From assembly GCA_023802575.1 (NCBI GenBank), contig GCA_023802575.1_3947.1: a DNA stretch of 64,000 nucleotides. One strand, given 5' to 3'. Below, one piece after another: positions 1 to 64,000 of the stretch. The stretch is from a phage. The notes below the pieces were generated by a model. The model was not told the origin of the DNA. It saw nothing but the letters and a program-made list of their open reading frames with translations, and did no database searches. Each line of letters starts with the position of its first letter. Position 1 is the first letter of the stretch. Both the position numbers and the translations under genes were made by a program.

Positions 1-6784: not shown

Positions 6785-6865
6785 ATTTTACTCTCTTCTC
6801 TCATTTGTTGTTTGATGTGACAGACTTTAGAGCAACTTTGTAGAGTCTGTCAACACCTTTTAAAA

Positions 6866-7237
6866 TTATTTTTTGAGAGTCGCTACAGCAGAGAACGTTG
6901 GTTTGTTATCTGTCTGTTGTTGACCACCATTATCAGGAGTCTTCTTAGTGTCTGCTGCAAGTGCTTTCATCTCACCTGCTGAGTGAGTAAAGATAGTTTT
7001 ACCGACCTCAATCATACTCTTGATGGTTACGTCATCTGTGTTTAACCCGAACTCTGCAAGCTTAGCCGCATCCCTTGTAACAATCGCCTCAAACAGCTTT
7101 GCAGCGAACTCAGCAGAATTATCAATGGTCAGTTGAGCTTTTACGAGTGAGCTTTTGTTACGTGAACCTTTCGGTCTTCCAGATGGGTTACCAGACTGGC
7201 CTTTTTTAAACTGGCCTTTGTTTGTTCTGTTTTTCAT
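6866..7237 (-). CDS. hypothetical protein (123 aa) with N-terminal GNPSGRPKG motif
   Basis: six-frame ORF; basic Gly/Pro-rich N-terminus KGQSGNPSGRPKGSRNK. Confidence 0.55.
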   Translation of the reverse strand: MKNRTNKGQFKKGQSGNPSGRPKGSRNKSSLVKAQLTIDNSAEFAAKLFEAIVTRDAAKLAEFGLNTDDVTIKSMIEVGKTIFTHSAGEMKALAADTKKTPDNGGQQQTDNKPTFSAVATLKK

Positions 7238-7364
7238 TGGTATGCCTCTTATAAGACCTCTTAAAAGGCTTTTAAGATAAAAGATAGATATCCAGAAAGA
7301 TATCTGTTTAAATAGCCTTTTTAGAGGAACCTTTTAAGTTATCTTCTAAGTATTTATAAGCCTA

Positions 7365-7388
7365 CACCTTGTCAAGTACTTTGTCAAC
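7365..7388. promoter_or_regulatory. 24-bp conserved motif CACCTTGTCAAGTACTTTGTCAAC in divergent control region
   Basis: near-identical copy at 53210..53233 and inverted half-copy at ~55996..56010; two direct TTGTCAA repeats. Confidence 0.5.
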
Positions 7389-7486
7389 AACTTTTTTAAC
7401 TTGCAATAGTTCTTGACTTGTTGTATGGATTACTGTACCATCTTAGTTAAAGCTGTAGGTCTGCCTTGTTCTACAAAGGAGACTTA

Positions 7487-7648
7487 ATGAGAAAATCAAA
7501 TAAACCGAAGAAAGGTAAGAATACCAATCACTGTAAGGAATCAAAAAGGGTAGAGTTAATCTACTATTCATCCTCTGAAATTGGTCTGTACCTGTTCTTT
7601 CAAAATTACAGAAGACAAGAGGATTATCTATGTGTAGTTCCCAATTAG
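7487..7648 (+). CDS. hypothetical small basic protein (~53 aa)
   Basis: ORF 7466..7648 with start moved to ATG preceded by AAGGAG. Confidence 0.3.
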   Translation: MRKSNKPKKGKNTNHCKESKRVELIYYSSSEIGLYLFFQNYRRQEDYLCVVPN

Positions 7649-7863
7649 AAATCGCAGATATTATAGATTTATATCAAACTGCAAAGAGTCATGGCTATAT
7701 AACCTCAATTGGAAAGAATAGTCACTATGATGCTTTGACTGGAATGTATTTCAGGGCAATGGCTCAATCTAGTGAACAACACTTAATGGTTTCTTCCAGT
7801 GAGTTTACTTCGTTTCTCTATTGCAGCAAAATTATAAATCGCAGGAGAACTGAAAAATGTTAA
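7630..7863 (+). CDS. hypothetical protein (77 aa)
   Basis: six-frame ORF; AGAGGA upstream. Confidence 0.35.
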   Translation: MCSSQLEIADIIDLYQTAKSHGYITSIGKNSHYDALTGMYFRAMAQSSEQHLMVSSSEFTSFLYCSKIINRRRTEKC

Positions 7864-8447
7864 CAGTAAGTTTTAATTACAATAGTGATGGCTCTGTATC
7901 AATTAATTCACCATATGCAAATGACCTTCTTAAAGAGCTAGTCAATCAGTGTGATAGAGGTCTTCACTATGTTCAAAATTCTTTTAAGCAGAAGACTATT
8001 GCAAATAACCTGATGCGTGTGACGGTTACAACATCAAACCCAAACTACGACATTGATAGTGAAAGTCCTTACTCTTTAGTGGCTCTTGGAGAATGCAGTC
8101 AATTCAAACTTGTATGCCACGAATCAGAAACATTTCTTAAGGTATTTTCCAGCCTTATTCACAATAACAAGTATGGATATGTTGATGGTAGTGTTAACTT
8201 CTATCCAGCAAACTATACCTGTCTATTGATTGATAATATGAGAAGTAGCAAGCAAGAGCCTACAGAAATTTCATTTGATGTGAACTCTAGTCCAGATGCA
8301 GAAACAAGTAATAACTTCGATATGAGTTACGCACTATCACTGAGTAAGAAATCCGAGTTCATTGATTATGTCAATGGATTTGGTTTTAAGTTTGACGAGA
8401 GCATGAATCTCAAAAAACTTAAGAACCTACTTAAGACCAAAGCTTAA
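7857..8447 (+). CDS. hypothetical protein (196 aa)
   Basis: six-frame ORF; followed by terminator hairpin. Confidence 0.6.
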   Translation: MLTVSFNYNSDGSVSINSPYANDLLKELVNQCDRGLHYVQNSFKQKTIANNLMRVTVTTSNPNYDIDSESPYSLVALGECSQFKLVCHESETFLKVFSSLIHNNKYGYVDGSVNFYPANYTCLLIDNMRSSKQEPTEISFDVNSSPDAETSNNFDMSYALSLSKKSEFIDYVNGFGFKFDESMNLKKLKNLLKTKA

Positions 8448-8456
8448 GTATAAACA

Positions 8457-8480
8457 GGGGCTGATGCCCCTTTCTCTATT
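8457..8480 (+). terminator. intrinsic terminator-like hairpin
   Basis: AGGGGC-TGAT-GCCCCT then T-rich tract. Confidence 0.5.
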
Positions 8481-8494
8481 TATAAGGATATTTA

Positions 8495-8866
8495 ATGAAG
8501 GCTAAGAGTGCAAAAGACTTTTACTGCTTCCTACAATCCTATATCCACTCCGTGGAGAATGGTGAAAGATATAATCTCAACGATGTTATTGCATCACCTT
8601 TAACATGGAGAATGAGTAAATGGCCTGAAGAGGATATTACACCAACTGCCGAACAACCCGCCTATAACCCAGAAATTAAACTCCCAGATTCAGATAAGTT
8701 ACTATACCCGATGTTCCACATTGTTGGGCTTGGTACGTTTCTTATGGATATCCAGTATGTAATTGGTAAGGGCTATAAAGTTGAAGGTATTGTTGTTAGT
8801 GATGTGTCTCCACAACATAAAGGCTATTTTAGATTAAACGCACGTTTAGAGGCTAAAAAGAAATGA
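8495..8866 (+). CDS. hypothetical protein (123 aa), paralog of the N-terminal domain of the next gene
   Basis: N-terminal similarity to 8863..9996 (K-x-x-DF, GxRY, W(P/R)..E(E/A)DI, MD(I/L)QY). Confidence 0.6.
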   Translation: MKAKSAKDFYCFLQSYIHSVENGERYNLNDVIASPLTWRMSKWPEEDITPTAEQPAYNPEIKLPDSDKLLYPMFHIVGLGTFLMDIQYVIGKGYKVEGIVVSDVSPQHKGYFRLNARLEAKKK

Positions 8867-9996
8867 TTAAAGCAAAGACTTACCCAGACTTCAAAGAATT
8901 TGTAAAGGGCTTCATTGCAAATGTAAAGGCTGGTAAGAGATATGATTTTAGAACATATCAAGAAGCTATTTTACCACTTACCTATAGTTCATATTGGCCT
9001 GAAGCTGATATTGCAGAAGTTGAGAAGTTTGATTACAAACCAGACTACAAAGTTCCATTTAGTGATGAACTCCTTTACAGCGTCGGCGCGCAGATGAGAA
9101 CTGCTGATTTCTTCATGGATTTACAGTATGCAATTATCAACGGTAAAGATGTTGACACAATTTACTGTGAATGGCTGGCAAGAGTGAAGCCATTCTCAAT
9201 GTTGAATGCTAAGCTGAAGGATGCTATTAAGCCACCAGCAATTACTCAGCAACCAACAGGACAAACAGTCAATGAGGGTGGCACACTTACTCTAAGTGTT
9301 CTAGCAACTAACGCCACTGGATATCAGTGGAAGAAGGATGGTGAGGATATCCCCAGTGCCACTTCTGCAACTTACACAAAACAATCTGTAGTACCTTCTG
9401 ACGCTGGCTCATACACTTGTGTTGTATCTGGAGAGGCTGGAACAAGCGTTACCTCAGATGAAGCAACAGTTACTGTGAACGCTTTACCAGTGATTACCAA
9501 ACAACCTTCTAGCCAGACCATCAATGAAGGTGGCAACATTAGCTTGGAAGTGACTGCCACAGGTGCAACGGGCTATCAGTGGAAGAAAGATGGCTCTAAT
9601 ATTCCTTCAGCTACAAACGCTACTTATAGCAAGTCTGGCGCACTACCAGCAGATGCAGGTTCATATACTTGCGTTGTAACAGGTGCAGGTGGTTCCGTTA
9701 CTTCTAGCCCTGCAACAGTAACCGTTAAAGCACTTCCTGTAATCACTCAACAGCCAACTAATCAAGAAATCACTGAAGGTGAGACATTGACACTCAACGT
9801 TGTGGCAACAGGTGCGACAGGTTACCAGTGGAAGAAGGGTGAGGAAAACATCCCAGACGCAATGACTGCAACTTACACCAAAGAAGGTGCAACTGCTGCT
9901 GATGCAGGAAGCTACACTTGCGTAGTGACTGGTGCAGGTGGCTCTGTAACATCTAATGCGGCAACAGTTACAGTTAACCCAACAGGGGAGGCATAA
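8863..9996 (+). CDS. protein with N-terminal domain plus three tandem Ig-like repeats (377 aa)
   Basis: three ~80-aa repeats each with GATGYQWKKDG...DAGSYTCVVTGAGGSVTS...ATVTV; DNA-level tandem repeats ~9230-9990. Confidence 0.65.
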   Translation: MIKAKTYPDFKEFVKGFIANVKAGKRYDFRTYQEAILPLTYSSYWPEADIAEVEKFDYKPDYKVPFSDELLYSVGAQMRTADFFMDLQYAIINGKDVDTIYCEWLARVKPFSMLNAKLKDAIKPPAITQQPTGQTVNEGGTLTLSVLATNATGYQWKKDGEDIPSATSATYTKQSVVPSDAGSYTCVVSGEAGTSVTSDEATVTVNALPVITKQPSSQTINEGGNISLEVTATGATGYQWKKDGSNIPSATNATYSKSGALPADAGSYTCVVTGAGGSVTSSPATVTVKALPVITQQPTNQEITEGETLTLNVVATGATGYQWKKGEENIPDAMTATYTKEGATAADAGSYTCVVTGAGGSVTSNAATVTVNPTGEA

Positions 9997-10460
9997 TGCA
10001 ACTCTCAAGAAAAGGCTTAGAAGCCATTAAGTTCTTTGAAGGTCTGAAGTTAGAGGCTTACAAAGACTCTGCCGGAATCCCAACAATCGGGTATGGTACA
10101 ATCCGTATTGACGGAAAACCTGTTAAGATGGGTATGAAAATCACGGCTGGACAAGCTGAACAGTATCTTCTCGCAGATGTTGAAAAGTTTGTTGCAGCAG
10201 TGAACAAAGCTATCAAGGTTCCAACCTCTCAGAATGAGTTCGATGCACTTGTAAGTGAAACATACAACATTGGTATCACAGCTATGCAGGATTCTACATT
10301 TATTAAGCGCCACAATGCTGGTAATAAGGTAGGTTGTGCAGAAGCTATGCAGTGGTGGAACAAGATTACAGTCAAAGGTGAGAAGGTCACTTCAAACGGC
10401 CTGAAAAATAGACGTAGAATGGAAGCTAACATTTATCTTGACAGTGTATATCCAAAGTAA
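9996..10460 (+). CDS. endolysin, T4-lysozyme-like glycoside hydrolase (GH24-type)
   Basis: N-terminal EGLKLEAYKDSAGIPTIGYG catalytic region typical of phage lysozymes; 154 aa. Confidence 0.85.
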   Translation: MQLSRKGLEAIKFFEGLKLEAYKDSAGIPTIGYGTIRIDGKPVKMGMKITAGQAEQYLLADVEKFVAAVNKAIKVPTSQNEFDALVSETYNIGITAMQDSTFIKRHNAGNKVGCAEAMQWWNKITVKGEKVTSNGLKNRRRMEANIYLDSVYPK

Positions 10461-10470
10461 TATCTTCATA

Positions 10471-10494
10471 GGCTCCTTCGGGAGCCTTTTTTAT
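10471..10494 (+). terminator. intrinsic terminator
   Basis: GGCTCC-TTCG-GGAGCC followed by TTTTTTATTTT. Confidence 0.7.
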
Positions 10495-10511
10495 TTTCTA
10501 AGGAGAAAACT

Positions 10512-10910
10512 ATGAAGCTTTGGGCTAGTGACTTTGGGACTTTTAAGTACACTCGTAATGGTTCGCTTGTACGCATTGTCGGAAACAATGTGGTTTCAAG
10601 AGGTGACAAGGTGTATACACGGTTTACTGTAGAGCTTGTTGAACTGTCACCTATTGAGTCTGTGAACAATGGTCTGTTCAAGTTTGAGACTTACAATGTC
10701 AATGAACATGGACAATTCAACCCTCTTGGTGAAAGTGGACTTGATATTATTTCAGAACACCCCTTGACAAGAGAGCAGCTTGCGAGTTACTATAAAACAG
10801 TTCTTGAAAGGACTTTGGCAACACATGAGCATGAGGCCAGATATCACATAGAACGATGTGAAGTTTTAAGAGCAAAAATCGAACAAGCAGAGAGAGGTTT
10901 TTATGAATAA
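10512..10910 (+). CDS. hypothetical protein (132 aa)
   Basis: six-frame ORF; AGGAG upstream; translationally coupled block. Confidence 0.55.
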   Translation: MKLWASDFGTFKYTRNGSLVRIVGNNVVSRGDKVYTRFTVELVELSPIESVNNGLFKFETYNVNEHGQFNPLGESGLDIISEHPLTREQLASYYKTVLERTLATHEHEARYHIERCEVLRAKIEQAERGFYE

Positions 10911-11298
10911 TAGCAGTCATATCCACGTTAAAGTTGATGTCAGTCGTTACAGTGAAAATGAAGAATTAGACCTGCAAGATGCTCTTCTATTTGAGAAGAA
11001 TGGTAATCTTCATTTGCATTTTGAAGGTACAAACACATATCTCCACAGATGTCGAGATGATGCAGATGGTTGCCCTGTTTTTGCTTGGTATAATTTAGAG
11101 TTTCCTCTTTATGCAATCCACTATCCAGATGGTGGAGAAGACTGGACAACTCAATCAATCTTTGATGAGCTTAATGGTATTCAAGTTGAGCAAGAAGAGC
11201 AAGAACCTGTTGAACTCACCTTCACCTTTATCAAAGAAGAGAAAGTAGGTGATTTATCAGTAACTGAAGCAATTCAAGTCACACAGGTTATCCGTTAA
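10903..11298 (+). CDS. hypothetical protein (131 aa)
   Basis: six-frame ORF; overlapping start with upstream stop. Confidence 0.55.
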   Translation: MNNSSHIHVKVDVSRYSENEELDLQDALLFEKNGNLHLHFEGTNTYLHRCRDDADGCPVFAWYNLEFPLYAIHYPDGGEDWTTQSIFDELNGIQVEQEEQEPVELTFTFIKEEKVGDLSVTEAIQVTQVIR

Positions 11299-11591
11299 TG
11301 AGTAAAGTACAGGTTATTTTCCCTATTTGTGACTTCTCACTAGAGCGTGAACTTGACCTGTACGAAGAAATTACTGACGAAATCATCTGGTCTGTTGTAG
11401 AAGAGGCTATCAAGAATCTGTATGGTGGCCTCTTAAATCCATCAAGTAAGAAGTTAAGCACTAAGCAAGTAGCTGACCCATATGTTTCATACGATGCCTA
11501 CAACAAACCTTTTGAGAATACCTGCTTTGACCTTATGGTAGGTAATAATAAAGTCAACTATTTCTTCGTCAGAGAGTTTAACGATGAGTAA
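11298..11591 (+). CDS. hypothetical protein (97 aa)
   Basis: six-frame ORF; ATGA-type coupling. Confidence 0.55.
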   Translation: MSKVQVIFPICDFSLERELDLYEEITDEIIWSVVEEAIKNLYGGLLNPSSKKLSTKQVADPYVSYDAYNKPFENTCFDLMVGNNKVNYFFVREFNDE

Positions 11592-11928
11592 GCTCCATGT
11601 CACAGTTTACAAAAACTTCTCAGATATCAAAGAGTCTTTAACAAATAAGCTTGACTTACAACGTAAAAGACTCTTTTTAATGTACGACATAGATAACTAC
11701 AAACATCCTAAAGAGTTTAACTACAAAGATGGTACGAAGGTTGTCGAATTTGAAGATTCTGTAACGGTGTATGTCAAGCATGACTTACCAGCAAAGTACA
11801 TAGGGATGTTAGAGTATTACATATTCAAACATACTGGTATGCGAGGTGAATCTGTCAAGATATCTTCTATAGAAGTTTTTGAGAAACCTAACACACAACT
11901 TAAAAAGTATTTAATGAGGAAACTGTAA
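11584..11928 (+). CDS. hypothetical protein (114 aa)
   Basis: six-frame ORF; coupled. Confidence 0.55.
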   Translation: MSKLHVTVYKNFSDIKESLTNKLDLQRKRLFLMYDIDNYKHPKEFNYKDGTKVVEFEDSVTVYVKHDLPAKYIGMLEYYIFKHTGMRGESVKISSIEVFEKPNTQLKKYLMRKL

Positions 11929-12509
11929 TGTCCGAAGAGCAACAGCTTATCACTCCACAAGTAACACTAGTTCAACATTTTGGAAACATTGAAGGGTGTA
12001 TAGCACTTTTTCAACCAAGCATCAATTCCCCTGCAAAAGTTTGCAAGTTGACCATGAACGTTAACAACATCAGCGTTTGTCTTGTTGATGAAGTCCAATA
12101 CTTCAAGTTCAATGACAGAGAAGTTGATGCAGCTTTGTTGAAGTATCGTGCAAATCTTGAAAAAGACATTGACCACAAAGAACTTGTAACACTGTTTGGT
12201 GACCTACACAAGCTTCTTGAAAAGGTTATGAAGCGCACATATTATATGAATAATGGTTCAATCATCACTACTTTGATTTCACCATGTATATCAGAACCAA
12301 TCCTGACAGATGAAGGTGCATACTACGTGGTAGCATCAGCAGATTCTGATTGGTGGATGAAAAATACAGCACTGAAGACAGTGATTGAAGCCATTCGTGA
12401 ACATATCCCTTCATTCAGTCCGTGGAAAGGTAAAGGTGATGACTTTATCGCACTGTTGAGTGAAGAGAGTAACAAGCGCAGTGCATTACTGCCTAAAAAA
12501 TACTCTTGA
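11928..12509 (+). CDS. hypothetical protein (193 aa)
   Basis: six-frame ORF; coupled. Confidence 0.55.
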   Translation: MSEEQQLITPQVTLVQHFGNIEGCIALFQPSINSPAKVCKLTMNVNNISVCLVDEVQYFKFNDREVDAALLKYRANLEKDIDHKELVTLFGDLHKLLEKVMKRTYYMNNGSIITTLISPCISEPILTDEGAYYVVASADSDWWMKNTALKTVIEAIREHIPSFSPWKGKGDDFIALLSEESNKRSALLPKKYS

Positions 12510-12658
12510 CCAAGTATACAAGATTAACTATGATGGGAGCTATCGAGAGGTAGTTCCCTTTTTAGTTTCTGGAGAGTAGATATGGCTAAAGCTGGTCTCA
12601 CTCCAAATGAAGTTACAAGAGAAACACAACGTCAGTTCAGAAACGCTATGGTGAGAGA

Positions 12659-12877
12659 ATGAAAAAGTTAACTACAGTTGAAGATTACTACAAGCTGTCT
12701 CTATTAGAACAATATCGTAGAAGCCAGAATATCAGGAAATGCTATGGTAGACATGCTGAAGGTGATTTTTACCATTGTTATGATGCAGATTTAAAAGGTG
12801 TAACACCTAGAGGTAAAGTCCTGCAAAGACTTGTTGACCTTGAATGGAACAAACGATTGAGAGGGGTTGGAAAATGA
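12659..12877 (+). CDS. hypothetical protein (72 aa)
   Basis: six-frame ORF. Confidence 0.45.
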   Translation: MKKLTTVEDYYKLSLLEQYRRSQNIRKCYGRHAEGDFYHCYDADLKGVTPRGKVLQRLVDLEWNKRLRGVGK

Positions 12878-13377
12878 TTTTTGAAGAAAGATACAAGATA
12901 GACTACCAGAAAACTGGTCATCATGTCTCTTTAAGAGTAACTAAACCAAATGGAGATACTGGTATCATAGCACATTTTGGTGGTGATTATTGGTACGGTA
13001 CAGGTTGTTTTGAAGGTTACAATCAAGAGTACTTGAAAGCTTTCTACAGAGACTTTACAAACGACTACAACAGAGTTGTTGACGAAAAGAATAAGTGCAT
13101 TAAGCATGAATACCATGCAAGAGGTTGTCTGAATATTGCTATGATACTGGTTTTCTTCTTAGCAACATTGATAGCCGTATCATCAATCAGCTACATAGCT
13201 CAAGACTTAACCATTACACAGATTACCGCAAAGGTCTATGATGTTTGGTACTTGTATGCTGTTCCTTTAGCTGGTATCATCATCTCACTAATGAGATTCA
13301 GAGTTCATAAGAAACGACTTAAGGACTCTGAGGTTAAACTTGAAGAGGTAAGTAAAGAATGCAACCTACAATTATAG
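12874..13377 (+). CDS. hypothetical membrane protein (~167 aa)
   Basis: ORF 12844..13377 with start moved to ATGA-coupled ATG; two hydrophobic helices. Confidence 0.5.
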   Translation: MIFEERYKIDYQKTGHHVSLRVTKPNGDTGIIAHFGGDYWYGTGCFEGYNQEYLKAFYRDFTNDYNRVVDEKNKCIKHEYHARGCLNIAMILVFFLATLIAVSSISYIAQDLTITQITAKVYDVWYLYAVPLAGIIISLMRFRVHKKRLKDSEVKLEEVSKECNLQL

Positions 13378-13453
13378 CTGTATGTGTTCGTTTTGCAATC
13401 GCTGAAATGATTAACAAGGCAATCTTGAAAGATGCCTATGGAGAGACTAAGTA

Positions 13454-13678
13454 ATGATTAAGACACCTGTACCAATTTTTGGATTTCCTTCTATAGAAGA
13501 GTTCAAAGTTTATCTTGACAAAAACTTCTACAATGAGCAGCCTGTTACTTTACTGAAGAGTGACTTATCAGAGCTTCTTGATATGGTTATCAAGGCAATT
13601 CCTGAGAAAGAACCTGAGCAGAAGGCTGAGAAGAAGACTAGTAAGAAATCTGATAAGAAGACTGAAAAGTCTGAGTAA
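13454..13678 (+). CDS. hypothetical protein (74 aa), Lys/Glu-rich C-terminus
   Basis: six-frame ORF. Confidence 0.45.
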   Translation: MIKTPVPIFGFPSIEEFKVYLDKNFYNEQPVTLLKSDLSELLDMVIKAIPEKEPEQKAEKKTSKKSDKKTEKSE

Positions 13679-13731
13679 TAACTTAGGGGTTACTTGATAG
13701 CCCCTTTGTAGAAACTTAGAAGGTAGCGAAT

Positions 13732-14160
13732 ATGCAAATCATAGCTGGTCAAGAACTTGACATCATAGATGCAAAAACACAGGAGTACATCGCAACAGTG
13801 AAGGTTATAGGAGTCAGGGAGTGGAATACTGAATACCCAATTCAATGCCTTGTGCTGGAGAAGTTTAAAGCTAATGGTGTACACTTTTACCACGGTGACT
13901 ACATCAGCTTTAACAAAGATGGTTACTGGCGTGGTAGTGACCACCCTCAAGCAAATGAGTTTAATATGCGTCTAGCAATACCACAAAAAGATAACCAACA
14001 AAACGTAAAAGATATCCTTGTAGAAGCCTATGAAGAAGGTATAATAGCTGTTGTGCATGATGTTGAAAAAGCTTTAAAGCTTGTTATGCCGCATTTAGAA
14101 TCTGGAAAGCTGACTTTAGAGATGCTTAATAGGGTTATTCGGAGAGCTTATGAAAATTAA
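13732..14160 (+). CDS. hypothetical protein (142 aa)
   Basis: six-frame ORF; SD-like upstream. Confidence 0.55.
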   Translation: MQIIAGQELDIIDAKTQEYIATVKVIGVREWNTEYPIQCLVLEKFKANGVHFYHGDYISFNKDGYWRGSDHPQANEFNMRLAIPQKDNQQNVKDILVEAYEEGIIAVVHDVEKALKLVMPHLESGKLTLEMLNRVIRRAYEN

Positions 14161-14614
14161 AGAAGTAGTTCAAAAAGCAATGCTTAACAACTCAACTAAA
14201 GATGAGATGTACACAGAAATTTGTGATAAGTTGAATTGCTCAAGACATGCTGCTAAGGTTCTTGTACATTGTTTTATCTGGGAATGCTCAGAAGCTTATA
14301 TGCAATATGTAGCGTTTGAAAGTTCTCACTTGCTAGGTGATGTAGAAGCTGGCGAAAAGCTAAAAGAACCTGAAGTGAAAACAGTCCCTAAAGTTGGTAA
14401 TACATACCCTCTTAAAGACTTCAAGACTGGAAAGATTGTTGCAAAAGGTGTAGTAGAGTCTGTCTACCATGATGGTAAATACTTACTTAAAATATTCGAG
14501 TATGACAGCCACTATACGCACTTATGTGGGATTACATTCTTAGTAACAGAAGAAGACCTTATTAGGAACAATAGCAACAAGTTTGCAGTACCAGCTTACC
14601 AAGTTTTACGATAA
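14150..14614 (+). CDS. hypothetical protein (154 aa)
   Basis: six-frame ORF; coupled. Confidence 0.55.
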   Translation: MKIKEVVQKAMLNNSTKDEMYTEICDKLNCSRHAAKVLVHCFIWECSEAYMQYVAFESSHLLGDVEAGEKLKEPEVKTVPKVGNTYPLKDFKTGKIVAKGVVESVYHDGKYLLKIFEYDSHYTHLCGITFLVTEEDLIRNNSNKFAVPAYQVLR

Positions 14615-14627
14615 TGGTGTGATAGCT

Positions 14628-15176
14628 ATGGAAAAAGATAACTTAAAAGAAGTTGAAGGTAACTACCTAGTCCTTGACTGGAATGATATTCGTGGAGCAC
14701 TCTCCGAAGAAAATTTTGACTGGTTCGAACAAATCATCTTTGCAGTACGGCATAACAGAGAAGTTGAAAATGGTAAAGAACCACTTGAAGGAATCTTTGT
14801 AGAAAGGTCTTATCCGTTCTATGAAGACACTTTGCAGAAAGTTAAGATGTACTTTAGACAGAAGAACCGTAAAGTGGTCACTATGGTCTCTCTTGGTGGA
14901 CAGAGTATGTCTGTGATGGAAGATATCAACCCTAAGAGACCGAGTAAAGGTGTTTGTATAAAAATCACAGGTCATGAAGAGTATATCTCAGTGGATGACT
15001 TTAGTGCATTCTGTAGTGGTTCTTGTGTCTTTAATGGTTTTCACTATGATATCCGAGTTTACCCAATCAAGGGTGATGGTATCATGATGCAGGTATTCGA
15101 TAATAACAATGGATTTACTCATTTTTATCAGACAACCAAGTCATCACTGAAAACAGTTCTGGAAACACTGATTTAA
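14628..15176 (+). CDS. hypothetical protein (~182 aa)
   Basis: ORF 14583..15176 with start moved to first ATG after upstream stop. Confidence 0.5.
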   Translation: MEKDNLKEVEGNYLVLDWNDIRGALSEENFDWFEQIIFAVRHNREVENGKEPLEGIFVERSYPFYEDTLQKVKMYFRQKNRKVVTMVSLGGQSMSVMEDINPKRPSKGVCIKITGHEEYISVDDFSAFCSGSCVFNGFHYDIRVYPIKGDGIMMQVFDNNNGFTHFYQTTKSSLKTVLETLI

Positions 15177-15187
15177 AATATCTTAAG

Positions 15188-15216
15188 AGCCTCCTTAATT
15201 GGGGGCTTTTTATTGA
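15188..15216 (+). terminator. intrinsic terminator-like hairpin
   Basis: AGCCTCC-TTAATT-GGGGGCT then TTTTTATT. Confidence 0.55.
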
Positions 15217-15229
15217 GTAAAATTTACGA

Positions 15230-16340
15230 AATTTATATTTTTTATAAAATTTATCGGTTGTTCCAACCTCTGGGTCACCATGATATGTGAACAAAGTATC
15301 TAACCTTCTTAACAGCCTTCTTAATCTTACTCTCTATATAGTTATATAGTACTATATAGTATCTTAGTAACTATCTAGTGGTCTTAATAGCCATCTGTAT
15401 AGCCCTTCTAAATAGCCCTCTAAACACTCTTCTAACAAGCCTTCTTAACAACCTATACAATCACCTTAACCATCTCTCTATACCCTCTTAGAAGCTCCTA
15501 TACACCTCTTAATCTCTATGTCAGCTATGTTACCCTCTATAGGTGTTCACTAGGTATTACTAAGCCTCTATATAGACTGTTTTAACAAACTTAACAGGAA
15601 TGTCTTCACAGACCTTATCTCACAAGGTCTAACACGGCACTAACAAGGTATCTTATAAGCCTGTTTCTACCTGTATTTTTAAAAGACTGTATAGGTAATT
15701 ATTCAGATTTTTAAAATTTTTATAAAATAGGACTATCAAGTCATTTTTTAGGGTCTTTGAAGGAACTGAAAAATATCTGTAGAAGATGTATATCTGCTTG
15801 GTAGCCCTTAACATCCCTGTAACATCCCCTTTGCAAAATTTTAAAATATCCTTAACAATCTCTTAACAGTTCTCACATCTTCTTAACATCTCTTCAAAGG
15901 TCTTAACAGATTCTTAACAGAACTAACAAGGGCTTAACAGTTTCTTAACAGTCGATACATGGTCTTTATAGTCTCTTAACAGATGACTAACAAGAGCTAA
16001 CAAGTTAATTTTTAAGAGTTATTTTGTTAAGATAATTAACAAGTTCCTAACGAGTGTCTAATCTTTTTAACAAGCTATTAACATGGTCACTACTCTTCTC
16101 TTATCGTTCCCTTTCCTTTCTTAGTGATTCTTTAAACATACCTCTTAAAAGCTCTCTATAGCTCCTTGTAAGCTCTTTTAAGCCTCTCCCTAGTAATTAC
16201 ACCCCAACTGTACAGATACCTCTTTATAGGGCTTTACAGGGGCTTTAAAGGCTATGCCAAAGGTTCTTACAAGGCTTTTACGTGGTTTTAACAGAGATTT
16301 AACAAGGGGCTAACAAGTTGCTAACAAGTGCCTTAAAAGC
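15230..16340. repeat. ORF-free region densely packed with CTTAACAG / CTAACAAG short motifs (phased array densest at ~15850-16085)
   Basis: ~30 copies of (C)TTAACA(G)/CTAACAAG with 10-13 bp spacing; no ORF >=60 aa in any frame across 15177-16821. Confidence 0.7.
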
Positions 16341-16394
16341 ATAACTATGTAGGATTTGTTAAGAAATTGTTAAGAAAATGTTAAGGGGGCTAGC

Positions 16395-16447
16395 ATTTAC
16401 GTAACTTTATAGCCCCTTTTACGTAACTTTAAAGCCCCTATAACATA
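16395..16447. repeat. tandem direct repeat TACGTAACTTTA(T/A)AGCCCC x2
   Basis: two adjacent copies ~26 bp apart. Confidence 0.5.
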
Positions 16448-16872
16448 CTTTTTAGTGACTATCAAGAGGTTGTTTAGTTATTCACAAGAATACTAATGAG
16501 ATGATAAAGCTTACACCCTTATAAGATTCTTTTAAGCCTCTATAAAGCCCTGTAAAGAGCTTTTTAAGGCTGGTTAATGCAATCCCTTAAGTTAGGTTGA
16601 TAAGGCTGATATAGAGCTTTATAGAGCGTTTAAACGGTTGCCCTTCCCTTTCGGGTTATAGGCTTATATTTAAGTTGATTTGATAAAAGGTTATAGAGTA
16701 AACTATAGAGTTATTGCTTTTTAAGGTATGAGATAGATTCTATCGAATTAGTGGGATAGATTCTAGGAAGGAAAGGGAAAGGGTTGTATAGAGGCTATTA
16801 CATAGACGTAAAAAAGCCCCTATGAGAAGGAGCTTTTCAGGTATCTGGGGCTATTTAGCCCCGCTGCGTCGA

Positions 16873-17121
16873 TTAGTTATAATCTTGCTTGTTGTAGTAC
16901 AGGGAGACAATTTTTTCTCCCCAGTAGTGGTAGTGATATTCCTCGTTTATGGCTTCTTTTACAGCGTCCTTCCAAAAGTCATCGGTAGGGTTATAATCTG
17001 GTAGCACCTGCTGAATCAGCATTTTGATAAGGTCAAAGGTGTTATTTGTTCCACCGATATCGAATTTTGCATCAAGTTCGTGGCAGCCATAAGCATTAAC
17101 AGTTACGCGGATAGTTGACAT
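16873..17121 (-). CDS. hypothetical protein (82 aa)
   Basis: six-frame ORF; GGAGA SD upstream; small-gene cluster. Confidence 0.5.
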   Translation of the reverse strand: MSTIRVTVNAYGCHELDAKFDIGGTNNTFDLIKMLIQQVLPDYNPTDDFWKDAVKEAINEEYHYHYWGEKIVSLYYNKQDYN

Positions 17122-17189
17122 AATTTAGATTCTCCAGTTTAGGACTTTGTTTAGTGGGGAAGGTCATTCCCTCCCCGTTGATTAGTAAT
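17122..17189 (-). promoter_or_regulatory. conserved intergenic cassette type B (GGGGAGG..CCTTCCCC hairpin, conserved leader, SD GGAG)
   Basis: shares CAACGGGGAGGGAATGACCTTCCCCACTAAA..AAGTCCTAAACTGGAGA with 5 other intergenic copies. Confidence 0.6.
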
Positions 17190-17453
17190 TTACTGCATAT
17201 TGGCGTATGTTGCAAGCCTTTTTTCGTTGTATTTTGTAAGAATCTCACAAGACAAAACATCGTACTTTGTAACAGCGTTGCCTTTGTCGAGGTCAAAGAA
17301 TCCAAATGCTTTACCATCTTTGAATCCGACAACTTCGTAAGATTCTTTGATGATTTCACCATTGAATAAATCGCTTTCGATACGGTGAAACAGTGCTACA
17401 TCTTCTTTGTCAGTTGCAATCTGCAATAGTGTGGTTAATTCTACGTTTTCCAT
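17190..17453 (-). CDS. hypothetical protein (87 aa)
   Basis: six-frame ORF; cassette upstream. Confidence 0.5.
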   Translation of the reverse strand: MENVELTTLLQIATDKEDVALFHRIESDLFNGEIIKESYEVVGFKDGKAFGFFDLDKGNAVTKYDVLSCEILTKYNEKRLATYANMQ

Positions 17454-17519
17454 CTTGATAACCCCTAGTTTAAGGACTTTATTTAGTGGGGAAGTGATTT
17501 CTTCCCCTTGATAGACACT
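17454..17519 (-). promoter_or_regulatory. conserved intergenic cassette type B (variant)
   Basis: GGGGAAGAAATCACTTCCCC hairpin plus shared leader. Confidence 0.5.
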
Positions 17520-18047
17520 TTAAAGATTTGATAACGTTTCGTCAAGTGCATTTTCTAAATTTTTTAAAGATTTTTCGTAAAGCTTGATTAAATCTGTTAA
17601 TGCCTTGCCTAACGTTACTTTAAAGATATCTGTTTTGTATTCACTTGTAAACAGTTTTTCAACTTCATAGATTGGGTGTTGTTGATTGCCTGTACCAGTA
17701 GCAGACACGCCAGTGTAGAAAATTGCAATAAAAAGGTTATGAGACTTTATAGAGCGTTCATAAGCCATTTTGTATTGGTTTAGCTCGTTTTTAGTCGCCT
17801 TGATAGCCATTTCGTGAATTTCTGCGACGATAGCCATATAATCCGGCAGGATAACCGCTACGGCCTTCATAAAGTTGTTAGCTGTTATCATTTGCTGATT
17901 TGGGCGATGTATGTAATATTTCTTATCTTCCCCTTTCGTGATAACTGCAAAAGTTTTATCTTTCAGGGTAAATTCGAAAGTATCCTTGACAGGCTTTTTC
18001 ATTACGTCTTTTGAGCGAATAGTGTTGATTGCTGTGAACTTATTCAT
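17520..18047 (-). CDS. hypothetical protein (175 aa)
   Basis: six-frame ORF; GGAGA upstream. Confidence 0.55.
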   Translation of the reverse strand: MNKFTAINTIRSKDVMKKPVKDTFEFTLKDKTFAVITKGEDKKYYIHRPNQQMITANNFMKAVAVILPDYMAIVAEIHEMAIKATKNELNQYKMAYERSIKSHNLFIAIFYTGVSATGTGNQQHPIYEVEKLFTSEYKTDIFKVTLGKALTDLIKLYEKSLKNLENALDETLSNL

Positions 18048-18247
18048 CTTGATTTCTCCAGTTTAGGAAGTTGTTTTGCTTGATAGGTACTATAGGGCTT
18101 TTAGAAAGTGATTGCAAGCAATTTTTTAAGTTTATCTATAAAGAATCTTTTAAGTGAATCCCTTTTAGATAAACCCCCTCGAACAAAGTTACCAATGTCA
18201 AGAGGGATTGTCAACATTTTTTTTAAAAGTTTTTTGTAAGTTATTGA

Positions 18248-18589
18248 TTAACTGATGAATATTTTTTCAGGTTTTACATAGCTGATACGCTGATTTTTTA
18301 GCAGGCTATCCCATAACAAGGCGGCAATGTGCCCATATCCGGCCTCACGCAGACCCTTCATCGTTTCAACTCGACTCTCAAAACGATTTGCGTAATACTC
18401 GCTATTAAGTGTCGTTTTGTTTCCTTCGTTATCTGTATGGATGATTTGCATCACTTGAAAGGGGCTGACATCCTCGCCTTTGTTCCACTGCTCAAAGTAT
18501 TTTAGGCACTGCATAGGCGACATCTTATCACTGACTTGAGTTGACCAAGATGAATTTTCTTTATTGGTAATTACAGTTACATAAGCCAT
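18248..18589 (-). CDS. hypothetical protein (113 aa)
   Basis: six-frame ORF; cassette type A upstream. Confidence 0.55.
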   Translation of the reverse strand: MAYVTVITNKENSSWSTQVSDKMSPMQCLKYFEQWNKGEDVSPFQVMQIIHTDNEGNKTTLNSEYYANRFESRVETMKGLREAGYGHIAALLWDSLLKNQRISYVKPEKIFIS

Positions 18590-18675
18590 TTTAGAATCTC
18601 CAGTTTAGGATTTAGTGGTAAAGCTCTTTATCTGGGGCTTAAGATACCAACTTTTAAGCCCCCTGTAAAGTACTT
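18590..18675 (-). promoter_or_regulatory. conserved intergenic cassette type A (GGGGCTTA..TAAGCCCC hairpin, AGATAAAGAGCTTTACCACTAAATCCTAAACTGGAGATTC leader)
   Basis: near-identical copies at 19875, 21003, 22302, 22648 and a variant at 20209. Confidence 0.6.
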
Positions 18676-18924
18676 TTAAGCGTCTTTGTATTCGATTTCT
18701 ATACACTCACCTTTTACTAGCTCAAAAGTCCACAGTAAGCGTTTATATTCAATAACTATTACAGTGATAAAGTCAGTTCTTTTTTCATTAGTTTTGAAAT
18801 CTATTGTGTGAGTATACTCATAACTAGACTTATCCATGATTTTTCCATAGCGTCTACATTCTTTGTAGACTTCATCCATTAAACCATTGTTAACCATGCT
18901 TTTAAGTTGCGTTTTAGTATACAT
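18676..18924 (-). CDS. hypothetical protein (~82 aa)
   Basis: ORF 18676..18990 with start moved to ATG at 18924 downstream of cassette SD; the 5' extension translates the cassette. Confidence 0.5.
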   Translation of the reverse strand: MYTKTQLKSMVNNGLMDEVYKECRRYGKIMDKSSYEYTHTIDFKTNEKRTDFITVIVIEYKRLLWTFELVKGECIEIEYKDA

Positions 18925-19014
18925 TTTAGAATCTCCTAGTTTAAGGACTTTATTTAGTGGGAAGGTCATTCCCTCCCCGTTGATTGACACTATATAGACT
19001 TTAATCAGGCTTGT
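18925..19014 (-). promoter_or_regulatory. conserved intergenic cassette type B
   Basis: sequence match to other type B copies. Confidence 0.55.
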
Positions 19015-19248
19015 CTAGTCTTTTTCAATGAGAATCTCATATTGACCGTCCACGCTGTCAAAATAGATGCCGTCTTCATCTTCTGTCTTAAAGTAGCATT
19101 GAATGTCATCACTGGCGGGATAGTCTTGTCTTGCTATCTGGCAAACTTGAATAGCATTTTCTTTACTTCCTGTAAACTCCTCAAGCCCTTTAAAATCACA
19201 TGAATGACCGTTACAAATGGAAAGGATGAGATAAATGGTTGTAAGCAT
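19015..19248 (-). CDS. small secreted protein candidate (77 aa) with N-terminal signal-like segment
   Basis: hydrophobic N-terminus MLTTIYLILSICNGHSC; four Cys; AGAGGG SD. Confidence 0.45.
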   Translation of the reverse strand: MLTTIYLILSICNGHSCDFKGLEEFTGSKENAIQVCQIARQDYPASDDIQCYFKTEDEDGIYFDSVDGQYEILIEKD

Positions 19249-19316
19249 GGTTTAAGCCCTCTAAATGGCCCTGTACGGGCCTTAAGTTGGAAGTTGGTGT
19301 CTTTGTACTGATTAAC

Positions 19317-19874
19317 CTAAAAGTCTTTTAAATTGCGTTCTGTGATGTTTGCCGTGATTTTATCCAGCAGGTCACAAAACACAGAACTATCACCGCTATT
19401 CTGTACAATTTTCGCCATACTTAACAAATCATCGTCAACATAGCCTAAATTGCGGTTAGTTGCATCTGGTACAAAGAAAGGCGCATACATTGCACTAAAT
19501 TTCGTCGAGTGAAGGCCAATAATCCAATCTTTATCAAAGTGTCCGGTAAAGCTGGCGATATCACTCATGTTGTCACAAGAATAATCATCCTCTAGCTCTT
19601 CCTCTGGGATATCCATCTCAATGACAATTACGTCCTGCGTTTCCATTTGGAAAGCTGCCGTAATAAGCCCAGATTCTAAAGCGTTTTGAATGCATCGTTC
19701 ACGAATGTAAGAATCTTCCTCATCTTCCAGACATTCCGTTTTGATAACCTTGTTCATTGGGTAAACGTAGAAACAATCATCCATGTAGGAGCAGTTCCAG
19801 ATTCCTTCCGGCTTGTCGCCACCATTCAGTAAGTTTACAAAGTTTTTCAGAGTAGTGCCGTGATAGCATTTCAT
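19317..19874 (-). CDS. PARP-like (H-Y-E type) ADP-ribosyltransferase domain candidate (185 aa)
   Basis: N-terminal YHGTTLKNFVNLLNGG aligns residue-for-residue with the PARP catalytic motif WHGSRTTNFAGILSQG; aromatic-rich segment and acidic VIVIE follow. Confidence 0.5.
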   Translation of the reverse strand: MKCYHGTTLKNFVNLLNGGDKPEGIWNCSYMDDCFYVYPMNKVIKTECLEDEEDSYIRERCIQNALESGLITAAFQMETQDVIVIEMDIPEEELEDDYSCDNMSDIASFTGHFDKDWIIGLHSTKFSAMYAPFFVPDATNRNLGYVDDDLLSMAKIVQNSGDSSVFCDLLDKITANITERNLKDF

Positions 19875-19959
19875 TTTTGAATCTCCAGTTTAGGATTTAG
19901 TGGTAAAGTTCTTTATCTGGGGCTTACTTTATCGAACTATAAACCCCTTGTAAAGTACT
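19875..19959 (-). promoter_or_regulatory. conserved intergenic cassette type A
   Basis: sequence match. Confidence 0.6.
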
Positions 19960-20208
19960 TTATTTAACTTTTTTGAGAAAAATTAGTTTAACTGCAACTG
20001 TAGGAATCTCGTCAGCGGTTGTAACCAGCATTACTTTTTGAGTGACCAACTTATAACCGTTCTTTGCAGCGTATGCGGTAAAACGGTTGACATTGTAACT
20101 ATAAGTTTTTGGTGTGTTGTCTGGCATGTGGTAAAGAAAAGGTTTACCCAAGTTTTCTTCTTGTGTCAATAGTCGGCAGGTATCAGGGATATTGAAATAG
20201 TTCATCAT
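19960..20208 (-). CDS. hypothetical protein (82 aa)
   Basis: six-frame ORF; GGAG SD. Confidence 0.5.
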   Translation of the reverse strand: MMNYFNIPDTCRLLTQEENLGKPFLYHMPDNTPKTYSYNVNRFTAYAAKNGYKLVTQKVMLVTTADEIPTVAVKLIFLKKVK

Positions 20209-20299
20209 TTTTTAATCTCCTAGTTTAAGGACTGTGTAAAGCTCTTTATCTGGGGCTTAAGATACCAACTTTTAAGCCCCTTGTAAAGTACTTTATTAC
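20209..20299 (-). promoter_or_regulatory. conserved intergenic cassette (type A hairpin, hybrid leader)
   Basis: GGGGCTTAA..TTAAGCCCC hairpin plus AGATAAAGAGCTTTACAC. Confidence 0.5.
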
Positions 20300-20497
20300 T
20301 TAATTTTTGACAACTTTTAAAACTGCAAGATAACCTAAGCAATAAGAATCCCCGAAGAGAGTTCTACCCATGAAAGAATCCTCTTTGATATCCTTTGCAG
20401 TGACAGTTTTTTCTACGCCGTGGGAAAGGACTACATCACCAACTTTGATATCTTTGATGTGTGTTGTTTCAATGGTTAAGCCGTTAATAATAGCCAT
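20300..20497 (-). CDS. hypothetical protein (65 aa)
   Basis: six-frame ORF; cassette upstream. Confidence 0.45.
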   Translation of the reverse strand: MAIINGLTIETTHIKDIKVGDVVLSHGVEKTVTAKDIKEDSFMGRTLFGDSYCLGYLAVLKVVKN

Positions 20498-20597
20498 TTT
20501 AGAATCTCCTAGTTTAAGGACTTTATTTAGTAGGGAGGTTATTGCCTCCCCGTTGATGAGTAATTTAATCTATCTAAAAATCAGTGTCAACATCTTT
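20498..20597 (-). promoter_or_regulatory. conserved intergenic cassette type B
   Basis: sequence match. Confidence 0.55.
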
Positions 20598-21002
20598 TTA
20601 AAGTTCTGCGTAGATTGCATCACAGACATCACGGAAATCATGATTTGTTAAGTTACGTTGTAACCAAGTGGCAAAGAAATCAGCGATTGCAAAATTAGCG
20701 TCATACTCGACGGATAGCCACACTTTAACAGCAAATCGGAACATCTTTAAATCAAGCTCTTTATTCATTACCTTTGATTTGCCTAACATGTCGGCCATCT
20801 CATGTTGTGCACCGTCTAGCGTGATACCGGCTGCAACGTCAGCCAATGAGTTTTTTACGCTTTCAACGTCTAAGATAATACTTTGAATCTTCCCAATAAT
20901 GTTTTGCAATGTTTCATCTGGTGCTGATGATGTGATAACATTAATCCGGTTGACGGTCAAACGTGCTTTTAAGATAGATAACTCACGATTATTAATAGCC
21001 AT
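20598..21002 (-). CDS. hypothetical protein (134 aa)
   Basis: six-frame ORF. Confidence 0.55.
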   Translation of the reverse strand: MAINNRELSILKARLTVNRINVITSSAPDETLQNIIGKIQSIILDVESVKNSLADVAAGITLDGAQHEMADMLGKSKVMNKELDLKMFRFAVKVWLSVEYDANFAIADFFATWLQRNLTNHDFRDVCDAIYAEL

Positions 21003-21087
21003 TTTTGAATCTCCAATTTAGGATTTAGTGGTAAAGCTCTTTATCTGGGGCTTACTTTATCGAACTATAAGCCCCTTGTAAAGTACT
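21003..21087 (-). promoter_or_regulatory. conserved intergenic cassette type A
   Basis: sequence match. Confidence 0.6.
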
Positions 21088-21360
21088 TTATGCTAAATGC
21101 AGCTTTTTGCCTTTTACTATGATGTAACTTGATGCGCTATTGCCGCATACATCTTGATAAATTCTACGCAAACGGCCTTCGTAGTATACTTTCCAGCTAG
21201 TTGGAATCTTTTTCCCGTATCCGGTAGCAGTTTTTTGGAATCCTGCAAGTTGCCAATCCAAAATGTGCTGTTCAGCTTGTAAATCCTCGAAGTGCATTAC
21301 ACCGTTTACATAGTGGCGTAGGGTTACGTTTAAGGTGCGACCGTTGTTAGTAGTGTACAT
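21088..21360 (-). CDS. hypothetical protein (90 aa)
   Basis: six-frame ORF. Confidence 0.5.
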   Translation of the reverse strand: MYTTNNGRTLNVTLRHYVNGVMHFEDLQAEQHILDWQLAGFQKTATGYGKKIPTSWKVYYEGRLRRIYQDVCGNSASSYIIVKGKKLHLA

Positions 21361-21450
21361 TTTAGAATCTCCTAGTTTAAGGACTTTACTTAGTGGGGAA
21401 GGTCATTCCCTCCCCGTTGATTAGTAATTTACTTGTTTTTAAAACTAAAA
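21361..21450 (-). promoter_or_regulatory. conserved intergenic cassette type B
   Basis: sequence match. Confidence 0.55.
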
Positions 21451-21783
21451 TCAAGAGAAATTTTTTCGTTTGTTCAGTTCTTGGACAATTACAGTGTAAT
21501 AGTCTTTTAAGTCACTGATATTTAAAGCATTTATCAGAGAGTTATAATCATCGACTAATTGAAAATCATCTTTGAAAATGTCACTGATTTGATAAGTTCT
21601 TGCCCTGAATCTGAAACTCATCTCTAACCGTTTTAATTGTTCATCACTTAAACGCTCTAGAAAGCTCATTACAAGACTATTACTAACCTGTTGTGTGATT
21701 GCCTTACTTGCCAGATTATAGGCGCTATAAGCCTTATAGAGCGCCAGAATAGCGATGATTGCAGTTATGGCCATCATTAACAT
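21451..21783 (-). CDS. hypothetical membrane-anchored protein (110 aa)
   Basis: N-terminal hydrophobic helix; six-frame ORF. Confidence 0.5.
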   Translation of the reverse strand: MLMMAITAIIAILALYKAYSAYNLASKAITQQVSNSLVMSFLERLSDEQLKRLEMSFRFRARTYQISDIFKDDFQLVDDYNSLINALNISDLKDYYTVIVQELNKRKNFS

Positions 21784-22073
21784 GGTGCTTCCTCTTTACG
21801 TGACACTTTGCCATTTACAGTTATCTCATAAGAATCTAGTAAATCGCTTTTAGCTTTGACAGGACTTTTAAGAGTATCATCATAGATATTAACTTGCAAT
21901 ACAGGTTTTTTATACCCCATGCAACTATTCCATAAGCAAATCACTACACGACGACCTTTTATTTTACCGTGTAACCATTCCATAACATCATGGCTGTTTC
22001 TTGATGTTTCAATGAAATCAATTTTGTTGAGTAACTTGCTTAGATTTTCACGAACTTTATTTGATAATTTCAT
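21777..22073 (-). CDS. hypothetical protein (98 aa)
   Basis: six-frame ORF; 7-nt overlap with downstream gene. Confidence 0.5.
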   Translation of the reverse strand: MKLSNKVRENLSKLLNKIDFIETSRNSHDVMEWLHGKIKGRRVVICLWNSCMGYKKPVLQVNIYDDTLKSPVKAKSDLLDSYEITVNGKVSRKEEAPC

Positions 22074-22088
22074 TTTTGAATCTCCAGT

Positions 22089-22301
22089 TTAGGATAAAAT
22101 AGTAATCGTAAAATTGTAATGACCATTAAGCTGATAAGCATAACAGTTAGAGAATACACCAACTAACCGAGGTTTTCCATAAATTTTCATGCGCTCTTTA
22201 ATCTCTTTGAGAGATTTCAAACCTGTAAGGTCTTTATTGAAATAGTCATCATCTGTGAACAGGACTTGTGAGGCGGTTTTCAGTTTTTGATTAATGTTCA
22301 T
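22089..22301 (-). CDS. hypothetical protein (70 aa)
   Basis: six-frame ORF. Confidence 0.45.
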   Translation of the reverse strand: MNINQKLKTASQVLFTDDDYFNKDLTGLKSLKEIKERMKIYGKPRLVGVFSNCYAYQLNGHYNFTITILS

Positions 22302-22389
22302 TTTTGAATCTCCAGTTTAGGATTTAGTGGTAAAGCTCTTTATCTGGGGCTTAAGGTATCAGCTTTTAAGCCCCCTGTAAAGTACTTTA
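22302..22389 (-). promoter_or_regulatory. conserved intergenic cassette type A
   Basis: sequence match. Confidence 0.6.
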
Positions 22390-22647
22390 TCAGATTAAAT
22401 TGCCAGTTAATGATAAGTGCATTTTATAGCCTTTTTTGGTAAAGACGTTCACTTTACCGAGTGATTTTACACCTTTAAAAAGGTTGTTTGAACTGCGTTT
22501 TAAGGTTAGTTGTTTATCAACCTTCACGCCCCACCTTACAGCAGATTGTTTTCCGTTGTCAACCACTTTCCCGCATAACTTTTTAGCCATGATACGAGCG
22601 TCATCACGAGTTTTTACAGTAATTACAACGTTTTTGATAATAGCCAT
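22390..22647 (-). CDS. hypothetical protein (~85 aa)
   Basis: ORF 22390..22662 with start moved to ATG at 22647 (cassette SD spacing). Confidence 0.45.
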   Translation of the reverse strand: MAIIKNVVITVKTRDDARIMAKKLCGKVVDNGKQSAVRWGVKVDKQLTLKRSSNNLFKGVKSLGKVNVFTKKGYKMHLSLTGNLI

Positions 22648-22733
22648 TTTTAAGTTCTCCAATTTAGGATTTAGTGGTAAAGTTCTTTATCTGGGGCTTA
22701 CTTTATCGGACTATAAGCCCCTTGTAAAGTACT
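22648..22733 (-). promoter_or_regulatory. conserved intergenic cassette type A
   Basis: sequence match. Confidence 0.6.
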
Positions 22734-23117
22734 TTATTTGTTAATTTTGAAGATAGTTACGTAACCATCACTACCGATTATTTGAGACGCTCCAGCTTTT
22801 TCTACTTGATAGCCCATATTTTCAAGATGATAAATAGCATCATCGTAACCGTATGCGCCACCCTGATAACGTCTCTTGTCACATCTTATCAGGTTTTTTC
22901 CACGTCCTGCAAGTGCATGGAGAATGGATTTTTCACTTGAAAGAGTACCATCTAGCATTGTAGCTGTGTAATGGTTGATTTTATTCCCGTTGATATCGTA
23001 CTTGAAATTAAATGAGTGAACAACAATAACGTTACCTTTAAAATTCTCATCAAGTGACTTCTCCAGTGCGTTGCGAAAGTTGTCTTTGTTCACGAATTTA
23101 GGTGCACGGTATGCCAT
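22734..23117 (-). CDS. hypothetical protein (127 aa)
   Basis: six-frame ORF; cassette type B upstream. Confidence 0.55.
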   Translation of the reverse strand: MAYRAPKFVNKDNFRNALEKSLDENFKGNVIVVHSFNFKYDINGNKINHYTATMLDGTLSSEKSILHALAGRGKNLIRCDKRRYQGGAYGYDDAIYHLENMGYQVEKAGASQIIGSDGYVTIFKINK

Positions 23118-23185
23118 TTTTGAATCTCCAGTTTAGGACTTTGTTTAGTGGGGAAGGTCATTCCCTCCCCGTTGATGCAAATACT
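23118..23185 (-). promoter_or_regulatory. conserved intergenic cassette type B
   Basis: sequence match. Confidence 0.55.
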
Positions 23186-23330
23186 AGATAACCACGTTCA
23201 AAGAGTCAAGAAAAATTTTAAAAATATTTTTGGCAAAACTGTAATGAAACGGGCGCACACGACTACCACAAAACAGAACACAAATCAAGAATTATTTTTC
23301 AATCCGCTACAAATTTTTCTCTTGACTTTT

Positions 23331-23365
23331 GGGGAGAGGGGGAGTAAGAGGGGGAGAGGGGTTGG
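23331..23365. repeat. purine-rich GA tract (GGGGAGAGGGGGAGTAAGAGGGGGAGAGGGG)
   Basis: low-complexity G/A run in intergenic region. Confidence 0.6.
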
Positions 23366-23385
23366 TCTGGCTGTTTATAAAAACC

Positions 23386-23566
23386 TACCTGCACAATTCT
23401 AAAATGATTTTTCTTGCCCGACCTGAGCGGGGTCTGCACGTTTTGAAAATGAAAAAGCTCTTTGGAGATTACCTGCACAGTTTGAAAATGAATTTTCCCT
23501 TTGGAGTTCAAAATTCTCTCCACAGATTTCTGTCCAGACTTTTACCTGCACAATTCTGAAATGAAA
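23386..23566. repeat. three direct repeats of ~21 bp ACCTGCACA(A/G)TT(C/T)(T/G)(A/G)AAATGA
   Basis: copies at ~23386, ~23470 and ~23546 in ORF-free region upstream (minus sense) of the small-gene cluster. Confidence 0.6.
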
Positions 23567-23637
23567 AAGCCCCCCTTACCTGAAAAATTTACCAGATAAG
23601 AAAGGCTTAGTCTATTGTGTATATTCTACACAGTTTC

Positions 23638-24423
23638 TTAGTTCTTTGCGTCTAAGAAGGTAACTTCTGGTGATGAGAAGATTGCCTTAACATTCTCATC
23701 AGTTCTCGCATAAATGTAAGCATCTGCATCACTACCGAATGTCACAGCAATACGATTATTGCTCTTTGACAGGCGGGTAACTAGAGCGTTACTTAGAGAC
23801 ATCTTTTCAACCGGAGGGTTACTTTGATGTATCTTACCCTTTCTACGTCTGAAGAGGGTAACTGCATTATCTGTGAACACTGCTATACCTGCAAAATATT
23901 CTGGTTCACAATAGTTCTTCCAACCTGAGCGTAACTTGTGGTACATCTCACCTTCATAGACATATAAGTAAACGTCTACGCTTTTCATTACCTGATTGAT
24001 GATAACGGTGACAGCTTGATGGTCAAGTCCACCGATACCTGCACCAATCATAGGTAAACCAACTTTCTTCAACTGATTAACTTCGCAGTACCTGTTAAGT
24101 TTCTTCAAAGATGACTCTAAAGCACTGTATCTGGCATCTTTACCAGTTTTAAGCTGAGTGTAGAGGTTAGCTATACGGCCTTGTTCTAAACGTGCTACAG
24201 AGATATTACCTAGTAAATCCTCACAGGGTTTATGTCCAATGCCACCTGCGTACAAGTAAACTTCTGTGTCAGTTTCATAGGCTTTTGGGTAAAGTTTAGA
24301 AATCTTGTCAGCAATACCTGCACCCATTAAGTTCATACAGTTGCAACCGTGTCCAATGACATCAAACTTGCCTTTATCAAAAGCATTAAAGATATCACCA
24401 TTGATGATTTTTACAATACCCAT
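23638..24423 (-). CDS. macrodomain protein, TARG1/OARD1-like ADP-ribose processing fold, with ~100-aa C-terminal extension (261 aa)
   Basis: GDIF...GHGCNCMNLMGAGIA and LPMIGAGIGGLD match the TARG1 motifs GDLF...AHCISEDCRMGAGIA and MPRIGCGLDRL. Confidence 0.75.
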   Translation of the reverse strand: MGIVKIINGDIFNAFDKGKFDVIGHGCNCMNLMGAGIADKISKLYPKAYETDTEVYLYAGGIGHKPCEDLLGNISVARLEQGRIANLYTQLKTGKDARYSALESSLKKLNRYCEVNQLKKVGLPMIGAGIGGLDHQAVTVIINQVMKSVDVYLYVYEGEMYHKLRSGWKNYCEPEYFAGIAVFTDNAVTLFRRRKGKIHQSNPPVEKMSLSNALVTRLSKSNNRIAVTFGSDADAYIYARTDENVKAIFSSPEVTFLDAKN

Positions 24424-24424
24424 C

Positions 24425-24625
24425 TTAACATCTCTCCCAAGATTCTTTGTCTTCAGAAGGTTTTACACGTTGCCCTTCATGGTCTACCCAGATGCACCCA
24501 CAACCTTCACAGATTACTGGCATTGCATAACCAGCTTTAAAGTCATCTTCAGTGATAAGACCTTTTAAGTCACCTGTATCACGTCCGAACATTTCAATAG
24601 AACAGTCTTTGCAGAAGTCAGCCAT
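24425..24625 (-). CDS. small zinc-ribbon-like protein (66 aa)
   Basis: CKDC...CEGCGC cysteine pairs. Confidence 0.45.
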   Translation of the reverse strand: MADFCKDCSIEMFGRDTGDLKGLITEDDFKAGYAMPVICEGCGCIWVDHEGQRVKPSEDKESWERC

Positions 24626-24637
24626 ATAACATACACC

Positions 24638-24865
24638 TTATAGTTCAGTTTCTCGTAATTCTTTACCTTCATCATAGAAGCATTTATAGAATGTATCTAT
24701 AGAAATTCTGGCAAAGGTAAGGTCTTCAAAGTATTCTTCTGGAGTTATACCTGTAAAACTAAAACCATCAAGATTGTAAAACGGTATTACTGTGTCATCG
24801 CTCATGAAAACACATGCAGATACGACTTCTCCAGTATCTTTGTCAATTATTTCTAGAGCTTTCAT
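24638..24865 (-). CDS. hypothetical protein (75 aa)
   Basis: six-frame ORF. Confidence 0.45.
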   Translation of the reverse strand: MKALEIIDKDTGEVVSACVFMSDDTVIPFYNLDGFSFTGITPEEYFEDLTFARISIDTFYKCFYDEGKELRETEL

Positions 24866-25166
24866 AGTTTACCTTCTCAGTTAGCTCATATAAATCAACA
24901 TGCTCAATACTGTCAATGTTGATATCAATCTTTTTGAAACGTTCTATCACTTCATTGTCAGTCATCCATATCAGACACCAATGATTCTGGATGGATTCTT
25001 CAAGAAGGTCAACACAATCTTTAAAGGTTTTTGTATCACTTCTTGTTCCTACTACTGCGATTGTTCCATATAGCCACTTACCATTGCCATAAGATACTTG
25101 TGCTACGCCAACTTCTTTACCTTTCTCGTAGTAAACGGCTACAAAGTCTCTTCCGTTAATCTGCAT
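24843..25166 (-). CDS. hypothetical protein (107 aa)
   Basis: six-frame ORF. Confidence 0.5.
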   Translation of the reverse strand: MQINGRDFVAVYYEKGKEVGVAQVSYGNGKWLYGTIAVVGTRSDTKTFKDCVDLLEESIQNHWCLIWMTDNEVIERFKKIDINIDSIEHVDLYELTEKVNYESSRNN

Positions 25167-25168
25167 AG

Positions 25169-25438
25169 TTACTTCCTCGTTTTAAGAACTGCTAAGATTT
25201 CTTTAGAGTCTGGTAAGAACCATGTGTAGTGATTCTCTTTGATTTCTGGATGAGTGTCAACCTTTATTTTGCACTCTTTACCAACATGCTTAAGCTGCGC
25301 TGTGACACCCTGCATAAAGATATGACACATCACATTATCCATAATGGTTGGTATGAAGTCAATTCGCATATAAGTTTCTTTTGGTCGCGGTAACAGTAAG
25401 TAACCTTCTACGTAAAAAGTATCTTCATTCTCTGTCAT
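25169..25438 (-). CDS. hypothetical protein (89 aa)
   Basis: six-frame ORF. Confidence 0.45.
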   Translation of the reverse strand: MTENEDTFYVEGYLLLPRPKETYMRIDFIPTIMDNVMCHIFMQGVTAQLKHVGKECKIKVDTHPEIKENHYTWFLPDSKEILAVLKTRK

Positions 25439-25704
25439 TGCTGTTTATTTCCTAATAAAATCATATCAATAAGGTTATTAGCTTTGATTGTGCACTGGTA
25501 AAATCCATCACGATAGAACTCAAGGGCTGCTGCCACATCACTACCAGTATTACCTTTGATAGTAAATCTTGAATCTTCTTGAGTGTACTTATCACTCTCG
25601 CTCACTTGGGAGTTTTTGAATGTACTGTTCACTTTGTTCGTTGAACACCCTGACATAATTATCAGTAACACAAACATTATAAAACTCTGGCTTAGTTTTT
25701 TCAT
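25435..25704 (-). CDS. lipoprotein, o-spanin-like candidate (89 aa)
   Basis: signal peptide with lipobox-like IMSGC; start lies inside the 3' end of the upstream TM-protein gene (Rz/Rz1-like overlap). Confidence 0.45.
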   Translation of the reverse strand: MKKLSQSFIMFVLLIIMSGCSTNKVNSTFKNSQVSESDKYTQEDSRFTIKGNTGSDVAAALEFYRDGFYQCTIKANNLIDMILLGNKQQ

Positions 25705-25945
25705 ATGTTAGTACCTCTTTTGTATGCTTATTCTTAGCAAGCACATCTTTCAAATCATTTTTGTAATTGGTGCTCAGTGTAACTAACCCTTCCTGATAAG
25801 CGTCTTTAGCAACACTTATCAGCTTCTCATTATTTAGCTCAGTTTCAGCAACTTGGTAGTCTCTGTAAGAGTATCCTCCCCAGACACCTGCCCCAACTAA
25901 GAAAACAATTATGAAAGTAGCTTGACAGAACTCTTTAAATGTCAT
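25592..25945 (-). CDS. N-terminally membrane-anchored protein, i-spanin-like candidate (117 aa)
   Basis: N-terminal TM helix FIIVFLVGAGVWGGY then charged helical region; overlaps lipoprotein gene. Confidence 0.45.
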   Translation of the reverse strand: MTFKEFCQATFIIVFLVGAGVWGGYSYRDYQVAETELNNEKLISVAKDAYQEGLVTLSTNYKNDLKDVLAKNKHTKEVLTYEKTKPEFYNVCVTDNYVRVFNEQSEQYIQKLPSERE

Positions 25946-25963
25946 TTAACAATCTCCTAAAAT

Positions 25964-25985
25964 GAAAAAGGCTCCCGAAGGAGCC
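25964..25985 (-). terminator. intrinsic terminator
   Basis: GGCTCC-TTCG-GGAGCC with minus-sense U-tract. Confidence 0.65.
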
Positions 25986-25997
25986 TGTATCTTAACC

Positions 25998-26477
25998 TTA
26001 ACCGAGGACTTTAGCAAGGATATTCGCAGCCATCGAAGAAGCTTTTGCAGCAGCAACTACGCCAGCTTTGACAGTGCTATCCTTAATAGCAGATACCGTT
26101 GCAGCATCAGTAAAGAGATAAGTGATTGTTTTGGAACCACTTGTAAAGGAAAGCATAAGAGTAGTTTCCAGATTGAAAGAGCGATACGGAGCACCTTCTT
26201 TAACGATACCTTCAGCACCTAACTCTGAAGCCTTACCCATATCATAGATAGTCATCAGGTTTTCTTTGTGTGCAGTCGTTGAACCAACACCTTTTACGTG
26301 CTTCTTAACGTTCAACAATGCACGATATTCACGAATGCTACCGTCAGCTTTTACATTAACAGCACGGAAAATTTTACCTTCAAAGTTACCTTGAATCATT
26401 TTACGAACTACTTCAGATTTGTTTGCCGTATCGTCCAGTGCTACCGTAATGATATTGTTCATAAGTTCTTCTCTCAA
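25998..26477 (-). CDS. hypothetical protein (159 aa)
   Basis: six-frame ORF. Confidence 0.55.
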   Translation of the reverse strand: MREELMNNIITVALDDTANKSEVVRKMIQGNFEGKIFRAVNVKADGSIREYRALLNVKKHVKGVGSTTAHKENLMTIYDMGKASELGAEGIVKEGAPYRSFNLETTLMLSFTSGSKTITYLFTDAATVSAIKDSTVKAGVVAAAKASSMAANILAKVLG

Positions 26478-27169
26478 TGTTTAACTAACATAGTTTTAAT
26501 GTGTGGAAGGATTCTGTTTACCTTCTGAACATTATTCTCTGTATCTTCTATAAAGCATACTATATTAAAGTAAGGAAGAATGCAAGACTGAATCATCCTC
26601 ACTTTCAAACTTTCTGCACTTATAGAGTTAGTTCCAAAACCACGCATAAAAAGCAAGTAATCATGCTCTATATTGTGCCTTAAAAACATCTCAGTAGGTA
26701 TTCTCTGAGATTCACCTCTTGCTGTCAAGAGTCCAACTGCTGCATGATTTGCAATTGCATCAATAATGTTGAAAACATATGTTGGTTTTGCTCTTACAGA
26801 ATCAAGAAGATTAGTGTACTGTGAGAATGACCCATCAGTCAATTCCGTTGAGCAATCTTCGTGATTAAAATTTGTAAGAACGCCATCAATATCTGCTAAG
26901 ATGAGGTTACCTTTTTCTACAAGGTCTTTATTGACTATGACTAAACTATCACGCCTTACACCTATAGTTTGTCCAGTCTCTTTGTCCACAACGCTCACAA
27001 TTGGTTCTGATGTATGGAACTCTTCAAGTGAACATACAACTTCTCTTGCAGTATCTTCAAAATCCCTGCACTGTTCTGGAGTCCATACACAGGAATCAAG
27101 ACCTAACTCATGAGGGTGCAAGTCATAAGCATGGCACAGTACTTCATCAGACTTTCTTAATTTTTTCAT
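26474..27169 (-). CDS. HAD-superfamily phosphatase-like protein (231 aa)
   Basis: motif I-like LADIDGVLT; later GLLTAR; weak call. Confidence 0.4.
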   Translation of the reverse strand: MKKLRKSDEVLCHAYDLHPHELGLDSCVWTPEQCRDFEDTAREVVCSLEEFHTSEPIVSVVDKETGQTIGVRRDSLVIVNKDLVEKGNLILADIDGVLTNFNHEDCSTELTDGSFSQYTNLLDSVRAKPTYVFNIIDAIANHAAVGLLTARGESQRIPTEMFLRHNIEHDYLLFMRGFGTNSISAESLKVRMIQSCILPYFNIVCFIEDTENNVQKVNRILPHIKTMLVKH

Positions 27170-27695
27170 GGTTTACCTTAGAAATGTTTGTTGCAAATTC
27201 ACATTGAGCAATCACTTTCATATTGTTATAGACATCTTGAGAATATTTCTTAGCTTTAGGGATTTTGTACGAATACCCAGCATTATATGATGCTAAAACT
27301 TTTTGTAAAGTCTTCTTTGACTTTGGCTGACCATGCACCTTTGTCCAAAACTCAAGTTCTTTGTGAGTTTCCTTCGCAGCATAATCAAAGTCTCTTAAGA
27401 GTTTCTTTTTAGCCACATTAGGGCTAATTTTGTTACGCTTTACAACAGTCTTCAAGTGATTCTGGAAAATACCATAATCATGTGTCTTTTTATTCTCTAC
27501 CTTCAGACCTAACTCTGACTCTTGTAAGGCTATAGCAGCTAGAGTGATACCCCAACCTTTGCCCATGTTATTCTCACCATACTGGTAAGCTTTTAACATG
27601 TTTACTTTTTGGCTAATTGATAGCTCTGGGCAGTCAACTGCATAAGATAAGTGTGCTGTAAACATTAAGCACAAACCTAGAATCAATTCCTTCAT
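27147..27695 (-). CDS. secreted lytic transglycosylase-like protein (SLT domain) with signal peptide (182 aa)
   Basis: signal peptide; SLT-type motifs QESELG, GIFQ, SYNAGYS. Confidence 0.55.
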   Translation of the reverse strand: MKELILGLCLMFTAHLSYAVDCPELSISQKVNMLKAYQYGENNMGKGWGITLAAIALQESELGLKVENKKTHDYGIFQNHLKTVVKRNKISPNVAKKKLLRDFDYAAKETHKELEFWTKVHGQPKSKKTLQKVLASYNAGYSYKIPKAKKYSQDVYNNMKVIAQCEFATNISKVNHEKIKKV

Positions 27696-27754
27696 TGGTT
27701 CTCCTGTTTAGTTTATCGTGACAACAATTATACAGCACTCTGCACAAAATACAA

Positions 27755-27780
27755 ATAAAAAAGGCCGCCGAAGCAGCCTT
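27755..27780 (-). terminator. intrinsic terminator (bidirectional-looking)
   Basis: AAGGCCGC-CGAA-GCAGCCTT flanked by A/T runs. Confidence 0.6.
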
Positions 27781-27795
27781 TTAAGAAATTACTTA

Positions 27796-28905
27796 TTAGA
27801 TTTCACGTTTACGTTGAGAGATGAGTTCACCAGCAGTGCCAACGATAACATGTAGAGCTTCAGTCTTGCCATCCCATGCTTTCAGAACATTACGCTGGCT
27901 ATCAACGATAGCTGCAACTTCATAACGTGATGAACGCATTTTCATATCATTGTAATCAGTTGGAACAGATACAACATCTCGTGGGTGGACACGAACTTTC
28001 AGGATTGTATCACCTGAGAAGCTACGAACATAATCCCAAGCACCAACATGAAGACCTTGAGAGCAAGTCACGTTACGGTTATTATCAACCATCCAACGTG
28101 GCATCTCTACAATGTTACCCAAATCGTTAGGAACTTTGTAGGTGTGGGAGTCAACCAGCTTACCTTCACGAGTAGAGACTTTCTTCCAACCAATGATGTA
28201 ACCTTCTTCATCAATTTCAACATCAAGGTGAGATACAAATCCCCAAAGTTGTTCTACAGAATCTTTAGATGGGTTTTCCATCAGTTTTTCGAAGAACATT
28301 ACAAGTCGTTCAAAACCTTTATCACCAGTTTTCATCATGTGAAGAATACGGTCAACCAGAGTAGAACGCATCTCAACAGCACCGTAGAATAGCTTGTCGC
28401 CTTTGATTGTGATAGCACCCTGAGTGAAGTTTTCGATAGACTTACGAATGTTCATCAGTTCAAATGCTTTCTTGAACTCACCTTTCACAACATGAACTAC
28501 AATCTCTTGATAGTTCGGATGAGTAGACTCAACAATTTCAGATTCTGAACCATAAGTCATAATTACAGAATCACCAGTAATCATGTACTCAATCTTGTCA
28601 TCTTTCTGCATAGCTTCGTGCAGTTTATTTACTGGAGCTTTCTGTACAGTGTCTTTAACGACCTTTTCAACTGGTTTGCCAGCTTTCTTTTTAAAGGTCT
28701 TAGCAACTTGCTTCAAAGTCTTCGTAGCTGGTGTAGAAGTTGCCTTTTTATTCCCTTTTAGGGTTGCTTCATGACGCTCTACAGCACGACCAACTGAACG
28801 GGTTGAGGTGTTAAATTTCTGTGCAATAGCTGTTTTGGTCAGCTTACCTTCTTTTACCAGTTTGTAAATTTCTGCGTCAATCTGTGCTTTAGTTTTAGTA
28901 GTCAT
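27796..28905 (-). CDS. rIIB: rIIB-like protein (369 aa)
   Basis: immediately downstream and co-oriented with rIIA-like gene; size and position consistent; no motif-level confirmation. Confidence 0.5.
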   Translation of the reverse strand: MTTKTKAQIDAEIYKLVKEGKLTKTAIAQKFNTSTRSVGRAVERHEATLKGNKKATSTPATKTLKQVAKTFKKKAGKPVEKVVKDTVQKAPVNKLHEAMQKDDKIEYMITGDSVIMTYGSESEIVESTHPNYQEIVVHVVKGEFKKAFELMNIRKSIENFTQGAITIKGDKLFYGAVEMRSTLVDRILHMMKTGDKGFERLVMFFEKLMENPSKDSVEQLWGFVSHLDVEIDEEGYIIGWKKVSTREGKLVDSHTYKVPNDLGNIVEMPRWMVDNNRNVTCSQGLHVGAWDYVRSFSGDTILKVRVHPRDVVSVPTDYNDMKMRSSRYEVAAIVDSQRNVLKAWDGKTEALHVIVGTAGELISQRKREI

Positions 28906-28986
28906 CTTATTACTCTCTCTCTCGTTAGTTAATCAATCAATTTGTGAGGCTATTCTAAGGGGCTTTTAAGCCCCTTGTCAAACACT

Positions 28987-31353
28987 TTAATCGTAAATTG
29001 TTGTACCTTCTGGAACACACTTCACATCAAAGCCTAAGAACTTACTCACTTCAATAGGTGACACTTTATTCCAATCTAAATGAGAAAGCAAGAAGTTTTC
29101 TTGTTTTCTTTTTGAAAGGTAGTTTGTCACCTTAATGACCATGCGGTCACCAGCTTTCTTAATTTTCTTGTACAGCTTTGTATCATTGTCAAGGCATTCT
29201 TTCAAAGTTTGCAATCTACTAACAGTGTAAGTGTATGCAAACGGTGCAGCAACGTATTGGATTTTACCGAACATTGCCTCTACAGCCTCTTCATTACCTT
29301 CTAGGAAGATAGTTTTGTTTGTATCCCGTGAATAGCAATAACCACGAGAAATCTTCCTATTATTGAATGTAAAGTTTCTGGCAATAATCCAGCTACTTGT
29401 AAGGTCAAGAACACCATTCATGTAGATGCGTGTCATATACCTGTTATGATTAATCCAATGAACATCAGTTAAGCTGTCGTTCAAGAGCTTCTCATCTACT
29501 TCAATCCAGTCTTCTGGTATCTTTTTCCAATTTGCTTTTCGGAAAACATAAACTGTCTTTCCAATAACATTAGCAACTGACTTAGCTACATCTTCTGGAG
29601 ATGAGCAAAAACATCTACCATCAACTGTGTCACCAACTGCCTTAATATAAAGCTGAGGTTCTTCAATTGTGTCTAAGTCTTCTGACACCTCTTTGTATGA
29701 AGCTACAGATTCTGCTGGAACAGCTTTCCATAGTTTTACAACACCTCTCACAGCCTCTTTACGCTGATAATGATGCTCCTTATCAGACATTTTCACAATC
29801 TTTAACAAGCTTTTATCAAGTTTGTGTAGATTGATTAAATCATCTAACTCTTTTTCAGTCGAGAATACAAACACAATACCATTGTATCTGTGGAACAGGC
29901 CTGACTCGTTAGCGTAGTCTCGACATGCACCACGCAAGATTTGATTTCGTCCTACAGTCTTCTCAGTGCCATTTTTATTGCGACGGTCATTAATCACGAA
30001 CAAAAACTGTTCAATTTGGCTTTTACGCATTGCACCAAAGATATTGAACATACTTGCCTCTTGAGTGTAGGAAAGTGCTGTTGCACGAATCTTACTCTCT
30101 AAAGAGTTGAACTTGACATAAGCAACTGGGTCATAAAGGTAATCTACTTTAGGGATGTTGTTTCCGTTCCTATCAACCTTAATATTACCTTTACCGTCAC
30201 GCTCATAAATGACTGAGCCGTCTTCTGCGTAGATAATCCCGCGACGAATGTTTAGCAACTCTTCTTCCAGAGAATCAAGCTTAACGCCTCCCCACTCTAG
30301 CTTTGGACACACAGCATTAAACATTTCTCGTGAGTTCAAACGCAACTCAGCATAAGCCTGTGCAGCATCCATGAGTGTGGGCTGATTGTTAATCTTTTTG
30401 ATAACATCCTTTGTAATGGCTTCAGTTATCTTTTTAGTAGCCTCAATGATAACATTTTTTGTCGTGTCATTCATCTGCAATGCTTCACGAGAAGCTGCAA
30501 TAGCAACTGAACCAATAGGCATGTAGATGTTTACAAGGTCTACGCTCCTACGGAAAAACTCTGGCAATACTTTGAAGAAATCATCGCCAAGTAATGCTTC
30601 CATATTAACAGGGTAGGCAATGTTACCCATCACCACATTAAACTCTGTCCTGTTATCACTAGAACGCCAGCTGTGCTTATGAATCATGGCATCATAAACA
30701 CCTTCTTCACGGGCAATGACGTTCATATCTGCTAATACATCGTTGTACTCAATATTACTTTCTGGTTTTACAGTGAAGTATGAGTACACATTCCCAGCTT
30801 CTTCAAAGAACTTTGAGATACGGTGGTCAGCAACTGCCACACGTACAGCTAAACCATTAGGTTCTTTTGTTGGGTTAGTTGTCAGCTTAGTTACTTGAGG
30901 GATACCATTCTCAAGATAAACAGAGTACTTATTAACAACACCGTCAACATAACTAGATACTGTGAATGACTGAGCAATTGCAAATGGTGACTTTGAGCCG
31001 ATACCCATTGCACCAATGTAGTCATTAGAGTCGTTCTTCGTAGAAGCTCCATAGTTTAGGTACAGACTCATAACTTTATCATGAGTCAATCCAGTTCCAA
31101 AATCACGAACTTCGAAGTAAGGCTCAAAACGAGTAGGTAAATGCACATGGAATGGGATGTTCTCTTTTCCAGCTTCTTTCTGAGCATCCACTGCGTTACA
31201 TGACAGTTCACGAATCACTGCCCTTTCTTTAAAGGTGTATACACCAGAACTCAAAAGGCTGAACATCTCAGGTGTCATTGTAATCTGTGCTTGAGACGTC
31301 TCTAAAGAAGTTGAACTCTTAATCACTTCTGCGTGGTCATTTACCATGCGCAT
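28987..31353 (-). CDS. rIIA: rIIA-like protein with N-terminal GHKL/HATPase-like domain (788 aa)
   Basis: N-terminal RELSCNAVDAQ...GxGxG (AMGIGSK) resembles histidine-kinase-like ATPase fold found in rIIA; size ~T4 rIIA. Confidence 0.55.
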   Translation of the reverse strand: MRMVNDHAEVIKSSTSLETSQAQITMTPEMFSLLSSGVYTFKERAVIRELSCNAVDAQKEAGKENIPFHVHLPTRFEPYFEVRDFGTGLTHDKVMSLYLNYGASTKNDSNDYIGAMGIGSKSPFAIAQSFTVSSYVDGVVNKYSVYLENGIPQVTKLTTNPTKEPNGLAVRVAVADHRISKFFEEAGNVYSYFTVKPESNIEYNDVLADMNVIAREEGVYDAMIHKHSWRSSDNRTEFNVVMGNIAYPVNMEALLGDDFFKVLPEFFRRSVDLVNIYMPIGSVAIAASREALQMNDTTKNVIIEATKKITEAITKDVIKKINNQPTLMDAAQAYAELRLNSREMFNAVCPKLEWGGVKLDSLEEELLNIRRGIIYAEDGSVIYERDGKGNIKVDRNGNNIPKVDYLYDPVAYVKFNSLESKIRATALSYTQEASMFNIFGAMRKSQIEQFLFVINDRRNKNGTEKTVGRNQILRGACRDYANESGLFHRYNGIVFVFSTEKELDDLINLHKLDKSLLKIVKMSDKEHHYQRKEAVRGVVKLWKAVPAESVASYKEVSEDLDTIEEPQLYIKAVGDTVDGRCFCSSPEDVAKSVANVIGKTVYVFRKANWKKIPEDWIEVDEKLLNDSLTDVHWINHNRYMTRIYMNGVLDLTSSWIIARNFTFNNRKISRGYCYSRDTNKTIFLEGNEEAVEAMFGKIQYVAAPFAYTYTVSRLQTLKECLDNDTKLYKKIKKAGDRMVIKVTNYLSKRKQENFLLSHLDWNKVSPIEVSKFLGFDVKCVPEGTTIYD

Positions 31354-31381
31354 AATACTTTCCTCTTAGTTTACTGTTAAA

Positions 31382-31558
31382 TCACTTATTAAACATTTTA
31401 CCAGAACCGCCACACATAGGGCAACAACCTGCTCTTGTATAACCTTCCCCATTACAGAAGTCACATTTTTTGTGTTCTGCATAGTACTTGCAAAGAAGGT
31501 AAACGAACACTGCTACACTACCAAGTGACAGTAAAATTTCTATCCAATATGCTTGCAT
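31382..31558 (-). CDS. small membrane protein with C-terminal zinc ribbon (58 aa; below ORF-track cutoff)
   Basis: manual translation: N-terminal TM helix then CDFCNGEG...CCPMCGGSG; overlaps end of upstream gene. Confidence 0.3.
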   Translation of the reverse strand: MQAYWIEILLSLGSVAVFVYLLCKYYAEHKKCDFCNGEGYTRAGCCPMCGGSGKMFNK

Positions 31559-31875
31559 GACTCACCTCTCATATTTTTGTAAAGGATAAAGCTTCTGTCA
31601 TGAACGATACTTGTAGATACTGCAAAGTTACTTTCAAGCATCTGTTTGTTTGGATTGTAGAAGCTTTCTTTAAACTCGTCAAGTGCAAACTGGTGATGTT
31701 GTGGAAGACCTTTTACACAAACCTTTATTGTGATTGCTGCTGCAACCTTTCCAGTCAGTTCTTCTTTAGCTGCTACTAAAATTTTGTTGAGGAACTTATG
31801 GCCATCTTCAGGCTTCTTGATGTTCTCCCAACGTTCTTCTAAGATAATGTTGATGTTCATTTCTTTGATTTTCAT
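31540..31875 (-). CDS. hypothetical protein (111 aa)
   Basis: six-frame ORF. Confidence 0.5.
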   Translation of the reverse strand: MKIKEMNINIILEERWENIKKPEDGHKFLNKILVAAKEELTGKVAAAITIKVCVKGLPQHHQFALDEFKESFYNPNKQMLESNFAVSTSIVHDRSFILYKNMRGESCKHIG

Positions 31876-31891
31876 AGTCTTCTCCAGAAAT

Positions 31892-31913
31892 TAAAAAGGC
31901 TCCCGTAGGAGCC
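31892..31913 (-). terminator. intrinsic terminator
   Basis: GGCTCC-CGTA-GGAGCC plus minus-sense U-tract, downstream of NAMPT-like gene. Confidence 0.65.
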
Positions 31914-31928
31914 TCTTATCATATACTT

Positions 31929-33710
31929 TTAAAGCTGCTTGTCAATATTATTTCGAATATCGCCAAGAGTTGTGTAGCCAAACTGCTCAGAGTCACTAAA
32001 GACTAAACGTAAAGCACAAGCTGGATGTTCAAGTGCATCTGCAAAGCTCTGGAATCCATAGCCATCTACAGCTTTCAATTTATCACCATCCCACATAGGC
32101 GCTACACCACCAAAGGCAGACTTCTTCACACCACTATCTGTTTTAGGGTCTTTTGCAAGCATAATCTCCTTACCACCAATGCTTGCAAGAGTTGCTTTGA
32201 CAGCAAATGCAAAGGTGTCACGAGTCATGTACTGGTAAGTGTAAGAGCCTACACCAAACACTACGTTAGAGCTTGCAAAACCCATTTCATACAAACGCTT
32301 CAATATTTCGTTTGCACGTTCCAACGTGATAGAGTCACCATAAATAAGTCCGATGTGCTCATCCAGTACTTTAAAACCTTTGGAGTTGATAGTCCCTCCG
32401 AAGATGTTATACAGGGTCTTAATAGCTCCATCAATCTCTGCTACAGGACGTGTTACAACGTTTGCAGAACCAACCATATAAGCATTCTTCAGCAGTACTG
32501 TATCAGCAACTTCAAAGTCTTCTCGGTCAACAACCATTTCGTAGCCTTCTGACAGTAGCCATCCAGCAATACCATAGTTGATGTTTTCAAGCTTCATGTT
32601 CAGAACAGATTTCAGCATTGTATCACTAGCTTCCAGCTTGCTAAGATGTTCATAATAAGCCTTCTTAGCACATTCTAAGTGGATTGCTTTATAACCTGTG
32701 ACAATATGCACAGGGTCTCCAGAGTCAGGACGAATTACCAGCTTGCCGTCACGTTCCATAATCTCTTTACGGAGTTCTGGCAGTATCACTGATACAGTTC
32801 TCCAGAAGTTATAAGTATCTGAAACAATACTTGCAATACCCGTTGGGTAAGTTTCTGTTAAGAAACGACGGAAGGTTTGTAACTCACCTTTAAAGCGTCT
32901 TTCTTCTTCAATCAATTCGTTACCACCTTCCCAAGCAATGTTTGCACACATTACAGAGTGCTCAGTGGCTGGTACAGAGCTACCAATATCAGAGACTGGG
33001 TAAGACTGTCCGTAGATGCGTTTAGCTGTATATACGGCAGGGAAGCTATCAGTTCCTTTAAAGCTGGTCAAGTGGCCTACAGCATTAAATGCGTCATCAG
33101 TAAAGCCGGACATACCACGCATAGCAAAGTCATGGCACTGATAAGGCAAATGCAAGTCGTTATCACAAGTAAGGTCAGCCCACTTCTTACAGATACGTTT
33201 GTAGTGCAATGCAATAGTTGCAATGGTACAAGCCTTCCAAATCTCAGCAGAGAAAGCATCTTCCAGATAACCTGCTACCCAATGGAAACCTGAAACAGTG
33301 TTCTGGAAAACAATCATTGGGACACGCATAGGGACAACTGTGCCTTCTTCTACAGCGTATACTTCAACTGGTAGATAACCTAAGTCGTGAAGTGCTTCCC
33401 AATGCTCTCGACCGATAGCATCTTTACCAAGAACACCATTCATGACTTCTAAGATTTCGTCAATTGTTTCTTTTTTATCACGTTCAAAGAAAGTGGCATT
33501 CCAGTGGTCTATCAAGTAATCTTTAACAAAACGTTGAATACCAAAAGCCGCTACACCGTCAATTGCTAAAGGGCTGTTAAACCATTTATCACTACGTGGT
33601 GTCAGGTTGAACATCAAGTACTCTGTTGCGCTAGGATACTGGTAAACATGACCAGATTTGTAAGCATCTGCATTTAAACCTGCTGGTACTGCATAAAGTG
33701 ATTTAGTCAT
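31929..33710 (-). CDS. NAMPT-family phosphoribosyltransferase (593 aa): nicotinamide phosphoribosyltransferase NadV or NARP1 nicotinamide ADP-ribose transferase (Namat)
   Basis: N-terminal ADAYKSGHVYQYP matches NAMPT signature DSYK.TH..QYP; co-oriented directly downstream of Prs-like gene. Confidence 0.8.
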   Translation of the reverse strand: MTKSLYAVPAGLNADAYKSGHVYQYPSATEYLMFNLTPRSDKWFNSPLAIDGVAAFGIQRFVKDYLIDHWNATFFERDKKETIDEILEVMNGVLGKDAIGREHWEALHDLGYLPVEVYAVEEGTVVPMRVPMIVFQNTVSGFHWVAGYLEDAFSAEIWKACTIATIALHYKRICKKWADLTCDNDLHLPYQCHDFAMRGMSGFTDDAFNAVGHLTSFKGTDSFPAVYTAKRIYGQSYPVSDIGSSVPATEHSVMCANIAWEGGNELIEEERRFKGELQTFRRFLTETYPTGIASIVSDTYNFWRTVSVILPELRKEIMERDGKLVIRPDSGDPVHIVTGYKAIHLECAKKAYYEHLSKLEASDTMLKSVLNMKLENINYGIAGWLLSEGYEMVVDREDFEVADTVLLKNAYMVGSANVVTRPVAEIDGAIKTLYNIFGGTINSKGFKVLDEHIGLIYGDSITLERANEILKRLYEMGFASSNVVFGVGSYTYQYMTRDTFAFAVKATLASIGGKEIMLAKDPKTDSGVKKSAFGGVAPMWDGDKLKAVDGYGFQSFADALEHPACALRLVFSDSEQFGYTTLGDIRNNIDKQL

Positions 33711-33755
33711 CTTTTAATCTCTCTTAAAATGGGGCTTGGAAGCCCCTATAAAGTT

Positions 33756-34652
33756 TTAATCAAGGTTTGCTACAGTAACTTGGCTATAATGTGTTAAGCC
33801 ACGGTCTTTAGCTTCCCCTAAAGAGTTTGTAGTGTAGATATGGTCAATACCATTGTCAAGAAGGTTTTCAACATCTTTAGAGAAGATACCATGTGTTACA
33901 TAGAGTTCCACTCGTTTTGCACCTGCTTCACGAAGATGTTTAGCTGCTTCTATGAAGGTTCGTCCTCCATCACAAATATCATCCAGAATCATGACGGTTT
34001 TATCTGTCAAATCAACATCGTCAAGGATTCGCATACCAGTGATTTCACCAGTCTTGAGGTTGCGTACTTTAGACATTGTGATATATGGTTTATCCACCTC
34101 TTTAGCGGTTTCTGCAACCTTCTTAGCAGCACCTGCATCTGGGGCCACTAAGTAATCAACCAGTGGGTCATTTGCATAGTGGACTGCAATCTCCTTTTGA
34201 GGAATACTCTGGAAGCAGTTAAACAGGTTATCTGGAACGTAACTGTGAGGGTCAACTGCACAGACTGCACCAAACCCCATTGCATTAACCTGTTTAGCAA
34301 AAACCTTCAAAGCTGCTGCATCGCCTTTAAACATGTGACGGTCATATCGTGCATTTGGTAAGTAGTAAAAGATGACAGTCTTTAAAGCATAATCATGAGG
34401 AATTAAATCATCAATTGCTTCTTTAGCAAGTGCTACAGCAAACAATGTGTCTTTATCATAACCTTTTACAATCATAATCACATTGTTGATGGATGATGCA
34501 GCATAAGCAGTAAAATCAACAAACTCTGGTGAAAAGTGTCCACCAATCTCACCAGAAGGAAATTGGATGATGTTAAACTCTTCTTCATGAGTTCCTTTAG
34601 TTGGTGAATGAACTGTAACACGTATAGATGTTTTCATAATTTTCTCTCTCAA
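33756..34652 (-). CDS. ribose-phosphate pyrophosphokinase (Prs)-like protein (298 aa): PRPP synthetase or NARP1 ADP-ribose pyrophosphokinase (Adps)
   Basis: phosphoribosyl-pyrophosphate binding loop VMILDDICDGGRTF; immediately upstream of NAMPT-like gene. Confidence 0.8.
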   Translation of the reverse strand: MREKIMKTSIRVTVHSPTKGTHEEEFNIIQFPSGEIGGHFSPEFVDFTAYAASSINNVIMIVKGYDKDTLFAVALAKEAIDDLIPHDYALKTVIFYYLPNARYDRHMFKGDAAALKVFAKQVNAMGFGAVCAVDPHSYVPDNLFNCFQSIPQKEIAVHYANDPLVDYLVAPDAGAAKKVAETAKEVDKPYITMSKVRNLKTGEITGMRILDDVDLTDKTVMILDDICDGGRTFIEAAKHLREAGAKRVELYVTHGIFSKDVENLLDNGIDHIYTTNSLGEAKDRGLTHYSQVTVANLD

Positions 34653-34927
34653 TCAAAAGTTACGTTAGTTACTGCCATTGCAGACTTGCATTTCACAGGG
34701 TCTACAACGTGATAAAGTACACTACAGTTTCCTGTACTATCTGGCACAGGCTTTACCCATTGCTGTTTGACAGTTGGTTCTCCTAAGTCTTTGTAAGAAC
34801 CATCTGTATAATTATTTACCATCTCAAGTGCAATTGGCTCTGGGACATGACCACGTATCATGTACATTTCACAACCATTACCACCTTCACTGACTAATGA
34901 TAAAATCTCCCACTTTTCTTTAGCCAT
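34649..34927 (-). CDS. hypothetical protein (92 aa)
   Basis: six-frame ORF; ATGA coupling. Confidence 0.5.
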   Translation of the reverse strand: MAKEKWEILSLVSEGGNGCEMYMIRGHVPEPIALEMVNNYTDGSYKDLGEPTVKQQWVKPVPDSTGNCSVLYHVVDPVKCKSAMAVTNVTFD

Positions 34928-35435
34928 TGTAAGTTGCCCTATAAACTATCTCGAACTTCAACAGGAGAGATATTGCCAAATCTGTATAGTTGTTGTCAAG
35001 CACATCTGGCATATTATTTTTGATATATCTCTCTTGCTCTTCATAGGTCATCTTAGGGGTACTTAAAAGACTATCTCCTTGCTTCTGGTTATCAGCTTTA
35101 GTCTGAATAAACCAGTTTGTACAGTGATGTTCACCACCTTTTGTAACAGGTTTGTGGTGGCCTAATGTGAAGGATTGACTGCCTGTGTATCTGCAAAGTT
35201 TATTGAGTACTGTAATGGTGTTCTTCACAACAAAACATTCATACAGGTTGTCTATGGTGTAGTGTGGGGAATATCGAAATAATGCTCTTTCACGAGTACT
35301 CTCACGATTCCAGAGAATCATGTGATTGGAGTTGGAAGGGTCGTATTGGTGGGAGTCAATGAACTCTTGACGTTCCTCAAAACTGAGTCTTAACACTGAC
35401 ATTGCAGCAGAACGTTTCAGATTTGACAGATACAT
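34920..35435 (-). CDS. HNH endonuclease-like protein (171 aa)
   Basis: GHHKPVTKGGEHHCTNW resembles HNH core (HH..P...GG...N). Confidence 0.45.
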   Translation of the reverse strand: MYLSNLKRSAAMSVLRLSFEERQEFIDSHQYDPSNSNHMILWNRESTRERALFRYSPHYTIDNLYECFVVKNTITVLNKLCRYTGSQSFTLGHHKPVTKGGEHHCTNWFIQTKADNQKQGDSLLSTPKMTYEEQERYIKNNMPDVLDNNYTDLAISLLLKFEIVYRATYNG

Positions 35436-35446
35436 ATTATCTCCAA

Positions 35447-35473
35447 AATAAAAAGGGAACCTTTACAGTTCCC
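35447..35473 (-). terminator. intrinsic terminator
   Basis: GGGAAC-CTTTACA-GTTCCC plus minus-sense U-tract. Confidence 0.6.
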
Positions 35474-35486
35474 TTATAGTATCTGC

Positions 35487-35807
35487 TTACTGAGCTACTT
35501 TCAAGATTCTTGTGAATGGAATTTCACTTTCTTCCATTAACTCTTTAGTTTCTTTGGTAACTTTCACAAAGTTATCTAGGCAGATAATCTTCTTATCTTT
35601 CTTGCTATAGGTTAATTTAACCTTTTCAATATCTTTCTCAGAGCTTTTCTCTTCATTGAAGAGTTTTACAGCCTCTTTGAATGGGAGATATGAGCCATCA
35701 TTATCACTAATGAATCCTGTACCACAATAGTAGGAGTTATGCTCTCTAGCCATAAACTGGCACAGTAAGAAAATCTGTAATTTACGAGTGTTATAAACTT
35801 TGCTCAT
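35487..35807 (-). CDS. hypothetical protein (106 aa)
   Basis: six-frame ORF. Confidence 0.5.
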   Translation of the reverse strand: MSKVYNTRKLQIFLLCQFMAREHNSYYCGTGFISDNDGSYLPFKEAVKLFNEEKSSEKDIEKVKLTYSKKDKKIICLDNFVKVTKETKELMEESEIPFTRILKVAQ

Positions 35808-35809
35808 GA

Positions 35810-36076
35810 TTATTTAGCCTTCTTATTACGTTTACGGTTACGAGCTTTCTTAGCTGCTCGTTTAATAGCTGCTGCACCAGACGGACGGTGGGCTTGTTTC
35901 TTACCACCTTTGCCACGGCCTACATAGATGTAAGGCTGCTGTTCAATTTGGCTTGTAAGAACCTGTGCAACCGCTGAAGCATCTACACCGACCTGCTTTC
36001 CAGTCATAGAAACAATTGCTGCTGCTTTTGCCAGTGCCTTCAAGAATCCGGCTTTCATATTACCTAAAATTCCCAT
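35810..36076 (-). CDS. small basic protein (88 aa), Lys/Arg-rich C-terminus
   Basis: C-terminal KRAAKKARNRKRNKKAK. Confidence 0.5.
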   Translation of the reverse strand: MGILGNMKAGFLKALAKAAAIVSMTGKQVGVDASAVAQVLTSQIEQQPYIYVGRGKGGKKQAHRPSGAAAIKRAAKKARNRKRNKKAK

Positions 36077-36172
36077 TTTTAGTCTCTCTCATTAAAGTTT
36101 AATGCAGAACTTATGAAGTTCTTCTTCAGTGATACCAATTGGAGTTATACCTTAATCCATTTGCCAGAATAA

Positions 36173-36658
36173 TCATTCTGCTCGCCATTGGCAATCACCT
36201 TGCCACCCATACTCTTTTCTCCAGAGGTTTTGGTTATCAGAACCACGATATGGTTTAACTGTTGGTTTAGATGAATCATACTTACCATCAATCACCACGT
36301 CAACATATTTCATCACATCAAGGTGAATTTTTTCATGTAACTGAAAACCTGTCCAGAGCCAGATAGATTTTTCTGGGTAAACGGTTTTAATACGTTTGCA
36401 TATGTTGGTAACCTCTTGAATGTTTCTATCATCCAGAGGTTCTCCACCAAGTATTGACAGCCCACTGATGGCATTATCATCCATTAACTTAATGATGCCG
36501 TAGAGGTTTGCATAAGTAAACACTTTACCGGCATTAAACTTCCAAGACTCCCTGTTAAAGCAGCCTTCACAGTGATGCTTACAACCAGCTACGAAGAGGC
36601 TTACACGAACCCCTTCACCATTAGCTGTGTCAAATGGTCGAATCTCCATGTAATTCAT
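36173..36658 (-). CDS. nrdG: anaerobic ribonucleotide reductase activating protein (radical SAM)
   Basis: Cx3Cx2C cluster CKHHCEGC near N-terminus; 161 aa; near nrdD. Confidence 0.8.
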   Translation of the reverse strand: MNYMEIRPFDTANGEGVRVSLFVAGCKHHCEGCFNRESWKFNAGKVFTYANLYGIIKLMDDNAISGLSILGGEPLDDRNIQEVTNICKRIKTVYPEKSIWLWTGFQLHEKIHLDVMKYVDVVIDGKYDSSKPTVKPYRGSDNQNLWRKEYGWQGDCQWRAE

Positions 36659-36667
36659 CTAGTTACC

Positions 36668-36967
36668 TCACCAATACATATAAGTGTTCTTAGCGGCTTT
36701 CTTTGGAGACTTACTATCAATGTCAAAGTCTTCATCTAAGAAGGATGTCTTAGAAAGCTGCCTGATTTGTGTTCTTGTAAGACGTTTAGTAGCCTCCTTA
36801 ATCTCTCTACAAGGCTGGCTTGTGAAGTCATAAGAGCCACCTTTTCTGGACATCATATCAGAATGGAAGTAGACATCTGAAGCATTTTCTCTGTTACGTA
36901 CCTCATTTCTCCACTCATAGAGTCCATGAACGTTCTTCAAACCTTTTCTTCGAATTGTTTTACTCAT
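36668..36967 (-). CDS. hypothetical protein (99 aa)
   Basis: six-frame ORF. Confidence 0.5.
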   Translation of the reverse strand: MSKTIRRKGLKNVHGLYEWRNEVRNRENASDVYFHSDMMSRKGGSYDFTSQPCREIKEATKRLTRTQIRQLSKTSFLDEDFDIDSKSPKKAAKNTYMYW

Positions 36968-37359
36968 TCAAACACCACCTGACAAGGAACCTGTTTAGTA
37001 ATAAACTCTTCGCAGTGCTCTTTAATGAAGTTTTGTAATGGCACACAGTCTTGTGCACAAGTCATTAGCATAATGTACTCTGGATTCATAATATTTTCAA
37101 GACTGTAGAAGACAACATCGTCAGATAGCTCGTGACCATCTTCTTCAGACCAAGTTCCAGTGACTACAGCTAATTTGTCAAGTAATTCATTAGGCAAAGC
37201 TACACCATCTTCTACGGAATCACTTAGAACGTTGTCACCAACATACAATGTGAAGGTCGTATGAAATGTTGAGTATTTTACGTGATTCTTTTCGCAAGAG
37301 CCACACTCTGAGGCGTAATCTTTAATCCACTCTAATTGTTTTTGGCTTAACTTAATCAT
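36964..37359 (-). CDS. hypothetical protein (131 aa)
   Basis: six-frame ORF. Confidence 0.5.
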   Translation of the reverse strand: MIKLSQKQLEWIKDYASECGSCEKNHVKYSTFHTTFTLYVGDNVLSDSVEDGVALPNELLDKLAVVTGTWSEEDGHELSDDVVFYSLENIMNPEYIMLMTCAQDCVPLQNFIKEHCEEFITKQVPCQVVFE

Positions 37360-37571
37360 AATTTGACCTTAGTTGGTATTGCAGAAAATGCAATAGTTAA
37401 CCCTAAAAATGGTTTGAAGCATGACCACAAATCCATCTGACCCTGATATGAAAACTCCCATTGTGGGTCTGAGAAACCCCATACTGTGACACTAACCCCA
37501 ATGAAGAATACCGCTATATGCAGTATGGGTATCGACACCTTTAAAAGCTTAGACATAATTAATTCCACCAT
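37356..37571 (-). CDS. small membrane protein (71 aa)
   Basis: hydrophobic helices. Confidence 0.45.
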   Translation of the reverse strand: MVELIMSKLLKVSIPILHIAVFFIGVSVTVWGFSDPQWEFSYQGQMDLWSCFKPFLGLTIAFSAIPTKVKL

Positions 37572-37942
37572 ATAGTTTTCCCATTATCACATGTGTAAAG
37601 ATATTCTACAGAAGTTTGTGGAACAAGTATAGTGGTACTCCCACTAAGCACGCTCACAAAATAAGTGACCTCACGGTTTTGAGAGGTTTTTACACAATTG
37701 TTTGCATCCATCCATGCCATTACCTTATACGAATCATATACAACAAAAGCACAAAATATAAGGAATACCACTACCATAGCTTTAAAGATAAACTCAGGCC
37801 AAAAATCTGAGCAAATAATGTCTTTAAAACGCATGACACCGATAATGATTAATATGATGAGACATGCAAGGCCACAAACTGCTACATAAAGCCACAAGTC
37901 CATGATACAACTCCAATAAAAAAGGTGATGTAAGCCTATCAA
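37559..37942 (-). CDS. membrane protein (127 aa)
   Basis: two or three hydrophobic helices. Confidence 0.5.
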   Translation of the reverse strand: MIGLHHLFYWSCIMDLWLYVAVCGLACLIILIIIGVMRFKDIICSDFWPEFIFKAMVVVFLIFCAFVVYDSYKVMAWMDANNCVKTSQNREVTYFVSVLSGSTTILVPQTSVEYLYTCDNGKTIWWN

Positions 37943-37965
37943 GACTCACACCACCATGTCAAGTT

Positions 37966-40110
37966 TTACATAGAAACTCTGTCACGAATCTCAGCGATTT
38001 TTGCATCGTTCATTCGGGATTCACCTTTAATCTTAGTCCATCCAAGATACCCACACACCCTGTTAATCACAGAGATATCATGTGAGTGACAAACTTCACA
38101 CTCTTCAACATCTGATTTTGGTCTGTTACCACAATGCTCACAGATTGCTAAGTCAAAGTTAAGTCCCTGATAGAAACCTTTCAACATCCCTCTTGTAATA
38201 CAGCTCTTAAGTGCTGATAAGTTTTCTGGGTTAGCTACTCTTACATACTGGATTCTACCGCCTCTACAGATATGGAAGAATGGTTCTTCTAAGTCCTGCT
38301 TCTCAAATGGTGAGATGTCTGCTGCAACATTCATATGGAAACTGTTTGTAAAGTATTCCTTGTCAGAAACGCCTTTGATAACGCCAAACATATCTCTGAA
38401 CTGTTTTAGTTGAGTTCCGCAAAGTGATTCTGCTGGAGTACCATAGACGGCATATAAGAAGCCATCTTCATTTTTAAACTCTTCGGTTTTCATGTTAATG
38501 TATGCCAGAACATCATATGCAAAACTATAGCTTCCAACTTCATGCAGTCGTTTACCTTCAGCAAGAACAGACAACTCATCAAGCGCAGTAACACCAAAAG
38601 AAGCTGTGAAGGACTTCACAATATCCCAACCAACCTTGTCAGTAGGTTTCTTAGTTCCTTTGTACAGACCACCTTGTGTGAATGCAAGAGGGTTAGAGCT
38701 TGCTGGCATATTAGCAATCATTTCGTAGCGTTTCTTATGGAAACTACGAATCATCTCTAGGTACTTATCAAGCTCTTTCCAGAAATCTAAGCCATTCTCT
38801 TTAGAATACTGGTAAATCATTGGTAAGTTCAAAGATACAGCACCAATGTTAGCACGACCAACGTAGAACTCTTCTCCACCCTCATTAAGATATGGAGATA
38901 AAAAGGCTCTGCAACCCATCGGTGAAATTACCTTACCAGAACGCTCAAAAGCCTCTGCTACAGCACCATGACCAGACACACTTAAGAAATCTGGGTACAT
39001 TGCTTTAGAGCAACACTCAATAGCTTTACTGTACAGGTGACCTTGACAGATATTTTCATCATGTCTCTTCTGGTCATAAATATAAACCAGTTTAGGGAAT
39101 ACAACAGGTTTTTTGCTCTTGCCTTGTCCATTCATACGAACATCTAGGAGAGTACTTGCAATCATGTATTGTAGTCGATTATCCTCATTAGACATATCTG
39201 AGTCAAGTAAACCAAATGTTAAAGTTGTGAATGCAAAATCACCACGGCTACAAGGTACGGTATTTAGTTTCATCTCAAGTGACTGAAAACCTTGAGTCAG
39301 TTCAATTTGTAACTGCTCCATTACATAATTGTGGTAATGCTCTTTAGGAATACCATAAGATGATGCTTTCTCAGCATGATAGCGTAGAGACTTCTTAGCA
39401 TACGGTACAAGTACCTTATCAATCTCTGCTAAAGTAAAACCACCAAATTGCTGTGCAGTTGCTGAAAGTACTACGTCACCAATAACCTGCAACGCTGACA
39501 GTACAGATTTAGGTTCACAGTACTCAATGCCGGACATTTCAAAGCCGCCTTTTAGTACTTTACCAATGTCAAACAGGCAACAGTTAATACCACCAAAAAT
39601 CAGGTCTCTCAAATCGTGGATATAGATAAAGCCTTTCTCAATGGCTTCAAGTTCCTCTGGTGTTAGATGATACTGTTTAAAGATTTCTTTAGTCAGGTAA
39701 CCACGGATAATTGAACCTTTCGTAGAAATTAAACTGCTGTCAAAGTTAGCATTTTCACGGTCACCTAAGAAGAGTGTGTCTCTAGTCTTTTGGTAAAGTT
39801 CATCCCAATTTTGAGCAACCTCTTTACGGTAATTTCTGTATGTTGAGTAAGACTCATAAATCTCGTGATTGACCTCTGCCAAAGCACCTTCAACAATACT
39901 GTGAATATCGTTTACCGAAATTAGTAAATTATTCTGTTTAGTAGATTTTACCAGAATCCTCATAAATGCTGACTCAAGAGCTTGAGTAACATCTGGTGGG
40001 AGTTCTTTATACCCAACCCTATTAGCTGACTTTGTGACTGCTGCTAAAACTTTTTTGATATCAGGTTCTTCGAGTGAGCCATTCTTTTTAATAATCTGTA
40101 CTTTGTTCAT
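37966..40110 (-). CDS. nrdD: anaerobic ribonucleoside-triphosphate reductase (class III)
   Basis: 714 aa; C-terminal zinc ribbon CEHCG...CEVCH and glycyl-radical motif RVCGYLG. Confidence 0.9.
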   Translation of the reverse strand: MNKVQIIKKNGSLEEPDIKKVLAAVTKSANRVGYKELPPDVTQALESAFMRILVKSTKQNNLLISVNDIHSIVEGALAEVNHEIYESYSTYRNYRKEVAQNWDELYQKTRDTLFLGDRENANFDSSLISTKGSIIRGYLTKEIFKQYHLTPEELEAIEKGFIYIHDLRDLIFGGINCCLFDIGKVLKGGFEMSGIEYCEPKSVLSALQVIGDVVLSATAQQFGGFTLAEIDKVLVPYAKKSLRYHAEKASSYGIPKEHYHNYVMEQLQIELTQGFQSLEMKLNTVPCSRGDFAFTTLTFGLLDSDMSNEDNRLQYMIASTLLDVRMNGQGKSKKPVVFPKLVYIYDQKRHDENICQGHLYSKAIECCSKAMYPDFLSVSGHGAVAEAFERSGKVISPMGCRAFLSPYLNEGGEEFYVGRANIGAVSLNLPMIYQYSKENGLDFWKELDKYLEMIRSFHKKRYEMIANMPASSNPLAFTQGGLYKGTKKPTDKVGWDIVKSFTASFGVTALDELSVLAEGKRLHEVGSYSFAYDVLAYINMKTEEFKNEDGFLYAVYGTPAESLCGTQLKQFRDMFGVIKGVSDKEYFTNSFHMNVAADISPFEKQDLEEPFFHICRGGRIQYVRVANPENLSALKSCITRGMLKGFYQGLNFDLAICEHCGNRPKSDVEECEVCHSHDISVINRVCGYLGWTKIKGESRMNDAKIAEIRDRVSM

Positions 40111-40128
40111 TATTGCCCCTTTACATGC

Positions 40129-40150
40129 TAAAAAGGTCTCCGAAGAGACC
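40129..40150 (-). terminator. intrinsic terminator-like hairpin
   Basis: GGTCTC-CGAA-GAGACC flanked by A/T runs. Confidence 0.55.
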
Positions 40151-40158
40151 CTTTCATT

Positions 40159-40365
40159 TTAAATCTTTTTAGAAAACTTCGAAACGAGTTTTCTTAGTTT
40201 TTCAGTGATGCCTAACTGTATCTCTAATATTTCAAAGATAACCCATAGTAACATGGCCCCAAACAATGAACCTTGTTCAAAATCAGTAAATAGGTTAACA
40301 ATCAGCATACCAATCACAATGGCTGGTGCATCAACAACCAGACCTTCCCAAAGGCGTTTAAGCAT
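40159..40365 (-). CDS. small membrane protein (68 aa)
   Basis: hydrophobic helices. Confidence 0.4.
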   Translation of the reverse strand: MLKRLWEGLVVDAPAIVIGMLIVNLFTDFEQGSLFGAMLLWVIFEILEIQLGITEKLRKLVSKFSKKI

Positions 40366-40600
40366 TATTCACCTCTGCCATAAAATTCTGTAGCGTTCCA
40401 ACAGGTTTTAGGTTTTGTCCATCAGTTTTCATGATGAATGGCATCTGACGAACTGGCATCTGTGCAATATCCATCAGGTCTGACAGTTCATAATCCTGCC
40501 CTAACATTCTCACAACATGGTCAATACCACGAGCTTTTGCAAAATTCTTTGCAGTCTCACACTGAGGGCATCCAGTTTTGGAGTAAATCACATAAGTCAT
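40358..40600 (-). CDS. glutaredoxin/NrdH-like redoxin (80 aa)
   Basis: CPQC active-site motif at N-terminus; sits between nrdD and nrdB. Confidence 0.7.
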   Translation of the reverse strand: MTYVIYSKTGCPQCETAKNFAKARGIDHVVRMLGQDYELSDLMDIAQMPVRQMPFIMKTDGQNLKPVGTLQNFMAEVNNA

Positions 40601-41673
40601 TAAGGAACCTCTAAAAATCCACTATTCAAATCATCTACAACAGTATTCAACAGGTACGCACCGTTCTGTTGCTCCTGATTAGCATTCTGCTCTTTATCAA
40701 TTTCCATCTTCTTAATCATATACTTCAAAGGTGGTTCTTTAGGAGCTACAAAATCTCTGGGAATGCCAAACATATCATACAGTGGGGCAGCATTATAGTA
40801 AACCCACTCATGAAGAAGTTTTGTGTTTAAGCCAACTACAGCACGTCCTTCGGAGAAGATATAATACGACCATTTCTCTTCACTTTCAACTACTTCATCT
40901 AAGATTACTTTAATCTCTGGAAGAATTTGTTGAAAAGCTTTCTGCCACTCATCATCTCTTAAAGTTTCTTTTAAAACTTCAATATCAATTTTGGTGTGAA
41001 GGATTTCATCAAGCATAATTTTCTGGACAGCTTGAGCAATACCCTGAAATTTATCCTGAGCATCAAGTGCAAAGGTACATGCAAAGGATGCCATGAAGGA
41101 AATGCCTTCAAGTGCAGTCACTGCAAACAGCCCTTTCAGAATCACTTTATGGAAGTGTAAAGGGTCTTTGTCCAGAAGTGAATCACGGACATAACTCAGG
41201 CGGTAGTTTATACCTTCATCCAGTAATTCTTCAAGAACACGATTCACAGTTTTTAATCGGTCTTGTACAGCAACATTCTGGTTAATCTCATCTAAAATTG
41301 TTTCAGGGTTTTTAATACATTGCCTTACAATCTCTGAGTAAGTAAGAGCATGTAGGTTTTCAATCTCAGACTGCTTCATAATTGCAGTTGCATAGATGTC
41401 ATCAGAGATGAATGGTGCAAAGGCGAATGCCAAGCTCTTAGCAACTTGGGTATCTGCTTCCCACTGCCACTTAAGAATCTCAAGCATTACACCTGACATT
41501 GATGCTGGGACACTCTCAAAATCAAGACGTGATTGTTCAAAAGGGAACTCATCTTCTGACCAATCTTGTGCTTTTTGTTGTTTATAAAGCTCAAAGATTT
41601 TTGGGTAGTGTTTATTAAGTGAGTCAAATGTCTTTCTCTCACCACCTAAAAAGATTGGGTGTTGGTTAATCAT
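40600..41673 (-). CDS. nrdB: ribonucleotide reductase small (beta) subunit, class Ia
   Basis: ferritin-like di-iron protein pattern; start trimmed to MINQHPIF to remove overlap; adjacent to nrdA. Confidence 0.85.
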   Translation of the reverse strand: MINQHPIFLGGERKTFDSLNKHYPKIFELYKQQKAQDWSEDEFPFEQSRLDFESVPASMSGVMLEILKWQWEADTQVAKSLAFAFAPFISDDIYATAIMKQSEIENLHALTYSEIVRQCIKNPETILDEINQNVAVQDRLKTVNRVLEELLDEGINYRLSYVRDSLLDKDPLHFHKVILKGLFAVTALEGISFMASFACTFALDAQDKFQGIAQAVQKIMLDEILHTKIDIEVLKETLRDDEWQKAFQQILPEIKVILDEVVESEEKWSYYIFSEGRAVVGLNTKLLHEWVYYNAAPLYDMFGIPRDFVAPKEPPLKYMIKKMEIDKEQNANQEQQNGAYLLNTVVDDLNSGFLEVP

Positions 41674-41927
41674 AGTGTGATTTCTCCTTTCTTTATCATT
41701 TCTAAGGCTTGTTTTCGGTCTAGAACTTCCCAATTTTCTTCATTGAACATCTCATATGGTCTTGCATAGATTTTACCATCTGCTGTAGAGATGTATGACA
41801 CACCATCGACCCACGAGTCATCATTTTGTTTTATCATCATATCTGTACTACTTACATAGTACAACGTTTTCCGAGGTTTGTAGAGCAGATAAATTGGCCA
41901 CTCATGATTTGCTATTAAGTCCTTCAT
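41670..41927 (-). CDS. hypothetical protein (~86 aa; start uncertain)
   Basis: ORF 41670..42011 trimmed to avoid overlap with nrdA. Confidence 0.4.
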   Translation of the reverse strand: MKDLIANHEWPIYLLYKPRKTLYYVSSTDMMIKQNDDSWVDGVSYISTADGKIYARPYEMFNEENWEVLDRKQALEMIKKGEITL

Positions 41928-41982
41928 ACTCTCTCCAAAGTTATTTTTAGAGGGTCTTTTACGACCCTCATAGTTGTTAAAA

Positions 41983-44217
41983 CTAAACACCACAACCCTC
42001 GCAATAAGCATCTTGCAGTGCAGATTTACCTACACCGATACGGCTGTTCAGATAGTACATGGTTTTCATACCTACCGAGTTGGCATAAATCATGTACTTC
42101 AGAGCTTGAGCCAATGATACCTTCTTAGACTTTGCATAGTCAACATAGAAGTCTGAAGAGATAGCTTGACCAGTGAACTTTTGAACAATTGCATAACAGT
42201 CAATCATATCAAAGGTGTCGATATCCCAAGCAATTTCATAGACATACTTCAACTCTTCATAATCTGGAACAATAAACAGTACGTTACCAGTTGCAGACTT
42301 TTTAGTTAAAATAAAGTCACGAATTGGGTACAAACCATTTGTCGTATTAGTTGCTAGTGAAGAACTCTCATTAGGCATGTAAGCTTCTAATACAGAGTTT
42401 CGGATTCCACCATTTTCTTTGATACGTTGTGCTAAGTTATCCCAATCATATCGTAGTTTTGCATCATGCTTTTCATCAATCTTCTTGTTAGCTGTCTTTG
42501 GAGGAACCCAGCCTTCAGGGTACTTAGTGAACTTCATGTACTCTGGAACTCCACGCTCTTTAGCAAGTCTCAGAGAGGCTTCATGCAGATAGTAAGAGTG
42601 CATTTCAGCAAGCTCATGAAGCTTTGTCTTACCTGCTCGTGAAGAGTAGTTCACGTAGTTCTTCGCAAGGTAATGAGCCACATTTGTAAGGCCAATCCCA
42701 ACAGAACGACGCTTCTGAACATGGTTACGCATCGACGGATACGGATAATCCATAAGGTCAATAACGGAGTCAACCATTGCAAGAGCATAATAAGCAACGT
42801 CAGCGTATTCATCTTCTGAAATTCTCCCTGCAACCAAACTAGCTAGGAAGCAAAGAGCCACCTCACCATCCTCTTTCACAGCATCGTCTCTGTAAAGGTC
42901 TGTCTCTTTCTCAAAACCATACACTGGCAACACAATTTCCATGCAAAGATTTGACATCTTCAATGGTTCTTTAAATGGTGTATGTGTGTTTGCATTGTTA
43001 GTGAAGAATGGATACACACGACCTGTAGCATAACGCTGTTGAATAAACAGCTTAGCAATTTCACGAGCCTTGACTCGTCTGTGCTTGACTCCTGAATGTA
43101 CTGCGTGACCAACTGCCATAGCAAACTCATCAGCAGATGCTGTGTAGAACATGTCATAGAGTTTTGGTGCATCTTTGTAAGAGAATAGCAACCAGTCTGT
43201 ATCATACTGAACACACTGCCAGAAATAATCGTTTGTGCCGAATGAGTAGTCCATCTCATTAATACGTTTAGAAGGAACCGTTGTCGGGTGCTTCAAACGC
43301 AGTAAATCTTCAATCTGCGGGTCTAGAGCAGTGTAGAAGTTATTAGCTGAACCACCACGACTCTTCTGTTTGTTTGCCTCTACAGATGAACGTACAAGCT
43401 TATAATAAGGCAGCTTACCCATGTGCTCAATCGTGTTTTGACGGATACCATCACCAATAGTGCGAGTCTCCATCAGCATCCCGATACCAGCTTGCTTTGT
43501 AGTCATGTCATAAGCAACCTTTGCAGCAATACCAAGTGATTCGGCAGTATCGTTCGCCTTAATCAAACAACATGACGCATAACCTGATTTAGTAGCTCTT
43601 AAACCGTTTAAATAAGGTGTAGGGGCGTTAATCTTTAGGTCAGATAGGTAAGTGTACAGCTTGATAACATCTTGCAGTCTACGGTGCTTTGGTTGCTTCT
43701 CAAAGGCTTTCATAGCCATACCCATGAACATAAATTGTGGTGACTCAAAAAGTCTTCCCGTTTTAATATCACGGATGCCATACTTGTCTCTGAACTGTTT
43801 CAAGACTGCATAACCGTAGGAGATATCTTTTGAGTGCACGATGTAACCTTGCAGGTATTCAAGCTCTTCCTGTGAATAGTCCATCTTCTCCCAAAGTCCT
43901 GCTCTCTCCATATTTTTAACGAAGGTAATCAGCGTAGGAACCTTAGTAAAGCCTCCAAAGGCTTCTTTGTAGATAATCCCCAGAAGTAGCCGTCCAGCCA
44001 TATCTGAGTACTCTTGAGTTTGTTTATCAACACAAACATCAATCATGGCTTGGTGCATCTCTTTTGTAGTGCAACCTTCATAGACACGTTTCATAGCTTC
44101 CATAGTGACTTCTGACCAGATAATTCCACGTTTATCTGCCCATGATGCCCACTTATTCAGTCTTTCTGGGTCAAAGCTTACTACTGTACCGTTTGATTTT
44201 TTAATTGTCTTAATCAT
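41983..44217 (-). CDS. nrdA: ribonucleotide reductase large (alpha) subunit, class Ia
   Basis: 744 aa; N-terminal ATP-cone-like region; adjacent nrdB. Confidence 0.9.
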   Translation of the reverse strand: MIKTIKKSNGTVVSFDPERLNKWASWADKRGIIWSEVTMEAMKRVYEGCTTKEMHQAMIDVCVDKQTQEYSDMAGRLLLGIIYKEAFGGFTKVPTLITFVKNMERAGLWEKMDYSQEELEYLQGYIVHSKDISYGYAVLKQFRDKYGIRDIKTGRLFESPQFMFMGMAMKAFEKQPKHRRLQDVIKLYTYLSDLKINAPTPYLNGLRATKSGYASCCLIKANDTAESLGIAAKVAYDMTTKQAGIGMLMETRTIGDGIRQNTIEHMGKLPYYKLVRSSVEANKQKSRGGSANNFYTALDPQIEDLLRLKHPTTVPSKRINEMDYSFGTNDYFWQCVQYDTDWLLFSYKDAPKLYDMFYTASADEFAMAVGHAVHSGVKHRRVKAREIAKLFIQQRYATGRVYPFFTNNANTHTPFKEPLKMSNLCMEIVLPVYGFEKETDLYRDDAVKEDGEVALCFLASLVAGRISEDEYADVAYYALAMVDSVIDLMDYPYPSMRNHVQKRRSVGIGLTNVAHYLAKNYVNYSSRAGKTKLHELAEMHSYYLHEASLRLAKERGVPEYMKFTKYPEGWVPPKTANKKIDEKHDAKLRYDWDNLAQRIKENGGIRNSVLEAYMPNESSSLATNTTNGLYPIRDFILTKKSATGNVLFIVPDYEELKYVYEIAWDIDTFDMIDCYAIVQKFTGQAISSDFYVDYAKSKKVSLAQALKYMIYANSVGMKTMYYLNSRIGVGKSALQDAYCEGCGV

Positions 44218-44233
44218 TTTTAAATCCTACAGA

Positions 44234-44257
44234 TGAAAAGAGCCTCCGAAGAGGCTC
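44234..44257 (-). terminator. intrinsic terminator
   Basis: GAGCCTC-CGAA-GAGGCTC plus minus-sense U-tract. Confidence 0.6.
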
Positions 44258-44263
44258 CCTAGT

Positions 44264-44599
44264 TTAAATCTTGAAAATTTGCTCATTCTGCCACATGTCG
44301 TAAAACTTATCACTTACCTTTGTGACTGAAGCAGTGTGCATACAATTCAGGAACCACGATGAGGTGTTGCCATTCATAATTGCTTCAAGCTCTTGTGTAG
44401 TGTTCTCATCCATGTCTGCAACAACGTAATTACCTCGCATCTTGCAAACAATTCTTCCAAACAAGATTGCACTTCTTCCTCTTCGGTCATCACAGTACAT
44501 CACTGTGTCCCCGTGCTTGATATCTTGTCCGATACTGTCAACACCTAACTTAGCACCTGAGATGATGTCATCATAAGATAGCTTTTTTGTTTTAGACAC
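44264..44599 (-). CDS. hypothetical protein (111 aa)
   Basis: six-frame ORF. Confidence 0.5.
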   Translation of the reverse strand: MSKTKKLSYDDIISGAKLGVDSIGQDIKHGDTVMYCDDRRGRSAILFGRIVCKMRGNYVVADMDENTTQELEAIMNGNTSSWFLNCMHTASVTKVSDKFYDMWQNEQIFKI

Positions 44600-44924
44600 G
44601 GTATTTCTCCAAGTTTCTTTTTAGATACAACCAACCATAGTCAGTTCTTTCTACACCCATGAATAGGGGGGCGACTACAACTTTACCAAAAGTATTTCTA
44701 TGTTGGCAAATTTCAAAAGAATACTCTTTTTCAATATCAATCCCGTATTTGTACAGAACTGCTCTTAAAACTTGTTCATTATCCAGAAGTGTACCTGGAG
44801 TTTCTCCGTACTTTTCTAGTAACGGGTCATTCATAAACACCGTCATAGAAATATTGTAGTTTGAGAAGTGGCTCTTCTGAGCCACACCTTCTTTATTAAT
44901 GTTCTGTGAATCCATTATAACCAA
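44592..44924 (-). CDS. hypothetical protein (110 aa)
   Basis: six-frame ORF. Confidence 0.5.
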   Translation of the reverse strand: MVIMDSQNINKEGVAQKSHFSNYNISMTVFMNDPLLEKYGETPGTLLDNEQVLRAVLYKYGIDIEKEYSFEICQHRNTFGKVVVAPLFMGVERTDYGWLYLKRNLEKYRV

Positions 44925-45651
44925 CCCCTTTTAACCAGCACTTCAGGTTATTAGCATCATAATTCAGTTTCGGGTATGAGGTTACATGGAACTGCTCACC
45001 ATCATAGTAGACAATATCTGCAATCCATAGTCCATTCTCTTTACAGAAATCTTTATCTGCTTTAGAGGTAATTGGATTAACTTCTGCAAAACCATCTACA
45101 CCCAAATCCTTTAAGCTATCTACAATACCTTTGCAGATAACGCATGTCTCAGATACTACCACAAAAAGTTCTTGGCTTTCAAGTTCTACAATGTATTCAC
45201 CAAGCTGTACTTTAGGGAGATTTGATTGCTTCATAATCTTCCCATCGGCTGCACGAACAATCGCATACCATTCTTTACCATCAACTACTGACATTCTGAT
45301 AATACACTCTTGACCAGTACGCTTCTCAATATCTGCAAGACGTTTTAAAGCTTCTTCATAGTCATCTGTGTACTTCAGGTCATTATTATGGCAAACAGCT
45401 TCCATAGCACCGTTATGGTCATGTTGTGACAGGTAAATCAAACCGTCAAGAACATATTGTAAATCTGCCTGAGCATCCAGTGTCTCAATGGGGTCTTTCT
45501 CTTCAATTGCTTTTACAAGCTCTTTTGCTTCTTCAAGCATACACAGAGACTGGGATTTCAAAGATTCCCAATACTCATCACTGTAAGGTTGCTTTTGGGT
45601 GTTTCCGCAACGAAGATTCCAGTTTTTTACTGATTCTCTTGAGTTAAACAT
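44896..45651 (-). CDS. MazG-like NTP pyrophosphohydrolase candidate with C-terminal CxxC domain (251 aa)
   Basis: helical acidic segment EEAKELVKAIEE...DAQADLQYVLDGL resembling MazG EExxE/D motifs; later CVIC. Confidence 0.4.
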   Translation of the reverse strand: MFNSRESVKNWNLRCGNTQKQPYSDEYWESLKSQSLCMLEEAKELVKAIEEKDPIETLDAQADLQYVLDGLIYLSQHDHNGAMEAVCHNNDLKYTDDYEEALKRLADIEKRTGQECIIRMSVVDGKEWYAIVRAADGKIMKQSNLPKVQLGEYIVELESQELFVVVSETCVICKGIVDSLKDLGVDGFAEVNPITSKADKDFCKENGLWIADIVYYDGEQFHVTSYPKLNYDANNLKCWLKGVGYNGFTEH

Positions 45652-45889
45652 TCGGACTCCTTAAAAATCTGTTAACTTTTAGCTCTCGTGTTTCAATATA
45701 TTCCAGATGCTCACGTAACTCTTGACGTTTAAGCATTAGGTGCTGCATTTGAGATTCAACAGCTTCAACTTCTTTAATTATTGACTCTCTGGCATTTGCA
45801 AGGATGCGCTCAAGTTCTTCAATCTTGCTGTCAACTTTTGCTACATGACTCACAGCTTTACTTTTGTTAAACATTTTATTCTCTCTCAA
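45644..45889 (-). CDS. hypothetical coiled-coil protein (81 aa)
   Basis: six-frame ORF. Confidence 0.45.
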   Translation of the reverse strand: MRENKMFNKSKAVSHVAKVDSKIEELERILANARESIIKEVEAVESQMQHLMLKRQELREHLEYIETRELKVNRFLRSPNV

Positions 45890-45895
45890 TAGTTA

Positions 45896-46393
45896 TCAAG
45901 CACAATTTGCTTTCATTACCTTATGGATTCTTTTTTCAGCATCCTCATAAGTTTCTTTAGTGATAAACTTAATTGCTGCAATGTTGGCATTGTAGAAGAG
46001 TCTGAGCTTAGAGTCAATCCTTTTTGTCATTACATCGAATTTATGTTGGAGGTTTGCTTCACCATAAACTAGGCCACCTTTCGTGTAGTAGGTTTGGATA
46101 ATGTAAAAGTCAAAAAATTCTTTTCCAAAGCTCTCAATATCTTTTTTAATATACTCAGAAGAAGTCTCGTAAGTCATCCAATCACTCTCCTTAGTGACTA
46201 CCTTCTTCCGAGTCTTGCCAGCAACTTTTCTTTTGGTCACGCTATTAAACTGTTTCTTCCCTATATAATATTGTCTGGTTTTCTTACAATATACTAAATA
46301 TACAAAACCAAAATGTTTAGTGGGGTCAACTTCCCCACATAAAGATACCCAATGACCATAGGTGGGGCAATTGCCAAATCCTTTAATCTTCAT
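45896..46393 (-). CDS. GIY-YIG nuclease-like protein (165 aa)
   Basis: FGFVYLVYCKKTRQYYIGKK matches GIY-(10)-YIG spacing. Confidence 0.45.
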   Translation of the reverse strand: MKIKGFGNCPTYGHWVSLCGEVDPTKHFGFVYLVYCKKTRQYYIGKKQFNSVTKRKVAGKTRKKVVTKESDWMTYETSSEYIKKDIESFGKEFFDFYIIQTYYTKGGLVYGEANLQHKFDVMTKRIDSKLRLFYNANIAAIKFITKETYEDAEKRIHKVMKANCA

Positions 46394-47423
46394 TCATACA
46401 CGGCTCCCAATTATATTTCTTAAAAGAGAAATTATCTTTTGGATTTCTCTCTTGATATGCTATCCAGAAATGCTGTTCCATTAACTCTAACGGTGTCTTT
46501 GTAACAGTCTGTCCATCCCATGACACATAGGTATAAGAGTCTTTTTTAGCATAAAGTTCATAGATAGCATCAAGACACTCTTTGTAGGTCTCTTTACCAT
46601 CTAAAGCATTCATCACAGCTACTTTACCAGCACCTTTAAGTCCGAAGTAGTTGTCTGCATTATCTCCAGCAACAGCCTGATAGCACAAGAATTTAAAACC
46701 TACACCAACTGTTTTTGCAGCTTTTGGTTTTGATTTGATAGGACAATCCCAGATATCACCAACATTATTATCAGCAATAAAGATTAGTGGTGATTTTTCA
46801 TAAGTCATATCAATACAATAAGTTCCTTCAGCTTGTCGAAGGTCTTTGTCAATACTCATAAGAGCAGCCTTCTTACCCATATTTTCAGCTTTAGCAATTA
46901 CGATTGAATCGGCTTCGAAGCCCCCCTTTAAGAGCTTGAACTCTGGTCTGGATAAAAGGTATTCACGACAAGCGACTAAGTGTGTTGGTGTGATGGCATC
47001 TTTACGGTTACCTTGATATTGGTGCTCAAGACCTTTAATGTCTTTATGTTTATGCACACCCTTCTCTGTTAAATAACCTACCCAAGTTCTTTCTTTACCA
47101 ACAATCTTAAGCCATTCCTGAAGCACCTGTTGAGTAGCCATGATAGCTTCTTTTTCACTCTTAGCTTCTTTCCAAGTTTGTCTTTCCCATTCATCTTCAT
47201 CAAATGTCAGGCCAAGCTCTTCCACAAGGATTCTCTGGTCTGCTAACCATCTTGCAGCATCTTTCGCATTATCAAATGGTTCAGATTCTTCTGCTGTGAG
47301 TTTATTAACGTATTTATACTTTGCTTTCTCAACTACACAAGCACCTTTATAGGCAATGCTGTCAGAGTCAATAAAGACATGTGTAACTGAATCTGGAAGT
47401 TTTGTTAATGTGTACTTCTCCAT
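46383..47423 (-). CDS. RNase H / flap endonuclease (FEN, 5'-3' exonuclease) family protein (346 aa)
   Basis: VFIDSDSIAY and EADSIVIAK...LMSIDKDLRQ resemble the T4 RNase H segments LIDFSQIA and EADDHIAV...SSDGDFTQL. Confidence 0.65.
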   Translation of the reverse strand: MEKYTLTKLPDSVTHVFIDSDSIAYKGACVVEKAKYKYVNKLTAEESEPFDNAKDAARWLADQRILVEELGLTFDEDEWERQTWKEAKSEKEAIMATQQVLQEWLKIVGKERTWVGYLTEKGVHKHKDIKGLEHQYQGNRKDAITPTHLVACREYLLSRPEFKLLKGGFEADSIVIAKAENMGKKAALMSIDKDLRQAEGTYCIDMTYEKSPLIFIADNNVGDIWDCPIKSKPKAAKTVGVGFKFLCYQAVAGDNADNYFGLKGAGKVAVMNALDGKETYKECLDAIYELYAKKDSYTYVSWDGQTVTKTPLELMEQHFWIAYQERNPKDNFSFKKYNWEPCMNED

Positions 47424-47438
47424 TATGGCTCTCCATAT

Positions 47439-47466
47439 GAAAAAGCCCCATACTAAGTACAGGGCT
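47439..47466 (-). terminator. intrinsic terminator-like hairpin
   Basis: AGCCC..GGGCT stem with minus-sense U-tract. Confidence 0.5.
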
Positions 47467-47486
47467 TTAAAGTAACTTTTTAGAGA

Positions 47487-48344
47487 TTAGTCTTCTGTAT
47501 CGAAGTCTTCATCTTCTTCGTCATCTGGGTCTGGCAAGTCTTCGTCATCGCCATCATCAGAGTCATTAGAAGGTTTGTGGTCTGTTGCATCTTCTTCAGT
47601 GATTTCACCGTTATCTTCAACACCATCAAGACCAAGCATAGCCAGTTCATCTTCATCCAGTTCAGGTTCACCATTAGCACCGTTACCACCAGTGTAAGGT
47701 ACAAGGGTATCAATGATAAACTGTTCCTGAATAGGTTTTGTAAGAACATTGTTCTCAAAAGTGTAGAAGTGAGTAGAAAGAATCACACTACCAAAAGAAC
47801 CGTTACCGACTGCAATATCTGGATGAATTACATCATAGTTCTTGTCATCTTCATGTTTATCAGATGCTTGAGCTTTGATTTTCTTCATCGGCTGTTTAAC
47901 AGCTACACGCTTACCATTTACTTCTTCAATCAGCATCACAGGGAATGACTGTTTAGCTGTCCACACAGCACCGTCTTTATAAGCTGCTGCACGACTTACT
48001 TTCAAGATGTAGTAAGTGTCTGCTTCAAAAGGTGGTTTACAACCAAACTTCTCTTCGAAGTCATCTGCATCAACTGCTTCAGTAGTAACTTTATCCCAAC
48101 CTTCTGGGTTTTTCTTAGACTTAGTAAACTCTTTAAACAGCTTGTTACCATCTTCTGCCAGAATTGAAACGCTGTAGTTACAGTCTTTGCCTGGGAATTT
48201 CTTATCAATGGACTTACCTTTTCCCGGACGTGGTGAAGTATTCAGGTAATAAAACCAGACATCTTTCAGCAGGTAACGCAGAGTTTGACGTTCAGTACCG
48301 TTGTACTTCTCTACCGGAGCTTTCATTTTAACAACTTTAGACAT
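47487..48344 (-). CDS. single-stranded DNA-binding protein candidate with acidic C-terminal tail (285 aa)
   Basis: C-terminus DDGDDEDLPDPDDEEDEDFDTED; located among replication genes. Confidence 0.45.
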   Translation of the reverse strand: MSKVVKMKAPVEKYNGTERQTLRYLLKDVWFYYLNTSPRPGKGKSIDKKFPGKDCNYSVSILAEDGNKLFKEFTKSKKNPEGWDKVTTEAVDADDFEEKFGCKPPFEADTYYILKVSRAAAYKDGAVWTAKQSFPVMLIEEVNGKRVAVKQPMKKIKAQASDKHEDDKNYDVIHPDIAVGNGSFGSVILSTHFYTFENNVLTKPIQEQFIIDTLVPYTGGNGANGEPELDEDELAMLGLDGVEDNGEITEEDATDHKPSNDSDDGDDEDLPDPDDEEDEDFDTED

Positions 48345-48416
48345 TATTTAAACCTCTATCTCAATTTATGAAGAGTACCAATTCTAATTTGTTGATACTC
48401 TATTGTCAAACATTAA

Positions 48417-48566
48417 TTACTGGAAGTTGTGCTTATCTTTAGAAGCTGCTTTACGTGCAGTTTTTCCAGTTCTTACACGTTTTTCTTCATAGTATTTTGC
48501 TGGTTTTCCAGCAGTGGCTTTTAAGGAATCCCCAAAAACTTTTTCAAATGCTTTAGAGTGTTTCAT
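48417..48566 (-). CDS. small basic protein (49 aa; below ORF-track cutoff)
   Basis: manual translation MKHSKAFEKVFG...; GGAGA 7 nt upstream; ATGA coupling. Confidence 0.35.
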   Translation of the reverse strand: MKHSKAFEKVFGDSLKATAGKPAKYYEEKRVRTGKTARKAASKDKHNFQ

Positions 48567-48856
48567 GATATTCTCCGATATACTTGATATTCAAACACAT
48601 CTTCTTTTATTACAAACAGCCAACCAATATTATGTTCAGGTATAGTGATGATGACTGTGACAGTATTGTGATAGGACTTTTTCTCTACTTCGACACCACC
48701 ATCACATTTCATGTAGAGCATTCTATAGAACCTATCAACCTTTGTCAAACACTCTTCCTGAAATTTATTTAAACTTTTTTCTTCAAAGAAGGGTATGAAC
48801 CCCTTTCTTTTATAGCTATCACTCAGTTTCGAACGGGCAGTCATCTGCATCCTCAC
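48563..48856 (-). CDS. hypothetical protein (97 aa; start uncertain, overlaps primase end)
   Basis: six-frame ORF. Confidence 0.4.
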   Translation of the reverse strand: MRMQMTARSKLSDSYKRKGFIPFFEEKSLNKFQEECLTKVDRFYRMLYMKCDGGVEVEKKSYHNTVTVIITIPEHNIGWLFVIKEDVFEYQVYRRIS

Positions 48857-50810
48857 TTAATACAGGTGGAATCGTTGAGCTTTGACGCTGCTCATCAGTA
48901 TAGACTTCACCAGTCTCACGGTCAAACACTTCATCCTCATAATGTGGCAAAGAGTCATCGTAATGGTCTTCAGCCTCACCAATACCAAACTGTTGACGGA
49001 TATTTTCTGCTGCACCATCAATGTCAACTCCACAACCAGATGCTTTAATGAGACGCCCTGTATCTGGATTGTACCAAGTATGACCAGCAATACCCGTTGA
49101 CTTACCGTGACGACGACATTTAGTTAACTTGATTTTTGTCAAGTTTTTCTTAACAGGGTCTGGGTCAACCTTGTTACGCATTAACAAAATATTATTCATG
49201 GAAATCTGGAAATACGCACCAGAACCCTTGATATCCTCTTCAGAGATATCCCCACCTTCAGAGTTAGCTTTCTGACCACCTGCACTCTTACGAACGTGAC
49301 ATACGTTTACCTGCGCATACTGGTAGCGTTTGCAACGACGCAATAGCTCAGACAAAACTTCCTCTTCATCCGTATCTGAACGTGACAGGGCTAACGTGAT
49401 AGGGTCAAGAATGATAATCTTGCAATCTAAACTGTTAACAAGATAGTCAACAAACTCTAGCAGGTTATCTTGGTCAATTGCCCCTTGATGGTCAACGATA
49501 TGGATACGACGACCTTTAGATAGTTCTGCGTGTGCTCCTTTTAATTCATCCCAATCCCGTTCATCATAAGGAATCTCAGAAATCTGTTTGCTCAGGTGAA
49601 TTGCACAGAGCATCTCCATCAACTCTTCATAGGTATCTTCTACAGGAATTACACCGATATTATAATCAGTTTCTTTCCAAGCTGAATAAATCATCTCACG
49701 AGTGTAAGCTGACTTACCTACTGAAGATGGTGCTGCAATAGTTGTAATCTCACCTAAACCATAACCACCATAAGTCAGCCTGTTCAAATCTCCGAAAGAC
49801 TCTGGGAAAGGAATCAATGGAATCTGACCACGATTCTTCATTGCCTCAAAACCATCTGCAAAGTTCTTGATACCAGCAGGGCAGTAACGAGGTGCATTGT
49901 AGATACGCTGTTTAAATCCTTCCAGAACTGTATCTTTTTCTTTATAGAACTTTGTCCACCATTCGTTAAGGTCTTTTACACCCTCTGGATACTGGAATAA
50001 ACGAACCTTCTCAATAGGTAAGATACCAGCAGCCTCTTTGGTAGCTTTAGCACCTGCTTCATCGTTATCAAAGCACAAGTAAATTTCATCAAATGATGTG
50101 ATGTACTGATAGTTATCTTTGATAGACTTGATGTTTGCACCTGACGGAACAGATACATGACAGTAATTCTTACGACGAGATTTGTCCTTAATCGCAAGAG
50201 AAGTCATATAGATTGCTGTCGCACATTCCATCTCACCTTCCCAGATGAATAGACGGTTACCACCTTCTGGAGCAATCCATGAACCGAACATTGCCAGTTC
50301 ACCTTTAATGTCTCCAACACCACCAGAAAAGTCTTTTAACTTACCTCGTAGGTGCTCTTTTGGATGGTCTTCTGGGTAACGGTGACGAACACGGTAGCCA
50401 ACATGCTCTAGCTTGCCATCTTCATTGCGTTTGTAAGTTGGGTAGAAATGCGCGTCAATTTCACCATCACTGTCAATGTCAACCTTGATACCCAAACGCT
50501 CAAGAACTTTTGCAGGAATCTTCCTGTCCTTTAAGTCCATTGCTTCAAGGTTTTCTTTCACATCATCTAAATCCATTCCACGGAAAGTACGGTTTTTATT
50601 GTCTGAACCAGTAGAATAAGTGCTCACGATTTGTCCTTTATCAAAATCCCACTCTGGGAAACCTTTGTTACAACTAAAGCAAGTCATTGAATAAGAACCA
50701 TCGTCATGATGGTAGATTGAACCAGCATCTGATGAACCACAACGTGGACATGCGCAATGACCAACAAACTGACCAGCCTCTTTCAATTTACGACCTTTAG
50801 ACATTAGCAC
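48819..50810 (-). CDS. DNA primase-helicase (T7 gp4-like: zinc-binding primase plus DnaB-family helicase)
   Basis: N-terminal zinc ribbon CACPRCGS...CFSCNKG; Walker A APSSVGKSAYT; 663 aa. Confidence 0.85.
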   Translation of the reverse strand: MLMSKGRKLKEAGQFVGHCACPRCGSSDAGSIYHHDDGSYSMTCFSCNKGFPEWDFDKGQIVSTYSTGSDNKNRTFRGMDLDDVKENLEAMDLKDRKIPAKVLERLGIKVDIDSDGEIDAHFYPTYKRNEDGKLEHVGYRVRHRYPEDHPKEHLRGKLKDFSGGVGDIKGELAMFGSWIAPEGGNRLFIWEGEMECATAIYMTSLAIKDKSRRKNYCHVSVPSGANIKSIKDNYQYITSFDEIYLCFDNDEAGAKATKEAAGILPIEKVRLFQYPEGVKDLNEWWTKFYKEKDTVLEGFKQRIYNAPRYCPAGIKNFADGFEAMKNRGQIPLIPFPESFGDLNRLTYGGYGLGEITTIAAPSSVGKSAYTREMIYSAWKETDYNIGVIPVEDTYEELMEMLCAIHLSKQISEIPYDERDWDELKGAHAELSKGRRIHIVDHQGAIDQDNLLEFVDYLVNSLDCKIIILDPITLALSRSDTDEEEVLSELLRRCKRYQYAQVNVCHVRKSAGGQKANSEGGDISEEDIKGSGAYFQISMNNILLMRNKVDPDPVKKNLTKIKLTKCRRHGKSTGIAGHTWYNPDTGRLIKASGCGVDIDGAAENIRQQFGIGEAEDHYDDSLPHYEDEVFDRETGEVYTDEQRQSSTIPPVLSEDADDCPFETE

Positions 50811-50997
50811 CTCTTCGTTGTAGTTCTGCCTTCAATCCATTTTCAATCTTGTCCAGTTCATGAATTTCATCTGCAATCTCTTTCCTTCGTGATTCAACTC
50901 TCTTAAGACGTTCAATCATTACCTCATTGGAAAGAGATGAGAGTTCCACTAAACGGTGGTCAATAACTCTAAAATTGTCTTTTACTCTCATCTTCAT
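50797..50997 (-). CDS. hypothetical protein (66 aa)
   Basis: six-frame ORF. Confidence 0.4.
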   Translation of the reverse strand: MKMRVKDNFRVIDHRLVELSSLSNEVMIERLKRVESRRKEIADEIHELDKIENGLKAELQRRGANV

Positions 50998-51005
50998 TCT
51001 CTCTT

Positions 51006-51749
51006 TTAAACTTTAATGATGGCTCTTAGCTTGTTCTCAAGGTCTGCAAGAGTACCATTATTATGAATAATGTCACGCTCATATTTTGTAGAAATCCCAT
51101 TTTCTGAAACATGTGATGAAACTTTGTCCACATTGTCTCTTTTTACTTCAATAGTTTGGTGTGCAAATCTACTCAGCCATTCAGCTTCAGAGTCAAATCT
51201 TAAATCACTGATTAAGACAAAACCATATTGATTTCTAAGTGAGCACATTTCATGGAATCTAACCATTCTTTTTTCAAGGTCTTTAGACCAGAACTTGTCG
51301 CCCATTACTTTACGGACAACTTCAGTACCCCAAATCTGTTGAATTTGTCTTGATGAGAATTTATACTTTTTACTAAATCCCAGACGTGTTAATAGGGTAG
51401 GTTTAGCAACCTTCTTAAGCTCCATGATTAATCGTCCGGTTAACTCTGACATAAGCTTGAAGTCCATATGGTAACGTTCATCTCTGAAGGTGAACTCCAT
51501 AGCTTCCGTAACTTTAAACATCAGTTCAGGATATGATAAGTCAAATACCTGTGGAGTCTCTTTAGTTTCACCATACAGGTCATTCCAAGTCAGGTCAAAT
51601 ATCTTTGATGCAGACAGTTTAAGGTTGTCTGCAAAGGCCATTACAGCAACATTGTAGCCATACTCATCCTCTAAGATGTTCTTCACAATAGAACATGAGG
51701 TGTCTTTTCCAGAACGTGCCTTTCCAGTAAATGCGATAATATTACTCAT
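51006..51749 (-). CDS. deoxynucleoside monophosphate kinase
   Basis: N-terminal P-loop IIAFTGKARSGKDT closely matches T4 gp1 dNMP kinase SGVKRSGKDT. Confidence 0.7.
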   Translation of the reverse strand: MSNIIAFTGKARSGKDTSCSIVKNILEDEYGYNVAVMAFADNLKLSASKIFDLTWNDLYGETKETPQVFDLSYPELMFKVTEAMEFTFRDERYHMDFKLMSELTGRLIMELKKVAKPTLLTRLGFSKKYKFSSRQIQQIWGTEVVRKVMGDKFWSKDLEKRMVRFHEMCSLRNQYGFVLISDLRFDSEAEWLSRFAHQTIEVKRDNVDKVSSHVSENGISTKYERDIIHNNGTLADLENKLRAIIKV

Positions 51750-51810
51750 TTTATATCCCTTAATTACTAAAAAGCCCCCAACTAAGGAGGCTTGTAAGAT
51801 TTATAAAGAC

Positions 51811-52611
51811 TTAGTGCAGTTGGTCAGCAGACTCTTTTTCAGCCATAGCTGAGATTTGCTTCACAAAATCATCACCGAAGTTAATGCGTAGCTTCTCTTC
51901 AATGATTGAAGCACCAATATTCACCAGAACATCATTGATTGCTTGCATACTAACGCCACCAGTCATTTCCTCAATGAACTCAATACTCACACCCATCATC
52001 TGTGACAGTTGGATTAGTGCAACGATATTCATCATCGTAGAGATAGCTGGAATCATCAGTGCAACTTTCACCTGAAGTGGTTCAATGTCAGATACAGAGT
52101 CATTTTCAACAGCTTCTTCCAAAGACTCTTTAGTTTGCTGGATAATCTCTTTGATTCGTGGGTTTAATTCTTCTACGCCCCAATCAAGTTTTTCATATCG
52201 TGAAAGTTTCTCTTCCATACGCTTCTCAAGAACAGCCATAACAGCACTCGTTGATGAGATAAGCGTATCAATAATGAAATCAGTGTCCTTAGTCAGCAAC
52301 AGTTCCTTATCTTCGTCTGACATCCTGATATAGTCATTCTTTTGCATTTCATAAAGAATGAACTCAGCAAGTGCATCAACACCAACCGCAATAGATGCCA
52401 GAGCAAGTGTAGTGTCTGTTAACATCATGTTGACCTGTTCTGCAAAAGCACCGTTATCAGACTTGTCTTCAGGCAAGTTATAGCTTGCAGGCATAAACTG
52501 CTCTGTGTAGTTGTTACCACGAAGAATCATAGCCATGCTTTCTACGGCATTGATTAAGAATGCTTCATCAACACCTTTCTCTTCAAGCATCTTTTCTACA
52601 TCGATATTCAT
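51811..52611 (-). CDS. hypothetical protein (266 aa)
   Basis: six-frame ORF. Confidence 0.55.
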   Translation of the reverse strand: MNIDVEKMLEEKGVDEAFLINAVESMAMILRGNNYTEQFMPASYNLPEDKSDNGAFAEQVNMMLTDTTLALASIAVGVDALAEFILYEMQKNDYIRMSDEDKELLLTKDTDFIIDTLISSTSAVMAVLEKRMEEKLSRYEKLDWGVEELNPRIKEIIQQTKESLEEAVENDSVSDIEPLQVKVALMIPAISTMMNIVALIQLSQMMGVSIEFIEEMTGGVSMQAINDVLVNIGASIIEEKLRINFGDDFVKQISAMAEKESADQLH

Positions 52612-52612
52612 A

Positions 52613-53035
52613 TTATTTCTCTCTCAGTTGGTTAAGTTTCTTTCTAGAACATTTTAAGTTTTCTGATGAAGAAAAGTCAAGTGTCTTTTCAGAACGTGGA
52701 TAGTAGTGTCTATCCCAAGAAGTTTCGACATCGTTAATCAGTGATGCTAGATTACACAGGTCTGTACCACTTTGCAACCTCTTTTTAAGAGAATCTAGTA
52801 AAGCAACTGTGTCTTTGGCTTTACGTCTAGCTGTAGCAACATCTTTCATATGCTCAAATACAGAGCATTTTAAGTCATCTTCATAGTTTTCAGACAACTC
52901 TATTTCATGTTGTATATCAACCATTCTCCTGTGATGGTGAGCATATTCCCGTTGAGCAGCAATGTCAAGTTCTTCCAACTTCTGCAAAGCTCTAACAAAG
53001 TCAGCTATGTCTGGGTGAACAAACATTTTCTGCAT
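52613..53035 (-). CDS. hypothetical protein (140 aa)
   Basis: six-frame ORF. Confidence 0.55.
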   Translation of the reverse strand: MQKMFVHPDIADFVRALQKLEELDIAAQREYAHHHRRMVDIQHEIELSENYEDDLKCSVFEHMKDVATARRKAKDTVALLDSLKKRLQSGTDLCNLASLINDVETSWDRHYYPRSEKTLDFSSSENLKCSRKKLNQLREK

Positions 53036-53209
53036 GTAAGCCTCTTTTAAGTAACTATTAAGTTTTAATCTTTTATCTTAACGTATTCTATACGTTATAC
53101 TTTAAAGCTTTTTAAAAGCTATTAAATAATCTTTTAAGAGTTTTAAAGTATCTGTATAGTTAAACTGTTAAGTAACCTTTTAAGTAAAAACCCACTTCGC
53201 AAAGATTAA

Positions 53210-53233
53210 CACCTTGTCAAGTACATTGTCAAC
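53210..53233. promoter_or_regulatory. 24-bp conserved motif CACCTTGTCAAGTACATTGTCAAC upstream of DNA polymerase gene
   Basis: 23/24 identical to 7365..7388; followed by TTGCTT..17 nt..TAATGT promoter-like spacing. Confidence 0.5.
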
Positions 53234-53292
53234 TTGCTTTTTATAATTTTTTGCAGTAATGTATGAGGTTAATGATTTTAGAGGGAGTAAAA

Positions 53293-55992
53293 ATGGAAAA
53301 CGTAGATTTTAAAAACTTACATTTAGTTGGTGATACAGAAACTGATGGTTTACTCCTTGAGTTCACTAAAGTGCACGTAATGGCTTTCGCAGACTATAAA
53401 TCTGACGATGAAGAGCCACCTGTATGGGTCTTTACAGATGAGCCTATCCTCGGTCACAAGTATACCAAGTACATTAAGGGCGGCTTACGTGAAGGTATTG
53501 AGTTTGCGTTAAAGGCAAAACGACTTTGCATCCACAATGGTCTAGGATATGACTGGTGGGTTTTCAATCACATTGCACCTGATTTGTGGAACTTTGATAA
53601 TCCAAAGTGTAAACCGTGGAGTAATTTCTTTCAGGATTCTCTTATCCAGTCTCGTGTTCAGTGGATGGATAGACCAACTCCAAAAGGCTATAAAGGTGCT
53701 CATGGCTTGGCTGCATGGGGTGCTCGTGTTGGTGTCCGTAAACCAGAGATTGAACATTGGGGTGTGTGGAATGCAGAAATCTTCACTCGTGTTGTAGAAG
53801 ATATCCGTATTAACGCCAAAACTAAACGTGCACTGGATAATGAATACCTGAAGCTTAAGAAGTGTGGTATAGACACTTATGAAACCTATATGCGAGCTAA
53901 AGAAACATCTTTCTGGATGAGTCAACAAGCTATCAATGGTTGGAAAGCTGATAAAGAGCTTATGGAGTTCCATGTAAAGGAACTTGACAAGTTGACTAAT
54001 GAGCTTGCTTCAGAGGTTGAACCACATCTACCTCCAACTATTAAGACCAAAGGTAAAGTCACTGGAGAAGAGTTTGCAAAAGCTTGGAATGAGTATGTTG
54101 AAGCATTTGGTCATGCAGATGGACTGAAAAGAATTACCAAGTACCCTAAGACGAAGTATCGTCAGCAGGTGCGTAATGGTGAGATGCAGACTTATGAAAT
54201 CAAACCATTTGGTAAGCCAACTACAAAGATTTTTAACATTGAAAAGAGAAATTGCTATACACCAACCAACTCTGTAACTGGTGAAGAGTACAAGGAAGGC
54301 TTTGTAGCAATGAAGGATGCTCGTGCAATTTGCAATGAGTTGAATGCAAAGATTGGTAAGAAATGCAAAGACTGGAAGCCAGTAAAAACAGTCAAAACTG
54401 TGAAGTACTATAACAGCCACGTTGTTAACCACTTTGAACTTGAGTCAAGTCGCTACACAGGATTGATTGATGCACCATATACACCAATTGAGTTTGAAGT
54501 TTCTCGTATGACTCAGGTAGCAGTTGTAAAAGACTACTTGAAATCAGTTGGTTGGATTCCAGATGACTGGAACTACAAGAAAGACTCAGACGGTCGCCCT
54601 GTCAAAGTTTGTCGTTTCAAAGACAATAAAAAGATGATTACAAAACATCCTAAGTGGCAGGAAATGGTTGAGCGGTGTGGTTTGAGCTATGTTGAACATG
54701 AAGGTGTACAGTACATTGAGCATAACTGGTCTGTGAAGAAGTACACAGATTTGCTTGAGCCTTGCTTAATCCGTACTTCACCAAAACTTACTGAATCATC
54801 TTATGATACGATTGAAGGTGAGCTTGGACAGAAGATTGCTAAGTACTATACTTTGATGCACCGACGCAGAACTATTGAGAACTCAAAGGATGATGAAAAA
54901 GGTTGGTTGAACCAGATTCGTCCTGATGGTCGCCTTAGTGCTGGTGCAATGGTGTTTGGTACTTCAACTGGACGTATGACACAATATGGTATTGTAAACG
55001 TACCGTCTGGTGCTGCTGTCTATGGGGAACCAATGAGGGCAGTGTGGATTTGTGAGGAAGGTACTAACGTTGTCTCTGTAGATATGAACTCAGCCCAGCT
55101 AGTTCTACTTTGTAACTTTATGGGTGATAAAGACTTCACCAAAGCGGTAACGCAAGGTAAAGAAGAAATTGAGTTCATTCGTCAAGAAGATGGACGCTAT
55201 TACTGCAAACACTTTGATGAGTACCTCAACCCAGAGATTGATAAGTACCTTCGCTATGACTCTGAGAATGACCTGTACGTTGTCTATTCAGGGACTGATG
55301 CACATACACTGAACAGTATTTACTTTAGCTTGAATGATGAGCAGGACATCTTGACTTGTCGAGCTACTCAGGATGAGAATCTTCTTCATGAGATTAGCAA
55401 AGGTCGTAAGAAAGCTAAGAATGGTATCTATGCACTGCTGTTCGGTGCAGGTGATGAGAAGTTTGCTAAGACGATTAAAGCTGCGACTACTCAGGAAGGT
55501 GCGCTGACTAAACAGACTTACTTTATACGTTTGCCTAAAATTAAGAAGCTGTTAGATGACTTGGAAGCTGACTACAAAGCAACTAAAAAGGCACTTGAAG
55601 AGGTGTTTGGTAAGACTGCTGCAATCTCTAAAGGGGGTTTTGTAAAGGTTGCTGGAGCTTGGTTGTGGTGTAAATCTCCGCATAAGCTATTGAATTATTT
55701 GCTCATGGGTTCAGAGGCTCAGATTCAAAATGAGGCAATTAACCTTGCTTGCCGTCGTATGATTGACGAAGGCTTAATGAAGTTAAATGGGCGTAAACCA
55801 GCTATTGGTGCTCGTTTACTCTGCGCATATCACGACGAGACGAGTTGGGAATGTCCAGAAAGTATGACGGCAGAAGTGAAAGCAGTTACTGACTGGTATT
55901 ATGGACAAGCTTCTAAGAACTTAGGTCTTAAGAAAGAAACGCTTGTTACAGGTACTGGTAAGGTTGGTAAAAGCTGGCTTGAGGTTCACTAA
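53293..55992 (+). CDS. DNA polymerase, family A (Pol I-like) with 3'-5' exonuclease domain
   Basis: Exo I DTETDGL; motif B-like KKAKNGIYALLFGAG; motif C HDE (AYHDETSW); start set to ATG 53293 after AGAGGGAG. Confidence 0.9.
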   Translation: MENVDFKNLHLVGDTETDGLLLEFTKVHVMAFADYKSDDEEPPVWVFTDEPILGHKYTKYIKGGLREGIEFALKAKRLCIHNGLGYDWWVFNHIAPDLWNFDNPKCKPWSNFFQDSLIQSRVQWMDRPTPKGYKGAHGLAAWGARVGVRKPEIEHWGVWNAEIFTRVVEDIRINAKTKRALDNEYLKLKKCGIDTYETYMRAKETSFWMSQQAINGWKADKELMEFHVKELDKLTNELASEVEPHLPPTIKTKGKVTGEEFAKAWNEYVEAFGHADGLKRITKYPKTKYRQQVRNGEMQTYEIKPFGKPTTKIFNIEKRNCYTPTNSVTGEEYKEGFVAMKDARAICNELNAKIGKKCKDWKPVKTVKTVKYYNSHVVNHFELESSRYTGLIDAPYTPIEFEVSRMTQVAVVKDYLKSVGWIPDDWNYKKDSDGRPVKVCRFKDNKKMITKHPKWQEMVERCGLSYVEHEGVQYIEHNWSVKKYTDLLEPCLIRTSPKLTESSYDTIEGELGQKIAKYYTLMHRRRTIENSKDDEKGWLNQIRPDGRLSAGAMVFGTSTGRMTQYGIVNVPSGAAVYGEPMRAVWICEEGTNVVSVDMNSAQLVLLCNFMGDKDFTKAVTQGKEEIEFIRQEDGRYYCKHFDEYLNPEIDKYLRYDSENDLYVVYSGTDAHTLNSIYFSLNDEQDILTCRATQDENLLHEISKGRKKAKNGIYALLFGAGDEKFAKTIKAATTQEGALTKQTYFIRLPKIKKLLDDLEADYKATKKALEEVFGKTAAISKGGFVKVAGAWLWCKSPHKLLNYLLMGSEAQIQNEAINLACRRMIDEGLMKLNGRKPAIGARLLCAYHDETSWECPESMTAEVKAVTDWYYGQASKNLGLKKETLVTGTGKVGKSWLEVH

Positions 55993-56053
55993 TTAGTGTT
56001 GACAAGGTGCTCATGGAAGAGTACCTTATACTATATCTTATATAGGAGGGCTT

Positions 56054-56263
56054 ATGAGCCATCGTGGAAGAACCCATGCAGCGATGATGAAAGGTGCTTC
56101 AAAGGAAACTATCAAAAATCGTAAGCAGAAGTTGTTTGAGAGAATGAACAGGCTAATTGATAATACTTCCCTGTCTGGTGGTGAGAAAGTTTTCCTTAAA
56201 AGTAACCTTAAAAGCATTGCACAAGAACTTGTAGATATTGAATATTGGAGACATCAAAAATGA
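56054..56263 (+). CDS. hypothetical protein (69 aa)
   Basis: six-frame ORF; GGAGGG SD. Confidence 0.5.
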   Translation: MSHRGRTHAAMMKGASKETIKNRKQKLFERMNRLIDNTSLSGGEKVFLKSNLKSIAQELVDIEYWRHQK

Positions 56264-56478
56264 CACTTGCAGACGTTATTCAGCAACTTCATGATAACTG
56301 CTACACTCCAGAGCTGATTCAGGAGATGTGCATTGTAGTCATGCCTAGTAGGTTCGTAAAAACCTTTAACAGCGACACTTTAAGGTCTGCACACATTCTT
56401 ATTGTTGAAGGCAAGATTGCAAAAGACCGTACTGGAGTACTCAAAGGTGAGCGTATTGATATTCTGGAGTTGCTATGA
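56260..56478 (+). CDS. hypothetical protein (~72 aa)
   Basis: ORF 56245..56478 trimmed to ATGA-coupled start. Confidence 0.45.
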   Translation: MTLADVIQQLHDNCYTPELIQEMCIVVMPSRFVKTFNSDTLRSAHILIVEGKIAKDRTGVLKGERIDILELL

Positions 56479-56621
56479 AGAGAATGTACAGTCTCTGGGG
56501 AAGGGTTGGTAAAGGTTTTGACTGGACACTTATTCGTTCAAACGTTAAACGTAGTGAATTACCAGAACTCATCACTCACTATTTAAAAACATACAGAGAG
56601 GTAGACTATCGTGAACAATAA
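56475..56621 (+). CDS. small protein (48 aa; below ORF-track cutoff)
   Basis: manual translation MKRMYSLWGRVGKG...; ATGA coupling. Confidence 0.3.
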   Translation: MKRMYSLWGRVGKGFDWTLIRSNVKRSELPELITHYLKTYREVDYREQ

Positions 56622-56877
56622 GGTTAAGAGTTGTGTGAAAGTAATGGTTGCACTTGGAGTAATTTTTCTGGCTGGCTGTAACCCATCTTATGAAAACAAA
56701 GATGCCTCTTACAGCCTCCCTCCAGAGATGCAAGACTGCAAAATCTACAAACTCAATGGTGATGCTATAAGCAGGGATATTGTTGTTGTCAGATGCCCCA
56801 ACTCTCAAACAACAACATCTTATAGATATGGCAAAAATGGTCAATCTCACACTACTGTTATTGATGGAGGGTACTGA
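56611..56877 (+). CDS. lipoprotein candidate (88 aa), GTG start
   Basis: signal peptide with lipobox FLAGC; GAGAGG SD before GTG. Confidence 0.45.
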   Translation: MNNKVKSCVKVMVALGVIFLAGCNPSYENKDASYSLPPEMQDCKIYKLNGDAISRDIVVVRCPNSQTTTSYRYGKNGQSHTTVIDGGY

Positions 56878-56878
56878 T

Positions 56879-57085
56879 ATGCAAATTCTAGTCAACTATA
56901 TCTATTGCTACGATGTTGTTTATTCCACTGCAACCGTGGCTCAACAAAACCCAATAGTACCACGAGAGGGTGAACGGGTTAGTATTGATGGTTGGACTTA
57001 CACTGTGGAGAGTATTACTCACAAGTTTGATGTTGCTGTCGGTGTTCAGGTTATCGACGTGGAAATTGGTGGTAAGAGAAAATGA
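56879..57085 (+). CDS. hypothetical protein (~68 aa)
   Basis: ORF 56780..57085 trimmed to ATG after GGAGGG. Confidence 0.45.
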   Translation: MQILVNYIYCYDVVYSTATVAQQNPIVPREGERVSIDGWTYTVESITHKFDVAVGVQVIDVEIGGKRK

Positions 57086-57273
57086 GCAAAGAAGATAACC
57101 GTGAAAATGCTGTACGAACTCCTGATGGAAAGGTTCAATCCTTCATCCTGACAGTTGGTGGAAAGCCGTTTCGTTGCCACTGTGGAGCAAACTGTTTTCA
57201 TAAACCAGATAAAAATGACTTAGAGCTTTACGCATGTAATGCTTGCAATACTTGGTATCACTCAGAGGAATAA
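57082..57273 (+). CDS. small zinc-ribbon protein (63 aa)
   Basis: CHCGANC...CNACNTW cysteine pairs. Confidence 0.45.
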   Translation: MSKEDNRENAVRTPDGKVQSFILTVGGKPFRCHCGANCFHKPDKNDLELYACNACNTWYHSEE

Positions 57274-57274
57274 A

Positions 57275-58378
57275 ATGACAATACTGTACAAACAAAATAA
57301 AGATGGCTCTTTCAATGTCTGGTCATGTGTTGCTGTAGGTGACAAAGTTATTACAACCTATGGTAAAGAAAATGGTAAGATGATGTTTGAAGAGTACACA
57401 GCAGAGCCTAAAAACATCGGTAAAAAGAATGAGCGTAACGCTGAACAGCAAGCTCTCTTTGAAGTTTCTGCTAAGTACAAGAAACAAGTTGACCGCAAAG
57501 GTTATGCTTACACAAAAGAGTCTGCACAGAATACTGAGAAGGTAGGTGTACAGCTTGCTCATGATGCTGCAAAGGTTAGTCATGCAAAGTATCTGAAGTT
57601 CCCTGCTGATGCTCAACCAAAACTTGATGGTGTCCGTTGTAGAATTTCAAGACACTTAAGCATTGGTAGCGTATTTACAGCATACTCTCGTGAGAATACT
57701 GTTTATAAAATCCCTACTGAACTAATACCTGACATTATGACAATGTTAAGGCTCCACAAAGATGTTGATGAATTTGATGGAGAGATTTATGCTCATGGGT
57801 GGGACTTAGAAGATATCGTCTCTATGATTAAAAATGAAGACAATCCTGACAGACACTTACTTAAGTTTTACTGGTATGATATCTGTGACAGTACTAAGAC
57901 GTGGCCTGAGCGTAGAGATATTATTGAGACTTCACCATTGAATGACTTTAGAGATGGCTGTAAAGTTGTCCCTGTTAAGTCTCGTCGTGTAAATTCTTGG
58001 GAAGCGTTTGACGAAGCCCATGATAAGTGGGTTGAAGCTAAGTTTGAAGGTGCAATGTACCGTTCAATTGCTGAAGACTCCTTCTATGAGTGTGGTCACC
58101 GTTCATACTTCTTGATTAAGCACAAGAAGATGCACACTGAAGAGTTTAAAGTGACTGGTGTAAAGACCGATAAGCGTGGTCATGGTAAGTTCGTTGTAGA
58201 GACTCTTCCTAACGTCTTTGTAGATGTTTCATGGAAAACTACACACGAGAAGAAACAGTATCTTGCTGAACATCCTGAAGAGTTTATCGGGAAGCCTTTA
58301 ACTGTTCAGTTCCAGAAGATGACTCGTAAGGGTTCTTTACAGTTTCCTGTAGGGCTAGTTATTAGGGATTATGAATAA
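57275..58378 (+). CDS. ATP-dependent DNA ligase
   Basis: KxDG adenylation motif KLDGVRC; ~367 aa; start set after AGAGGA. Confidence 0.8.
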   Translation: MTILYKQNKDGSFNVWSCVAVGDKVITTYGKENGKMMFEEYTAEPKNIGKKNERNAEQQALFEVSAKYKKQVDRKGYAYTKESAQNTEKVGVQLAHDAAKVSHAKYLKFPADAQPKLDGVRCRISRHLSIGSVFTAYSRENTVYKIPTELIPDIMTMLRLHKDVDEFDGEIYAHGWDLEDIVSMIKNEDNPDRHLLKFYWYDICDSTKTWPERRDIIETSPLNDFRDGCKVVPVKSRRVNSWEAFDEAHDKWVEAKFEGAMYRSIAEDSFYECGHRSYFLIKHKKMHTEEFKVTGVKTDKRGHGKFVVETLPNVFVDVSWKTTHEKKQYLAEHPEEFIGKPLTVQFQKMTRKGSLQFPVGLVIRDYE

Positions 58379-58381
58379 ACT

Positions 58382-58528
58382 ATGTTCAGTACAGTCATTC
58401 TGTTTATACTGGTTGTCTTTGTATTGTCATACGTTGCAAGTAAGCTTTTGGACACATCTTTTGCAATGGGTGTCTTGTTTACAATCTTTTGTTTCGTGAC
58501 ACATATAGCTATCAGAACTTTTTTATAA
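58382..58528 (+). CDS. small membrane protein (48 aa; below ORF-track cutoff)
   Basis: manual translation MFSTVILFILVVFVLSYVA...; two hydrophobic helices. Confidence 0.3.
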   Translation: MFSTVILFILVVFVLSYVASKLLDTSFAMGVLFTIFCFVTHIAIRTFL

Positions 58529-58597
58529 AAAGTTGTTGACATAGAAAATTTGGTGAGTATACTGAGCAGCATAAACCAACGGGTACTCACCAGCATC

Positions 58598-58748
58598 ACT
58601 TAAGAGTCTTCTAAGAGGGTTTTTAAGTGATGTCCGGTAGGGTGAGGTCGGGTTAAGTATTGTCCGGTACGGTAGGGTAAAGTACGGTACGGTAAGGCAA
58701 AGTAGGGTATGGGTAGTTAGTCTCAGCTACATTAAAATGAGACTTACC
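58598..58748. repeat. GT-pentamer repeat module M1: leader, ~16 x GGTNN-type pentamers, terminal hairpin
   Basis: CTTAAGAGTCTTCTAAGAGGGTTTTTAAGTG leader; GTCCG GTAGG GTGAG...; hairpin AGTCTCAGCTACATTAAAATGAGACT. Confidence 0.65.
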
Positions 58749-58749
58749 T

Positions 58750-58880
58750 TTTTAAAAGGTCTTTAAGAGGGTCTTTTAATGAGGTTTCGCTAGGTAGGGT
58801 AGTGTCCGGTTGGGTCTGGTAAGGTCAGGTTAGGTAAAGTGAGGTAAGGGTGGATGGTAGTAGCCACGTTAAAAATCTAC
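58750..58880. repeat. GT-pentamer repeat module M2
   Basis: TTTTAAAAGGTCTTTAAGAGGGTCTTTTAATG leader; GGTNN-rich tract; hairpin GGTAGTAGCCACGTTAAAAATCTACC. Confidence 0.65.
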
Positions 58881-58939
58881 CAAGTTTCTAAAGAGTCTTC
58901 TGTTGAGGGTTCTTTACAAACAACTTAACAACAAACTAA

Positions 58940-59545
<606 letters not shown>

Positions 59546-59547
59546 TT

Positions 59548-59988
59548 ATGAATACAAAAGCATTAGCAGCAAAGTTTAGTTACGGTGACACTGTATCACA
59601 CTCTGAGATGGACACCTTCTTAGGTATTGTGAAGCCAACTTATCAAGGTGACATTGTTAAGTACGAAGATGAAATGAAGGCTTATGCGCTTACACGTCTA
59701 AACCGACTTGAGAAGTTTATTGAGAAGCTTCTTAAAGAAGAGAAGATTTATCTGGTTGCTTCAATGGGTGTTGGTTATCGTGTGGTTGAACCTAAGCATC
59801 AAGCAACTATTGCAAAACGTAAAATGTCTGGTAAGATTGGTCGCGCTTTAAAGCAAGCCACTCAAGCGATTGAGAATGTGAACACTATGGCACTTAGCCA
59901 TCAAGAACGCTCACGACTGATTGAACAGCAAAACCATTTAGCTGCTATGAAAGCTAACATTAACAAGCAACGTAGAAAACCTTTCTAA
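59548..59988 (+). CDS. hypothetical protein (146 aa)
   Basis: six-frame ORF; followed by terminator. Confidence 0.55.
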   Translation: MNTKALAAKFSYGDTVSHSEMDTFLGIVKPTYQGDIVKYEDEMKAYALTRLNRLEKFIEKLLKEEKIYLVASMGVGYRVVEPKHQATIAKRKMSGKIGRALKQATQAIENVNTMALSHQERSRLIEQQNHLAAMKANINKQRRKPF

Positions 59989-59999
59989 GTTGACTAGGT

Positions 60000-60022
60000 A
60001 GCCTCTTCGGAGGCTCCTTTTT
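60000..60022 (+). terminator. intrinsic terminator
   Basis: AGCCTC-TTCG-GAGGCT then CCTTTTT. Confidence 0.65.
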
Positions 60023-60160
60023 AAAAGGTCTTTAAGAGGGTCTTTTAATGAGGTTTGGTATGGTCAGGTATGGTCAGGTATGGTGTGGTGTTGTAAGGTT
60101 TGGTGCGGTCAGGTTAGGCTTGGTATGGGTAGTTAATCGGAGCTACATAAAAATCCGATT
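60018..60160. repeat. GT-pentamer repeat module M3
   Basis: same leader as M2; GGTAT GGTCA GGTAT GGTCA GGTAT GGTGT...; hairpin with CATAAAAATCCG loop region. Confidence 0.65.
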
Positions 60161-60164
60161 ACAT

Positions 60165-60300
60165 CACTTAAGAGTCTTCTAAGAGGGTTTTTAAGTGGTG
60201 TTTGGTAGGATAGAGTAAGGTAAGTTAAGGTAGGGTGAGGTCTGGTATGGTAAGGTAATGTATGGGTAGTTAGTCTCAGCTACATTAAAATGAGACTCAC
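60165..60300. repeat. GT-pentamer repeat module M4
   Basis: same leader as M1; GGTNN tract; hairpin AGTCTCAGCTACATTAAAATGAGACT. Confidence 0.65.
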
Positions 60301-60302
60301 AT

Positions 60303-60420
60303 CACTTAAGAGTCTTTAAAAAGGGTTTTTAAGTGTTGTGAGGTGATGTAAGGTCGGGTATGGCTATATCTTGTATGGTTTGGTATGGAAGGATGGCAGT
60401 AGCCTTATAAAAAATCTGCC
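60303..60420. repeat. GT-pentamer repeat module M5 (shorter)
   Basis: related leader; GGTNN tract; hairpin GGCAGTAGCCTTATAAAAAATCTGCC. Confidence 0.55.
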
Positions 60421-60512
60421 AAATAAGCTATAAAATCTGTTGACAGTTCAGGTGTTATAGCTTATTTTTATACTCAACGTCATACAAAATTTAATATAAC
60501 TTTGAGGTGTTT

Positions 60513-60896
60513 ATGAAAAAGATTTTATTAGCTGCTGCAATGGTTATGGCAATGAGCTTACCAGTTAATGCAACAGAACTGCCAAATGTGAACTTATCAG
60601 GTGTCCCAGAGGATACTTGCCAGATTGTAAAAGGTGTTGCTCTAGCTAATGGTGAGCTACTTAAACCAATCTCTGAAGAGTCTTTGACAGAGATGACTGA
60701 TAAGGTGACTGACTATCAATATCGCGTTCTTGCAGAGTATTTCCTGCAATCTGCAAACATTAAAGAGAAGCACCCTGATGATATTGATGTACAGGCTATG
60801 CTCAATCATCGTATTCAGTTTAAAGAAGATTTGATGCAAAAAGCTATGTATGGTGTTGAGTATTTCTTAGAAAACAGAAGCTGCACAGGTATTTGA
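60513..60896 (+). CDS. secreted/periplasmic protein candidate with signal peptide (~127 aa)
   Basis: signal peptide MKKILLAAAMVMAMSLPVNA; start at ATG after GAGG. Confidence 0.55.
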   Translation: MKKILLAAAMVMAMSLPVNATELPNVNLSGVPEDTCQIVKGVALANGELLKPISEESLTEMTDKVTDYQYRVLAEYFLQSANIKEKHPDDIDVQAMLNHRIQFKEDLMQKAMYGVEYFLENRSCTGI

Positions 60897-60897
60897 T

Positions 60898-61110
60898 ATG
60901 GCTCTTAAAAAGTTACATCCCAGAAGCGGTTATGGTAAGATAATTGATGATACAGACGGCTTTACAGTCTTTACAGTTATCTGTCAAGATGATTCACAGA
61001 TTGAAAAGACTCTTGACGATTATCTTAACGATGAACGTGAAAAGGTTAGGGCTACAAACATAGATTCATTGATTGACACTTCACGCAAACGGAAGAAGAA
61101 AGATGAATGA
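60898..61110 (+). CDS. hypothetical protein (70 aa)
   Basis: six-frame ORF. Confidence 0.45.
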   Translation: MALKKLHPRSGYGKIIDDTDGFTVFTVICQDDSQIEKTLDDYLNDEREKVRATNIDSLIDTSRKRKKKDE

Positions 61111-61402
61111 GACTTTTGACCCTTATGCTCCACAAGATGATTGGGAGGCTGACAGAGAGGCTGAAATGGAGAGTTATATTTGTCCAATGGATGTAGACGA
61201 AATGAGAGATTTCGTTGCACATCGTTTTAAGAGAGAGATTAAATCCAGAGGTCTTTCTCAAGAGCAAGTTGCTAAAATTTGTGGTATCTCTCAGGCTCGT
61301 GTATCCAACATAATCAATCTCACTGGTAATGTCTCTCTTGAGTTTATGTTGGAAGTATGCGAAAAATTTGGTGTTAATTTTAATTTAAGGCTGGCAGATT
61401 AA
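61103..61402 (+). CDS. hypothetical protein (~99 aa), possible helix-turn-helix
   Basis: ORF 61073..61402 trimmed; segment QEQVAKICGISQARVSNIIN is HTH-like. Confidence 0.4.
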   Translation: MNETFDPYAPQDDWEADREAEMESYICPMDVDEMRDFVAHRFKREIKSRGLSQEQVAKICGISQARVSNIINLTGNVSLEFMLEVCEKFGVNFNLRLAD

Positions 61403-61403
61403 T

Positions 61404-61763
61404 ATGAAACGTGAAAACATTATCCACTCTGAAAACTTCGCATTAGGTTTTTATGGTGTGCCTACTCACCTTGAAAAGTATTATGGTGTAAAGATTCTTT
61501 CCAATCTCATTATGGCTTACAAAGATGGTAAGATTAAGCATACTGAGAAGAAACGTGTCATGGGTTATATGGCTGTAGGTTCAGCAATCTCAAACATTAA
61601 GCTGGAAACAACTAGCAGTCAGGTTGTGAAAGACCACTTCATCAAAGAACTTTACCACAATCTTGATGGTGTAGATGTTCAGGCTGTTTGGCTGGATGTT
61701 GACGGTCACAACTACACAAGCTTCGTTTTCAAAAACGATGACATTAAATGTTTGTTCCCATAA
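61404..61763 (+). CDS. hypothetical protein (119 aa)
   Basis: six-frame ORF. Confidence 0.5.
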   Translation: MKRENIIHSENFALGFYGVPTHLEKYYGVKILSNLIMAYKDGKIKHTEKKRVMGYMAVGSAISNIKLETTSSQVVKDHFIKELYHNLDGVDVQAVWLDVDGHNYTSFVFKNDDIKCLFP

Positions 61764-61776
61764 TAGGTGATTAACT

Positions 61777-62292
61777 ATGATTGATATCTACTTACAAGAT
61801 GCTCATGCAGATTTCCTTAAAGAGATGCTTAAAAAGTTTATGGCTTCACAGTATGAGAATGAAGCATCTTTTAAAATAGTCACATGTGGTGATGAAGCTG
61901 GTTTTGTTGAGATTGAACATGAAGGTACTGGAAAGATTGTTTGTAAGCTACCTGATAGCATGTTCTCTAGCACATTCTTAACAAAGACTAGTATAAACGT
62001 TAAGCTTGTACCTCAGATTGAAACATACTCTGGTACAGATTACCCTAAAGGCTTTAAGTCACTGATGAAGTACTTCTTAGATGACTTTGTGAGTAATCTT
62101 CTGCGAGAGGTAAAAGAAAGTCGTACAGTGTTGACTGTAGAGAATATGGGAGGCACTATTAGGGTTACTTCTGACTGCTTTGTTATGAGCCTCTTCGACT
62201 TCGTTCCTAAGAACTTTGATGGTATTCTGGATGAAGAGGATGACTGTGTAGACTTTATATTGGTTCTTGAGCCAGTTTTTGAGGTTAAATAG
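61777..62292 (+). CDS. hypothetical protein (171 aa)
   Basis: six-frame ORF. Confidence 0.5.
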   Translation: MIDIYLQDAHADFLKEMLKKFMASQYENEASFKIVTCGDEAGFVEIEHEGTGKIVCKLPDSMFSSTFLTKTSINVKLVPQIETYSGTDYPKGFKSLMKYFLDDFVSNLLREVKESRTVLTVENMGGTIRVTSDCFVMSLFDFVPKNFDGILDEEDDCVDFILVLEPVFEVK

Positions 62293-62553
62293 ATGAAAAT
62301 TGAACACTGCTATGAGTCTGATGGAACACCTATTCGTTGTCCACATTGTGGGTGTACAGACTTACAAGGTGAGGTGAGTGAAATAGTCAACGGTCATATT
62401 GCTGAAGAGAGTACAAGATGTACAGGGTGTAGTGAAATTATTGCTTTCTGGGCTTACGGTTCATGCCAACCTACACCACACTTAATCTACCATAGCAATA
62501 AAGCTGTGAAGAATGTTATCAACTGGTTCATTAAGAGAGGGTTTACAAAATGA
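62293..62553 (+). CDS. small zinc-ribbon protein (86 aa)
   Basis: CPHCGC...CTGCSE cysteine pairs. Confidence 0.45.
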   Translation: MKIEHCYESDGTPIRCPHCGCTDLQGEVSEIVNGHIAEESTRCTGCSEIIAFWAYGSCQPTPHLIYHSNKAVKNVINWFIKRGFTK

Positions 62554-63095
62554 TTAAATTAATCTTTGCAAGTGGTGAAAATGGTGAGTTTGGTACTCCA
62601 ACTGGTATGCCGTGGCCTCGACATAAACAGGATATGCAAGAGTTTAAGAGACTCACTAAAAATAACTTAGTAGTGATGGGGAATGAGACTTTTAAGACTC
62701 TGGGTAGTAAACCTTTACCAGAACGTGCAAACCTCATCTTAACAAATTCTGTACCATACTTAGGCATAGACTTTGGCAAAGATGATGTAATGTATGCTAA
62801 AGCCAGTAAAGAATCCTTTGGAGCATTTTTGAACTATCTTGATAGCTCTATTGATGAAGATGTCTTTGTAATTGGTGGTGCAGGTGTCCTTGTCAATGCT
62901 TTACCGTATGCTGGTGTAGTTTTCCATACAGTTTTCCATAAAGTTACTGAAGAGGCCACTGTGCATTTACCTTTTGAAAACTTCTTTGAGAAGCTGTATG
63001 ATAACCGTGTATTTACAAAGGTACAGTCAAAACCATCAGAGGATGGTAAAGCAACCTTTGAAATTTATGTTCCACAAGTAAAAGGACACTTTTGA
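62550..63095 (+). CDS. frd: dihydrofolate reductase
   Basis: N-terminal IKLIFASGENGEFG...MPWPRHKQDMQEFKRLT...VVMG matches DHFR fold signature; immediately upstream of thymidylate synthase. Confidence 0.85.
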   Translation: MIKLIFASGENGEFGTPTGMPWPRHKQDMQEFKRLTKNNLVVMGNETFKTLGSKPLPERANLILTNSVPYLGIDFGKDDVMYAKASKESFGAFLNYLDSSIDEDVFVIGGAGVLVNALPYAGVVFHTVFHKVTEEATVHLPFENFFEKLYDNRVFTKVQSKPSEDGKATFEIYVPQVKGHF

Positions 63096-63096
63096 T

Positions 63097-63996
63097 ATGT
63101 CACAAGCAGATACAAGTTACAAAAATATCCTGAACCATGTTTTATCAGTCGGTGAACTGCGTACTACACGAACTGGAGATGTTATCTCTGCATTTGCTCC
63201 ACCACAATTTCGTTTTGATATGAGAACTGGTTTCCCACTATTAACATCTAAACAGGTGTTTACACGGCAAGTTATTGGGGAAGCTTTATGGTTCCTGAAC
63301 GGTGAGAATAAACTGGGTGAACTCCGTTACCGTACTTGGGGTGAAAATGACGGAGAACGTTGGACTATCTGGTCAGATGATTTCAAACGCTGGTTAAGCT
63401 CTAATTATTCTTCTGAACAAGATTGGTTAGAAGATGCAGGTGGAAGGATTTATGGGGTTCAGTGGAGAAACTTTGAAGGTCATAATGGTTGTGTTGTAGA
63501 CCAGTTAGAGACCTTAGTAACGAAGATGAAGGGTGATATCACAGACCGTTACATGCTTGTTAATGCTTGGAATGCAGCAGATATTGCAGCAAACTCAATG
63601 GCTTTAGCACCTTGTCATGTCCTGTTTCAGATTTATATTACTAATGAAGGTGAAGTAGATTTGCAATGGTATCAGCGTTCTGTAGACACCTTTTTAGGAC
63701 TTCCGTTTAACATTGCGTCTTATGGTTTTATTCTGGAAGTTCTTTGCAAGATGACTGGATATACTCCACGATACTTGATAGGTGTCTTTGGAGATACCCA
63801 GATTTATCAGAATCATATGAAGCAGGTTTATGAACTGATGAACAATGAAGAGTTTCATGCACCTACTTTTGAGATTGGTATACCACTTAATAATTTAAGT
63901 GACTTAAAACATCTTACTGCAAGCGACTTTATTGGTGGCATTAGTAACTACCAACATGCAGGAAAGATTGAAGCACCACTATCAGTAGGTAATTAA
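63097..63996 (+). CDS. thyA: thymidylate synthase
   Basis: active-site region MALAPCHVLFQIY (catalytic Cys); 299 aa; paired with DHFR. Confidence 0.9.
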   Translation: MSQADTSYKNILNHVLSVGELRTTRTGDVISAFAPPQFRFDMRTGFPLLTSKQVFTRQVIGEALWFLNGENKLGELRYRTWGENDGERWTIWSDDFKRWLSSNYSSEQDWLEDAGGRIYGVQWRNFEGHNGCVVDQLETLVTKMKGDITDRYMLVNAWNAADIAANSMALAPCHVLFQIYITNEGEVDLQWYQRSVDTFLGLPFNIASYGFILEVLCKMTGYTPRYLIGVFGDTQIYQNHMKQVYELMNNEEFHAPTFEIGIPLNNLSDLKHLTASDFIGGISNYQHAGKIEAPLSVGN

Positions 63997-64000
63997 AAAC

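Follow-up and report, generated by a model that had tools for sequence, protein, structure and literature searches.

The window analysed here, the whole 64,000-nucleotide stretch of phage DNA (contig GCA_023802575.1_3947.1), carries two adjacent minus-strand genes that we read, with a probability of roughly 93%, as a counter-defence operon of the NARP1 type (NAD+ reconstitution pathway 1), orthologous to genes 79-80 of phage Bas63. A first-pass annotation had proposed a candidate NARP1 module at this position, and the proposal was borne out, with Bas63 orthologs at 98% (Namat) and 78% (Adps) identity in the same gene order. This reading combines orthology, synteny, intact catalytic residues, an adenine-clamp signature and similarity to Namat crystals, as found in the window, with findings taken from the literature, namely the Bas63 deletion phenotype, ADPR-PP detected during infection and the enzymology of the SpbetaL1 proteins in vitro.

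Under the proposed mechanism, a host NADase defence with a SIR2, TIR or SEFIR effector (for example SIR2-HerA/Nezha, type I Thoeris or DSR1/2) would cut NAD+ into ADP-ribose (ADPR) and nicotinamide. With ATP as donor, Adps would then add a pyrophosphate to ADPR at its free ribose, yielding ADPR-PP, and Namat would exchange the pyrophosphate of ADPR-PP for nicotinamide to give NAD+ directly, so that with NAD+ regenerated phage replication could continue.

Published evidence for the pathway

NARP1 was found through a deletion in Bas63 (JohannRWettstein, MZ501086), itself a Felixounavirus: loss of genes 79-80 sensitised the phage ~20-fold to SIR2-HerA and deepened NAD+ depletion (Osterman et al., bioRxiv 10.1101/2024.02.11.579819). 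In that work ADPR-PP (m/z 720.010) was seen only when wild-type phage met a defence system, and rescue by Bas63 NARP1 was independent of host pncC and nadR; in FADO, loss of the operon sensitises to DSR2. Purification of Adps from Bas63 failed, and the enzymology in vitro is that of SpbetaL1 homologs. SpbetaL1 Adps pyrophosphorylated ADPR with ATP and gave no product in a Prs-activity control, for which the preprint text and legend name the substrate differently, and SpbetaL1 Namat offered both substrates made NAD+ only. Namat homologs retain PRPP-to-NMN activity in vitro, so some canonical side activity is possible. The paper's table of Adps homologs includes phage wV8, and the Namats of Bas63 and wV8 are labelled 'Adps-associated'.

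These data bear on a conventional salvage pair, in which Prs would make PRPP from ribose-5-phosphate, NAMPT would turn PRPP and nicotinamide into NMN and host NadR/PncC-dependent routes would finish NAD+. Its appeal lies in nomenclature and in retained chemistry: the pair goes by Prs and NAMPT in Pfam, NCBIfam and PHROG and also in the GenBank annotations of relatives, where, as the first-pass annotation had noted, the records read ribose-phosphate pyrophosphokinase and NadV/nicotinamide phosphoribosyltransferase; Namat homologs can form NMN from PRPP in vitro. Rescue without host pncC or nadR, accumulation of ADPR-PP in vivo and the product spectra of both SpbetaL1 enzymes argue against it, and together with the sequence features described below they leave salvage very improbable.

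Genomic context and operon layout

Judged by sequence, the window is Felixounavirus; a 24-kb stretch is ~93% identical to known members of the genus. The gene pair is matched by 258 phage records, 221 of them with coverage of at least 80%, and the gene order from NrdD/NrdG to rIIA is common to the window and Bas63. Both ORFs described in the first-pass annotation, a Prs-like and a NAMPT-like gene said to be co-oriented and adjacent, were recovered on the minus strand (Table 1), where adps precedes namat and a spacer of 45 nt (33711..33755) separates them. In the NARP1 literature, a Namat gene neighbours Adps in 97% of the Adps clade. Both genes of the window are under purifying selection (dN/dS 0.04-0.17).

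Table 1. Features of the NARP1 operon and its surroundings in the window.
Feature	Position	Strand	Remarks
adps, ADPR-PP synthetase, Prs family	33756..34637	-	293 aa from ATG; NARP1 gene 1
namat, nicotinamide ADP-ribose transferase, Nampt family	31929..33710	-	593 aa; NARP1 gene 2
insertion subdomain of namat	32430..32693	-	88 aa, residues 340-427
G+C hairpin, adps-namat spacer	33731..33746	-	read from sequence
intrinsic-terminator-like hairpin + T-run	31894..31917	-	directly past namat stop codon; terminator scan

The Prs-like ORF had been drawn as 33756..34652; this frame exists and encodes 298 aa from a TTG, and its start is what we revise. Translation of adps almost certainly begins at 34637, with an ATG (MKTSIRV..., 293 aa): the stop codon of the upstream gene overlaps with the TTG at 34652, and that ATG also opens both the gene annotated in Bas63 and the wV8 protein tabulated in the NARP1 paper. 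The two diagnostic peptides that had been quoted were located in the translations, ADAYKSGHVYQYP at Namat residues 14-26 and the PRPP-loop peptide VMILDDICDGGRTF at residues 215-228 of Adps when numbering begins with the ATG.

The operon is co-directional with NrdA/B, NrdD/G, dNMP kinase and DHFR-type genes, an arrangement that would suit a general booster of nucleotide metabolism, supplying phage DNA synthesis with more PRPP and pyridine nucleotides regardless of whether a defence is active. We consider such a role highly improbable, given that the literature records ADPR-PP only under active NADase defence and no surplus NAD+ without cleavage, that NAD+ and PRPP pools were reported equal for wild-type and deletion Bas63 in defence-free hosts, and that defence-free control cells, the comparator of the ~20-fold defect, were used for both propagation and plating of the deletion phage.

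The Adps protein

Adps contains both the Pribosyltran and the Pribosyl_synth domain and matches TIGR01251 (3.9e-36; 124.5 bits, cut-off 113) and phrog_619 (9e-97). TIGR01251, a generic subfamily model, is the sole Prs model that it passes; it falls below every NCBIfam Prs equivalog cut-off, scoring 43.9-104.8 bits against cut-offs of 296-536, with best family-specific scores of 104.8, 92 and 85.2 bits (the 92 against a cut-off of 297). Along with the missed equivalog thresholds, the DTGGT ribose-5-phosphate loop of canonical Prs is absent, and D223-G-G-R-T227 stands where E. coli Prs has D-T-G-G-T. The equivalog scores argue against the salvage reading, which can in turn point to the Prs catalytic motifs kept in Adps: FPSGE, RYDR, H131 and DD219-220, known from the ATP and ribose sites of Prs, are all retained. 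K190-V-R192 aligns with K162-Q-R164 of SpbetaL1 Adps and with K194 of E. coli; K162 is the flexible-loop catalytic lysine (K197 in B. subtilis Prs) and is essential in SpbetaL1 Adps.

By blastp, SpbetaL1 Adps (2e-29, 100 bits) scores above E. coli Prs (1e-15, 62 bits). The protein is 78% identical to Bas63 gp79, 100% identical to its counterpart in phage KEP1 and ~99% identical to that of wV8 (3 differences by eye). Judged by identity to listed members, blastp and Prs equivalog scores, Adps is placed in the phage Adps clade, apart from cellular Prs, and its predicted activity would be ATP-driven pyrophosphorylation of ADPR, with no PRPP made.

Divergence from Bas63 is concentrated in the N-terminal 180 residues, which are 68% identical (dS 1.39), as against 95% for the C-terminal 113 residues. 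Arms-race positive selection on the N-terminus was rejected (dN/dS 0.16; dS 1.39, Namat 0.26), and we favour over it an old wV8/KEP1-type allele, probably acquired by recombination. With an N-terminus only 68% identical, the allele that was deleted in Bas63 therefore differs from that of the window; we infer that this allele pair, above all the wV8-type N-terminal half of Adps, shares the NARP1 activities.

The Namat protein

The NAMPT-like gene product matches NCBIfam PRK09198 (8e-140) and phrog_448 (8e-201), so that both family assignments in the operon exceed chance by a wide margin, and 580 of its 593 residues (98%) are identical to Bas63 gp80. Profile and structure comparison against Namat and Nampt, a check that the first-pass annotation had named, proved informative: the solved Namat structures 9W5W and 9W5X ranked best, and Adps, as described above, stayed under the Prs equivalog cut-offs. 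With phmmer, Namat scored 431 bits against 9W5W/9W5X (4.6e-128), 352 against HdNadV, 177 against Xcc Nampt (3.8e-51) and 143 against human NAMPT (~1e-40). With an AF2 model (pLDDT 92) as the query, Foldseek returned 9W5X/9W5W first (TM 0.96; 3e-54), then H. ducreyi NadV (1e-47) and then mammalian NAMPT (2e-39). In sequence and in predicted structure alike, the protein is closer to the Namat crystals than to Nampt enzymes of solved structure. PDB 9KE8/9KEO, considered as another Namat, was rejected, being H. ducreyi NadV without the clamp aromatics.

Residues of the active site are preserved; they comprise the Phe/Tyr that stack on nicotinamide, an Asp, the catalytic His and the ribose contacts of an Arg-x-Asp motif. 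From SpbetaL1 to the window, D13 corresponds to D15, Y15 to Y17, F189 to F195, R192 to R198, D215 to D221, R306 to R327 and D308 to D329; H251 lies within an ATEHS motif, and the catalytic-core residues are invariant across 27 homologs. All contacts to nicotinamide, ribose-phosphate and AMP in the SpbetaL1 Namat-NAD+ crystal are identical or conservative in the window.

Selectivity for ADPR-PP has been ascribed to a clamp helix with the signature GSX-phi-X-phi-X-phi-TRD, aromatic at positions 3 and 7 (PMC12774641), and G488-S-Y-T-Y-Q-Y-M-T-R-D498 of the window Namat matches it. Among 27 aligned homologs, all have an aromatic residue at position 3, and position 7 holds an aromatic Y/F in 23 and Met in 4. 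The signature is absent from the genuine Nampts H. ducreyi NadV (GAQTYQRNTRD) and Xcc Nampt (GGALLQKVDRD), a difference that again counts against salvage. In the selectivity-clamp loop (SCL) the third residue is Arg, Lys or Tyr, and stacking passes to the fourth residue if Lys or Tyr occupies that place; the loop of the window, S40-D41-K42-W43, equals that of Bas63 Namat, the paper's Lys-type example. From the in vivo behaviour of Bas63 and the conservation of these motifs, Felixounavirus Namat is predicted to prefer ADPR-PP over PRPP and to make NAD+ directly.

Membership of the second gene in the Nampt family would also fit a NARP2-type pathway like that of Vibrio phage KVP40, in which Nampt and a phage Nmnat (NadM/NatV) convert PRPP, nicotinamide and ATP into NAD+. 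That reading is effectively refuted: the partner gene is of the Prs family and does not encode an adenylyltransferase, the annotation of the syntenic 45 kb in Bas63 contains no Nmnat, the paper labels the Bas63 and wV8 proteins 'Adps-associated' and the clamp motif is Namat-type. The first-pass annotation had held that NARP1 and a canonical Prs plus NAMPT pair are indistinguishable by sequence; this is contradicted by orthology, the clamp motif, the structure ranking and the Prs equivalog failure, which discriminate in favour of NARP1.

The 88-aa insertion of Namat is lineage-specific and has no counterpart in SpbetaL1 Namat or in Nampt enzymes. It is conserved and folds autonomously, no match to a known fold was found for it, and short forms of the protein have a 16-aa linker in its place. 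Bas63 Namat also carries it, together with both clamp elements.

Hairpins in the spacer and downstream of namat

The spacer hairpin GGGGCTTGGAAGCCCC, noted in the first-pass annotation, is present within the spacer. The RNA sequence is GGGGCU-UCCA-AGCCCC, then AUUUU, and forms a G+C stem of 6 bp capped by a 4-nt loop, with a fold energy of -13.6 kcal/mol (z -2.5); the stem is kept in Bas63, where the loop differs. A full intrinsic terminator was rejected here, with a T-run of just 4 nt and no call by a simple terminator scan, and the element may instead be a weak attenuator or an RNA-stabilising element. Past namat, the terminator scan found a hairpin with a 10-bp stem containing 5 G-C pairs, followed by a T tail (-17.6 kcal/mol, z -3.2). 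Its sequence is identical in Bas63, and it is likely the 3' end of the transcription unit.

Accessory genes

Four flanking ORFs (171, 92, 111 and 58 aa) gave no Macro match in Pfam and PHROG scans and no RyR-domain match in Pfam. The extended NARP1-AP form was rejected, as there is no Macro gene in the operon or within two genes of it, and so was the RyDEP form (a RyR-domain cADPR glycosidase inside NARP1, known from mycobacteriophage DyoEdafos), with no RyR gene in the flanks. Because the flanks lack both a Macro and a RyR gene, the operon is the minimal two-gene NARP1.

A tblastn search with two published Adpp queries found a single Macro ORF in the window, labelled 'phosphatase', at 23638..24423, ~7.5 kb from the operon. 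It is 31-39% (alignment) or 27-35% (tblastn) identical to NARP1-associated Adpp and shares the core Macro motifs. Its family occurs in 2,782 phage records, including T-even-type genomes, where it is annotated tk.4. We do not count it as a NARP1 component, the family not being NARP1-specific, and the NARP1-AP table of bioRxiv 10.64898/2026.01.28.702374 contains no Felixounavirus.

We nevertheless put forward, as an unlikely speculation, that an extended pathway could be split, with this Macro protein acting in trans, and, independently, that the Namat insertion could serve a regulatory or partner-binding role in Ounavirinae. If so, the Tk.4-like Macro protein, as an ADPR-1''-phosphate phosphatase (Adpp), would feed ADPR to Adps and Namat and widen protection to aRES-type defences, and such a split arrangement would escape the +/-2-gene criterion that defines NARP1-AP.

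Significance

The system is already known, its pathway published in 2024 with a structural follow-up in 2026, and the window belongs to its type lineage. Even so, ~250 Felixounavirus-type records still carry the labels 'ribose-phosphate pyrophosphokinase' and 'nicotinamide phosphoribosyltransferase', which conceal a counter-defence module relevant to the choice of therapy phages against hosts with Thoeris, SIR2-HerA, DSR or comparable systems. NARP1 can be called from sequence alone, by the clamp-helix motif, adjacency to Adps and failure of the Prs equivalog thresholds.

Comparison with known systems

The closest characterised system is that of Bas63 (bas63_0079 Adps, bas63_0080 Namat), which shares with the window the genus, the NrdG-rIIA locus, the 45-nt spacer with its hairpin and the terminator; it differs in having one more small gene, 0081, beyond the terminator of Namat, and the N-terminal 180 residues of the window Adps are another, older allele of wV8/KEP1 type. 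The operon of the Bacillus phage SPbetaL1 (PDB 9W5W, 9W5X) has the same adps-then-namat order, with its K162 equivalent to K190 of the window, all Namat ligand contacts and the SCH clamp motif kept, and a predicted window fold at TM 0.96. Identity to SPbetaL1 is, however, only ~32-36% for Adps and 43-47% for Namat; the window Namat has 88-aa and 15-aa insertions that are missing from its SpbetaL1 homolog, which uses R40 of its clamp loop directly, where the window has K42-W43, and the ribose-phosphate loop of SpbetaL1 Adps is SFGGT, as opposed to DGGRT in the window.

NARP1-AP of Vibrio phage Gary (Adps, Macro Adpp and Namat; bioRxiv 10.64898/2026.01.28.702374) contains the same two core enzymes as the window, whereas the Macro gene of the window lies ~7.5 kb outside the operon and has a C-terminal extension of ~100 aa. 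Canonical Prs (E. coli b1207) and Nampt/NadV (H. ducreyi 9KE8, human NAMPT, KVP40 NadV) have the same folds, the same phosphoribosyl-transfer chemistry and catalytic-core residues in common with the window pair. The window Adps is nonetheless 25-29% identical to E. coli Prs and scores under all Prs equivalog cut-offs, and the Nampts have Gln/Arg or Gly/Leu where the clamp helix of the window Namat has adenine-stacking aromatics.

Gene pair and transcription unit

The first-pass annotation had read two adjacent, co-oriented genes as a candidate NAD+ reconstitution pathway 1 (NARP1) module, comprising the ADP-ribose pyrophosphate (ADPR-PP) synthetase Adps and the nicotinamide ADPR-transferase Namat. 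Both minus-strand ORFs are borne out by the ORF listing and the raw sequence, and the quoted peptides ADAYKSGHVYQYP (Namat residues 14–26) and VMILDDICDGGRTF (Adps residues 215–228, numbered from the ATG) and palindrome GGGGCTTGGAAGCCCC were all found in the window. The coordinates proposed for namat stand, but the adps start does not: the proposed TTG overlaps the stop codon of an upstream 92-aa ORF, so we place the start at the downstream ATG, which is preceded by a GAGAGAG Shine-Dalgarno-like run and corresponds to the start in both the annotation of Escherichia phage Bas63 (JohannRWettstein, MZ501086) and the wV8 literature protein. By profile search Namat is a Nampt/NadV-family protein (PRK09198 in NCBIfam, 8e-140; NAPRTase in Pfam, 1.7e-34; phrog_448, 8e-201) and Adps a Prs-family protein (TIGR01251, 3.9e-36; phrog_619, 9e-97; Pribosyltran and Pribosyl_synth domains); as the first-pass annotation had stated, phage records matched by megablast carry the names ‘ribose-phosphate pyrophosphokinase’ and ‘nicotinamide phosphoribosyltransferase/nadV’.

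The spacer hairpin would modulate relative expression or RNA stability, and the hairpin and T-run behind namat would terminate the adps-namat unit. Directly upstream of adps lie two conserved uncharacterised ORFs: the 171-aa one (phrog_3500) gives a weak HNH-like match, and the 92-aa one belongs to phrog_4726. Given their 8-nt overlap, the 11-nt gap between the 92-aa ORF and the adps ATG, and a terminator-like hairpin just upstream, the four genes may form a single transcription unit.

In many Felixounaviruses the hairpin of the adps-namat spacer is replaced by a ~490-nt gene for a free-standing HNH homing endonuclease (for example Escherichia phage pinkbiff, L004:2097-2588), and in some relatives, such as Salmonella phage ST11, the Namat gene is annotated in two pieces beside a homing endonuclease. 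The spacer in the window is the uninterrupted form, an empty homing-endonuclease site.

Features of the NARP1 locus and related loci in the window
Feature	Coordinates	Strand	Details
Macro-domain ORF	23638..24423	minus	261 aa; N-terminal Pfam Macro 3.1e-7, above threshold; phrog_335 ‘phosphatase’
Strong hairpin and T-run	31894..31917		after namat; terminator scan
namat, Nampt/NadV-family	31929..33710	minus	593 aa; ORF listing and raw sequence
adps-namat spacer	33711..33755		45 nt
Palindrome GGGGCTTGGAAGCCCC	33731..33746		within spacer
adps, Prs-family	33756..34637	minus	ATG start, MKTSIRV, 293 aa; alternative TTG at 34652, 298 aa
Divergent Adps N-terminal segment	34098..34637	minus	codons 1–180; 68% amino acid identity, dS 1.39, dN/dS 0.16 versus Bas63
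171-aa and 92-aa ORFs	34649..35435	minus	upstream of adps
Terminator-like hairpin	35453..35475	minus	upstream of 171-aa/92-aa ORFs
nrdD	37966..40110		714 aa

Distinguishing NARP1 from a Prs and Nampt pair

Sequence alone had been held unable to separate NARP1 from a canonical Prs and Nampt pair; this is contradicted by the clamp motif, ligand contacts, structure ranking and Adps-versus-Prs scores, and the two are distinguishable by sequence on several independent counts. Sequence and structure comparison both place the window Namat nearer to solved Namat than to solved Nampt.

An adenine ‘selectivity clamp’ was defined in a 2026 structural paper on Namat of the Bacillus phage SpbetaL1 (PMC12774641). 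The window Namat has the clamp helix GSYTYQYMTRD (residues 488–498) and clamp loop S40-D41-K42-W43, the configuration given there for Bas63, whereas the aligned region reads GAQTYQRNTRD in H. ducreyi NadV and GGALLQKVDRD in Xanthomonas Nampt. Every nicotinamide, two-ribose-phosphate and adenine contact of the Namat-NAD+ crystal is identical or conservative, the substitutions from crystal to window being F392 to Y490, A362 to S460 and S190 to A196. The top PDB sequence matches are the Namat crystals 9W5W/9W5X (4.6e-128), with Nampts well behind, and an AlphaFold2 model (pLDDT 92.1, pTM 0.90) has its best Foldseek matches to the same crystals (E 3e-54, TM 0.96 over target), followed by H. ducreyi NadV (1e-47) and mammalian NAMPT (2e-39).

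Adps clears the generic TIGR01251 subfamily threshold only, falling short of all the Prs equivalog thresholds ~3-fold or more, and scores 100 bits to SpbetaL1 Adps versus 62 bits to the host Prs (E. coli). Its ribose-phosphate loop is DGGRT versus DTGGT in Prs. The catalytic lysine is kept (K190-V-R192, aligned with SpbetaL1 K162-Q-R164); the SpbetaL1 K162A mutant is inactive (bioRxiv 10.1101/2024.02.11.579819).

The window Namat shares 45–48% identity with ~496-aa proteins named ‘nicotinate phosphoribosyltransferase’ that are encoded on the chromosomes of Klebsiella, Cronobacter, Erwinia and Kluyvera (P0069, P0070, P0073 and others). A Namat-type clamp helix, GS[YF]TYQYNTRD, occurs in all three chromosomal homologs aligned (P0069, P0070 and P0098), in agreement with a published report of bacterial NARP1 homologs.

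Predicted activity

Purified SpbetaL1 Adps converts ADPR and ATP to ADPR-PP, and its Prs-activity control, whose substrate is named differently in the preprint text and figure legend, gave no product (bioRxiv 10.1101/2024.02.11.579819). SpbetaL1 Namat makes NAD+ from ADPR-PP and nicotinamide, preferring ADPR-PP over PRPP. Bas63 without genes 79-80 plates ~20-fold more poorly on SIR2-HerA cells, where NAD+ drops further; the rescue by NARP1 is independent of host pncC and nadR, and ADPR-PP and a cyclic-phosphate breakdown product are seen only with wild-type Bas63 plus the defence system (bioRxiv 10.1101/2024.02.11.579819). The window genes are intact orthologues that retain all diagnostic residues, and both evolve under purifying selection (dN/dS 0.04 for Namat, 0.06–0.16 for Adps); by analogy with these enzymes, their products would be expected to perform the same chemistry. 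We put the probability that the pair is NARP1 at roughly 93%, the residual ~7% concerning solely the activity of Felixounavirus enzymes, including the window Adps allele.

A minimal two-gene form

NARP1-AP, which includes the Macro-domain ADPR-1''-phosphate phosphatase Adpp, accounts for 15% of NARP1 phages, and one mycobacteriophage NARP1 locus includes a RyR-domain cADPR glycosidase. Pfam and PHROG searches found neither a Macro nor a RyR domain in the four ORFs flanking the pair, and Felixounavirus is missing from the published NARP1-AP table; the system is thus the minimal two-gene form.

Searched against the whole window with tblastn, two published Adpp sequences matched one ORF (E 3e-12 and 4e-16), the Macro-domain ORF ~7.5 kb from the pair, an orthologue of bas63_0095 ‘putative phosphatase’. 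Its nearest solved relatives are TARG1/OARD1; it is 27–35% (tblastn) or 31–39% (alignment) identical to NARP1-embedded Adpp proteins and shares with them the motifs HxxNC, GxG[IV]A and PxIGxGxxGxD, while its ~100-aa C-terminal extension has no Pfam match. Its family spans 2,782 phage records, including T-even-type genomes (annotated tk.4), and is therefore not specific to NARP1; a joint action with NARP1 against aRES would be hypothetical.

Adps alleles and comparison with the Bas63 operon

The last 113 residues of Adps are 95% identical to Bas63 gp79, the first 180 only 68%. The deep synonymous divergence of this N-terminal half (dS 1.39 versus 0.26 in Namat) indicates allele replacement by recombination, giving a mosaic gene, rather than fast adaptive change. 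Phage records fall into two Adps allele groups, of at least 90% and 60–80% identity; the window allele is the common type: the phage KEP1 protein matches it at 100%, and ~120 records do so at 95% or more. It differs by only three residues from the Adps of wV8, which appears in the published Adps homolog table, and the corresponding Namat table marks the wV8 and Bas63 proteins ‘Adps-associated’ (bioRxiv 10.1101/2024.02.11.579819).

Megablast of the gene pair gave 258 matches among 50,697 phage records (top match 95.8% identical), nearly all of them Felix O1/wV8-type phages of Escherichia, Salmonella, Shigella or Citrobacter, and the surrounding 24 kb are ~93% identical to known Felixounaviruses. 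NARP1 was itself found in a Felixounavirus, the BASEL phage Bas63, through deletion of ‘operon 79-80’ (bioRxiv 10.1101/2024.02.11.579819). Compared with that record, the window differs in lacking bas63_0081, an extra 114-aa gene that follows the putative Namat terminator in Bas63 and precedes the next conserved ORF (window 31876..31928 versus Bas63 L001:30509-30853), and in its unbroken nrdD, annotated in Bas63 as two joined pieces split by a homing-endonuclease gene (L001:21631-24517). Shared are the gene order NrdD ... NrdG ... 0077, 0078, Adps, Namat ... rIIA, the spacer length and unchanged hairpin stem, and an identical terminator; Namat is 580/593 (98%) identical to gp80 and Adps 229/293 (78%) to gp79. 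Orthology and synteny with Bas63 genes 79-80 support the NARP1 reading: the pair is the orthologue of the very operon that defined NARP1, and as such is already known.
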